From Oculina patagonica (lineage: Eukaryota), in assembly GCF_052425735.1 (NCBI RefSeq), contig NC_135763.1, positions 8,556,001 through 8,620,000 of the forward strand: 64,000 bases of DNA, read 5' to 3'. Of this stretch, positions 1-64,000 are shown piece after piece; within the stretch, counting starts at the first letter, position 1; every line of letters starts with the position of its first letter. The position numbers were made by a program, and so were the translations under genes. Under the pieces are notes generated by a model, which had not been told where the DNA came from, searched no databases, and saw nothing but the letters and a program-made list of their open reading frames with translations.

Positions 1-267
1 TGACTGCTGCAGACCCTACTGCCAGCAGGGGCTGTAGTCTAACTTAGCCTGAATTTCATTTAGCTACTTAAAAAACTCATTAATAATTCATAAAGAAAAG
101 ACAAAAAAAATTAATGTTTAATGAGTGTCTTTATATCTGATAAAGACACGGCTAAACTTTACGTCCAATTTTCTAGGCCAAAATAACCCCAAATCTAAAT
201 ATTAGTGCAAGAGTGAGTTGATCTCGCCAGAAGATTTTTAAGCCGTTCAGTGTTTTTTAAGCAGTTC

Positions 268-326
268 GTGTTTTATCAAGTCTAAAACACTCGGCTGCGC
301 CTCGTGTTTTAAACTTGATAAAACAC
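268..326. repeat. Hairpin-forming inverted repeat within an interspersed repeat end
   Basis: GTGTTTTATCAAGTCTAAAACAC (268-290) is the near-perfect reverse complement (1 mismatch) of GTGTTTTAAACTTGATAAAACAC (304-326), with a 13-nt spacer. Confidence 0.7.
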
Positions 327-918
327 TGCTGCTCATTTATTAAACATTACATAAATAATTACAATGTAGAATCTGCTTTCCTACCTTATAACTTGAGTGA
401 TGGTCACATTTTGTTTTATTTGTTTAAGCTCTAAAAAACTCATTAGAAACGTTCTTTTCAAGTTCACATGACATAAACTACCAGAAACACAACTCCACCA
501 TCCATGTTTTGAAAAAGTTAAAGTAATGTTCTTTTGCTTGGGCTTCACCATCACCATCACCATCATTCCTTTTTAAGAAAGCATTTCGTGTTTAAGCGTT
601 TTAACTTTTCAATCACACTGTTTCTAGTTTGATTTGTATGTAGGTTCATTCTAATTTTTATATTTTTATATTATTTTTACATATAGTAAACAGCGCTTTA
701 GAATATTTATAGTTTTAGTGCTTTATAAATGTATAAATTATTAATTATTATTATTATTATTATTAAATTATTACCATCACCATCATCGTCATTTTTAATC
801 AATTTTAAATGTTACATAGCATTAACATTATAAAAAATTAAATAATTAAATTATATGTAAAGTAGCCAAGGACTATTTAGAGAAATACAGCAACTGTATA
901 TTATATTTTTTTGGACAG

Positions 919-1891
919 TTCTGGTGACCGTGTGTCATTGTTGTGTGTGGACAAACATCCCACCCAGCCACACCTACTTGCAGCAGGAGGTCAGGATGGT
1001 GTACTTAGTATCTGGGACATGAGGCAAGAACTGTACCCTGTAACACTACTGGAGGCACATGCCGCAGAAAGTAAGACATTCTGTTCATACCTTTTTTCTT
1101 AAGAAGTGAATTTGGTTCTTGAAAGTCCTTAAAATTTGTTGTTTTTTGTGATAAAAGTGGAACGTATGTTGGTTTGTGTTTGGTTTTTGTTTTTTTTTTT
1201 TTTCCAAAAAACTTTTCATTTTTATAGAGCATAAAGCTATTCTAAGGATTGAAATTAGGTCCGCAGTGTCAATTTAATGATAATAATGTGAACTTTGACG
1301 TTATTCCAAACTGACATTTCAGCTCATCAAGCATTCTAAAAAAAACCACCCAAGGCGCAGACTCAAAAACTTCACGTACGCTATTACTAAAGTGTAACAT
1401 ATCAATGAGTTCGCAACAAAAATAGAAACAAACCCCCAGACTTTGCATTTGATAGACAAGATATCTGCTTTAAATATTAGCGTGAACATATCTTTCAATC
1501 TGTCAATGTCTTGTTTGCCTTTTTTTCATTTTCAACAGTATGGGAGGTTAAATTTCATCCACTCAGCCCAGACAACCTATTTACATGTTCAGAAGACGGA
1601 TCTCTCTGGCGCTGGGATGGTACATCTGTGGCTGTCCAAAGCACCACAGGGTTCCCAGGTGCCAGTAAAACTCACTTTGGTGGTATTAGTAATGGTGCCG
1701 GCGTGGGTGGAGGCTATGACAACATCAGTCCTTGGCTATCAGTGGACGCAACAAAACATAAAATGGAGACATTTTCCTTACTGCCGTATAACAGACTGTC
1801 AATCAACTCACTGGACATTCAATCAAGACACTTGTTAAGTGGAAGCGACTGTGAAGCGATTTTTATTGTCAAAGATCTGGTCATTAGATGA
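919..1891 (+). CDS. NUP43: Nucleoporin Nup43 (WD40), last two coding exons 919-1070 and 1539-1891; gene begins upstream
   Basis: Spliced translation SGDRVSLLCVDKHPTQPHLLAAGGQDGVLSIWDMRQ...EAHAAE|IWEVKFHPLSPDNLFTCSEDGSLWRWD matches the Nup43 C-terminal WD repeats as I recall them. Acceptor AG at 917-918, donor GTAAGA at 1071, acceptor CAG ending 1538 (phase 1), stop TGA 1889-1891, AATAAA at 1951. Confidence 0.93.
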
Positions 1892-2607
1892 TTACCTTTG
1901 CTACTATTATTATCAATTATAATTATTAATGTTCATAGCTTTTACTACTTAATAAATAGATCACTGTACAGGTAACGTTTGCACAATTTGCAGGGATAGA
2001 AAATCTCATAGCCTCTAACTGATCATCAGTAAGGGTGGGCTGATACCAGTTTTTCAAATCGATACCATACTGGCTTATTTGTATTGATATAAATAATAAT
2101 GGACTTTGCTGGTAAGCCTCGATAAGCACCCACTAGCTGTGGTACTGTTAAATGCTGTACCAGCTGTGGTACTGTTAAATGTTGAATGTTGTTAAGTTTT
2201 AGACAACAAGTCAAATATTTCATTTATTGACAAGAACATTGATAATAATTATTGTTACTCAGGCCTTGCTCAATATAAATATCTGATGCTGACCAGAAGA
2301 CTGCAGGCTCAGGTCACATTCAGAATCGAAAGCATCAATTTTTTCCAAGATTCGCTATTTTCTTGGTATTTTCTTGATATATATTGGTATTGGATCGGCC
2401 CATCCTAAATCAATAGCCATAGCCAGAATAGACAGCAGACATTTATAATATTGATATAATCAGAGAGCAAAAGGTGCCCTTTTTGGCAAATCCCTTGTCT
2501 CCCAACACCCAAAGAGCCAGAGTCTCATCTAATAGTGCAAGTACCACAACTATTGATGTCAACATCTACAAGATTGTCATTTTTCTTGATCAAAATAGGT
2601 ACTGGTA

Positions 2608-2988
2608 TACTATATTTATTCGATTAAGCGCCCTGGGCACTTATTAGATTTTCGGACCTTGAGAGTGGGCGCTTATTCAAGGTGGGTGCTTATCAAGGCT
2701 GGGCGCTTATTAAATTTTCACCATTTTCTGCAAGTAGTTAGTTCATTTTGCAACAAAATAACAACTACTAATAAAACATGAAGATGTACCAATTGAAAGA
2801 AGAATTTTATCTGTTATTTGAACGTTTCTGAAAAATACTTAGAAAACTTGAGAAGATTCTTAGTAGTTCTGAGTCAATTTCAATCTTATTGTCACTAAGG
2901 TATACTCAGTGTGTGCACTTCAGTTTTTTTTAAGTGGGGGTGGGCACTTATTTGAAGTTGGGCGCTTAATCGAATAAATATCATGGTA
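2608..2988. mobile_element. MITE, TACCGTATTT-type TIR family
   Basis: TIRs TATTTATTCGATTAAGCGCCC / GGGCGCTTAATCGAATAAATA; internal GGGCGCTTATT sub-repeats. Confidence 0.8.
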
Positions 2989-3297
2989 TTTTTAAAAAAC
3001 TAGCCTGTGAATCTCTTAATTTGGCTGTTATAACTGTTTTAATAATTATGTAGGTAATCTATTTTCTTTATTCCATGTTATGAGCAAAAGTAGACATTTG
3101 TATAAATTTAAATATATATGCAGTAGCTTGATCATTTTCTCATTTTTTTTGTGTGCAAAAAATCAAAGTAACATTTTGAAGGCCATTGTTTATTACTCAT
3201 TACATGACATTGCAGCTACTGTTTTTATTTAGCAACTTGTTATAAAATTAGTTATTACAATAAAATGTTACCAAGAAACCCCTTTTGCTAATTAATG

Positions 3298-3478
3298 TAC
3301 AGTAGAACCCCGGTAACACGAACTCGGATAACTCGAACAATCCGGCTAACTCGAACTAACTTTCATTTCCCTTGGACCCACTTTTCAGTCATTTTTTACT
3401 TGGTTAACTAAAAAACCCCGCTAACTCGAACTGTTTTTCGTTCCCCTTCAAAGTTTGAGTTACCAAGGTTCAACTGTA
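3298..3478. mobile_element. Tc1/mariner/pogo-like MITE (TA-CAGT...ACTG-TA)
   Basis: Ends TACAGTAGAACCCCGGTAAC and GTTACCAAGGTTCAACTGTA; internal (T)AACTCGAAC repeats; TA flanks. Confidence 0.75.
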
Positions 3479-3926
3479 TTGTCTTTCTTAAAAATGAAAG
3501 TCTTTGGCAAAACTATTTTTGATCACTTTGCTGAAAGAAATAAGAATTAAGAATATTCCTTTTCTTTTTATAACCAATTGGAAAAATATGGTAAGTTTTA
3601 TTAACTAGAAATTTTCATCAAAGGATTATTCTCATCAAGTTAAAACTTATGTACTTATGTACTGTTTAATATATAATTTCAGTCTTAATTTGTATACATC
3701 CTCTTTGCACACTGAATATTGCCCTGCCACATTTTTGTAAAGGAGAATAATTCTCTCTTGTTTCATCATTTGGTGTTTGCCTGGTTTGAAAACGAATGTA
3801 AAATAAACTATTTTAGACCAAGTATTGATTGTCTAGTCTTGCAATAACTTACTTCAATGGAGGAACGAAAAGTTGGGATTAAAAAACGCTGGTATGGCAT
3901 CTCAAAACAAAATAGCTACGCACAAG

Positions 3927-4590
3927 TACCATATCTACTCGAAAAAGTGCTGCGGTGCTTTTTACATTTTTCGCCCCTCAAGTGCGGCGCCTATTTAAGG
4001 GCAGCAGCTATTTGGGGGCGGTGCTTATTTAAAATTTGGACGCCACAGAGAATCTTATCTTAACAGTAACTGAAAATATGGGCTTTTGATTGTCAGTATT
4101 CATCTCTTGCCGAAGAGAGAAGTGGTGCTAGCCGTCCTGGCAAAGTTCGCGTCCTTCACAACATTTGCAATACTACATACATATTGTAAGAATGTTGGAT
4201 AGAAAAATACAGTAAACCCCGTGTAAGAACCAGAATAGAACCCCTGCAGAAATTGCTCCTATACCCCAAAGGAAGTGGGGAACAAAACAATAACTGAACA
4301 AAAGGATGTCAGAGACAAGAAGCACGGGAAGAAAATGCCAGAAGCCCCAAAAAAAGAACCTGTGGACAAAACAGCAGGTCACACGCGGGTTTTTACTGTA
4401 TTATTATTATCATCGCTTTTGATGGAAAGAAATGTTCAAGTTTGTTTTGAAGTGCTGCTTAGTTAAACGCAGTTCTTCAAATAAGCACCCCATCAGGACT
4501 GCGGCGCTTATTCGGGGGCGGTGCTTATTAACTTTTTTGTCCCAAATGCAGCGCTTATTCGAAGCAGCGCTTATTCGAGTAAATATGGTA
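3927..4590. mobile_element. MITE, TACCGTATTT-type TIR family
   Basis: Ends TACCATATCTACTCGAAAAAGTGCTGC and GCAGCGCTTATTCGAGTAAATATGGTA; subterminal GCGGCGCTTATT repeats. Confidence 0.75.
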
Positions 4591-6437
4591 TGTCATTGTG
4601 CCCAAGCAACTGCATCTTGATACAGTTCACTCTAGATTCTCTTGTGGGCAACAGGCTATAGTAGCTATCGGAGCTAATAGAACTTTCACTACACGATAGT
4701 ATAGACTACTTTAAAATAACTTATTGAGGTCGCTATCATAATTTAGAAAACAAGCAAATTTGTTGCCCAGGTTCCTAACATGTGTTGGCTGGAACTTGCA
4801 AGGTGTTACTCTTAGTAGCTTGAAGGCTAGATCTTCCATGACTTGGCCTGAAATGGAAAAAACACTGGCTGTAAGTACAGAAGAATCATCATCTCTTGAA
4901 CCCTTGGTTTCTCAAACTTCAGATTTCTCACACTAATTTCTGTTTCCCTTGGATAGTACTTCTCGTAATTTTACCCCTGATTTCTCAAAGCAATTCTCAT
5001 TTCCCCTGGAGTTCTAGCCTGTGTTGCAGACAAACTAAGCCCCGGTGTTTTGTTCGTCTGCCATGCAGACTACTGGAATTCAAGAAAACAAGATTTGACT
5101 CAATTATTTAGTACAACGCGTTGGGATAGGATATGGCATGCGTGACTCGCTCTGAAGTCTGGTGTTAATGGTAGTCAAAAGAGCAAGACATTTCTTTGCA
5201 AATCTTAGAAGAAAAAACATGACTCTAACTAGTGTAAGTTTGCATGTTAGTAAGTGTCCTGGATTCCTTTAATTTTCCAGGGATCAGGTTCAAGGCCTGG
5301 CCATCATTAAACTTATTTTGTGTTCTCAAAAAGACACTACTGGGGGCAAATCCAGAAAATTAAAAAATGGGCAGGGGTAGGGGGGGCAGGGGCATAGCAG
5401 TTGCAGTGAAATTGCAACTCTTGCCATGACAAGGGTGCAGAGGCGTGCCTTCCTATAAAGTCTAGGTTTTAAGAGATATGGTCTTGCAATTTAGGAGCAT
5501 TTGTGACCAAAACAAAAAGGCTTATAAGGTTTTAAATTTCCCAGACAAAAGGGGCCTTGGAATGACCCTAAATTTGCCCCTGACATCTCTCAAAGTCTCT
5601 CCACATGGAACTGTATAATGTACACGTGGTTTAAAATTTTTCAAACCAGTTTGATTTTTTTCCTCCTTTGTTTCAAATTATGGTAATGAATATGAGACAA
5701 GGAAAAAAAAATCAAACTGATTTCAATTGAAAAATTTGAAACCAAATATAAATTTTAAGTACAACATATACATGTACAAGGTAGGGAGTGAAAGGTTAGC
5801 TGCAAAGATCTGCACGTAACATCCCATCTAGGGGGAGCAGCAAATCTCCCAGTTTTTTCATGTTATTGAAACCTGATTATCTCGAGTGCAATCTCAACAA
5901 CTCACGAGGCTAAAGACAACTTTTACTTAACCCTTTACTCCCTAAGAGTGCCAATTGGTACATAATGTCATAACTTGGTCAATAATTTGTCTTGGAAAGA
6001 TCTGCATTTTGAAGGCATAAAATTGTACCTTCCCCCTATTTGTGACTTGATTGACCACCCCTACAACTTTTAAAACTTTTTTGCCTGATACATTTGTGGT
6101 ATACAACATAACTGAAATTAACCACTACACTGAGAGCTGCACAATAAGATAACTTATAGTTTAGGGGTAAACCGGTAAACCTAAAATTTAAACGGAGATA
6201 AACAACTTTCTGAATATTTTTCTTTTTGAGGTTTAAACTCATTTCTTTCAAAGCTATAACATTCTTTTTATTTGCTTAAGTGTTTTATGCAATTTACTGA
6301 TCAACACCTAAAAAAGTAAAAATACAAAGTAAAATACCTGATTGTCGTTTACCTTCTCGCAATCCGCCATGTTGAAAATGTGTAACCTGGCCAAATCGGT
6401 ACTAGCGTGGCCACTAAGCTGCTAATTGAAATTGAAA

Positions 6438-6451
6438 GTTTCCATAACGAC
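6438..6451. promoter_or_regulatory. Imperfect RFX X-box upstream of the MATCAP-like ATG
   Basis: GTTTCCATAACGAC versus the GTTNCCATGGNAAC consensus, 140 bp upstream of ATG 6592. Confidence 0.35.
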
Positions 6452-6591
6452 CGTAATTACTGTAATGCTTTTATTTGCATAATGCAACATTATGGAAGTT
6501 AAAGCATCAGCTGGAGACGCTGTGAAATCCCCTTGCTGGATGTGGCCAATATAAATTTTTGTAGTACTGCAAATCACCGTCCCGTTTAGGG

Positions 6592-9500
6592 ATGCACCCC
6601 TCGGACAAGAGCGAGATGGGCAGCGAGCTCGATCTCTCGGTCAAGACGCCGGTAAAAATTTTGCGCGAAACGCCGCTAAAGTACCAATCGAGCGACCACA
6701 TAAACAATCTACAAGAAGAAAAAGAAAATTTCCTCAAGTTTGGTAAAGTGCCCCGGTTCAAGTTCGCTGGAGCCGTGGACTGGCTGGGTATAAACAAGAA
6801 AAAGGCTGAGATTCGATTTGATTTTTTTCAAGAAGCGCGTTATATTCTTGAGCGCGTGCGAGATGTTTTCGGCAGCGGTGATGTCTTTTTGGACGCGGCT
6901 TTTGGAGAGAGAATTACGCTAAGCCAAGCATCACAGACCGTCCTGCAGTATTTAAAATCGCATGGTTTGGATGGGTCGCTGAGCGTGTTTTGGACAAGTG
7001 ATCTCAACTGCAGCGGTAAGGTGTTATGGCAAGGACCGAATGTGCGATACAATCGACCCGAAGCACGGAAATTTACTCTATGGCTCAAGAAAAGCAGTGA
7101 AAACGTGTATCTTCGAGAACATGGGATAAAAAGTCTGATGGATCATGAAATTGGGACGCATTTTGTATCCTTTTTGTGTCGAGATTTCATCTAACCGGAT
7201 TTGAAAAGAAAGCTTAAGTGCCAGTAAAAATCTTTAAAGGGTATTTATGTTATATTTATTTAGCCCTACACCAGCGATAACTTTTTTATTTACATAAGAA
7301 TCATCACAGTGAGATTTATCTAATCAAATCAAAACCGTTTTCATGCTTCGACGCGGGTGGTGCTTTATACTGTTACTGTCTGTGAGCTATCGAGGTATTT
7401 TTCCGCTCAGGTATGTTAAAATTTTCTAGCAAGATATCACGAGCTAAAGTTCAAAGTTTTAGTGATGGTCGTTGTGGTTTTCAGATAACCGAAAAATTTT
7501 AAATGCGAGTTGACTTTTCTTCGACTTCTTGCCGGCTTAAATCGAAAATTTATATGTTGGGCTATAAAAACTTTAGTTTTTATTCCATCATAGATATAAA
7601 TGTGAAGCCAATTCAACAAGATAAAAATCTAGTGATGCGAGAAGATCGTTTTGTTATTTACTCTTTAATGGCCCAGCTCACAACGAGTCTCTAGTAGCTC
7701 AGTTGGTTAGAGCGATTCCCGTCGGGGACTCAGACTTTGTCCCATGCTCGTGTCATGTTGAATACTTCATCTTCATTATTTACTCTTTGTTTACATATTT
7801 CTGTTGTTTATGTAGCTGTCAGCCTTTTTGATAAGTTTCTTAATTCTGCAGGAAGGCTTCTGGATCATCATTTACACGACCAAACGAGTCTTTAAATTTC
7901 TTAGCTTCCTGGATACGTCACGTCCTTATTTCTTTTTGTTGCGTGATGTCACGCACTCATCAAGCCAACAAAGTGCGGCCATGTCGATTGCGCGATGTAG
8001 GCACTTCGATCGCGTTTCCCTCTTTGTATCAGATGCTGATTTCTCACTTTGTATTACAGGCCATAATATTTCGCGGCATTCTTCCAGTTGGTTACATATA
8101 TGCAATACCAAAACACTTATTGCTTAAATCTTGTCGATAGCTCTCTGTTGTAGCTTTCCTCAGCTGGTTAGAACGACGATTTAATTCGGTTTCTAACTTC
8201 TGTTTGTATCGGCAGATAGAAAGAAGCATAAACAATCATCATCATGATAATTAGTCCCTCGCAGCCGTTTTGGGACGTCACGCAACGCTCCCCCAGCGTT
8301 GCGTGACGTGGCTGCGAAGGAGACTACATGATAATTGGCATTTTGTGGTAACTGGTGTAAGCTTAATTAATCTCATTATAATCTTATCATGGTGTCCATA
8401 ATCACCTCCAAATCATTCCAACAGAGTGTGGTGGGTCTCTAACATTTCCGGGGTGGAAAATCGTGTTTTTGGAATGCTTGTATTTAGTGTGCCTAGAGGA
8501 TGTATTTTCACAGAAACCAAGTATCAGGAGAGGAGACCCCTTGCTACGTGTGATGATCTCTCTGCGGATGCATTTTTAAAAAGGCCTCAAATAAACAGAA
8601 ATTAAATGAAAAGATATGAATTTAGTTTGAATATAGACGACGAGCAATCCCTCTCTTTTCCTAGTCCGTCGAACATGAAGCGAAAAAAAAAAAAATAGCG
8701 CGACTGGAATAATAGCCGTGGAAAATTTGGACGCTTTTTTTTTTCGCGTCTCGCCCCACAGCCATTTCCACTCGCACTCTTATTTCGTTTTTCTACTCGC
8801 GCTCTTTTTTCACTTTACCCTTGACGGGACTGAGAATAAAGAGGGACTGCTCGCAGTCTAGTTTGAATAGGACTTCGTTCTCTGCTGGCCAGTGTCAAGT
8901 ACTTAAAAGACGGTCTGTTTTGGTACCTCTGAGGGGGTAGAAATTTTGTTCAGCCTCGCCCCACTGTATGGATTCTGATACCTTTTAGGGATGTTTTTAA
9001 ACTTTTAATAACATTTCCCCGAAGATCCCCGTCACTTTTATATATGGCATTCCCAATCCGCTCCTTGTTCAGTGTTTTATTCCCTGATCACAAAGACTGT
9101 CCGGGGGCTATCTCTTTCTAAATTAAATGCCCTTAACTTGTGATCCTCGGCATTAGCTTCGTGCCACGAATGATGGTTTGCAGCCGTGGTTCTCCAACAG
9201 GAAAAAGTTTGATTTGCGCACTCCCAGGTCTAACACAGGCAGGATCAACGAAGAAGGACTGGCGGCTATTAACACTATTTACCAGGCGCAAGTCAAGATG
9301 CTGTTTCTACCCGCACTACTATATTGTAAGTATTTTGAAAAGGGCAATGGTCACACAGTTTTGTATGAACGTGCCTTAAAAGTGTATTCGTACACTCGCC
9401 ATACTGTATAAAATAAGTGGTGTGCCTTATTTAATATTTTTAGGTCAGTATTTTCAACAGGAAATACCGGTATGGCTCTAAATTGTTGACAGGTATATCT

Positions 9501-11897
9501 ACTCCTAAATGTTTTCTTGTTTTACATTGTGGTGAATTATTAAGGGGAAAAGAATAAAGCGTTCGCTATAGAATGATGGAATGAGAAAGAAGCGCGCGCC
9601 ATCGCGATAGGCGAAGCATGTGAAAAGGCTCCCTATGTAAAAAAAAAAAAAAAAAATTGGAAAGCCAAGCGAGCCGAGAGAGATCTTTATCACCAGATCG
9701 CACTTGGCTCGCACCACTCGGCGTTTTTTTTCTCCCCATACTCCACTAAGGAGCCTCTTCACAGGTTACGATATGACGATGTCGTGTTGTTTTTTCCATT
9801 TTGAAGAAGATGCGAACATAGCACAAATATGAGAATCCGATGTGAAATGCTCCCCGAAAATTGATTCTTAACTCACAGTTTGCGGGTCTATGTTTATAGT
9901 CAAGCCGCGCAGCGCTATGAAAGCTTCCATACATTCGCTGTAAATCAGATTCTGCAAATCCTCTTACTAGCTTGTGACATCAATTTTAGAACATTTAGGA
10001 AGCTGGCTTTTAAAATCGTAGCTTCCCGTGCATTATGTTGTTCGTCGTTCTTTTTTGATTGCGCGCATTTTAGCGTGAGTTCGTTAAGGGAAACGTAGCC
10101 CCCTAACTAGAGAGTCTGGAACAAGCATAAAAACTAATTGAGAGAGAAAAAGAGAGATCATTTGGCGGTTACCGTAACGTAGTCATTTCCGTATTTCAGA
10201 TACTGCATGTATGTCGACTGAAATGTCCTTCAAGGAGCTGTTTGATCATCTGGCGATGTACATCTATGATCCAGAACAGCGTTGGAAGCAGGTTGTGCGA
10301 GCCAAGAGGTGCCTGCCGGACTGTAGCGACATAGGAGGCTGTGGATACGATCAGTGCTATTTTGAAGGTATGACGAGAATAGGCATGAAATACAGACTCG
10401 TGTTGCGTCCGCTGAGGTCAGCAAAATCGTAAAACTCTTTTAAATAAATCTTACATAGGTTCTTATATATTTTATCATCAGTATTTTTCAGCTACTTCTT
10501 CTTAAACCCTTAAGTTCCTGTGAAACATAAGTCGTCCACCAGAGATCTCCATCTTCCCCTGTCCTTGGCAAATACACAGTCTCTGTGGGCTGCCTTCCTG
10601 TCCCATGCCAGAACATGAGTTGATGAATTTACTCTCGTTGACGTTTCTGTAGCGGTTACAGTTTTTACGGGGTGGGGTTGCTGGCCCCACGCCCAACCCT
10701 CCTCCTTTACCCGGGCTTGGGACCGGCAGGGAACTGGCTGTGAGCCAGTTCCCAGGCGGAGGTTTTCAGCTAATACCTCAACTACTTCAAAGGGTTACAA
10801 CTTTCAGGGGTCGTTGTACTTTCATAGCAATGTTAAACTTATTTCTTAATATACTTTTGCGACAATTATCGCTTTTTCTATTTACTGGTTATGCCGTTTT
10901 GTGAATTTTTATTAGAGATATCCTTAATGTGAAATTTTTACAATAAAATTAATTAAAAAACTTAAAATTAAGTTAGGTAAGATGGTGAGCGTACCTCTGA
11001 AAAAACCTTACTACGCAACCTGAAGTTTATAATACAATAATGTTAAGTTGAAGTTCACAACGTCTGATCGATAGGGGTATCGAATGGTCTTTGCGAGCAT
11101 GCGAGCATTGACAAAAGTTAGCCTTGCGAGCAACGAGCACTTTTCAAAAAAGGCAACCTCCACTAAAAACCGAGCATGCGAGCACTTGTAAAAATTTGCG
11201 ACCACGAGCAAACAAGCACTCGCTAAAATTTTTCAAGCATTGCAAGCAGAAGCCTAATTTTTGATAGACCATTCATGGCCCCTATCGATAACCTTGAAAT
11301 CCTGGCAGGGATGTCCTGCCACTGTCTTTCGACCAGTCTAAATGACATTGTTAATATTGCTAGATTCGCGGATTTAAAGTAAGTCTTTAAAGAAAGGCAG
11401 TAAAATTTGTCTAAAAATTCCAATAAGTAGAACAATAGAGTGATTTTAAATCCAGCGCCCTTTCTTCTGTAGGTGCTGTCTTGATTCTACGCCAAGTCAA
11501 CGAAATCGATTTCAAGCTGTTGTACGCGGGAAAAATCTGCTGCGACGAACTGCAAAGAATCAGACGCATTGCGCGACAGGACTGCGTCAAGTTACCCCAC
11601 TTCTTAAAGGACATAGTATCTTACAAGAAAACACTTAACGAAATCGCTTTAACCAATGGACTCATACAGAAAATCAATAGACCTTTATCGTCTTGTCGAA
11701 ATACCGCTCGACCGAAACTCCGGAAAAAGAAAGCATTCGCCTCGCCGCAAGATCGAGGCTTCAGCTGTCCGGCTCAAAGATCACGGAGCAGTATCCCTTT
11801 TTCAACAGCGCGTCCGACTAGGATTTTATCTCGGCGATCCAGTATGTATAGGCGTCTGTGTACGAGTGCTGCTTCTTTCGCTCCGTTGTCATCTTAG
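6592..11897 (+). CDS. MATCAP: MATCAP/KIAA0895-like (DUF1704) tubulin tyrosine carboxypeptidase, ~444 aa; exons 6592-7164, 9157-9325, 10200-10367, 11473-11897
   Basis: Spliced product has the HEIGTH zinc motif (HEIGTHF|LRATNDGLQPW), EEGLA, ALLYYTACMSTEMSFKELF, VRAKR, YDQCYFEGAVLILR and IDFKLLYAGK, all colinear with the MATCAP family. Intron phases 0,1,1 are consistent. The start codon is uncertain, and MATCAP1 versus MATCAP2 orthology is not resolved. Confidence 0.88.
7667..7775 (+). mobile_element. Short tRNA-derived SINE fragment with target-site duplication
   Basis: A-box-like TAGCTCAGTTGGTTAGAGC; flanked by a 13-bp direct repeat TTATTTACTCTTT (7654-7666 and 7776-7788). Confidence 0.65.
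8252..8326. mobile_element. 75-bp TAG...CTA mini-MITE with 9-bp TSD
   Basis: TIR TAGTCCCTCGCAGCC / GGCTGCGAAGGAGACTA; internal palindrome ACGTCACGCAACGCT...AGCGTTGCGTGACGT; TSD CATGATAAT on both sides. A related partial copy lies at ~20110-20166. Confidence 0.8.
8634..8860. mobile_element. TAG...CTA MITE with 9-bp TSD, nested in an older repeat
   Basis: TIR TAGACGACGAGCAATCCCTCT / AGAGGGACTGCTCGCAGTCTA; TSD GTTTGAATA (8625-8633 and 8861-8869). Confidence 0.8.
10495..10762 (-). mobile_element. Non-autonomous RTE-LINE derivative (5' UTR fused to the 3' end of the ORF), 268 bp
   Basis: 10-bp TSD TTTTCAGCTA (10485-10494 and 10763-10772); (AAG)n tail. The 3' part translates AKDRGRWRSLVDDLCFTGT*, the typical RTE ORF terminus; the 5' part is a twister ribozyme core. 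Confidence 0.82.
10691..10764 (-). ncRNA. Twister ribozyme (P1-type core; 5' P1 strand lost)
   Basis: The minus strand reads AA-C-CUCC-GCC-U-[GGGAACUGGCU-CAC-AGCCAGUUCCC]-UGCCGGUCCCAAGCCCGGGUAAA-GGAG-GAGGG-UUGGGC. This matches the twister core GCCGGUCCCAAGCCCGGRUAAA...GAGGG, with P2 (CUCC/GGAG), an 11-bp P3 and P4 (CCGG/CCGG). Confidence 0.8.
11072..11284. mobile_element. MITE with TAGGGG...CCCCTA ends
   Basis: Imperfect TIR TAGGGGTATCGAATGGTCT / AGACCATTCATGGCCCCTA; TCGA on both flanks; internal GCGAGCA repeats. Confidence 0.65.
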
Positions 11898-12987
11898 GAG
11901 AGGAACGCAGCGTTGTGTTTAAAGGGTTTGTGTGTGTCATTGATCGGAGTGCATTAGAAGTGTGAGAGTGGGTTTAAGAACCAAAGAAAAAAAAAAAAGA
12001 AATGGTTTTGGTTTGTACGTCAGTATAGTTTATTAAAGAGATTGTCTGTAATAAATTATCATCTCTGATGCTTGGAGTGTGTTTTATAAGGATTTTAGAA
12101 ACATCTTATCCTTAATGTTAGCATGGTGCAAGTCACAAGGAAGTGCTCACAAAGAGAACCCTAGTGCTAAAAGGTCTTCTCTTAAATTCCAAAAATATGC
12201 GCCAAAAATACGCTTGAAAAGGACTTAAAAAACCCAGACTTTTCAAGGCTTCTGCCTTTCCTCGGTTGTTAAAATGACTAATTAAGCTGCATTGTAACCA
12301 TTGAGAAAAAGACAGCAGCCTCGAAACCGTTAACGTCTGTTTCGTTTTACGTTTTTTTACTTTTTAAGTGTGTTTTGGTGCAAATACAACGCTTGAAGCT
12401 ATTACTCGAACATTTGCGCAACGCAGTTTTTATCACTTTTAGCCCTTTATTTTCCAGTCATTTACTCAAGCACCAACAAAGTGCTAAAAAATAAGAAATT
12501 GCTGCCAAAATCTGTGGAGTTGCTCTCAAAACCATGTGTTTCTCAATACACATTTTTCAGCCTGAACAAAGTTATCCGTTTATTCAAACTTCACGTGGCC
12601 TCTACAGGGGCTTTATATAAACGTTTTCCTGTGATAGTGGCGTCAATTCCATATTCGGACATTGGAATAATTTGCTATAGTCCACAGGCAGTCCACATAT
12701 TAGTTGTGTTTTTAAATAAAAATAATGTTTCAAAAAAATTATTCACCATAATAACGATGTTAGAATAAAATGAGGAAATGTTCAAAACTTCAAAAATTCT
12801 GTCTTAGCTCAAATAAGCCCGAGTGTTGCCGAAAAAGTGCTAACTAAAGTTGCTCGAATGCAAAAAAAGTTGGTCAAAATTCCCGAAGTTGCAAAAATTT
12901 GCCGAGCACTCGTTGGCCGTGGTGATCTGGGTCAAATGATTTTTGCTGGCCAGTCAGCGGAGTTTGCCAAAAAAGTTAAAATCCAAC

Positions 12988-15900
12988 ATGGGCGCCAGAG
13001 TTTCACGAGCGACTCGTTTTGTGAAAAAACCTCTGGAAACACAACGGAGTGTGGAGAAAATACTGGAAAAGAAACCTAGAGCAGCGCCAAGACACCCCAG
13101 CTCACAGGCTGCATTAGCTGATGCACGAAAACGTAAGTAGTCTGAGCAAATTTTACCTCAGTGTTTTGATAAAAAATTATATAATTAAGCTTAGCCATGT
13201 GCATCACGTGCACCTATCCCAAATCCGTTCACATCCCTGTACGTTTTGATGTTAACTGACTTAATATTCTGGAAATAGAAAAAGAAAATTTCCTACAACT
13301 GAAATACTGAGTTTTCTTGTTCCTCATGCAGGGCCTTACCTACGATTTTTTGTCTGCGGGGGCAAACTCTGCACACCTTAGTTTTCTTAGTTTTTCAGTT
13401 TTCCTGTTGGGGGCAACTGCCTCCCCCTGCCTCCCCGCTAGGTACGGCCCTGTCCTGCCCCTCTCCCCTTGCCCTGTCTAATCCCTGGGCAGAGAGCCTG
13501 CTGGCAGGCTACGTCGGCTATTGTTTAAAGACTTCATCTATTGCATCAGACTCTGTCTACTGCATTAGACCCCAGATCCAGAGGTCTGGGTTTTAGCCCA
13601 GGCAGGGTCCTTCAATATGTTGTTATTGGACAAGACACTTAACTCTTACAGTAGCTCATTTGACCAAGTTGTATAAGCAGACCAAGTTGTATAAACGGGT
13701 ACAAAGGAACCATTAAGACAACCAAACATAAAACTGGGCAGGGGGGAGGAGGAGGAGGGGGGGTACTTGTGATGGACCTGCATCTAGGGGATGACAACAG
13801 AGTTCAGTGTCATCAATTATGTCGGCAACTTCTGGCTTACGCAGATTTAACTTTTTCCATTTTACACATTATTATAAGACTATTATTTTACTCTTTGAAA
13901 ACTTGTCATTCGCTATGAAAACAGTCTTTCGTCTGCTCCCCCACAAAAAAAACACAAAACAAAAGCAAAGAATTGTAAAAAAAAACTTAGTACTACTTAG
14001 TGTTCTAAGAGTAAGTACTTTTATGTTTAGAAAATGAAGAACTGTTTAAGGAAAGAGATAGAAAAGATGACGACTTCTTGGGGCGACTCAAAGATTTGAA
14101 AATTGATATGACACTGGAAGCTCAAGCAACAATGGTAAGAATGTTCAAATTCTCTCTACTAATTACTATAAATTCCTTACAACATTAGTTCTGAGAATTT
14201 CACGTTTCATCAAGGTATACCCCATATGATTATTTTTGTTATTCCAGGGCTCAAAATAATTTTCGGACAGTTGCCGGTCGTGTTGACCGGCCAATCCGAA
14301 TTTAGCTCGGACACGTGTTGTTTCTGACCGGTCAAAAAATTGAAAACTAGTAGTCGCTTTTTCTGTTCGTTGAATTGTCTTTGTTTGCGTGGTAGAAAAG
14401 GACCAGCCATTTCTTCACTGTTTTCCCTGCACTTATTTACTGATTGTTTCTTAATACCCTTGTAAGATGAGATAGCGACAAGCCATTTATCTGACTCAGA
14501 GAGGCAAAATTCAAACGTCTCCTACGTTGTTCTTTCTCTTTCGCACACTCAATTTAATGCCTGGTTTCCAAGCTTCGAAAGTTTCTTTTCGTTCACACGA
14601 AAAGTTCTGCATTATACTGACTTGAACAAAACTACACAGGTCAAAAACTAGCGAAAAAAACCGCACCATGTTAGAACTAACTTTATCGCTAAAAATATTA
14701 ATCGGTACAACAAATTGTTCAGGTCTTCAGTTCTTATTTTGAAATTTGTGCATGACCGGCAAACCGAAACTTTGTGCGGACAAATTGTCATCTTGGCCGG
14801 ACATTGTCCGTTGACCGGCCGTTATTTTGAGCCCTGTTATTCTCATTACCTGTCTTCTTGAGAATGTATTGATGGTGTAAGGATAAGATAGATGTAAATG
14901 AGCCTTTCAAGATGTGCAACTGTGTGCCTTTAGTTGTTTTAGAAAAATATGGCCGTTTTGATATCGCATCCCGTTTAAGGCCAAAGAATATAAAGATCAA
15001 AATTGTAAAATTTAATTCCTACAGATGTTTCTTGTGGCTAAAAGAATGCTTACAGTAAGTCAGAGTAAGAGACTGTGAGACCAGTGGAAGAAAAACAAGT
15101 CATTTACTAAAAGGGGTCATAAAACATGTGTCATCAATAGGAGCAAGGTTTGAAAAAATAATAGATTGCATATTTTTGGATCCTCCCACGAGAGTCTCAG
15201 ACAACACTGGTGTGTTCTGAGAGAAATAGAGGAAATGTAGGCAAAGTTTTCGTTTCAGAAAAGTGTTTTAGCCGATCTCATTTTGATCAACTTGAAGCAA
15301 GCTTTAAATCTTCTGCTAACATTCCAGATTTGTTTATCTGAGTCTTGACAACACTCTTGCTAAAATTAAGCGCATATTGCTATTGACTATACTGAAATTT
15401 CTTGATAGCATTTTGGGCAACTTTCCCCTATCTTTTGGTTAATTCTCTCAAACTTTTCACAGGTCAAGAGCTAATAATCTTGACTTGAAAAGGTAATGGG
15501 AAATAGAGTTTTACTTCATAGAGAGGTAAAGGTGTAGCGCATTTTGCACCTTGTAACAGATTCTTTATTATACTGCTGTGCATTCCTTTACCCGTAAAGC
15601 TGTGTTTATTTTTAGAAATTTAGTCCAAAGAGTAAATACTGATATCGAGAAGAGAAACGTAATCAGAAAGGCAGTTAGTAGTGACTGCAAGTAAGATTGA
15701 AACAAATGTTGCGCATGCAGTCAGCACAGAACCCCTGCAAATAAGCATGTGAATTTTTAGGTAGAGATAATGTTGGAACTAACTTGAAGCTTTGATGTAA
15801 CGAAAGCCTGTTGTAATAGGCTGTTTAGTGCAGCGGATAAATAGATTTAACAATGAGTAATGACTAAAGTTAAAGTCTGTGTCTGAGCCAAGTGGCCCAT

Positions 15901-16701
15901 ACAGCCAGAGCTTATCCCAGTTACTGTAGCATTAAGTGACTAGGAGTATTGCTACTCCCCCCTTGATGGGATGCTAGTCCATCGCAGGGTTGCCCCCCAG
16001 CAGTTAATTCGCCGGTACCCATTTATTTACCTGGGTGGAGAGAGGCACTGTGAGAGTAAAGTGTCTTACCCAAGAACACAACGCAGCACCCCAGACCAGG
16101 CCTCGAACCCGGGCCGTTCGACTCGGAGTCGAGCGTGCTAAGCATTAGGCCACCGCGCCTCCCAAGCAACTAAAAGCAAGAACTAATTAACATGGTAAAA
16201 GTGAGGAAAGGATATGTTAAGTTTACCAATTCTAACTTAATGGTCATTGTTTCAGTGGTGAATAGAAAGTCAGGTTTTGCACGGTTTTCGCTGCGTGCAG
16301 TTTTATATTAAACATTTCATTTTGTGTTAATACTGCAAAATGGTAACATCCAGTCAGTAGTTCACTCATTGATGGACTCTTTAACCAATCAAAACGCTTG
16401 ACGCCTCTTTCAGCCAATCACAAGAAGCGACGAGACAAAAAGGAAGCTACCCGTGTCTCGCGAGGCGCGTGGGCCCCCTGACATCACCCAGGTGCCCAAG
16501 GGGAAAGTAACAAATGTTCAGTTATCGGAACTGTTTGCCAAAAGACTGGAGGACCCCGACACATGGACGGATGAGAAACTGGCTAAATATTATCAACTCG
16601 ACCAGGAAGCTTTGTCTGCGGTTTTGAAGTACTTTAGTGACTACGCAATTGTTAAGAAGAGAAACTTACCTAGGCCCGAGGAGCCGACGTTTCTTGGTTG
16701 A
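12988..16701 (+). CDS. NDUFAF4: Complex I assembly factor NDUFAF4, ~178 aa; exons 12988-13132, 14031-14134, 16414-16701
   Basis: MGARVSR...KKPRAAPRHPS|QNEELFKERDRKDDDFLGRLKDLKID|...VPKGKVT...PDTWTDEKLAKYYQLDQEALSAVLKYF is colinear with NDUFAF4 (MG start, APRHPS, RKDxxL, PKGK, PxTWTxEK, LLKYF). Splice phases 1,0 are consistent. Confidence 0.9.
13329..13452. mobile_element. hAT-like mini-MITE (CAGGGCC...GGCCCTG)
   Basis: TIR CAGGGCCTTACCTA / TAGGTACGGCCCTG; no clean TSD. Confidence 0.55.
14245..14836. mobile_element. hAT-like MITE in NDUFAF4 intron 2
   Basis: TIR CAGGGCTCAAAATAA / TTATTTTGAGCCCTG; subterminal TGACCGG repeats; no exact 8-bp TSD. Confidence 0.7.
15868..16163 (-). mobile_element. 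tRNA-derived SINE with MIR/CORE-like central segment
   Basis: The minus strand begins GGGAGGCGCGGTGGCCTAATG (A box) ... GGTTCGAGGCC (B box), then GTGTTCTTGGGTAAGACACTTTACTCTC...CACCCAGGTAAATAAATGGGTAC. Degenerate relatives occur at ~13570-13800 and ~22480-22570. Confidence 0.8.
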
Positions 16702-19700
16702 TATGGACGTATATCCGCTGCGGCCGGCAAATATGGCGTGATGTCGCATGGCAAGGAAATAATTTACGGTGTCAAATGATTGGTTAACAGCGTAATACGT
16801 TTATCGGTTCCTTGAGAAAGACAACGTTATATGCGGAAACTTTTTTATCGATGCAAATTTTAGTTCTCTTCTGTTTGACTGATTAACATTCGACTGCGTT
16901 TGGATGGTAAAAAAGAAAGGTTGAATCGGTGAGGGAATGTTCGAGTGCGAATAATGGTGAAAAATATCTGTACTCAGTTAAATTTGGTGGCAATCGCTAA
17001 GATCCAAAGACTTTATTGTAAACTAACTTTCTTCACTACATCAACTGTGTGAATACAGAAACTTCCACATACAGCCGGTTATCTTCGCGGGAAAAGAACA
17101 TATTCTCTGTTCCTTTGACTTTGTGATGCCCAATATTTTGAGAACTTCGAACCGGATAAAATAAAAGTCCATCTTTGAATGAGGACCAAACTTCCTTTCG
17201 AACGAATAAAGGCGAGAAATCAAAAGACCCTGAAAAACGACGATGCTTAAAAGGACCCGACGATATCGTTTCCTTGATATATGCTGGTATATGATATATG
17301 TCCCCCCCCCCTCCCACCCCGCCCCAACGCACACAACGACCTCGCCCAGCGCTCGAAACCGGGGGAAAGGAGAGTTCGCGTTCTCTTCTTTTTTCGCCCT
17401 TGAACACCCCTTCTCCCTTCTTCAATCTTTAAGCCTTGTCAGACCTTCCGGTATCAGGCATGTTGGGTGGTGGAATCGCATTACAAGTATCCGTGAAATT
17501 CGCCTTTTTTAAAGAATAGAAAAAAACCATTACAGCCATTTTTAGGTAGAGCTATAACTTACAGTAAGTAAAAAGGGAAATAAATTCTGGCATCCTGGCT
17601 ATTATCCGCTTAAAGGCGAAGTATCACGGGGATTTTGACGTGTAACTTCAAAAGTTAAAGATCTTTTCAGTGTTAACAGAAACTTTAAATAATGGTCCAG
17701 GTTCGTTATAAATTACCATCTAGTGTACTAAAACTGCGACGAGTGTCTCTGGCTATGGGCGGAAAGGGTCGAACTGAATTTAAACTTGAAAAATTCCGGG
17801 GGAAGCTTTCAAGTTCTCGCTAAGTTTTCGCCCTTTTTTTTCCAAAATCGTTACGCTATAAACGATCACGATTTGTTCTTTTTTTTCACGGATTCGGTTG
17901 CTATCTTCCTCCTGGTGTTCTAGGATTATATTCTAAACAAATAGAGGTAATACACCACAGTTTCGACGGAAAACAATAAAGGGCGTCGTCCACTTAATAC
18001 AGGTTCACTGTATTAAAACAAAATCTAACGCGATATAAGTTAAATGCGTTTTGAGTATGACTTCACACATTTAACTTTTCTTTTGATGTCCCGGCATTAC
18101 AAGTCCATTATTATTAATTGGTTTCAAGCAGTTGCGCAATAAGCTGTCTGATCTGTCTTGTTAATTTTCTGTACGTGAGAAAATCTTTTCCAAGCAATTT
18201 ATAGCATTTTGTTGTGTTTCCAAAATATTTCCTGGTGGTAATTTTCACCGTCACGTTCGTGCAGGTAGATAAGGCATGTATTTTGATGGCTTATTAAACA
18301 ATTTGCAGGATCAAAACCTGGCTGATCGTGGCTTACCGGCATGTCTGGAATGAACCGATGATGTTGTTGATTCAAGACTAAAATGATTTAACGTTCCATT
18401 GATATTGTACTAAGTTAATACACGAGAATCTCTTACAACTGTGGCTGGAAGTTGAATTTTCTCTGAATAGAGTTCTCCTGCTTAAAGTATCAAAAAACAA
18501 TTTTTTACGCTAAAAAATTAAACCTACACTTGACGGAAAGAAGTCATTTTCCGTTAACACTCCGAAATTGGTTATTTTTAGCTAGAAGGAAAAATGAAAA
18601 ACAAATAGTTAAGTCGTAAACCAGACTAGTTATTAGGTATTTGTGTGTCTGAGATCAGTATTATTTTTAGCTTCTAAATAAATATTTTAAAGGAATTTAA
18701 CTTTAAATACTTTGCTCAAAGGTATGTAAGGCGGATATTGGTAATTAAGTGGTCCTGACTGTCACTCAGACGAGAAGACTCCGAGTCTCTTTCTCTTTGA
18801 AGATTAAGATAATAGATAGGAATAGGAATAATTTAAAGAAAAAACGTGTCGCCAAGAGAGTGGAGCTCTTGTCAGGAAATTTAGATGACAGAGCGCGTGC
18901 ATTTATAATCACTTATCTGCTTGCAAGTGCGGGTTTTTTTTTTGGCAAACTTTCTCCGAAGCCCTCGAAAAGTTTTCAAGTATCAATCAAAACTGGCACG
19001 AGCTTTTGAGAGCACGCCGGAATTCGAACGTTTTCACGTCATCACCGTTAGCACTGCTCCATGATATGCCATGTTCCTTTGCAACACCGCTGATGAAAAT
19101 AGAAATGACCTCGGGCTCGGTCCGACCAACAAAACTGAGAGTTCATCTTCTTAGCGATTTATCCGCAGCATGCATGGTATATGTTAAAACCGTGCTTATT
19201 TGACGAATTTTGTAACAGGAAGGCATTCCAGTAAGTTAATTATCTGATAAAAAGAACTCCTGTCTTTGGCACGTTCCCTTTTGACCCTTCCTTCCTAACT
19301 CTAAACCGCAAGCGATAGAAATCAGTTAAGTTGATATAATTATTTTTGCTCAATATCACTCAATTATTCAGACAAGCGGGTCATAAAAATAAGTGAACTT
19401 ATCTCTAAAAGAAAATGTGCTCAAATTTAAAGCAAATTCGCCTGTGGCTATTACGGCACTTGTACTGGACGTGTATTTTAATATTTTAAAGGAAACACGA
19501 GTTTTGCGCCCAATTTGCCTTGTTTGGCGGTTTGGTTTTGTATACATGCCAAATTTAACTCAATTTAATAGTATTCCGCAGCAATCATGGCATTTGTTAC
19601 CCTGGATGGCTAGCGCTTTGCCGCTCACAGATGGCGGATTCCCCTCAAAAAATGGGAAATAACTCCCGGGTAGGCATTATTAGAATCTTGGTTGTTTACG

Positions 19701-22700
19701 AAAGTTCTTTAATAGGGCGACATTCCACTAACTATTTGATAAAACGACCGTTTGCTTTTGGCGTGTTAGCCTTTGACCCTTTCATTCTAACCCTTAACCA
19801 CAGTAATAAAATCAGCATATAATCTCAGCTAATAATATCGTTTATTATCTCAGACGAGTGACTCTCGAAAAAAGATAATGTTCTCAATTTCAGTTGTTCT
19901 AGAAAAGCGAGATCGCGCCCTATTTTAACATGGGCTCTGGCATATTACATGTGGCCTCTACCACAACGGTGAGATCAAAAATCGTTGATCTGTGATAGCA
20001 ATTACAAAATCAACATCATAAACTCATTGCACACAAGTACACGCTTTAATGTCTCGTGTTCTCTTCACCGCGAAAGTCCATGTCTCGCAGGATTGGAGCC
20101 CTCGCAGCGTTGGGACGTCACGCAAGCGTTGCGTGACGTCCCAAAAAGCGGCTGCGAAGGAGACTAAGGATCTGGCGACTTTTTCCTTTCTCGCTCGCGT
20201 GGTAGCAGGTGAGCTGGCTCCTCGTGGGGCGCGCGCGGTTTCGCCTCGCGCGGCATCGCGTGACAAATACTGCCCGCGACGCTGTACGCTCGCATACATC
20301 GTTATCACAGCATCTTCTAGCAAAAATAACACAAGCGATGTTTGAATTGGAAGGAAGTTAAATAATCTTTTGTAACAATAATCTGTTTACGCCCTCTCCT
20401 GATTAAGTCAAATACCTATCTTGCCCTTCCCTATCCGTTAAACTTGGGAACGGGAAATTAGATGACTGGTAGTTGCCGGAGGCGTTTAAGTCTGTTTGTC
20501 TTTGCGTTAAATCATTTAACTGCGCCATAGCGAGCTATTAGACAAGAAAATCAATGCATTTGTTTCACCGGAAGTGCTGTGTACGCAAAGGGAAGACTGA
20601 AAGTTCCATGCACTTCCGTTTTCCTTTCTTCTCGAAACAGACTTCCGTTTTGTGGCTTTTGCTATGTTCACAATTTTCTGTTTCGGGAAGTGAGTGCTGA
20701 AAGTAGTTCGTGCGCTTTTGGGGAGGTGGTTAGTTTGTTCTCACTTTTGAACAATTTCTAATTTGCAGAAGTTGATTTACTAATTTTTGAACAAATATTA
20801 AATCCTTATTCAGAGCGTACTTATAAGTTTTTTTTGTGTAAACTATGATAGAATTGCGAGGGTGTACTCAGTGATCAACAAAATAACCTTTGAACAACTA
20901 AGAAAGGCACAAATTCATTCTACAAAGTGTGAATAAAATGGAATTAATTATTTATAATCGATTTTCGTCTAAGCAACACTGTCAAACTTGAAAACGTCGG
21001 CCCAACTTTTTAAAAGTTTTAGGCTACCACTGCCCTATTCGCCAGTAGCCAAAACACCTTTTGGCAATTTTCATGACTAGTACAGTACATTTTAGCAATG
21101 CTAGGCCACTATTTGTGGATTTGCAATTAATACCAACACCTTCATTGCATTATCAAGTAGCACTAAATCATGGTGACGCTGTACATTTAAGCATAAAAGA
21201 AGCGGATTGAACTATCAGAATAGGTTCGAAACCACAAAGCACTGCTTTTCAACAATGAGTGGTTCGGAACAAAAGTCTTGACCTTCCGTTATGAAACTGA
21301 AACGAGACGTATTGCCCGCGGTGAAGGTAATTTATGTTAGGTATTTACCAGTGGTATGCATATCCACAGACTATTAAAACCACATATTTGTGAATTCAAC
21401 TCAAACGAAGGTCAAGTTATTTATGGCTTTGTTTACTTATACTGTAGTCTAGATTTTTCGAGGTATTCATTGAATGATGAAAAATGTCAATTACATTGAA
21501 CGTACATTAACAAGACATGACCCTGAATGTCTGAGCAGCTTTTAACAAACTTATCATTTCTCTTTGCTTGCATTTCTTAAAACTTTCTAGTTTTTCCACC
21601 TTTTTGGGCATTTTGCTTCTAATTTGGAACGGGCTTTGTACATAGTTGGCTAACTGGGTTGTCTAAAATGGTACTAGCCAAGAAAACACCCACAGAGGTT
21701 AAAGGAAACCCTGTTTGTCCCTCTGATATTTTAAATTGAATGAGCTTGGTTTTTTTTCAAAATATCGAGTCAAAAGGCTTTAGGCATGGTGAAATGAATT
21801 CCACTTGCTGGTATAAATCTTATTGCGAGAATTATAAAACCATCTTTCACTTATAAATAAAGATTATTACCCCAACAGGCAGGATATTGGCCAAGTCATT
21901 TAAAGTTTGCGTGTTCTGTCCGAGAAGAACTAATTCAGTCTACTTCATGGGTCCTTTCAGTACGTTTGATAAATATATTTCAACATATCAGGTTTTGGTC
22001 TCCTGCCTTGCTGGACACGCAGGATTTTGTGCTTGTCACGCAATCTTTCCTCAGAGATGGCGTGACCAGCTGAAAGGCAGGACACCAATACTTGATATGT
22101 TGAAATAGTATTTTATTTCGTTCAGTGTCAAAATTCTCCATATTTTTTCTAATAATTTAATTCAGTTTTTGAATCAAACACTTCTCCCTGATCAGATTCT
22201 TTACTCTCAGGACTAACTTTTTGGAATTCAGCTATGAAGGTGATGAGAAGTTAGGATGTCCCCCTGCTTACCCTCCCCATCTCCCCCCACCACCCATGGT
22301 AAATACGCTCCCAAGGTAGGTGACTGTCAACTATCTGATTTCTGATTGGCTAACACAGGGGGCAAATTTAATTACTTTTTGGTACAGGTAAAAGCACAAT
22401 TAAGTCTATATATATATCAGTAATAAACTGCATTTCCCAGTATGGCATGACAAGGGCTGTTTTGCAGATCCCCTTGCTGATTCCCAAAAATTTGCTGGTA
22501 CCTGTTTATACACCTGGGAAGGAGAGGGGTCCCAGGAGAGAAAAGTGTCCTGCCCAAGAACAAAACAAAGTCATATCCAAAATAAGAACAACAAATTATA
22601 CAATAAACTTTCTTTCTTTTCTCAACAATTTATTTTCCTTTCTCTTCTCTTTTGCTATCACGAGTATAGGAAACTTTTTTTCTTGGAAAACTCAAATGTG

Positions 22701-23554
22701 TTATAAATTAAAACTATACACAAACCTTTGAGTAAGAACTGTATCACTTAACTTTAATAACTTTAATAATATATTTCTCCTTGAGAAATAGTCATTTCAA
22801 ATATCATGTGACATATGTTCCTTCCACCTTCAGAGGTACAAAAGCTAGAGAAATGTAAAACTTCCTCTTAAAAATGTCTCGAGTGTTTTACATAAAAGTT
22901 TATTTTTCAATAGGCACGCAATGCGTGATAAACTTTCCTTGATATAATTGAAAATCTTTCTTGTTGCTTATACAAATTTACTATTGTAGGACAAAAGAAG
23001 TAGTAGTGTAGCCACGAAACTGAATAAGCTGCATTAAGTGTGGTGCTTGTATGCCCCAATGGGCCCGAGACGTAGCAGCACACGAGAATATTTGCTGCTG
23101 GCTTACGACTGCAAACAATTCAAACTCAACTTTACGTGCGGGTCATACTGGCAGTTTTTCAGGCAACATTGTCAGCAGTGTCAAATGGTGGCATGCAAGA
23201 ACCACACTTAACTGCAAACATCCAACTAGTTTACACATTTGTTTCTGTAACTACAAGAAAATTTGACTAAGCATCTCCGGTAATGCTGTCAAAGGAGAAA
23301 ATTTGAGAAATAAAGGAGAAAGAAGCATATTACAATGCAAACTTTGTAGGATTTCTAATAAATAAAAACATTTAGGTTAACAAGAAACCATTTAGGAAAA
23401 AGAATCAACTTTCAGTAATGGTAAGGTTAATTGCAAACTCTAACTGCGCCAAAATTTGCACATTCCCTTCCATTGCACAAGACCACTAACTTGAACACTA
23501 ATGTACCAATTACTTTTACATCTACATATAATAACACTGCACAGATTTGAGCTA

Positions 23555-26500
23555 TTAAACATACACTGGTTCCTTGCTAGTGTCACTGCCGCTGTCGTCA
23601 GATGAATATCTTCGTGCAACATAAGTGTTTCCACCATCATCATTGAAAAACCTTCTAAATGTGAACTCATAGAATGCATGCTCAGGATGTCGGCCCTGTT
23701 TGGGCGGTGCTGCCTCACTCTCGACAGAAGCAGCTTCCTCATCACTACTCATCCTTTCTGATTCATCGACTGGGTCAAAGTTTGACGTGTCAGTTGGGGA
23801 AGAGATCTGTGGTCGATATGGTGCTTGCATGCGGCGCACACCATAACCCCAGTCCACATTGGCAAAGAAGGGATGGTTTTTTATTTCTTCAATTCCATTG
23901 GCCCCAAGCCTTTTGTCTGGGCTCGTGCACAGCCTCAAGATTAAGTCCCTGGCCTCACGACTCAGTTGGGCTTGCTTGGGAATGTGCAATGTTGTTTCCC
24001 AATTGATGACCTATAAACACAGTAAAATTTTACAAACGTTAAGTACTACTTATTTGATATATCAGATATAAAACAAGGAAACACTACTACACATAACACT
24101 CCCATGCACATACTAAACTTCTCAATAAGAGATTTAAAATCCAACCTGGTTTTTTTGTGTGTGTCAAAATTCTTTCTTTGAATCAAGCTTGCTTTTGGTG
24201 GCAGTGTTGATATATTTTGTGAGTAGGGCAAAATACCATAAAATGACAGTTATAAGCCCCCCCCCCCCTCCCCAGTCTTATGGAGTGGGGTTGGGAGAGC
24301 TGCTAACGAAAAAGATGTTCCACATCACAGAACATTGCCCTTTGCTACCACTGAAAGATCAAAAGAGGGATTTTCCTACCTTTAGTTGAGTGTCCGCAGG
24401 AGTCGAGGCAAGAAACGGGGGGTGCCCAACAAGCATCTCATACATGATTACTCCAACAGACCACCAATCACATAGGTGAGTGTAGCCACTCCTTTGCAAC
24501 ACCTCTGGTGCAATGTAGTTGGGTGTTCCCACTAAGGAATGCGCAAGACTTCTCATGTGCTTTCGGAAGTGACGCTTTTCCAATGGCTTCATTTCCAAAA
24601 GCGACCTCTGTATCAGTTGCTCATTCCATTCAGAAGGAAGATCCCATGGGAGCATGCCATACTCCATGCTCGGCTGGTGCTCATGACCGTCTTTCTCATA
24701 ATACTTGCTGTCATGGGTCCAACGGAAACCAGTGCAAAGCCCAAAGTCTGTCAGCTTAATGTGACCGTCCTTGTCAATCAACACATTGTCCGGTTTGATG
24801 TCACGGTGGACAAATCCCATTCGGTGTACCGACTCAATTGCTAGCACCAGTTCCGCAATGTAGAATCTTGCCAGATCCTCAGGGAAGATTTCAATTTTAA
24901 TCAAAAGACTCATCAAGTCTCCACCTGGAATGTAGTCCATCACAAAATACAAGAATTTGTCATCTTGGAATGAGTAGTACAACTTGACAACCCATTCATT
25001 GTCTGCTTCTGCGAGAATGTCCCTTTCAGCTTTAACATGAGCTACCTGGTTTCGTTTCAAAACCTCAGTCTTCCGTAGGATTTTCATGGCATACAACACG
25101 TTTGTGTCTATTTTTCGGACAAGCCAGACTTCTCCGAATGCACCAGTCCCGATTTTGTTTATTTTTTCAAACATTGTTATATCCATTTTTGATCGCTTTA
25201 AGCGAATGTGGTTGGTCTCTTTCTGTACTAAGATTTGTCGCATTTGATTCCTTGCATCTTGAGAAAGTCCAACCTTCTGCATTTCTTCTTCTAACTGTAC
25301 ACGTCTCTTATGTCTTTCCTCTGTGCCCTTCATTAAATTTTCAAAGTGCTGTTCTAAGTAAAATTTTGCCGCTGCAGGCGGACATTTCTTTAGTTTAGAG
25401 TTTTTCTCTTTGAATTGCCGATATCGTTCTCCAGGAGTAAGCGTTTCCATATCTGACTCCGACATTTGGTCATCATCCTCAGTTGATGGGATTCTGTTCT
25501 CCTGAGCATCCATGTTTGGAATTGGAGGTCGTTTACGCGAATTAGGAGAGTCAAGACGATAAACAACTGTTCCAGTTGTATTTGTCACCTTTGTTGGACC
25601 CTCAATAGTAAATGATGAGTCTGACAAAGGTGATGGGGGTCCACTGTCATTATGTGAACTAGACCATGGCATTTCATCACTGATTGATCCTGAGTTTGAC
25701 GATGTTTCTGTGTTCCAGGAGTGCCTCCAGTGTTCTGGAGGAGGAGGTACTGGTGATCGCGACGAAGCACGAGGAATATGATTCAACCAGTTGGTGTTCT
25801 CTGACATGCTAACATCCGAACACCCCAGTGGCCTTCTTGCTACGGGAGCATACGCAGGTGGTGGATGGAGAGTCGGGTCAAATGACTGGACAAAGTGCGG
25901 CACTGGAGCCTGCGAAGCACTTGGCACAGGAGAGTGACATAAAATGTCACTGTGTGCGCCCTGGACAACAGTTGGGTGTTGAGGTGAAGCTTGATAAAAT
26001 TGTCCCTGATTTGACGGTTTAACACTTCCAGAAGAATTAGGTGGAAAGTTAGTCTGAACGAGTATGTTGAAGGACATGGCATTTGCCCCAGTTGCTGGCG
26101 TTGCTGCCATTCTTCCCCCTTGAAAGTTCTCAGCAGTGGAATTGTTTCCAGTTAATGTAAGATTTGCTGTAACATGAAACTGAGGAGGTGGTGGATTTCC
26201 ACCAACATTGTTAACAAATTGTGTTTGATTTTGATTGATGCTTTGCACCGGTTTTGCACTGGGTGCAGCCACAGGCTTCCAACCAAGCTGCATATTTGAA
26301 GGAGGTCGCTCCACAAATCTTTGCTGAGGAGGCGCTGGCATGCGAGCTCCTTGCCAAGGTTGCGGGGCAGCTAGTCCAGGGTTATTTGACCTTTGGACGC
26401 GCCATTCAGCCCTTGTATGCTCTGCTGTAGGTGCTCCAACACTTGCCTGTGCACTTGCAACTGGGAGACTCATGGGAGACTCTGCTCGTTTAGGACTGTT

Positions 26501-28063
26501 AAGTGATTCTTCCGAGCCCTTCCATGACATCCGATGGACTGCCGCATTATAAGGAGGAGGGAGCGGGGTACGACTATTGCTTGATGTATTTGAACCGAAA
26601 TTTACTCTGTTATAGCCGTGTGTTGTTGCCAACTGAGCAATAAGTTCTAGTGACTCCTCCATAGGCCTGTTAGCAGTCAATCTCATGGCCTCTGTCGCCG
26701 ACTCCTGAAATAAGAATCACACAGCACTGTTATATTTACGTTATGTGGAATAAAGAAATGAAATCAACCCAGGAAAATAAGAACGGAAAACATGTGTTAT
26801 ATGGCATAACGCGGGTTTCAATCAACAGCTCAACATCCAAGATTTTTCGGGATTTCAAAAATGTCCCGTAATTTGATATTCAATCATCAATTTTTTTTGG
26901 CAGCTATTTAAAGCTGAAGCATAAATTATGAGTCTTCAGATAATGAAACCTCAAGGCTGAATGCCTTGTTTTAGATGTTCTCTTTAAATTCCAACGATGC
27001 TGCTTTTACATCCGAAAAGATTAGAACGTTTCGCTTGGGAACGCACGATCTCCATTTCTCACGTGCATTCGGCTCGTGAGTCAAAGGAATGCATGCGCGC
27101 AACGATAGCTATTCAAAGCTCATTCAATGCAAAAAATAAAAGCCAGAAATCGCAAAGAATCTGTTGGAGCCAGGCCTTTGACCCGTGTTTCCGGGCAAAG
27201 TACATTCATACTCTGAAGCAAAGTCGCCATTTGGCACAAAGTTGAAATGCTTGAGATAATGAAAGGCAGCGGATGTTGTAATATAACACGAAATCTACTG
27301 CACCGGCGACAAAAAACACGGGCAAACGGGCGGAAAATCGCGTTCTTTTTCCCTGTCGAGAAGCTCATTTATCAACCCTTCAAAATATGGAAAAGGCGTC
27401 CCAAAAATACATCTGTTGCATATTGAACGATGGCAGGAAAATCGACGTAATGAGAAACAATAGGAACCCCTCTTGTGTATTCTATGCAGAGGTAAATATA
27501 CGAGATACGGCATGAATTTATCGCTGTAAACTCGCGGATGAAAACCGAACTTAGTAAACATGTTGCAGCGATGCCATCGTACATATGCAACAGTGAAATG
27601 CAACATCAAAGAATGTAGGCAACTAGCGAGCTTTTGCAATAAACGCGTGTTAAATACAACGTTCAGTTTTACATACCTCGTCCAACCCCATAGCCTTGAG
27701 TTGACTCAAAAAGTGTTTGTTGATGGACTCTCCGCTCTCCGAACAAGAGGAATAGCCGGACTCTGTGGTCTCGAAAGGTTTTAAACTGCTCCTGATCTCA
27801 GCCAAAGCTCTCGCAGTACTTATCCGGCGATTTGGATTTTGTCCCATGGATCTAGATGCGTTTGATTGCGACGCCGTTTCTGCAACGGTCGCCACATTCG
27901 ACCCTGAAGTGGCCGATTGTTGTGAAATTCTAGTTGCTTCTTGTCTTTGCTCAGGTTGCCTACTCAGATGCCTCAAACTTTGCTTTATATCTCGAAGCAT
28001 AAGCTGACTATTGCCAACATACGCTATTCGCCTAGCGGCCGGTTCTCCTTCCCGTTCCGCCAT
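23555..28063 (-). CDS. LATS: LATS/Warts serine/threonine kinase (Hippo pathway), ~1055 aa; exons 28063-27677, 26704-24380, 24010-23555
   Basis: Contains a UBA domain (QLKAMGLDE|ESATEAMRLTANR), PPxY motifs (PPPY, PPAY), the NTR/MOB-binding region and a kinase domain (GTGAFG, HRDIKPDN, DFG). Also the activation loop AHSLVGTPNYIAPE, the hydrophobic motif HAFYEFTFRRFF and C-terminal PVYV. Both introns are phase 0. An alternative in-frame ATG lies at 28090. Confidence 0.96.
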
Positions 28064-28811
28064 TTTAGTTGAAGTTTGTGTATGTTTCATCAATGTTTTC
28101 TTTGTGATCGCAGATTTGCGATGCGATGAATTCAAGTCGACCGACAATCAACCACTGTGTGGATGGCCTTATCTCGGCAGATCCCAAAATAAAGTCTTGC
28201 AAGAACCCGACCCTTCAGCGATGAAATTATCTCCGTTGATAACTCGCCAGCTCGAGATTCTCAAATTCCATTGTCGAATAAGTAAGAATACAGTTTCACG
28301 CTGTCCACTTCGCTACTGGAATATCGCTGTTCAATCGTAATTCGTAGTCCCAGACGCTCGCTTGTCTGTGAAGGCTAAGCGAAAATAAAATATCACCTCA
28401 ATGAAGCTTGGGCCGCGTTGAAACTACTCTGTTGAAGTTGAGACGTCTTGCTCACGCAATTGGATATTTGACATTCCACACATCAAAGATATCACCTCAC
28501 TCACAAGTTATTACGACCAAAAATACACTTCCGATCCGCGGTGGCAGAATGCGGAGAATCTCTAGCTATATTTTTCCTCCAAGTTGAATCCCTGCGTTTC
28601 TCGCCGGTCGTGCACGATTTCCAAAACCTACGAGAAATGGAGAAATAGTTGAAAGTCCGTGATAAAGGACAGACAGATTAGCTTGACAAAATTTATTGTT
28701 TGCCGTGCGAAAGAATTAGAAAATGACATAGTCCACCCCCTTAGACATAAAATTAACTTAATTGACACATAGCGATCGTGCCTGTCTGAATCGTTGTATG
28801 ATTGGTTGACG

Positions 28812-28825
28812 GTTGCTATGGCAAC
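28812..28825. promoter_or_regulatory. Near-consensus RFX X-box 5' of the LATS coding region
   Basis: GTTGCTATGGCAAC. Confidence 0.5.
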
Positions 28826-31800
28826 CTGACGAGGTCAACAGACACCATTGAGGTTAATAAATATCAGTGTCGCCTGGTAAATTATATGATGCGGTTTAAT
28901 TTGAAGTATTTTTTTCTGTATTTTCAGCGAATCAATTTGAACGCGTGTACGCGCTTGTTTCTCCTAATTCCATATTACTTCTTTGTTTGTTCACGTTTTG
29001 TGAATAAATCAATTTCCCCAGAGGATGCGATCCTCAAGAGAAAATGCTAGACAAAACCGCGAATATGCAATTTTGAAGAGCGCTATATACCACGACATTC
29101 CAATATAATGAATAACATCACAAATTTATTCACGAAATGTTGCTTGAATGCCTTTCGGAAGTGAACCACAAAACGGCTCTCAAAAGTGGCCCTTCTCATT
29201 TAACAACGATCCAAAACTTCTTTGAACTATAAATCAACATTTTAAACTGAACTGATTGCTTTTTTAAGCCAATTTTCCGAGAGCAATAGGAAGTCTATAT
29301 TCTCGGAGAACCATGTCTGGCAAATCACGAGAGCTTTCCGCATTGCTTTGAGTGAGTCGACATTTCCGGAAACGTACAAGTTTTTGTGGTCGTTTCGCTT
29401 CCGGCTAAGTGCTAGGGGAACTGAGGGATAAACTGGTTAAAAAACCTGTCTCGGACAAAGTTGAAGCTATTAAATGTTATGGACTAACATAGCGTGTTAC
29501 AGAAAGATAAGGTTAACTGACTTGTTTTTTTTAGTTGGCCAAAATTGACGCGTTTTAACAAAACGAATGTGTTCGCGCCATAATGCCACACATGAAGATC
29601 AAAAGAAACTGACGATGTTCCCCAGTCACGCGAGGCAAAACCAAAAACCACGTGTGGACAATTGAACAAAATAATTGTAAATTATGTGAATCTCTTTCTT
29701 ACAAACTTTCGTTTTCTCGGAAGTCTCATTCACTAAAACAACCGTAAAAAACCGTCAAGAGACAAATTTGGAAAAGATCAGTCTGTTTACCCCTTCGCGA
29801 GATTGCAAGTGCACCGCGGGCGCTCATCTCATGCCGAATATAGCTGTCTCTTTTTTAATTCTCGCGTAAAAAGGCAACAAACAGTTTCGGCTTAGAATAT
29901 AAAAAAAGAGAAACGATTGATAATCAAATCAAGGTGGATAGTTTTTACCTGAGCTGGTTAAGAAGATTTTCTCCCGGCGTGCGGCTGATCCAATTTTCGG
30001 CTAAGCTCGAGTACTGCTATGAATGCAGTGAAGTGTTTTTAAAACGGTTATTCACGCATCATGTAATCTTGCGAAAACCTGCGGTTGCTTGTATATACGC
30101 AAAACGTCCATATAAAGTAGAGGTCTCGTTGTCAGGAAGTTGGTATTGTCGTCGTGAAGGCAGGGAGCGTATTCTTATGATCGCATGTGACAATGAACTC
30201 GCGTAGGCGATCCGTCCGATGAATTCACAACACTTCGCTACGCGTATACAACATCGACAAGGCTGTTTTGAATTGTTTTGAAAGGGAATTAGACTCTATT
30301 GACGTCAAAGACTGTAGTAAAAAACACATAGGAGTACCGTTTAACTATGTGATAACATCGCTAAACAAATCATTGTGGATTTATGTTGATTTAGGTGTTT
30401 TCAGGGCGTTGCATATTGACGTCACACTCGAGGGCGCGAGACAAGTGAACAATACACGCTACAAAGAGGGCACAAAAACAAAATATATGCTTGCTCAGAT
30501 CAGATGATCTGCTTGATTGGATTAAAGTCAAAAATTCTGCGAGTTATTTACGTTAAAGCTGTGACGGAGTGCAAGAACGCGCCCCTTCTTTCAAACGCGC
30601 ATGGATCAGAATGAACAATTCCAAAAAAGAAATGTTTAAATTCGAACCCTTTTACGGCTGTTTTCGAGACATACTGAAATCTAGCCAAGTGATATTTACA
30701 TAATAAAAGGCAAGATCTTGTCTGTTTTGTATACGATTTCAGTAACAATAACGCATCAAGTGTGATTACTGACCCGAGCGAAAAAAGAGGCATTAAACAT
30801 ATCAGAAAAGAAAACATTAGAATGGCTATTTTTGGCGATTATTCCTGATAACAATCGACTTGATTGACAGGCGCAGGTAAGGTTGATTGTTACCTCTTCA
30901 GCTTTGTCCAAAGCTCGATACTTTTTAATTTTTGTTTCCTTTTTTAGCTTTAGAATCTGGTAATACATTAAGTCAATAGCTCCTAGTTGTTAATTGTAAG
31001 CAAACCGTTTAATTTTATCCCATTAATTTTCATAAGCTTGGACATTCAATGTCTGTATATCAATGAAAGCACCGTTTTGAGTAGAAAGTTCTAGGCTTTC
31101 GAATTTTTATCTATCTTATTGGCGTGTCTAAATATATCCATTGCAATCAGATCAAGGCTTGAAAGAATTTTATATATAGAAGGGTTTCGGTAATTTCAAA
31201 TCTAACTGGGAGCCGGTTTAAGTCACGTGAAAGTGGGGGCACTCGCGCGCCGTGAGAACAAAGTCTATTTATAGAAGTTGTTCCGCAGCATGCTGATTTG
31301 ACTGAGGGAGGGAAGGCCTATTTAGGCAACAAACCATAACGCCCATTCATTAAGTGGCCGCAGAGTAAAAATAGGTCATAACAAACGGCGGTTGCTCCAG
31401 GTTGTGATATCTAACAGCTACTTACGTACTTAAAGCGTCAGGGACGATTTCGTCAAATAATTAAGCTGTGCATTTACATGTGCAGCCCTGTTTAAAGAGT
31501 CGAAACGCCCTGTCTGTTATTTCGCAACCTTCTCTTTTTGTAAAACAAAATTGTTATGAAGAAAAAGGAAACATTTTCCATGTTTATGTGGAGTTGTTTG
31601 TAGAAACACAAGTCGTATTGTATAAAACACTCGCCAACGTCTCGAGTTCTGCAGTTGCATCGACTTCTATCTAATTTAATACTTTCATAACTGTTTCTAC
31701 AAGAAAAACGGGCATTTTTTCCTTTAGAAAATTAATAACTCATAGGAAACTTTTCCGTTTTAAGGATTAACTCGGCTTTCAGCTAAAGCGAGCTATTCAG

Positions 31801-32519
31801 TCTCGGCTATTTTCTCAGTTCTTTAGTGCACTGGCCAACAGGCGGATATCCGATCACTAGGCAGTTGTAAACCCCCTCAAAACCACTTAACCACATGTAC
31901 GCTACGTACGAGGTTGTATGGTTCGGTCAGAGCTTATTTTAGGAATGACTAGCTGGCTGGCCGGAAGTCCAATCCAGTTAGCTAAAAAAAAATTCTCGCA
32001 GTCTGGCAACTAGTTGACTTATAGCATGGCTGGGTGAGAGACAGCTCAAATAACTTTGTTTCTTTGATATGACAGGTCTCTACAAAGATATTCCAAAATC
32101 AGTAAACTTGGCTGATGGAATTCTTCATTGCTGTCAGATTCACATAACAGACAACTCCCCCGGCAAATGAGAGAACGGCTTTTTGTTTTTTTGTTTTTTT
32201 TTTCTCGTAACCACTGTAAAATTTTAATTACGTGTATATGAAGTCAAGCATCATAGTGAAATAGCCAGTTTCTAATTAAAATGATATTAAAATAAGCGTT
32301 TTGAACGATTCTCTTGGATGACCTTCAAGAGAACGGGCAAATGGTTTAATCTTATTTCTCAGTTACATCAAACAATGATCCATGACCGCGCAAAACGAAT
32401 AATAATCGATCAACCCGAATCTGTAAACTGCGAGATAATCAAACCGGCGACTTCAGATGACATAATTTCCGTTTTAGATTTTTCTGATGTTTATAATAGT
32501 TTTGAGATTTTTTTTTTTA

Positions 32520-32960
32520 GGGGGGGGGGGGGTCCTTCGACATCATCTGGGGTAGGGAGGTGCGGCCCGGCCTCCTAAACCCCGATCCTGTTAGTAAGAC
32601 TCGAACCTCTGTTTTTCCTACCCTGTTTAAGACAGAATGTCAATTTTTGATACCCCGTCTAAGTCATAAACAAGTACCTCACTGGCTTTTTTGAATCGCG
32701 AAATAAGCTAAGTATCAATGCCGAAATCAACGTAAGTCAGCAATACGGAAAAATTTGTGGAAATTTGGCTTCTGGCTAAGTTTGTATAAATTTACACCTC
32801 AGCAGACATTTAAGCCTATCCTGTTTGACATTGGTCCATGTAAAGATACCCTGTTTAAGACAAAAAGGGGTGAAATATATACCCCGTTCAAGACAAAAAA
32901 GCCTGAAAACCACGTCCCCGTTAAGCCCTTATATTAAAGGGAGTACCCTTCCCCCCGGGG
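32520..32960. mobile_element. Poly-G/poly-C-ended non-autonomous DNA transposon
   Basis: Starts with a G-run and ends GGGAGTACCCTTCCCCCCGGG; internal ATACCCTGTTTAAGAC repeats; same architecture as 55926-56332. Confidence 0.6.
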
Positions 32961-35185
32961 GAAAATGTCCGGTTTATGATACTGAAAGATGTCTATTGTT
33001 ATCGCGGTCAGCTAAAGGCAAGTGTTTGAGGTAAATATAGATTTTTAAGGGTCTGCTAAGCCCAAAGTCTAAGAGTAATACAACGGAATGAATTTAAGGT
33101 GACGTGTTCATGACACCATAATTGCTTTAATGACCTGTTCACATGTCGTTAATAATCTTCAAGTATTCTTGTCATTCAAAATATTGGACGGACTTTCAGT
33201 TTATCAACCCAAGGGCAGGTTTTTAACAAAAGTCGAAGACGCGCTAGCACTCGACCGAAACCAATCCGCAAAGTGGTTCTATTTTTGGAGAAAGGAACGT
33301 TTTCAAAATAGCCTTAGGCATTTTTTCCCTTTAGAATTGAATGAACGCGACACTGCATTTCTGTCTGCGATTTTATCATGCTTTACTTATAACTTGAGAG
33401 CATATTGAGACATTTGTCATTCAAGATAAGCTGCCGAAAGCGGAAAAAATTCTTGAACTTTTGTTTCAGAATTCCACAGTCAGCACATAACAGTCCTACA
33501 AGTGCTACAGAAATGCGTCACGAGGTTGCGAAACATCAGCGCGGCTTTGGTTCGTAGAAACTGCTTCGTAGCGCCTCCGCAACTGTCTAATCCAACCAAG
33601 CTGTAATTTTTTTAAATCCTCTTTACCTAAATACAGAGCTATAGCGGTAAATTCAAGTACGCAGTCGATTGGAATGCAAGAACTGATCATCTCCAAAATT
33701 GACGAAGAACTAGATTCTCCAGAGAGGACGATAGAAAATATATGATATATAATAATGAGAAATTGATAATGATCTTGAGAATATAATAACAGGAATAATC
33801 GTTTCGAGATCTCGAGCATGTTACTTAGGTCAGCTGATTTAGATGGAAAATGGACAAGAAGCAAAGGTTCATTCGCCTTCTTTCTCGATATTTAGCTTTT
33901 AGAAACAAATTTAGCTCTGACTTTTAATTCTTAATTGTATTAAAGCAGCAATCATGCTTGAAGTGGAAATGCACCTGCTAACAGTTTTAACTGAGTATGC
34001 TAACCTTGTTTCAGTTTTCACAGGCTTGCCTGCCGTAATCAGATCATAAGCTTTCGTCCCAAAACTCGCAGCGATCGCTGTTGTAGGTGTTTAGCTCAGC
34101 TGTAAAACCGGTTGCTTTATTTTAAAACTGACGGATCTGTAACATAATCTGCATCAACTAAGTATCTATTACTGTACTTTTTGACCAGACGAAACAAATC
34201 CAGTCATAATCGGTATATATTCCGCTCTCTGTTGATTGACTGTCCGGTTTAATTTGATTTCTGTTCAAACCGGCTAGACGTGTATACAGACATAATTGCA
34301 GAAAAAAAGTGTTAACAGCAAATTATTGTTCAGATTAGAGCTATTTTTTCTTACCAGGTGTTAAAAGGTATGCTTTTAGATTATTTATGGCCCTAAAAAG
34401 GAAAAGTGAAAAATCAGGACCAGTTGTTCGAAAATTTGTAAATCGAAGTTTTAAAGAGATCAATTGAGGTTCATTGGAAATAAAAAGCGAAAAAAAAAAA
34501 GCCCCTGTGATCAAATGCCTGTCTTGTAAATTAAAACAGAAGATAACGGGATAGCTTGGTATGTTCTGTTTTGATGAGTGAGCCCAGTTTGGGATATCAA
34601 ACATTTGCAAGCTGATACCGAAAAAGTCAAAGTGGCTACGCAGAGAATGTAAATAAAATTACAAACAGGGTAGCCATTATAATGAAATGCCAATACGATA
34701 AAAACTTTTAGATGCGTCAAGGAGAAAACATAAATACTAGGTGCATTCAAACAATTTTCGTTCCAGTCAATGGAGATGTCCGTCATTCAGTTCTCAAGAA
34801 AGTTTGTGCTTGCCAAATACCTGTAGTTGATTAATCGTGAACTGCAGAAATAATTTGTAGTTATATTATTTATCCCATCAACAAAATGTTTCTGTGGCGA
34901 ATCTTGACGTCAATAACTATTCTTTGACATCAGCAAGGATAATCCAGGAATTGTAGTTATTGTATCTATGTGACAAATGAACTGCCATATACTTCAATCT
35001 ATGATATAGCCAATGAGAATGCAGGAAATCAACTACATTTCGCGCCTCCTGCTCGCAATATTTCCCGCGTTCAGCGAGTCAATCGTGCCATAGATCATGG
35101 TGCAGCACTCGAAAACTCTAAACTTAGCTGAACCAGACAAACTGGGATCTATTCTAGATCATAAGATATCTAACTGATCCTCCTT

Positions 35186-35467
35186 TCTTCTTGACCTAAG
35201 TCAGTTTAAATCTGCAGTTCATGCGATTATGCACGTGGAAGAAACGCGTGATTAACTGTCTGGGATGCCATGGATTATTTGAAGAAATAAAGAATTCTAT
35301 TAAAGAAAAACTGATAGATTTTACTTTCCTATCTTCTTGACCTAAGTCAGTTTAAATCTGCAGTTCATGCGATTATGCACGTGGAATAAACGTGTGATTA
35401 ACTGTCTGAGATGCCATGGATTATTTAAAGAAATAAAGAATTCTAAGAAAAACTGATAGATTTTACT
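35186..35467 (+). repeat. Two-copy tandem duplication, ~146-bp period
   Basis: TCTTCTTGACCTAAGTCAGTTTAAATCTGCAG...AACTGATAGATTTTACT starts at 35186 and 35332, with few differences. Confidence 0.9.
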
Positions 35468-35909
35468 TATGTCTATTGAAAGAGAAATAAACTCACTCAT
35501 TTTTAGGGAAGGGAAATTTAAGTGCAGTCAAACTTCAATTTCTATATGCAACCCATTTAGTCAGTTACGGTCACCGCGATGCAGTTCACTTTAAAATTAA
35601 TTCCGAAAACTCTACCACTTTGATGAATTAGTCGAATTATAGTACCACACACTTATGCGAATACTGTAAAGTGAAATCGTCACAGTGCAACCCCGTTAAG
35701 ACTTACGGGGATTAAATTAAACCCGGTTTTAAATTCGGCACTACAAAATACTTTTCAGACATGGGCGAAAGTACGGCATTTGAGCAGATGAAGCACTAGG
35801 ATTGTATATACTGTATATAGCAAACTATATTGTACAGTATTTTATGCGGTAGTTGTCCATAAAGAAAGATAAGCGACCTTCAGATGATCATTCTGGACAA
35901 ATGATTTAA

Positions 35910-36304
35910 TGCCATCCCAATAAAATGTTTCGTTTCCCATCGCCCGACCGACCCATTTTTTTCGAAATGTAAAAAAAAATCGAGATTCACTAGTTAAAGA
36001 GTCAAGTTCTTTAATTTACAAGCACACGATCTTGTTTTATTAACAACAATCATTTGGTATCTTGTGATGTCCTTGTCTTTAATTAACACCGATACTAGTT
36101 TTTTTTCGTGCCAAGGACATTAACCATTGTTCCAACATTCTCAGCGATATCAGCTGAAGCAAAATCTTTCGGTTCTGCATCTCCTCGCTTTTTAAATGAA
36201 CCCAGACCCCTCTAAGTGTTCATTCTTTTTTTTTTTCCCGACCAACCGACCCACCATCACAAGAGACGGGGCGATGGGAAACGAAACATTTTATTGGGAT
36301 GGCC
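35910..36304. mobile_element. MITE with ~35-bp TIRs
   Basis: GCCATCCCAATAAAATGTTTCGTTTCCCATCGCCC / GGGCGATGGGAAACGAAACATTTTATTGGGATGGC; TAA flanks. Confidence 0.85.
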
Positions 36305-38784
36305 TAACAATTTATAAAACTGGACCCGGCTAAGTCGAGTAACAAACACACACAGAAACGTGCCTATTGTAAGAGAATAGTAAACAAACAGTACCTTCGA
36401 GAATTTTGCACTGTTAAACAAATGTCCAAGTGAGTATGTATCCAATTATTGAAACGTCACATTGAATGCTCAACACCTGTATCAAGGAAGTATTTGATAT
36501 TAAACGTGAAAAACAGAGAAGTTCGTATTCAGTCGCGAAGCTATTGAAAAGCCTGTGTTTATTTGAAGATTAACAAAAGCTAATCATTCCTGTTATTACA
36601 AGTCACGTAAAAGGGATTGGACTTCTTATTGACCCTTGAACCGGCGTTTTCTTTGACATGCTCTGTCACGAAAACAGATTGCTCCTCTGTGAAAGTAAAA
36701 AGGCATTTTGAATGAGGAACATCACAATTTTACGTAACTGTTTTGTTAAGTATAATTTCTGTTTTTGTTTTACGATACTTCACACGAGGCAGAGCGAAAA
36801 ACAGCTCTCGAAAATGACTCAACAGTGATCAGAAGCGTTAGATTACACTTTAAATAAGTCGCATTCCAGTGCTTAAAAATAAATATTTGTGTCCGAAGTG
36901 TTATAAGGGGCTCACCGGGCGATAAGAGAAGCCGCAAATAACTGTATACTAGCTTATATTGTGTCGGATCAGACCTTGCATCTTTTCTGTTTGAGGGAAA
37001 ACACTTTGAAAAATTCTTGAAGTCTTTTGTCAGTATGGGGTCGGTGAAATTCTTGGAGAGTTTGGTAAAGTACCGCGTAGAACTGACCGTGCAAGAATTC
37101 GCTCTTTCGTGCACTCATTCGTGCAAGATCCAAGTACGATATGTCTACAACGTGTTATCATGTCAATCATCGACACATTGTCATAGCTTTTATATATGGT
37201 TTACTGGCAGACGCACGTGCGCACCCAGTGTATGACTTGTAAAAACACTGGTGAAATAAAGTCACGTACCGAATGCCGAACTTGGGGGTGGGCACTCACT
37301 CCCTTAAGCCTGATAATTTTCTAGCAACACGAGCATTTTAAAGTGTACAACCCATAAAAACGTTAAAAAACAAGTCCAAGAACAGAATCAAAATGTTTTG
37401 ACCTTTGTATTCTGTTTTCTTGTACTGTTACCCTATATTTAAGTTTAGGAATAGATTTGTCTTGTTTTGTCTATTGATTGTGCTTTATTTTGCGGTCTTG
37501 TTTCCGCCTATATATGTCTTTACATTATTTGCAGTAACTAATCATTTCTTGCAAGGTTCCTTTAAAAACTAGCGTCATTTGACATATGTGAGCCTCTTAG
37601 GCCGGTTCTTTTCAGATATCACCTCCTTATCAATCTTCCTAGCTAGTGAAAACCAGGCTAGCATCGTATTTTTCCGAAATAGGGTTACGGGGTTGCGCTG
37701 ACCAGTCTGCTAGCTCTACAAAGAAGGAACTGTGACTTTATTATAGAGAAACGCATGCGGTTACTTGTCAAAGACACGTACACTAACTGCAGAAGGAACA
37801 CACCCACGTGTTTGTATAATAGAAGCTAATAGAGGGATCCGAATTGTGGAGGTTGAATTCTCCCCAATAACGAATGTCAAACAGGCAAACCGGAGAGGTT
37901 CGACTGTTTGTATGACCCTGGACATTCCTTCGATGTCCGCCATGTGAAGGAAGTTTGGCCGTATTTGACAAAGTTTTATGAGCAATGGAATGTCAACAAG
38001 AGGAAAATGAGTTCAGAAGCCATTACCTTCCCAAACTTCTTCGTTGCGCGTGAGCACTGCTATTTAGTCCGCGTTACTCCTATTCAGCGGAAAGTGGAAT
38101 GTTTTCTGACTGGTTGGGCCATATATAACTTTGAACAACACTTGTATTTTGCGCGGGCACGCAGATCAGTGGTATATATATTGAGAACAACAGAGTTGAA
38201 CTTGAACTTGGGCCACGATTGAAACAATTGTGGCTGGAAAAAATTACACTGTCTTCCGGTTTTTGAAGGAATCATTTTGAAACTGACAGAAAGATAAGTG
38301 GTTTCTAAAAACGAATGTTCCTGAATTGGGTAAGAAAACATGACTATTATTACCTTATTTTGAATGTGTGGGGTGTGTGTATGAATGGAGATTAAAGGAA
38401 CATTCCTGACACTGATTTAGCTCAAAACCGCCTGCTGTGACTGCAAGAAGAAAGGAGTTCCTTAAAATTTTCTGAACTTTAGTTTACCAACTCTGACAAG
38501 AGAGCCTTACTTGCTCTAACACTTATTGAAAGCAACAAGACTTTTGTGGTAAGATCAAGCTCAGGCAGAATTTATTTCAACGGCCGAAATTTGTTCAAAT
38601 CTCGCCATCGTTAGCCGGCGTTAGTCATCCTCACTTCCTGTCGTTTGTCAAGTACTGTTCTAGAAAACCACTAATTGTTATTTATCAGGCTGGGTACTCC
38701 TTAAAATTATTTAGGTATGCACTCTTTTTTAAAAGAACGTCAAGGGTAAGAAAGGCCAAAATTTTAAGAACATTTTAAGACTTA

Positions 38785-41700
38785 AAATGTATTTTCTACT
38801 GGTATGCAGTCAATACAGTTCATTAACAGGTTTTTGGTTATTTATTTCGCTGTGTATGACACGCCGCTTGGGCGTGTCCCTTGGGTATCTCTGATTGGTT
38901 TGATAAGGTATTTATAGACTGTTCAGAGTTGTTTAGTCCTCTCGCTTTCGCATTCCATGCTGACATTGAAGTTGTAAACCCGAAGTTTTGAGTAATCCTA
39001 TGGTTGCAGCAAGAGTCTTCAAATCCAGAGTTAGTCAATTAAGTGTCCTCCCTGTTCAAGAATTACCTGTCGTCCTAGTTCGGATAGTCAATTAGAATTC
39101 GAAGGAAAGTCGAAAATCGACATTGAAGCATTGTAGTTTAAATTCATAGTAATTATAAGTTGTTTGAGTTGAACGTTCGCTCAGCTAGAGATCAGCCTGG
39201 ATAAACCGTCAGAAGTCTGCAAGCTGGTAACGGAAGGAGGGCAGCTCACAACGACGCGGCAGAAGGCGACAAATCTCGCGGAAAGAAGCAAAGACGAGTG
39301 GTTGGCTCTACAGGTATACGAGTCGTACGAGCTTGCTTGTCAGAAGATGCAAAGAGAATTGACTGTCAGCCGAAAAGAAGAAGGCGGATTCGGACGCTAA
39401 TTTCGCAGTATTCTCAAGAGGTTCTAACCAACTAGCAATTTAGCCTTCTCGCGGTAAGATCTTATATTTTTTACTTTGTGATGTCTCGCGTAGGTTGGAT
39501 TGCCTGAGCATCCAACCATCATTCCCTTGGTGTGTATTTTTTGCAGTATTGAAGAAGAAAATAATTTACGTTCGTTTGAGCGTAGCGAATTAGAACGTAA
39601 ATGTATTTTCTACTGGTATGCAGTCAATACAGTTCATTAACAGGTTTTTGGTTATTTATTTCGCTGTGTATGACACGCCGCTTGGGCGTGTCCCTTGGGT
39701 ATCTCTGATTGGTTTGATAAGGTATTTATAGACTGTTCAGAGTTGTTCAGTCCTCTCGCTTTCGCATTCCATGCTGACATTGAAGTTGTAAACCCGCCCG
39801 CCCGCCCGCCCATTTCGTTTTTGTTATCTTGTCTAATTGATTGCTCGTCAATTTTATACATGTTTTTTTGTCCGAACAGAATGTGTTGCAGTTGTTAGTT
39901 TTTATTTCAAACGGCGGAGAGTGGGCTAAGGACTGCAGGTTCGGAAACTTTTGCAGACTGCAGTAAAACTAAAGTAGTTGAACTTCCCATTAATTACTGG
40001 AGCAGCGCCGCTTCCACTAAGCCCGCCGGCATCAGGAGCACGCAATGATGGGGCATCGAAATGATATTGGTAATGTCGATCTGTTTGACGAATTGAATGA
40101 GGTAACATAAAAATCAGATTTGAGCGTGAAGTTTCTACTAGACCAGGTGTGTTGCAAGTTATTAAAGGGCAGTCTGGGAAGAAATATTCATTTCTGTTAT
40201 TTTTAGGCGTCTCAGAGATTATTGTATCATTTGTTTTAGATGGTTTTCGTCTTCCTTTCAAGAAGATTCCCTCTGAAATTTTTCAAAAGCTATGTGTCAT
40301 CTTTGCATCATTCTGTATTTGTAGATAAGCTATTTAGTGCCTTTACATTTTACCGGGTTGGTAGAAGTTAAGGCTCCTTCTTATATGGTTTACCCTTTAG
40401 TGTTTCGAATTAACCCTATGGAAGAAGAGATAAACATTTTTATGAACAAGGATTTAGTGCGTAAACGGGAATATCACTTTGCCCTATTCTAAAGGGAGTA
40501 TTTATGGCTTTGTTTGGTCCAAGTGGCTATTACCTATCACCTATATAGCTATTCACACTCTGATCATCGCACATTTATATTGTTAGGTTTTCGCTTGCTT
40601 TTCGTTAGGTGACGCTTGGTTTAGGTGTTTTTCTGTTTACTGTATTTCCTTTTGGGTTGGATGTTTATTCCATGCCTCAAGTCGCTCGAACTGAATATTG
40701 AAGGATTCAAGGGGGTCAACATTGTTCTATTCCTGAACGAGGAGAAGTTGATCCATATTGATTATTACTCTTGTGCAGTATTAGATCCAGTTTACGGAAG
40801 TTCAGATTTATTTTTTAGCTATGGCGGGAAGTTTTAGTGGACCCTTGTTAATTTTCGAATGGTATAGTATAGAACACTATCTATAGAACAATTCCTATTT
40901 CGGATAGATGGTTATTTTTACTTCGCATTTCTGTATGTCTTCATAATTGTTTCAGAAAAAAGTTTATGGGGAATTGTTTAGCCTGGCTTGGGGGAATTTG
41001 TTTACATTGGTGTAGTATTTGAGGACATTTCCCAAATTATGACTAGTTATTACAACAAGGACATTGAGGCTGCGCAGGATTACGATTTCACTAGACGTTT
41101 ACTTTGGCCCAATTTATTCTCTAAGAAAACATGTTGAGTATTGAAGTGGACTGGACAGGATGAATTTAAAAAGTCATTATGGATTGGCCCGTCTTATTGT
41201 ATTGTTAGCTCAGATGCTAGTGCCACAAAATGTGGCGTCCATTTAGGTAACAGTGAACAAGTGCGCCATAATGATAACTGGATGCATGTATACACGTTTG
41301 TGGTATGACTTGTCTGGAAAAGTTTTTGGCATTTCAGCAAGGCTCTTATGTTAAGTTGGTTTTAGATAGTTGTTCGTTTGCAGAGTATTACATTCGAGTA
41401 GCACGAAGTTGAAGTTTACATGTTATATAGCCCAAAATTTTCAGCTCCTATTGACAGCGGTGTCAAATTGTATGCTATGGTTTCCCGTACGGAGCTCGTT
41501 GTGAGGACTATAAAGTCGCATTATTTATACATAAATGGTTGACTAATTACAAGTCATCATGTTTTCAAGCATTGAATATGGGTGGGAATCCCATATAGTG
41601 GTCTACTTTGTCAGTTTGGCAACAACTAGGTATGTTTTCACTTTAGTTTTTGAAATCCATGCAGGACTTACGGATTGGATTTATTAATTCACTAGGTATT

Positions 41701-42432
41701 CACTTCTCGTGTACATGCAAGGCCATTACCACATTTATCGTACTGTTCTGGACCTCGTCTCGTTTTTTCCTAAACTTTCAGAATAATTGCTCGTTTTGCA
41801 ATAGATGGCAAGCTGTTTATAGTCTTTATAGCAAGAGTGTACTGGAACATCGGCGAAATACTGTTTTACTTCGAGCATATTCTTTCATTTCAACATTGGT
41901 AGCTGTTTGTATAAAGTTTTCGCTGATTACAAGACCGCTGGGCCAGTTTCTATTTATGTTTGGTTAAGATTGATTGTCGTTATCAGAAAGGAGGCGCTGG
42001 CCTGACTTTGGGACGCTTGTCCATTCACTCATCAGCTAGGAGGCGCTGGCCTGTTTTTGGGACGCTTATCCATTCACTCATCAGAAGGAGGCGCTGGCCT
42101 GTTTTTGGGACGCTTGTCCATTCACTCATCAGAAGGAGGCGCTGGCCTGTTTTTGGGACGCTTGTCCATTCACCTTTCAGAAAGGAGGCGCTGGCCTGAT
42201 TTTGCAGAGCAATTTGTCTGCATTCAGCTTATGTTAGTTTATTTCAGTTTATGTGCTCGCTCGCTTCCATGTAGGTTTATATGGATACAAATGCCTGTCA
42301 CTTCTCTTTTTTTTCTTCATTATAGATGTTAACTATTCAAGGTTATCAGAGGAGCCCCCAGCTAGCAAGAAACCAAGCACGAAGGACGTCCTGAAGTTGT
42401 TTATGAAGGTTACTTCACAGCAAAAAGATATT

Positions 42433-42469
<37 letters not shown>

Positions 42470-43402
42470 GTCAAGTTCTTTATAAGATGCGGTATCTTGT
42501 CCTCATACTGTCTCAGTTTCAGTTGTATCGCTTTACAAGCCGCATGCGTATCTTACGTAGTTTCAAGTCTTATGCTGCTTTTATTTTGATTCATGTCCGC
42601 ATTATCATTAATCATTTGGCCGGATAGCTCAATTTGAAATAGTTTTTTAATAGCGGTTCAGCGTTTGTTAGGGTGTTTATCTCTGCTAATAAAATCAACA
42701 AGCCTGAAGGACTTGCGCTTAGCTTGCATATGTTCGTTAGGTAGCGAAAGATTCTTCGAAATGATGTATTGAATAGTTTGTTACCTTAAGCTTAGCTTTT
42801 GGCATTTTGGCTGTTCATTCTAGTTATTTTTTCCTTACGTACATGTGGAAATCTACTGATGTTTACAGTGAAGGGACTAATGTTTAAATTAAGAGGTTAT
42901 GTAACTATAATTATTATCTCGTCTCAACAACAGCTTAACATTATTGGATCAATAAGTTTTTTGTGGTTTTTCAATACTGTCTAGCAGAATGGTACCAAGC
43001 TGTTATGCGCAAGATGTAGGGAGCTATTGAAGAACTGTAAAGGATCTTGCTCTGAGTATTTTATTGTCATTGATAGCATAAGCTCGAAGAAGCTACATCC
43101 GTGGTTAGAAGTAGCGCCAATTTATCACAACGATTACTTTTATTACATTGTACATATAATTATTTTGAAATAACTGCTCACCTTATCCTAACTGATTTAA
43201 TAAGTATTTTGGTACTTCTATTTTTTCTGGTAGGCGTCAACATTAGCTCTAAACGTTCCTTTTTTCACTGTATGAAATGTATCAATAAATGTCAGCTTGG
43301 ATTGCCTGAGCATCCAACCATCATTCCCTTGGTGTGTATTTTTTGCAGTATTGAAGAAGAAAATAATTTACGTTCGTTTGAGCGTAGCGAATTAGAACGT
43401 AA
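38785..43402 (+). mobile_element. Decayed DIRS/PAT-type tyrosine-recombinase retrotransposon with split direct repeats
   Basis: A1 38785-38982 = A2 39599-39796 (198 bp, 1 mismatch seen); B1 39495-39600 = B2 43297-43402 (106 bp, identical). Remnants on the + strand: gag (EGGQLTTTRQKATNLAERSKDEWLALQVYESYELA ~39235), RT N-terminus (FVLDGFRLPFKKIP ~40230), RNase H (SDASATKCG ~41210), methyltransferase-like region (CKAITTFIVLFWTSSRFF ~41715) and weak YR-like traces ~42560-43100. AATAAA precedes B2; no TSD. Confidence 0.85.
41983..42206 (+). repeat. Minisatellite, 48-49-bp unit x ~4.5, inside the DIRS-like element
   Basis: Unit TCAGAAGGAGGCGCTGGCCTGTTTTTGGGACGCTTGTCCATTCACTCA starts at 41983, 42032, 42081, 42129 and 42177 (partial). 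Confidence 0.92.
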
Positions 43403-46400
43403 TTAGAATTTTTTGCCATTTGTGATAAACTGTTTGAATGCATCAAATTGGTTTACTTTAAAAGAACGTTTTAAGAACCTATCCGTCACTGAAATTAAAA
43501 TGGTTTTGCCATTTGGAGTAAACTTTGAATGCATCAAAGTGGTTTACTGCATACCTTTTAATTTTGAAATCTAGAGGGAACCTGCGGTGTTTACAAAACT
43601 ATTTTAATGCCTCAAATAACTCGGCAAAATAAAATTCAAATTACTTTAATAGATTCAATGAAAGACGTCTATCGATGGAAAAAGCAAATGGCTGGGAAAA
43701 GCTTGACACAATACCTTCGGTAACAAATTGTCAATTTTTAGTTTTACTGAATTAAAATTGTTTTACTGAATTAAAATTCAAAGTACCGTAAATGTTGACA
43801 AATGGTTAAAGGCTTTTAAACGGGTTTCTTGAATTCTTTCCTGTTTTGAGTTTAAATTGTTTGCTTGTTTTTTATTGTTTAACACAAACAATTATCCACC
43901 CAACGGCCTTAGAAAAACGTGATTCGTTTCTACGCAGTCGAAGTTCTCCTGTAAGGGGTTGACTACGATATCAGACATGATTGACGGACATGACAGTGAA
44001 AAGCTAACTGAAGATTTATTTATTCTTTTTTATTTTCTTTGTTTGGAACATGGAATTGCAATGTGTGGTTTTCCTCAAGCATAGCTGACAAAATGCTTCT
44101 TTTCACTCCGGTAGCTGACTGAACTACACAATAAGTTTTTCCCGCGCTTATCACTTATGAATAGATAGTCGCCGGGCGCCGGGCAGGTTGATATGTCTCA
44201 ACATTAGAAGAAATGTATATTCCAGTCTAACTTGGATCAATGGAAGGTTTGACAAACATCATGTTATTAATGCAGTGATTCCATCTTTATATGAATAACA
44301 GGGGGCATTGACAGTGAAAATTCAATGACTCGCTCCTCGTAACAAACAGTACAGTTTGTATATCCGATTATATTTTAGCCAGTATTTTAGTCGCTTCATC
44401 TGGTTCGAATCTGGTCACTGTGGTCAAACGCCTAAACTAAACTACCATATATTGTTTTTCCTATCAATATCTCAAAAACAATGTGTTGACAAAAATATAT
44501 ATATAAAATTTAGGAAAATGCATAAAAATCAGCTTACAGTAGATTTTTTTATGCCTACACTAAAACTCTGAATTAACAAACGCTTTAACTTACCTGTAAA
44601 TTGAGGTTTTCCTGCGCGTCTATTACAAGATAACGAAGCGAGTCTTGTGCAGGATTTAATTTTGGACTGACTCCGTTTTATATTTCAGGACTGGATTGAT
44701 TTTATAACACCTGTATAGACAGCTGTGTAATGCTTAATTTCATAATAAACTGCAAGTTTTACGACTGTCGGCGTCACACTTTTACGCAAATTGCGGTAAA
44801 CATTTCAAAATTCCTTCAATCTCTTCACGTCTCAGTGCGTCACACTTGAACAGATTTCTCGAGTTTGAATGGAATTCTTTCTTAATTCGGAAACGCCGTG
44901 AGCTATTTTCATTGAGAACGTGACGAGATGTTTTGACTGCCGAAAACTATCAACAAAACTCCGACCAATTGAATTCAACTTTTCCAAGCTTTCGACAGCT
45001 TGCCAAAGACAAAACACAAATGTAAACTGAACAACTGGCGTTAAAAGGGATCTTTCACAATACCAAGAGAATCTTACGAAAATTGAGGCAATCTTATAAA
45101 TTCCCTGTTATTAACCCATGCAATAAACCTTCCGAACAAGAAATGAGTCAACAAAATTCTTTTAATTCTTTCAACTGTTTACGTGTAACGTTTTGGCAAA
45201 CTGTGCGAAAAACAGGAAAAACAACTCTATGAGGTTCTGTTGCAAGACACGTTTACTTAAAGGATCCATTTCTTTGCTCATCATGCAGATTGTTACGGTG
45301 CACTTTATTTCTAAAAGTCCAGGATTAAATGGGTCCCGCTGGGACACAGAAAAACGGCCATTCTTTACATTAAATCGGCCAAAATGCACGCTAAAAAGGC
45401 CAAACTCTTTTGAGAGTGTTTTTGCATTATGGAATGTCCTGAACTTGACCTGACTTTGTCATGAAATGTATTACTTGACATCACTCGTCGACCATTAGTT
45501 CTGCAGAAGAATCTGGCGTCAAATCACTTGATTTTGTTGTTTTTACTTTTTTGGCAAAAAAAATATGTTCACCAATAGAAAAGAAATAATTCATGTCTTT
45601 CAGACATAAGTTCTACATGTCCAATACAGGCAATTGTAGCAGCGGCTATACCTTAAAATTCTCACTCATGGAAGAGAGCTGCACATATTAGTCTGTGGGG
45701 GGGGGGGGGGGGGGACACCCATATGAAAGAGACGGGGATACTCATCGTCTCGCTAAGGGATGTAAATTTCGACTGTTGGTTTCATTTAGGGTGCTCAGTA
45801 AAGAAAGCCAATCTCGTTTAGGGGTGCACGTGAGGAAGTATTAACTCCATCATACCGAGTTGCCAGTCTAGACCGATCGCGAGCGATCGCGATCAGGCAT
45901 CCGAGAAAAGCTTGAGATTGGCCTTTTTTAGGGTTAATTTTGTTTAATTCAATTTCTTTTCCAACGAGCATCCCCATCCCTTTCATTTACGGGAGCTCCT
46001 CCCACCCAAGGGTTATTAGTATTGGATAGAGCTTCTAAGTGAAAATACGAAATCGCTCCTAAAATATCCCTGCTAGTACCTGCATGTGGGACACAACAAA
46101 CGAACAAAAACAATTTCTCGAATTCTTGCATTTCCCGTGTATTAATATAATGGCAGTGTATGGGCTCATCAGGCCTCATTTCGTGTTATTTGCTGGCTTA
46201 GGCGGTACCTGTAAAGCCATTAAAAAGCAGGAATGTCAATTTAAATGCATGCCGTTTAAAACTGTCTAACGGAGCACGTGCGTCCGCTTCTTGCAAGTGT
46301 CAACTGTACATTTCCTTTACAAGAAATACAATAAAAGTCTTTTAACATGTTTGAAGTAGAGGACATTGAAAACAATTGTGCTCACGCGTTGTAAGAGGAA

Positions 46401-47924
46401 GTAGTTGGTTTAGAAAACCTCTGGCTCTTGTTACAAGCTAAACTGAATTTGTATCAAAACATTGGGCCTATTAACTACACGGCTTAGGTGTTAAAAGAAT
46501 TTGTTTTGAAGTCAAGAATTTTTTCTTCCAAAGACGATCAAGTCCTGAGGAATGTTTAGCTTAGGATTAAAAGTAATAAACGTGCTCGTTCACTTAATCT
46601 TCTTAAGATTCAAACCTTCATTAATCTTATTGAGGTTTAAGCCTGTATCAATATATCTTATTAGCGTTTAATTCCGGTTTATATTTTAATTGTGTAAATT
46701 CCGTTCAGTTTACGGTTCATTCTTGAAACTTCGCTTTGCTTTGCTTTAGTGACTTTAAACTAGTGTATAAATATCTCTCTCTACCTGTGTGACTTAAGAC
46801 GGAACATAAATAAATTTAAATAACAGACCTACAAATCATGATTTACGTTTTTCGTTTTCGATAAAACACCGGAAGATTGGAATATAAATTCTCTTATCTG
46901 ATCGTCGTACATTACTTAACATTCAGCTCTGAGAATTTGCAGTGGAGATAAATGATGATATTTCTTACCTGAATATATTCTCAGTTCTTTTTCGTCGATT
47001 ACTGCTGTCCGATTGTCATTGTATTTATACCATAGAAAGGGATTTTATATTGTTAACTGACTTGCATGATTAAAACACTGTTCGCTCTTGTAAAGTTGTT
47101 GCGTGTTACATTCTTTCAGAGTTAACGTCATTCATAAATCCAATATTGGTCGAAACCGCAAGTGTTCGTCTTAGACGAAGTTTCCTGTACTTTTGAATGA
47201 AATGACAGTTCCCAGTATTGGTTTTAAAGTATAGAAATTTGAATTATAAAATAAAAATTCTTGGAATCAAGAATCATTTCCAAATATTTGTGAAGATGTT
47301 TTAAGCTTTTTGGGCAAAAAGTAGAAGAATTTTGCAAAAAAAAAAAAAAAAAGCCATACCAGTCAAAAAACAAGTTTAGCCGGTTTATTTTTTCTTTTGT
47401 ATGCCACGTGGTGTATGACGCTAGAAATTGTGTGAGAGTTCTCTAACTTTAAGGACTGGAACTCTTATGAGTTTTTAAATAACGTTTTCATATTGTAACT
47501 TGATCCCCTTGGCAACATAAAGACCGCGCGCGTGCTCATTTATCAGAGGAGGCGGGGAGTAGGGTAAGAATGGTTGAGTTTTTTTAGGTACCCCCTAACC
47601 CCCCCCCCCCCCAACCTTTGCAAAACTTGTTTAGACCCCTATTCTATTCAATATTTAATATTTGCCGTCAACAAACAGTGAAGAAAGCACTCTTGGATGT
47701 CTGCCTAGCCTTTTACTTTACATTCAAATTTAATTGTAATCTAGCTAACGGTCAGTTTTGAACATGTATGTTGTAGCATACGAAAGGTCACGTTTTTAGA
47801 ATTAAAGTTTTTCCGACATGTGTTGTTTTGCCATATTTGTCACCGCAGTCTGTTTTCTATTTTTACTGAGGTTAAATGGCCTAAGAATAAGAGTGTTTAA
47901 AGCAAAAAAAAACCCAAAACCCAA

Positions 47925-48188
47925 TACCGTATTTTCTCCGTTAAACGCCCCCGGCGTTTATTTTAAACTTAGCCTGTTGGACAGGCGTTAATTTGACTCC
48001 TTCAGTTTATTTAAGCGCGATGTTCATTTAGCAAGGGATTTTTTCATTATATTTGACAAACATATATCTTGCTAATATACCAACAACTTATTATACTTCA
48101 AACAAATACCTGAGGGGCCTATTTTCAACTCCACCTTAGAGACCCGGCGTTTATTCGGTACCCGGCGTTTAATCGAACAAATACGGTA
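47925..48188. mobile_element. MITE, TACCGTATTT-type TIR family
   Basis: Ends TACCGTATTTTCTCCGTTAAACGCC and GGCGTTTAATCGAACAAATACGGTA; internal CCGGCGTTTA repeats. Confidence 0.8.
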
Positions 48189-48341
48189 CTTCTGTCAATG
48201 TCTCCATGTTAGTTCACCTAGCTAGTTTATAGCACAGTTTGAGTTTTCTCCTAGATTGCCCATGCTCCTGCTTTTCTTAATTTATTCTTGCTGTCTTCGG
48301 GCCTTTTTTAAATTTTTCACCAGTTGTTATGCCGTTTCTTT

Positions 48342-51019
48342 TCAGCCCTTTTCTGAAGCCAGTTCTTGTACTTCGCCGGTTTTCCTCTCAGAGCAGTGAT
48401 TGTTAACTTTTTGTTTTTCTCCTTTTCGTTGCCCAGTCTTGCCCACCTCGGTAACTCCCATCGGATGGATTTTATTTCTAGATGAAGACGGCTGTAAATT
48501 TTTGGACTCCTTTTTCAAGCCACATTGCTTGGGTAGTACTTCTTTTCCTTCTTCAGTTTCCTCTGCTTTTCCTTGGCAAGAATTCTGCACTTGAAGATTC
48601 GGTGCACGAATTTCGCCGCCTTTTTCGGCTGTCTCTTCCCCGTATCCACTACCATCGCCAACTTTATGATGAGAGTGACGATCAGCCTGCAAGTTTTCAA
48701 TGGACAAAATCACCATTCCATCGCTCGTTGGTTTGCCTGAATACTTTTGCCTCATTTGGTTTCCATCTCTTTCTAGTTTCAATGTTTCTCCGCTTTCTAC
48801 TCTTTCGCCATTCTTCTTTCTTGCCATGAAGACTTTATCGTTACGTTTTTCACCGTTGCCGCGTCCGTTTGACTTCTCTTTAAAGTCGCTTGATCCGAAG
48901 GGGTCTTTCATGAACTGCTTGAAAGCGGAACGACATCGACTTGTCCGCAGATAGTAGATAATCGGGTTTATTGCGCTTGAGATATGAAGACTGTAATGGG
49001 CGATGAATGCAAAGCAGGAGTCAGCCAGGGTTTCTTCCTGAAGACCCACCATTGCATACAGGATAGCAGGGGCATAACAGAGGAAATAGGTAGCTATTGT
49101 GATGGCGATGGTTTTGGTCGCTTTGATGTCGTGTTTAAGTCGGGCTTCGGCTTGAATGGGAGGTAGGTTTAACTTTGCTCTCTGTTAAAAAAAAAAGAAG
49201 GAGGAGTTTCGCACAGACTTGGGGATGGTGAGGGGGGAGGGGTGGTATTTTGGGACTGCCACAACCTCGTCCCCAGGGTCTTCAAAAGTTTTCAAAATGG
49301 CGGTAGCCATCTTGAAAGCGGAGTATAGACCCTGGGAACGAGGTTGGGACTGCCATAAATACTTCTTATTAACCGAGAGTGAGGTCATTACAGGGGAATC
49401 TCAGACCGAGGCCTGAGATTGCCCTGTAATGACCGAACGGACGAGGTTAATAAGTTATTTATTATATGTCCTTTTAGCGCTATTCTAAACTGAAATATCT
49501 AAAAAACACCGAGATGAAACTCGCTCTCGCTCTCTGTGGCTCTCTTCGTCGCTCATACTAAAGAAGTATCGGTATGCTAATACTTTTCTTTCAGTTGTTG
49601 AAAAGATAGTTACATTTTGTCGGTATTTATTGTCGTTCTCGCAATTGCGCTAGTAGCTTTTACTCACAACTCAAAAAACCGCCGAGCCGAGAAAATTTTT
49701 CATAATGCCCGGTCATTACAATATAATAAAAGTGTTTAATATCAAATTTTGAATTTTTCGAGACTTGAATTCAATGGACTTTAACAGCGTAATTTTTTCC
49801 ATAGAAATAGTTTAATCTCTGGAGGAATCCTTTGTGAATCTTGTGACAGTTAAGAAACACGTTCATCCAGGACAGACCCAGGACATCATAAATTTCAAAA
49901 TGCTTTTCCTCCTAAACGAAACACTGAATCGATATCAAAATTTGCATAGGGGCTTATGTTCTTTGTGTCCAGAATATGTGAAAAGAATAACTTTGCAGGA
50001 TTTAGATTTTTGAATTTTTATAACGTCAGATGAAAGCCACCAATTGTTTCATCGCATTTCGCTTGGGCTTGGGGATGTGTTTAGTAATTTCATATGTGAA
50101 AATTAACGATTGAACTCTCGGCCGCAATTAGGGAGTAGTTTGACACTCGTTGAATTTAAGATATTTGTATTGTATATATGGTGTATATTCCATCACGTGT
50201 CCAAATACGTTTTACTGATTATAGCTGCAGTTATCATTAACATATTGTAAACCATACCTAGTCCACTTATGGTCAAACATGGGGATAATTCCAAGTAATT
50301 TCTGGTCATAAGATGTTATCTAATGGACTGCTTGAGAAATGTGTATGACATTATTAAAATACCACCAAGGCAAATAACAAAAACATGTACAAGTAAAACG
50401 ATTTTAATACCTCGTTTTTCTTCTTTTTTATTGCGCGGATCGTCAGAAAACACACTACTGTTCCAAAGATGAGAAAGAATGCCATGATCGATGCAACAAA
50501 CTGCTTTGCTTGCTTGAAGATCTCCTTTCTGTATTCAACGACATGAGCATCACCAAGATCAATATCGAGTAGCGGGATTGAGAACAACATTACCGTCACG
50601 AAACTGATGAACCAAATAAGGAGAGCACAGAGCAGAGCCTTCTTGTTCGCCTTCCAGCCAAGGTACATCAGGTCAAAAGAAATGGCCAGGTACATATTTG
50701 TCATCATGGCGAGCATCGAAGCAAGGTTAAGTATCGTGAAGAGACGATTGAAGAGACTGGTCATGATTGCCAAAGTCTTGCCTCTGAACCAACTGGCCTG
50801 TAAAACGTTGTATGTCGTATACGAGGGTAAGTTTATGACTGCAGATAACAGATCCACCAGGGCGAGATTGGCGACGAGAATATTCGGAACTGTTCTTAAA
50901 GATTTGAATCGAGCAATGATTGCCAGTACGAAACCATTGCCTATCACAGATGCTGAAGTTAGAAGAGCTGTTAACACACCCATAATAACCGTCACAAGAA
51001 GTGGTTTTGCTGGATGCAT
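48342..51019 (-). CDS. Rhodopsin-like (class A) GPCR, ~482 aa; exons 51019-50411 and 49181-48342
   Basis: Seven hydrophobic segments: GNGFV (TM1), NLALVDL (TM2), W in TM4, KATKTIAITIATYFLCYAP (TM6) and SSAINPIIY (TM7), followed by helix 8 and a long hydrophilic tail. The phase-0 intron lies in ICL3. Confidence 0.9.
49262..49346. mobile_element. 85-bp mini-MITE with 9-bp TSD in the GPCR intron
   Basis: TIR CAACCTCGTCCCCAGGGTCT / AGACCCTGGGAACGAGGTTG; TSD GGACTGCCA (49253-49261 and 49347-49355). Confidence 0.85.
49356..49464. repeat. Long hairpin end of an interspersed repeat
   Basis: CTTATTAACC...GGTCATTACAGGGGAATCTCAG / CTGAGATTGCCCTGTAATGACC...GGTTAATAAG. Confidence 0.7.
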
Positions 51020-53404
51020 TTTCAGTGCGATCTTTTCTTTATGAGCATGCAAGGAAATGTCTTGTTATGTAACTGACAACCACAATTTATGGTCACATGA
51101 GTACTTTTGTGCTTTAAAGGAAGAACAAGAGCTATCGTTCTCGCAGCTGGTTTTTAACCTGGTCACGGAAGAATACAAATATAATTTGGAAACTGATATT
51201 TTATTAATATGACCTTCTTGGATCTAAATTTGCGGGATAAAAGCACAACCAGATTTATAACTAATTTGATTTGTCCGCTCAAACGATCGAAAACTTCATA
51301 CTCGGATTGTTTTTTTTTATAGATATATGTTTCGAAAACAACTTATGTTTTTGGCATAAGTTGCGTTTTCATCGGCTGCAAAGCCAGTTTAAGGCGGAAT
51401 TTTCTTCATATTTTTCAAATAATTTTAATATTTCTGGCGTTTAAGTTTATGTCTTGTTTTGTTGCGAAAAAATAATATTAACACTTTCAGGTTTTTCACT
51501 TTATCAGAGTTGTGTTAATAAACGGCTTCTTAATACACAAGTGGTGCGACTTTTCTGTTAGTGTGCCGTCGACCAATCCGCGAAAAGTGTTTGCACCGGT
51601 TAATTCTATTGCAAAGCAGTATGTTTTGCGCCTTTTTGTTTTTATAAAAAGGCAGACTTTGGCTACATTTTATATAATCCATAAAATGGAACATCCTGTA
51701 TAACTTCTCGCAGTGAAGAAGGCACTTAACAATGACCAAAGAAAAGCGCTAAACACTGCCTAATAATGTGATACAAAGCCTACAGAACAGCCGCTAATGG
51801 AAAGGACAATTTCATTGCCGGAAGGAATATTCAACATCTTTTGTTTCCAACAAATTAAACGAAAGTTCCAATTTACTACAACATACAGCTATTATAGAGA
51901 CGAAACAATGAATCGATTTTGATACCTCTAACACGAACTGAACGCTGTTATATATTCGTTGCAAAAATGCGCTTCAGTAAAAGAAAGATGTTTAAAAGCC
52001 CACGCATTCGCCAGAACAGATGACAAACTATACATTTCCCGCACATTTGGTTTGCTATGGGCCGGTGGCTAGTAGTCGCATGTTAACAGAGCGTAGTTGT
52101 AATATCAATTTCAAAATGAACCTGTGATACCACCCTTTGTATCCTTTCATTCTCTACAGTGATTTACATATAATTTCTACGGGAATTTTTAAGACAGTAT
52201 TAGTCGTAGTTGAGACGATGAGAATTAATGATTTGATCACCAATTACAAGCAAAATTTATCGTCAAATAATTATACTGACCCTCCTAAAATCCTGTTGTT
52301 CTCTCCTTACAATGCATCGAATATTGCAGCCATGAACCAATACATCAGTGTGGAAGCGACTGAAATCGTCGATGTAATGCAGAGAGACTGAAGAATTGGG
52401 TTTAGGAGCGTCAATAATTATAATAGATAATTACTTCGCTCACAGCATTATTGGGTATATTGCAGGCAGCTTAGGACTACTGCGGCCTCAGCTGTCTAAG
52501 TAATTATCTATCAATCAACCTCTAGCAAACACGGAATAGTTCATAAAATGTATTTGATAAAGATTGGAGAGACGAACGTTTATTCGTTTTTCTCACGATG
52601 GAGTCACTTTTAGGTACTGATTGCTCAGTTTCAACTACTAGTCTTCATCAGGCAATCGGGCAATTTGCGCGATGAACAATGAAGATTGTCTTATGTTAAA
52701 ATCAAATTTTACATCAGCCACCTGTTACGGATTTATTTCAAGGAGTTTTTAAAGCAAACTAGCACGAAACTATAATAATAGAATATTAATTGCTATTACT
52801 GTAAATGGTGTTTTTCGCTCCGTCCATATTAGCTAGTTAAACAAGAAGTTCCCATAAAAAGGGAGCTCAAGCTCACGATATATGATAACCTCAGTCATGT
52901 CGGCGACAAAATATATATAAGGATTTGATAATAAATAGCAATTAAAGTAAAAAAATCAATCATATATTTTCTGTTTTTGACTATCCTTAAAAATTTAAGC
53001 CACATTTCAACCGGTTTTAGTTTTTTAGTTAACTCTGGCAAACGAGGACATAACTGTCACGGATGCATTGTTGCAGACTCAAATGTTTCCCTGTTTTGTC
53101 CCCGCGCGCAACATTCGTTGCGGACACTTTGTGTCCGAGACACAAAAAATGTTTTCGTTTTTTTTTTTTTTTTCAGAAACAGTTTTTGTTGGCAACAAAT
53201 GTTTTTTAGGTTTGCGAAGCATGTAAACAAGACATTTTTTGTGTCCCGCTCGTTTTTCTCGCCCAAAAAACATCACGAGCAATAGTATGTCCGCCTTGTT
53301 TTGCTACAATATTGCACAGGTGAACACAAGCTTCGCTCGATACACACGACAGTCAGGCGAGAGGAAGGCCAAAATTTAAAATAACCGGTCTTACTCGCTC
53401 TAAA

Positions 53405-53782
53405 GGCCTGGATAAACTAGAAAAAAATTGTTGCGGAAACATTGTTCTTTGTCATCTTTCCTAGGTGGCTTAATGAGCGGGAAGCAAGGAAAATGTTTTG
53501 CTGCCTGGGTGGTTAAACGAGGAAACAATGTTCTGTGAACAAAGTGTCACGCATGCGCACAAACTAGTCAACATTCATGGTGGCTAAACTGGGCAACATA
53601 TGTTCAAAACAGCAAAATTTGTGTCCGGGAAGCAAAAATTTTTTTACTTGAGGCAGAAACATTTTTTGTTTCCGTAAAGCAAAATTTGTTTCCGCAACAT
53701 ATGTTTCCCGCGTGGCTAAACTGGGCAACATTTGCGTTCGCAATAATGTTTCCGCAACAATGTTTCCTAGCTTAGCCAGGCC
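53405..53782. mobile_element. GGCC-ended (PIF/Harbinger-like) MITE, nested in a related element (~53035-54013)
   Basis: TIR GGCCTGGATAAACTAGAAAAAAATTGTTGCGGAAACATT / AATGTTTCCGCAACAATGTTTCCTAGCTTAGCCAGGCC. Confidence 0.75.
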
Positions 53783-54361
53783 ATAAAACTTGCATGTGTG
53801 TGTTTAGTACGTTTTCCTTATCAAGCATACAGGTGTACAATTGAAATGGGATGTTTTTGCATAATAATTTTTATTTTATACTCAGAAGCACAGTTTTACA
53901 AGTTTCACAGTACACAATTTAACCATTTAATTCTTAACCGTTTTTTTTGCATTGATGAAACATGCGCGCGCTACGAGTTCTTCTGAAAACATGTTTCCTC
54001 GTTTTGCCAGGCCTTTTGAGACCCTTGGTATGAATAGACTTGGCGAACTTCATCACTTCAGTGACATATTAAAGTTCACGTTGATTGCATAAGCGGATCC
54101 TTACCTTTCCGTTCAAAGTTTAGTCAGGGACATGACTTTGAATAAGAAAATATTTGAAAGACTTTCTAGTTACTTTTTAGTTCTTAAAGAAACATCCTGT
54201 TGCAAATGTAAACTTCACTTTGTTGCTACGAGATGTCATCATAGATTGCAACGTAAAGCGCGCGACTTTACGCGTATACGCGCGACAACAATCGCGCGCG
54301 ACTGGTCCGCGCGTCTTTAATCCACGCCTGTCATGTTGTTAGCCAGCGGTTGTAACCACTT

Positions 54362-54375
54362 GTTGTCATGGTAAT
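54362..54375. promoter_or_regulatory. RFX X-box in the PIFO promoter
   Basis: GTTGTCATGGTAAT, ~83 bp upstream of the ATG of a ciliary gene; this is the typical position for X-boxes. Confidence 0.6.
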
Positions 54376-54457
54376 ACTGCGATCGGTGTGACAAACAGCA
54401 GTGTTCATTTGTGAAGGACTCTATTTGACTTTTTGGCCGAAAGGAAACTTTTAAATC

Positions 54458-57400
54458 ATGGCTACAAACAACGGTATGTTCCCTAGCGATTTGTTTTGCG
54501 GCGTTCATCGGCTTATAGTAACTGACAGAGCTTTATTTTTTTTCGTAGCTCGAAGAGCAGTGGCGTTTGGAACAACTCTAGATCGCGAACTCTTGCCGCT
54601 AAAAGTTCCGCCAAACCGGTTCGGCAATGAACTTGCTTTACGAGGCGCTCCGAATCGCGGTCCAGGATGTTACGATAATGCTGAGGTAATGAAAGTTGTT
54701 GCTTAGTCATTTCTGCTTTGTGTTGATAACACTGATCTCCTCTAAGAGAAATGAGTGCAATTGTTCGTGAACTGCACCGTAGTCGGCAAACGCTTGTGCA
54801 GGAACGCGTGTAGGATATTTGAAACACGATTCTTAGCAGAAAGTTCTTTCTGTGTTTTCCAAGAACGAACCTTTAATAATTTCGATAGACGATTAAGGAA
54901 TAACATTTTATTTCCACGTATACAACATTAAGTGAATGTACATGTACTACATTTCGAGATCAAAGCATATAATAGTTTGTGAGTGTTTTTATATTAAAAG
55001 GCGCGTTGTTGATGAAGTGTTCTGTTGATTAGCCAACTGGCTAGATGGAGCAGGAATTCACGTTTTTTTTTTTTGTTTAATTGCCTCAACAGGTCAGTGG
55101 GTTTATCTATGAACTTGAAGGTAGACCCGTATGCAGAAGAGGCTACTCAGTGGGAGCCAGAACTGCTCCAAGATTTCCTAAACCAGCTCATGTAAGTTTC
55201 CTTTGGTATCCGGTCACGGCCTCGCCACCAGGGAATCTCGCCACCAACCAACTCTCCACCAAAACTAGCCTGCGTCGCAGACGTAACCTAACCCCGGCCA
55301 GGATTAAGTTTCGTCTGCGGCGGAGGCTACACCAAAACTGGTGTATTTCTTGTCCTTTAATCCATGAGCCGAGATGACTTTGCTTGGTGGCGAGATTGCT
55401 TGTTGGCGAGGTGTGCCAAAAGTCAGAACACACAAAGGGGACATCAAATCAAACTGGTTTGATTTGGGAAAAATGTACCAGAAGATTATTTACCCCCTAA
55501 AACTGTGATAACTATTTATTTGTCTGCTTGTTTTTGCTGATTGTCAGAGAATTCTCTGCGATTGAAAAAAGCAAAACAATCATACATGCAGAGAGGGGTC
55601 AGGTGAATGGTCTTCCAAAGAATACAACTCTTGCAAAATTCTAGTCTTATTTCACAGTTCTTTCCATCTCAAATTTTTCCCCAATACTAACGTGGAGTCT
55701 TGATTTCTTTTACAAGGCTTTAAGAGTCTTGGGCTTGCTGGAACTATATAAGTCTCGCTGTCTTACAAAGACCGGAATTTACCATTCACTGCCCTACAGG
55801 GTGACACTCAATGGCCCTTGCAACTATTCCCTTTATTTTGGCACGGCAAAAACTTATCCCTGGTTCCCTCATGTAAATACTGCAAGAGATTTGTTTTCTT
55901 GATAATACTCCTTGTGTATGCTAACCCGGGGGGGGGGGGGGGGGGGCACTCAAAAAAGTTTTATACGGGGAGGCTCCGCCCCGAGCTCTGACTTCCTTTC
56001 TTATACCATTTTTGACAGAAATTGTACCCCTTTCGTATACCATTTACTGAAAAAGGGTACCCCTTTCATATACCTAAAAGACATGGCATAGACTTAGAAC
56101 AGGACGTTTTCTTGTCATTTTCGCGTAGCGCTTAATACATTAAAATAATACAGCCGTAAATTGCGTCTTTTAAATACCTAAATGACAGATTTCCATACCC
56201 TTTTGTCTACCAAAACTTGTAAAATCCCTACCCTTTCATATACCTTAAGCCTGAAAAGGGGTAGGTAACCCCTTTCGGGCGGAGCCTCCCCGTATAGGCC
56301 ATTATAGGGAGTACCCCCCCCCCCCCCCCCGGATGCTAACCGTTACTGTGTAGGAGTAAAAAAGGCAGAATAGGAATTAACTTCCTCATATAGGCTACCT
56401 ACCACCATTCCTTGTTAGACTTTTGCCACCTCACCAAGGATAGGTAATGCACTAGGAGGGTGGTGCCTTATTATTTTTCAAGAACACATTGCACAAAAAC
56501 CCTGATCATGGCTATACAGGTATGTGCAGCTGGATGGCCATTTAGTCCAAGATGGGGTTGCTGAATAGGAAAAATTATGACAATTTTGTACCTTTCTGCT
56601 TATCTAAACAGGTCATTTTGAAATGTGGAAATTTAAAAAATACAGTGGAACCCCGCTTTACGGACACCCGCTTAATACGGACACCCCGGTATTACGGACA
56701 GTTTCGTTGGGCCCGACGAAAACCTCATACATTTTCTCGTAAATTAACCCGCTTAATACGGACAACGGACACTTTTCCGTGTCCCGAGTAACAAACTCTT
56801 ATACATTTTAAACCCCGCTTTACGGACACTGTTTATCTGTGCACCGACAATTTTCATTGTCGCGATTATTTGCTCACTTGAAGACACTGGACCCTAGACA
56901 AATAATGACAGAATTCGAAGAGTAACCCATTTTATTTCAAAGAGTAGCTTAATAGCGTGACTTACGGTGTTTGAACCTTGTACTGTTTTCCGGCTGACTG
57001 CTATTCCTATTTAAAAGTTTCACTTTCTTTGCTTAAAGCTTCCGTGCAAAGTAAAGTTACGGACTCTTTCAAATGAGTTTGTAGAGTTTGAGAACGGTTA
57101 CGGTCAGAGTTTTAGTTACAAAGGAAACTTTATAGAAAACGTTCTGTTGTTGCTAAAATACGTTTTATTTCTTGTATATAGTAAAGTTGCGACATTTTCA
57201 AATTATTCCACTGTTGAGTTTATTAATAGTTCGAGTGTATCACTAGATTGTAGGTTTTTTATAAAAACTATGAATTTTAGTCAGAGAGTTCACAGTTTGC
57301 ATTTGTTACTGTTACAGTACAATTAAATAACGTTTTGTTGCCGATAAAACATGTATCAGTGACTTTTTTCGGAGACCCCGCTTAATACGGACACCCCGTT

Positions 57401-60400
57401 AATATGGACAATTTGGCCTGTCCCCTTGGTGTCCGTATTAACGGGGTTCCACTGTAACATAGATTGTGTTGTATTGTGGAAAAATTTCAATGTAAAAACA
57501 TCCTGTACTCTTCTGGTCTGAGATGGTGTATGCAATTTAACTCTGTAGTCTAAGATGGGGTACACTCTTTTTATTTTATCAAAATCTAGTTTATAAGAAC
57601 ATTGAGGCTGAAATTTGCGAATTTTTAAGAATATTTTAAGAATAAACCTGAGGCTGAGATTTTGAAAAGAATATAGTTTTTAGTTGAAACAAAATCAGGT
57701 ATTTTCATTTCCGTCATTTTATCTCTGTGAGGAATGCTTTGTTTAGAGCCAAAACGGCCAGGCTGCAACGAAAAGACCGAAAAACAATGGTTCAAATGCA
57801 CAATGTAACACGATATAGATCTGGACACCAACCACTTGTAATTGATTACCCAATACTTGCCAGAACGGAGATGTCTAACGGTATTTTCTAAGAATGTTCA
57901 TAAGAATATTTTCAGCCTAAAATCGGCAGAAAAATAAAAATATTCAGCCTGGGCCGGTAAAATTGTATTCTTATAAAAAAAGAGTGTAGCAAATTTGAGC
58001 TTTTTTGGTCTGAGATGGGCTAGGGATCCCCTAGATCCTAACCGAGCAGCTCCACCCAAACTTTTTCAAGTACCCCTTGGGTACTCCTTGGACCTCTTGA
58101 TTCAAAGTTTTCTGATCTAAACATTAGGCCACTGCACTTCTTACTTCTGAGCACCTCTTTTCCAGACTATTCATGTATGTTGAAATGATAATCTATCGTT
58201 ATTGTATAGAACTTCCATATTTCCTTGTTAGCGACTAGTAAAATTACTAATTTTAAAAACACAAAACAACTTTTTAAAGACATGTTTCGGCATGACTCAT
58301 GCCATCTTCAGTTTATTGAGAATTTAAAATCTAGGGCTATATATATACCCAAGCTACAAATACAAAAATAGAAATGTATACAAAGTAAAATTACAATAAC
58401 AAAAGATAACATGAAATTTATATGTTTCCTACATGTAGATGGATGTCCCAGGGCCACCAACCTATCAAGAGATCATTAGCAAACCAATTCACTTTGATGA
58501 AGCATTCAAGTCCTTTAATGTTGGAGCTACAAGATTTCCACCAATTAATAAGGTAAAGTGTGTACTGAAAGTGTACTTTTGTGGCTTTTCGTATGCTTAG
58601 AGGAAATTGGGCTTAGTATTGGAGTGTATTAGACTGACTCCAAAATGTTTCTTTTTTTAGGGAGTGGGGGGAGGGATTTCACCTCTAAATGCAATGTAAA
58701 AGTTCTACTAGATTACTGTATACCTTCAAGAGCCAAACTTGGTCCAAATTTTTTTCTTTTGATATGAGGCTGACAAACTTTCATGCCATTTCTCTGTGTA
58801 AATCAAGTAAATGTTGATGGATAAAATAATTTGTTGATGAATAAAATAATTTGTACATGTATGCAGTGTATTGAGTGTGTTGTTCTGTAACTAATATGAA
58901 CCTACATTTTCGTTTTTCAGGATCATGCTCGCCCTGGGTAAGGACAATGTTTCTTGGTTCTTGTACTTTGTAACATGTTGCACACAAGTAATTATTTTCT
59001 AAATAAGGCAATTTTGACAGCACTAAAAGAATATAATTATGTTTCCCAAGGGGTAAAAAATAATGTAAATAAAGGTAGAGAACAACTACCGGTACTGTGT
59101 TGAATGATTGTTCAACAAAAGTTATGTTATCTTATTATAGCGTGACATCCAATATCCAATTTCCAATACTTATCGCAAGCGAGTAAGGTCAAATGCCCAT
59201 TGTATTATGTAGCAATGTCTGTTTACTGAATCTAATAGATAGTGTGTCTCTTTTGTTTATACTTTGTATTAATTTATTCCTCTCTTATTGTCTGGGAGTA
59301 TTTTGCTTTGTGTTCTACGTGGCGATTTCTTGTTGAGTTAAACTTGATCTCTGTTCACATAACATTTTTTTCCTGTCCTATTTGGTTCTATTGATTGGTT
59401 GATCTAACAGAACCAGTCGACGCCTCATGGCATAAAGCGATAAGAAAAAGGCTGAAGATTTGTGTTTACACACTTGGTGTCCCAAATGTAGCTCTGTGCC
59501 CAGAGACTACACAGAACTCCCAACATTAACCCAGCACCTCTACAGGGGTGTCAGATGGTAAATGTAAGACTTTGCGAGGACGGAGAGACAGATATCTTTT
59601 CTGCGAGCCCGAGACCTTTTTAGCCTTGCAAAAGAAATGATGACCTCGAGAAGGCGTGAAAGAAAAAATTCGAGACGACGAGACCCTTGAAATTTGGCTA
59701 AAATTTTGCGAGACCCACTTTTTTGAAGGACCTTTCACCACCCCTCTCTTCCAGACCTCTGTTTCCTTGGCTTCAGTAAACTGTAGCTGCTATAATTGTT
59801 TTTTTAGGGATAGGGAAATTGTTTGCACTATTTAGTATATCAGAAAAAAAAATGTTGAGGTATCCATGGCAGAATAATGATTTATGAAAAGAATGTTTTT
59901 ACGCAGACCTGGAGCTTATGAGTTTGATGCTAAAAGAGATAGAAAGGTGAAGTTTCATGGCTCATTTGGTGGACCACAGACGCTCATAACGTCAGTTACA
60001 ATCAAGTGTAATGAATTTGGAGAACCTGACATTGTAAGTATCCACGGATCTATGTCAGCAAATTGCTTAATTGTTGAGCTTGGATATTGGTATTCATTTT
60101 TTCAAGGGGTAAGAGACTAAAATCATTGACAAAAGTGTTGACACATAATCAATTTAGGCCCTATTTTATTGTTAATTGGACTAATTTCATCCTTTTGCCC
60201 CACTTTGCCAACCCCCTTCCCCCTATCAATGTTGTAGTTTGTTTCTAGTAGCCCTTTGCAACAATGTTACAACATTGGATTAGCAGACAGTCATGAAATT
60301 TAAAAACTTGTGGTAAATTTACCATAATTACAGCAGAGCGAAGTCAGTGTGTCAACTACTTTTGTCAAAGATTGTAGAAATTGTTCGCAATAATACATCA

Positions 60401-61835
60401 TTAAATACAATCACATGTACAATGTTTTAACTAATATCTCTCAAATAGCATGCAGGCTGCGACTGGTCAATTTTATGGGTCATATTCTACACTTAGGCGT
60501 GCTTCAGGCATGCTTGACTTGAAATGTTATCCTTTCTCTAGATTGAGAGATATAATTCTTTGTTTTCAAATCTGTTGTGTTCTGTTTGTGTGTGCTTACT
60601 AACTGGTATATTTTGCTGTTAAAATTGCAGTGTAATTCGTGCAAGAACCCTCCTGTCGGCGATTACTTTGAATACAAAAAAGTTCATCTTTGTCGGAGAT
60701 GTTACAATCACCATTTAACAACAGGAGAAAAATATTCAAAAGGGTAAGTACCTTAACTGAATTGCACAAGCTTTGGAGGAATTTTATAAGTATCTTATTT
60801 TAGACAAGTTGTGTTAATGCTAAAGCTGGAGAAAAATTTTTACCTGTGCTCTCTTTGGCTGTGTCAAAGCAAGGCCTGGGCTATAAACATCCTGCTTTAT
60901 GCACCTGAAAAATTCCATGCTATTGCTCGGTTTTGAATAGTTGTGTACAAACAACAGCCAATCGAGTTGCATTATCAACAAGGAAGTTTATGGGTTGAAT
61001 GTCAGTATCTCTCTAGTGGATAAAGAACAGGGCATGCAAAAGAAAAACATCTGTTTACTCAAGTTTGGCAAAGTTAATTATCTAATATATCTTTGTACTC
61101 ATTGCGGACCTATGATGCTAGATTATTCTTGTTTTTGAAATCTCTTCTCTTTTTACAGTTATCTTCAATCATTCTACAAAGTCAGGGACTGTTCAAACAT
61201 TCATAATCATGAAGGAACAAATGCAAGATTAATGGTAAGGACAAATGGACCTGATCATTGCAGAGAAAAATGCCTTGTGGTTTCTTAAGCCAAGGGCTAA
61301 TGAGCCTCTTGCTTTAAACTTGTTTTATGTCATAATTTGAACAAAACCTGATTCTCTCTATATAGTCACCAGGGCTTACTATAAGAGCATTTGAAAAAGA
61401 TGTATGTTTACAAAGACCATTAACATCTTGGAAACCCTTTTCTGCTAAAAGACTCCTTTGAATCTTAAAGGTGCCATGGCCAACAAACATAATATTTTCT
61501 AATAACCCTATGTTGCTTTAAAATAATCCTGGAGAGCTTTTGACTAAGTAACCAAAAGTAACCGCCGTGAACACAAAATAATCGCTAAGCCCTTCCGCAG
61601 AGATCGAATAAGCTTTACCCATTATTTAGAACAAAAACACTAACAAACAAATAAACAAACAAAGGGAAACAAACAAATACTCTAAGAATACAAAATCACA
61701 ACAGTGTAATTAAAAGTAAAAATAACTGTTCGACTTCTAACATGCTTTTAATATCTTTGACGTTCACAGCTGAAAACAGAACGAGACATCAAGAAACAAA
61801 GATTTAGAGAGGCGTACATGAGCTTGTACTTCTAG
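54458..61835 (+). CDS. PIFO: Pitchfork / ciliary microtubule-associated protein 3 homologue, ~254 aa; exons 54458-54473, 54549-54685, 55093-55191, 58439-58552, 58921-58937, 59907-60033, 60631-60743, 61159-61234, 61770-61835
   Basis: AFGTTLDRELLP...LRGAPNRGPGCY, RGYSVGARTAPRF, PGPPTYQ, FNVGATRF, PGPGAY and the C-terminus KKQRFREAYMSLYF* are colinear with vertebrate PIFO/CIMAP3 as I recall it (PFGT..LRGSPHRGPGCY, GYTLGARTAVRF, PGAY, RVAYLSLYY). All eight introns are GT-AG with consistent phases; total 765 nt. Confidence 0.88.
55266..55329. mobile_element. 64-bp TAG...CTA mini-MITE with 9-bp TSD, nested in another small inverted-repeat element (~55210-55415)
   Basis: TIR TAGCCTGCGTCGCAGACG / CGTCTGCGGCGGAGGCTA; TSD CACCAAAAC (55257-55265 and 55330-55338). 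Confidence 0.85.
55926..56332. mobile_element. CCGGGGG...CCCCGG non-autonomous DNA transposon with 8-bp TSD
   Basis: Subterminal IR TATACGGGGAGGCTCCGCCC / GGGCGGAGCCTCCCCGTATA; TSD ATGCTAAC (55918-55925 and 56333-56340). Confidence 0.85.
56641..57456. mobile_element. Tc1/mariner/pogo-like MITE
   Basis: TACAGTGGAACCCCGCTTTACGGACACC / GGTGTCCGTATTAACGGGGTTCCACTGTA; TA flanks; repeated TAATACGGAC. Confidence 0.85.
57561..57988. mobile_element. MITE with TACACTCTTTTT...AAAAAGAGTGTA ends
   Basis: TIRs plus internal TAAGAA and AGGCTGA repeats. A similar element starting ~38717 appears to host the DIRS insertion. Confidence 0.75.
58275..58315 (-). ncRNA. Minimal type I hammerhead ribozyme (Penelope-like element type)
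   Basis: The minus strand reads UAAA-CUGAAGA-U-GGCAUG-AGU-CAUGCC-GAAA-CAUGUC-UUUA. It has an intact CUGAnGA/GAAA/GUC core, a 6-bp stem II, a palindromic ACAUGU stem III and a 4-bp stem I. Confidence 0.75.
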
Positions 61836-62223
61836 CCACAGATAACGTGAACATTTTATTACCGAATTGGGGCGAAAGAATTTTATTGTAAATATGTAAA
61901 TTGCGCTGTGGAACACGTATTTATGTAATATCACTATATAAGGTTGTATACACTATTTTTTGATGATTAGTTAGATATACTAGTTTGTCTTGTTAGCAAA
62001 AAATTCATTGTCTTAAGGCTCGTCCAGCCTCCTTCCAGTTCAGGCGTTATAAATAAAATAACAACTGTTATTGTGGACACATTAAAGTTGACAAGTAAAA
62101 AAGAATAAAGGAAATGAATGAATGACCTTTTTTTTGTTGTTTCACAAACCCGTTCAAACGCTAAGTGACGGCTGTGACTGTAGCTAGCCAGTTTGTACCT
62201 TACTAACATTCCAACTCGAAGCC

Positions 62224-62530
62224 CCCAGGGGGGGTACTTGCAGTATTCATGACGGGGGGGTCCGACGGAGCTTCATATTGCGAACCCAAAAAAATACGCG
62301 AGCCTGAAATTTTACACCCAAAAAAATACCTGGCATCAAAATTTTCTACCCCAAAAAGTACAAGACCTAGCACCTCGATACTGATTTATTCAATCAAACA
62401 GACTTTAAGACCTAAAAAAATACATGACAGATCTCTGACAGACCTTAAAAAATACCAAGGGTGTAAATTTTCGACCCAAAAAAATACGTCGGACCTCCCC
62501 GTCATGTATACTGCAAGTACCCCCCCTGGG
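62224..62530. mobile_element. CCCAGGGGG...CCCCCTGGG non-autonomous DNA transposon with 8-bp TSD
   Basis: ~45-bp TIR GGGGTACTTGCAGTATTCATGACGGGG...GGTCCGACG and its inverse; TSD TCGAAGCC (62216-62223 and 62531-62538). Confidence 0.88.
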
Positions 62531-62588
62531 TCGAAGCCATTTTAAAGCTTAGTTGCTGCTGTTCAGCAAATCATTTATCGCGTGCTTA

Positions 62589-63175
62589 AAGGCTATGTTA
62601 CATGAGGCAATTTCCTTGCACTTTGCAACGCAACGATGACCACTGGAAACATCGCAAGTTACAGAGGGGGTGTCACACGTTGGCACATTTTTTTCGAAAC
62701 TTGGAACGCATCCCGCGAGCAAAGGACACGCTCTGATTGGCTCGTTTTAAAATGATTAATAAATTGCTAATATTGAGGATAGTTAAGGCCATGTTACACG
62801 AGAAATTTTCCTTGCAACTTGCAACGCAACAATGACGACTGAAAAACATTGCAAGATGGGGATGTCACACGCTCGTAATTCAGTTCTGTTTGCTGCAACG
62901 CACCCGCTGTAGCTTATCATATTGAAATCTCCAGTGAGTGAAGGACGTACTCTGATTGGCTCATTTTGATAAAATTACGTTGCAAGTAGCGATTGACATG
63001 TCACACGCAGCATTTTGTCTCGCAAAGTTGCGAAAAGTAGAGCATAGTTCTACTTTTCTTGCAACTTGCAAGGCAAGATAATGCTACAGGTTGCAAAAAT
63101 GGAGTGCTACATGTAAATTTTTCTTTAGCAACTGGCAATGCAACGTTTGTTGCGTTGCAAGTGGCAGGAAAAATG
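62589..63175. mobile_element. Two tandem partial copies of an AAGGCYATGTTACA-starting (Harbinger-like) repeat
   Basis: Copies start at ~62589 and ~62784 and share ATTTCCTTGCA..TTGCAACGCAAC and CTCTGATTGGCTC. Confidence 0.6.
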
Positions 63176-64000
63176 GCCTCGTATTATAAGTCAATCATAG
63201 CGTACTTGGTACCCAATTGGAAACCATTCCAAAGCTGGCCTTAGCAATAGCTGATCATTTATTGACCTTCATTCAATCGACCCTAACGTCGACACCATCC
63301 CAAAGCTTAGCAACAATTAGTCAGCTAGCTGATCACAACGTACTTGGTACCCAGCTAACATCCAATTTGAAACCAATCCAAAGCTTAGGGACAGCTGTAT
63401 GCTAGCCGATCAGATTGCACTAAAACACTGAAGAATGTAGTTGAAACAAAGACTAGCGTTTACAATGAATCGCCCTGCTCATTGCAACTCCACTTTTCAG
63501 TTTTTTTTTGTCCGTTGCTTTAGCAACGGAAATTAAGTTAGTCATTGAGTCAGGTGAGGTGTCTGTATTTCACTAGGTAACTAACTATACATGTGGTTGT
63601 TGCTCTTTGATAAATAGGTTTTCAATTCAATACGTTTTCAGCCAAAGACGGAGATTCTGTTCTCCGTTCAGTTCATTAAATGGCGTAAAATTTCGTCACG
63701 TGCGTGATCACGCGTTCTACAGTTTACCAAGTTAAGGATCTCGTGCAAAAGATCATGTCTTAAAATTCCATTTCTATAGGAAAACCCGTCCTTATTCCGA
63801 GCAGCACGTTGTTGAGGCCACTTTTTTGGCCTGGAAAATCGTTAACATGACTGATTTTGGTGGTCGGATTCATTATATAACAGACATAGCAGGGTTCCAA
63901 TGCATGTTAACTACTGACGACCATCGGTGAGCCATATCAAACATAATTTCGGGGATGGTTGCGTCCCAAGCATGTGGGCTTTGTTGTTTTGACGTCAATG

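Follow-up and report, generated by a model that had tools for sequence, protein, structure and literature searches.

The 268-bp insertion examined here, which lies in a 64,000-nucleotide stretch of Oculina patagonica DNA (referred to as the window), is with a probability of roughly 85% a one-off, internally deleted and dead-on-arrival copy of a coral RTE-type family of approximately 3.2 kb, whose 5' UTR starts with a type-P1 twister. The coral family is a new example of a known arrangement, the mechanism of which has already been described in blood flukes.

Anatomy of the insertion and its host gene

The insertion covers positions 10495 to 10762 on the minus strand and is enclosed by a perfect 10-bp duplication (TTTTCAGCTA on the plus strand, at 10485-10494 and 10763-10772), which cannot be extended any further. 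The features of the insertion, in the reading direction of the element, and the neighboring exons of the host gene are the following:

10763-10772, minus strand: target-site duplication (TSD) on the 5' side of the element, TAGCTGAAAA on the minus strand, 10/10 identical to 10485-10494
10693-10762, minus strand: element-borne twister body, RF03160, 57.1 bits, E 2.5e-12
10669-10692, minus strand: conserved hairpin directly 3' of the twister, GCGUGGGG / CCAGCAA / CCCCACCC, identified by covariation and in the MFE fold
10572-10668, minus strand: rest of the family 5' UTR, aligned to the full-length reference and ending in the AT of the ORF start codon (10572)
10570-10571, minus strand: TT filler at the junction of the internal deletion, from comparison with both sides of a full-length copy
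10510-10569, minus strand: end of the APE-RT ORF, last 19 codons (AKDRGRWRSLVDDLCFTGT) plus TAA, in frame with the C-terminus of the full-length ORF
10495-10509, minus strand: 9-nt 3' UTR (GGGUUUAAG) and short AAGAAG tail, from sequence comparison with other copies
10485-10494, minus strand: TSD on the 3' side of the element, 10/10 match to 10763-10772
10178-10400 (approximate), plus strand: upstream exon of the host MATCAP/KIAA0895L homologue, E 8.5e-9 to residues 209-268 of 7z5g_A
11481-11650 (approximate), plus strand: downstream C-terminal exon of the host MATCAP homologue, PF08014 positions 311-356 of 365, E 0.0046, below the cut-off

The element-borne twister begins with C-CUCCGCC at position 10762, where an odd C replaces the AA of the family. 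This 5' end can be parsed in two ways, either as the 10-bp TSD followed by C or as a 9-bp TSD followed by A and an A-to-C change. The body continues after the C with P2 (CUCC), GCC, an 11-bp P3 hairpin, P4 with the loop GGUCCCAAGCCCGG, GUAAA, GGAG, GAGGG, and finally UUGG, which is the orphan 3' strand of P1. The 5' UTR aligns to the full-length reference up to position 308 (the reference ATG is located at 307-309) and contains, within 10572-10668, a 5-nt insertion private to the window copy. At the junction (308|3235), approximately 2.9 kb of the ORF are absent. The 3' end of the window copy reads GGGTTTAAG followed by AAGAAG; other copies carry (AAGTC/AAGTA)n at this place. An earlier note on this DNA had described a 268-bp insertion with a 10-bp TSD, composed of a twister core, a hairpin, the end of an RTE ORF, and an AAG tail. 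Every part was present at the position given there, and the composition was borne out by the sequence, the covariance model (CM), and the ORF frame. The TSD, the anatomy, and the full-length relatives described below also agree with its reading of the feature as a TPRT-type insertion from an RTE-like LINE with a twister at the very 5' end.

The exons of the host gene were compared one by one with PDB chains, each searched separately and unjoined. The plus strand exons at approximately 6565-7191 and 10178-10400 match human KIAA0895L/MATCAP (chains 7z5g and 7z6s) at E 2e-4 and 8.5e-9, and an ORF at 11481-11897 is weakly similar to the C-terminal part of the Pfam MATCAP family. Searched in six frames with Pfam MATCAP, the genome gave no match, and Pfam applied to start-codon ORFs missed two host exons. 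Since these exons flank the element on the plus strand, the element is intronic and antisense to the host gene, which is in accordance with the location in a MATCAP homologue proposed earlier.

The twister core and the adjacent hairpin

The conserved nucleotides and the covarying helices identify the window feature as a twister core, for which ribozyme activity is predicted. An Infernal search of the minus strand with RF03160 (twister-P1), as suggested in the earlier note, gave a full-model match at 10768-10693 with 57.1 bits, below the gathering score of 67.2 (E = 2.5e-12 in the search of the local stretch, 6.9e-10 in the genome-wide search). With Rfam at gathering thresholds, no match was obtained in the whole window; the twister appears when E-value thresholds are applied to a short stretch. 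The genome holds 28 RF03160 matches, a single one of which is above the threshold (70.3 bits). The window twister falls short of 67.2 bits because the deficit lies in P1 and L1, both of which are flank-derived. The CM takes part of the 5'-side TSD as a surrogate for the 5' strand of P1 and for the scissile-site nucleotides (model positions 1-6); UGAA of the flank stands opposite UUGG with three of four positions paired and one G.G mismatch, and L1 is AAC instead of UAA. Every conserved position of the core matches (GCC after P2, GGUCCCAAGCCCGG, UAAA, and GAGGG).

Covariation was analyzed across 20 loci. The proportion of paired cells amounted to 97.5% in P2, 87.6% in P3, an optional helix of this class, and 88% in P4, and compensatory changes were found in 10 of the 12 pairs of P3. 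The covariation score was reached by none of 500 shuffles. The pseudoknots T1 (CCC:GGG) and T2 (GC:GC) were paired in 96.5% and 92.5% of cells, respectively, at nearly invariant positions that give no covariation signal either way. Pairing of the flank with UUGG as "P1" was found in 47% of cells, which corresponds to chance and fits the claim that the 5' strand of P1 lies outside the element and the 3' strand is kept. The AA of the scissile site is present in 15 of the 20 loci. A custom CM lacking the 5' strand of P1 retrieved 60 matches in the genome.

For the Perere-3 twisters of Schistosoma mansoni, it was reported that the composition of P1 modulates the rate, that some cleavage, though inefficient, is possible in the absence of P1, and that any N may precede the AA at a cleaved site (PMC8501958). 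The statement that a new copy would be active only if the flanking DNA rebuilds P1 was thus too strong. The conclusion that the window copy is probably dead holds, as the consensus AA is absent from its scissile site. Perere-3 variants with 0A and 1A were not cleaved, and the AAC variant of the window lies outside those assayed (PMC8501958). With AAC-CUCC instead of NAA-CUCC, an orientation antisense to the host, and no coding capacity, the window copy is most likely inert.

In the hairpin at 10669-10692, 88% of cells were paired and five of nine pairs showed compensatory changes, with a covariation score that was reached by 0 of 500 shuffles; the hairpin is also part of the MFE fold (z -2.9). 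Its base can additionally pair the GG of UUGG (10693-10694) with a downstream CC. Separately, UUGG itself is retained unchanged in both coral and schistosome, although its P1 partner is a random flank. It is conceivable, if rather doubtful at present, that the cleaved twister and the covarying hairpin together act as a conserved functional module at the 5' end of RTE RNAs. It might serve cap-independent translation, for example, or provide a handle for the RT RNP, and the nested UTR-to-UTR deletions described below could then reflect template switching between RNA ends held together in the RNP.

5' ends of the family

In one subfamily, the copies share a sequence identity of 0.94-0.97 from P2 onward and of 0.24-0.27 over the 20 nt that precede AA. 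The drop at the scissile site (N^AA-CUCC) is repeated in at least eight twister subfamilies, whose P3 stems differ and covary. In the loci L034, L032, L070, and L033, the TSD ends 0-3 nt from AA. The 5' junctions are partly inexact; in some copies, the TSD is separated from the consensus start by T, CC, or GTC. At the family level, the copies begin with the 5'-AA product and the TSD adjoins the cleavage site; the window copy deviates from this (C or AC). The identity break and the TSD positions are consistent with the assertion that the 5' boundary of the family is set at the twister cleavage site.

T was detected at position -1 in 14 of the 20 loci, which were found with a CM that rewards U at this position. 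In the subfamily found by BLAST, T occurred there in two of six copies, and it lay outside the duplication in one TSD only (L032). For these reasons, a non-templated addition of A regenerating UAA from the T at -1 is not claimed. In the raw RNA reads of two runs labeled as a related species, 2 and 0 reads were located on the element. Logan RNA-seq contigs of related corals cover the element; contigs cannot show RNA ends.

Full-length relatives

Two copies of approximately 3.1-3.2 kb from twister to tail (L031 and L032) share both ends with the window copy at 93-96% identity and are full-length relatives of it. Their ORF is present in pieces due to stops and frameshifts, and the domains, which were searched piece by piece, occur in the order Exo_endo_phos, RVT_1, DUF6451. 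The architecture is that of RTE elements, with a single ORF encoding an N-terminal apurinic-type endonuclease followed by RT, and no ORF1. The 5' UTR of the family comprises about 185 nt and the 3' UTR 9 nt. The tails are (AAGTC/AAGTA)n or (AAG)n rather than poly(A), and the TSDs span 8-12 bp with differing sequences. The family is therefore classified as a putative RTE-type non-LTR retrotransposon, an assignment based on architecture and the shared ribozyme rather than on an RT tree. An Atlas search for the LINE clade yielded generic RVT_1/APE/DUF6451 clusters only. Since dozens of family 3' ends with 97-100% identity were found in a genome search, the family has been recently active; the window copy is diverged by about 5%. 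Sequences of the family are also present in runs labeled "coral metagenome."

Proposed origin of the window copy

The source copy, for which a promoter of its own is at best putative, would have been transcribed together with its upstream flank. The twister would then cut N^AA just 5' of P2, so that the RNA starts with 5'-AACUCCGCC and retains the whole ribozyme except for the 5' strand of P1. For the coral, this cleavage step is deduced from the 5' boundaries; experimental proof exists for Schistosoma Perere-3 only. The endonuclease and the RT of the element would insert the cDNA by target-primed reverse transcription, in accordance with the TSD of 9-12 bp adjoining the cleavage site within 0-3 nt. 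In the window copy, only the 5' UTR (approximately 190 nt), the last 69 nt, and the tail appear to have been copied, probably through a template jump that took the RT from the region of the 3' end to that of the start codon, a step we hold to be somewhat likelier than its alternative, a later genomic deletion. The result would be an antisense, non-coding copy starting with AAC-CUCC, which is most likely inert.

Short copies and alternative explanations

The earlier note had taken the 268-mer for a member of a promoter-less, SINE-like family that is released from read-through RNA by the twister and mobilized in trans by an RTE LINE. The copy does retain exactly the parts required in cis, namely the ribozyme-bearing 5' UTR and the 3' end of the LINE with its tail; short derivatives account for five of about eight copies that keep the 5' UTR, and three of them (window, L033, and L034) possess complete 5' ends and TSDs. 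However, the genome-wide check for copies sharing the internal junction, which had been proposed in that note, revealed none besides the window copy, as the 5'UTR|ORF-end junction occurs a single time in the 529-Mb assembly. Four further short copies each have a junction of their own, which gives five junctions in five copies with fillers of 0-7 nt; of these four, only the L033 junction was searched for in the whole genome, where it had no second occurrence. The short copies fall into two sublineages, and because both also contain long copies, the short ones arose independently. The window copy moreover lacks AA at its scissile site. A SINE-like family is thus very improbable, and a single shrinking non-autonomous lineage is ruled out by the sublineage markers (GGGACAGG vs. 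GGGAGAGG). A splice-like removal of the ORF was also rejected, since its boundaries would not yield the observed junction. The small size could alternatively be uninformative with regard to retrotransposition if a full-length RTE was inserted and a subsequent ordinary genomic deletion removed about 2.9 kb of it. The TSD would be retained in either case, a 2-nt filler without microhomology resembles end-joining deletions, and a divergence of about 5% implies sufficient time. Against this stands the observation that the deletions of all five independent copies are strictly internal and spare both termini while removing 2.5-2.9 kb of 3.2 kb; random losses of that size would often reach the flanks, and the pattern fits template switching of the RT or preferential completion of short templates. 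We consider a genomic deletion unlikely, though it deserves more weight than the other alternatives. Long-range pairing between the 5' and 3' regions of the RNA was discarded as a cause of the nested deletions, as the best duplex was no better than those of shuffled sequences (z -0.54).

The 5' end might also have an origin other than cleavage, with AACUCC marking the transcription start of an internal promoter and the twister being a conserved structure of the 5' UTR that serves, for instance, translation or RNP assembly. Internal promoters with a start at nucleotide 1 are known from many LINEs, twister cleavage in this genome is a prediction, and the conservation of the orphan UUGG and the hairpin, despite the inability of P1 to form, indicates selection beyond P1. 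Nevertheless, the boundary coincides with the scissile phosphate to the nucleotide and is accompanied by a fully conserved core in many subfamilies, and the nearly identical Perere-3 ribozymes cleave N^AA in vitro and in reporter cells (PMC8501958). In addition, a contig from poly(A) RNA-seq of a related coral joins unrelated upstream sequence to the element at position 969 of L032; such a contig fits co-transcription with the flank if it stems from RNA, and DNA may be contained in such libraries. A promoter-defined 5' end is hence quite unlikely, and a 5' end generated by twister cleavage is the preferred reading.

Comparison with known systems

The precedent that had been cited, the twister-mediated 5' processing of RTE elements in Schistosoma, is real: Perere-3 of S. 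mansoni (RTE clade) carries twister "T-variant" ribozymes at its 5' end (Liu et al., NAR 2021, PMC8501958). In the coral family, as in Perere-3, the twister occupies the very 5' end and is followed by a single APE+RT ORF, and all segments other than P3 are identical to those listed for the S. mansoni twisters (PMC8501958). The distance from the twister to AUG is similar (approximately 114-119 nt compared to approximately 112 or 147 nt; PMC8501958). In both cases, the TSDs adjoin the N^AA site, the flank or TSD supplies the 5' strand of P1, and the 3' tail consists of short repeats. The systems differ in the host, which is a coral (Cnidaria) and not a flatworm, and in the number of ribozyme-bearing copies (dozens here, >800 in S. 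mansoni; PMC8501958). Unlike Perere-3, the window copy arose by internal deletion and has AAC in place of NAA. The pairing of the flank-derived P1 was measured here and corresponds to chance, and the covarying hairpin on the GG of UUGG is noted here but was not examined in PMC8501958.

A single sentence in de la Pena et al. (Cells 2020, PMC7761336), which refers to work in preparation, states that truncated twisters are conserved at the 5' end of the RTE superfamily. The coral family agrees with this remark in having a 5'-truncated twister at the RTE 5' end, proposed there for processing out of upstream transcripts and for promoting translation; that sentence gives no taxa, sequences, or deletion derivatives. 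The HDV-like ribozymes at the 5' end of R2, RTE, and other LINEs (Eickbush 2010 and Ruminski 2011, as cited in PMC8501958 and PMC7936874) provide a further parallel, in which a promoter-less LINE is freed from an upstream co-transcript by a 5' self-cleaving ribozyme that it retains. The ribozyme class is a different one. An HDV-like ribozyme cleaves at its first nucleotide, so that a new copy inherits all of it, whereas the cut of a type-P1 twister lies behind the first strand of its first helix and this strand is lost with each new copy. Retrozymes and the hammerhead-containing SINE-like elements Sm-alpha and Sj-alpha resemble the window copy in being short and non-coding, in bearing a self-cleaving ribozyme, and in depending on the machinery of an autonomous element (PMC4918200, PMC7229834, PMC6765202). 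In contrast to the window copy, which stems from a LINE by deletion, carries a twister, and occurs once, they form multi-copy hammerhead families, often via circular RNA or pol III promoters.

Taken by itself, the window holds an ordinary outcome, an inert intronic fragment of a transposable element. With this family, twister-processed RTE retrotransposons reach beyond flatworms to a reef-building cnidarian, with the same core and with P1 lost in the same way. For annotation, it suggests the rule that the true 5' end of such elements is AA-CUCCGCC. The chance level of the flank-derived "P1" across 20 loci bears on the importance of P1 in vivo, and the family speaks for the idea that the majority of animal twisters serve RTE LINEs in 5' processing.

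Structure of the insertion and its host gene

The 268-bp insertion (window 10495–10762, minus strand) lies between two identical copies of TAGCTGAAAA. Its reading as an element bounded by a duplication and composed of a twister ribozyme, a hairpin, the end of an RTE ORF, and a tail, which an earlier note had made from the sequence, was confirmed by the sequence itself and by the Rfam model.

Parts of the insertion, read 5′ to 3′
10763–10772 and 10485–10494: target-site duplication (TSD) TAGCTGAAAA, identical copies
10762–10693 (−): twister ribozyme body
10692–10669 (−): GC-rich hairpin directly after the twister
down to 10572 (−): rest of the 5′ UTR, about 100 nt, the last letters being the AT of the start codon
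between the 5′ UTR and the ORF-end segment (−): TT filler, 2 nt
10569–10510 (−): ORF end, 19 codons plus TAA, AKDRGRWRSLVDDLCFTGT*
last part of the insertion (−): 9-nt 3′ UTR and AAGAAG tail

The element lies within a plus-strand homologue of MATCAP/KIAA0895L. The exons of this gene, which were compared by reference one by one rather than as a joined sequence, matched PDB chains 7z5g and 7z6s (approximately 6565–7191 and 10178–10400, +) and, weakly, Pfam MATCAP (C-terminal exon near 11481–11650, +). Since plus-strand exons are present on both sides, the element is intronic and antisense, as had been proposed. An ORF at 16453–16701 (+) matches Pfam UPF0240 (E = 3.7e-14) and, more weakly, MRP-L20; it probably belongs, as an exon, to a neighboring gene that follows the MATCAP homologue.

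With default Rfam settings, no match was obtained in the window. A covariance-model search using E-value thresholds supported the proposed twister: RF03160 (twister-P1) aligned to 10768–10693 (−) over the entire model with 57.1 bits, which is below the gathering score of 67.2 (E = 2.5e-12 for the local stretch, 6.9e-10 genome-wide). All core nucleotides agree with the model, and the missing score is due to P1, which is made with the TSD and contains one G·G mismatch, and to L1 (AAC; UAA in the model).

Genomic family of the element

The 529-Mb assembly, in which the window spans C6:8556001-8620000, was searched with a 288-mer by BLAST. The 5′ part (query 11/12–201) was found in six other loci with 90–95% identity, one of which starts only at 26, and the 3′ part (query 204–272) in at least 30 loci with 91–99% identity. 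The two parts lie about 3.1 kb apart in two loci, L031 and L032, and enclose, in this order, Exo_endo_phos, RVT_1, and DUF6451 domains; the ORF pieces are split by stops or frameshifts, and the domain searches were done piece by piece. These two loci are long relatives that share both ends with the window copy; the earlier note had suggested a search for an autonomous RTE of this kind. Family members are about 3.2 kb long, with one APE-RT ORF between UTRs of about 185 nt (5′) and 9 nt (3′), an (AAGTC/AAGTA)n tail, and variable TSDs of 8–12 bp; this set of features would fit an RTE-type LINE. Runs labeled coral metagenome contain the family, so the host is a coral, with nothing pointing to Nematostella; an Atlas look-up gave a generic result.

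The 5′ ends coincide with the predicted ribozyme cleavage site

Copies of the window subfamily start at AA-CUCCGCC, and the sequence upstream is unrelated among them. Among six such copies, pairwise identity drops from 0.94 (P2 onward) to 0.24 (the 20 nt preceding AA); a second subfamily shows 0.97 and 0.27 for these two regions. RF03160 gave 28 matches in the genome, about 20 of which represent at least eight subfamilies with a common core, differing P3 stems, and a break of similarity at AA. A custom model lacking the 5′ strand of P1 (R1) gave 60 genome matches, about 24 of them with at least 59 bits. Across 20 loci, the proportion of paired cells was 97.5% for P2, 87.6% for P3 (compensatory changes in 10 of 12 pairs), and 88% for P4, as well as 96.5% and 92.5% for the nearly invariant pseudoknots T1 and T2. 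P1 formed with the flank reached 47%, the chance expectation for the partners U and G; the element itself therefore lacks the 5′ strand of P1. In copies with both ends readable, 0–3 nt separate the TSD from AA: the TSD ends exactly at AA in the short derivative L034, is followed by T and AA in L032 and by CC and AA in a further copy (L070), and in the short derivative L033 is followed by GTC replacing AA. The earlier note's reading of an RTE-derived copy with 5′ ends probably set by the ribozyme is borne out.

A T precedes AA in 14 of 20 loci (column 5 of alignment A1), and that of L032 lies outside the TSD. Possible reasons are the addition of a non-templated A by the reverse transcriptase, a target preference, or ascertainment, as the Rfam model rewards U at this position.

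Conservation and covariation are seen in the hairpin that follows the twister (88% of cells paired, compensatory changes in five of nine pairs), and none of 500 shuffles matched its covariation score. At its base (window 10669–10696; alignments A1 and A2), the GG of UUGG, the orphan 3′ strand of P1, pairs with a downstream CC. UUGG is retained by 16 of the 20 coral loci and also by the published schistosome twisters. Its retention although the P1 partner is random suggests, as a lead only, a role of UUGG and the hairpin beyond P1.

Origin of the short copies

The earlier note had regarded the window copy as a member of a SINE-like family. This was not borne out, because its junction was found in no other locus of the assembly and the four other short copies each have a different one.

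Junctions of the short copies (full-length positions)
Window copy: 308/3235, 308 being at the start codon; unique in the genome
L033: 356/3202; unique in the genome
L034: 371/3194
L037: 412/3152; also 5′-truncated
L036: 557/3074; also 5′-truncated

According to diagnostic 5′ UTR sites, the short copies fall into two sublineages, each with long copies, and therefore arose independently. Fillers at the junctions measure 0–7 nt, and no microhomology was found at the five sites. Template switching by the reverse transcriptase, or a preferential completion of short templates, would be in line with five strictly internal deletions of 2.5–2.9 kb that spare both termini. Ordinary genomic deletion after insertion is possible for any single short copy, but random genomic deletion is a poorer fit to five losses of this kind. 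Despite the independent origins, all five junction pairs nest perfectly within one another (n = 5), and no long-range RNA complementarity explaining the nesting was detected (z −0.54). In L034 (G000:C9:13352800-13354300), the ORF-end segment in the 3′ part is interrupted by about 190 inserted bp that are rich in C, with CCCCC runs.

State of the window copy

The catalytic core of the window copy is intact, whereas the loop at the scissile site reads AAC-CUCC instead of the NAA-CUCC of the family, in which the second A is nearly invariant. Its 5′ end may be read either as a 10-bp TSD and an extra C with loss of AA, or as a 9-bp TSD and an A followed by an A-to-C substitution. Twister variants whose cleavage site has 0 or 1 A do not cleave (Liu et al., 2021; PMC8501958); the AAC variant is absent from those assayed. 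The window copy differs from its relatives by about 5%, contains a 5-nt insertion private to it, lacks an ORF, and runs antisense to the host gene. Together with the AAC site, these features led us to judge it probably inert, in line with the dead copy previously suspected.

Other twisters in the genome

A separate AT-rich repeat of more than 3 kb (L043–L048; e.g., G000:C1:7338476-7338561, C5:2067972-2068057, C6:6962650-6962735, and C12:7251442-7251527) is 97–99.6% identical among at least six loci and has no ORF of at least 100 amino acids in the 3 kb read. It contains a complete internal twister of 86 nt with a genuine P1 (CAGU/GCUG) and UAA. Because of this P1 and the conserved upstream sequence, the twister is neither terminal nor cleavage-truncated. 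In further subfamilies (L056, L058, L062–L065; e.g., G000:C2:37175788-37175842), P3 is shrunk to a linker of 3–6 nt, and in most of them a GAUGAGAAA-type segment precedes GGAG. In L062–L064 the same downstream hairpin follows, so that these twisters probably head other RTE lineages. A minimal, GC-rich twister of 52 nt with a perfect P1 (GACC/GGUC) lies on a small unplaced contig (L053, G000:C671:71632-71683); its surroundings are GC-rich, unlike coral repeats, and it may be a sequence of another, non-host organism within the assembly.

Relation to known systems

The literature searched contained no paper on twister-headed RTE elements in corals or other cnidarians. In Schistosoma mansoni, the RTE element Perere-3 has the same 5′ arrangement: its twister cleaves at N^AA both in vitro and in reporter cells, and its TSDs adjoin the cleavage site and provide the 5′ strand of P1 (PMC8501958). 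The distance from twister to AUG is about 112 or 147 nt in Perere-3 (PMC8501958), compared with about 114–119 nt in the coral family. According to de la Pena and co-workers (2020; PMC7761336), elements of the RTE superfamily have conserved, truncated but active twisters at their 5′ ends. The mechanism has already been published for flatworms, so the coral element adds a further case.
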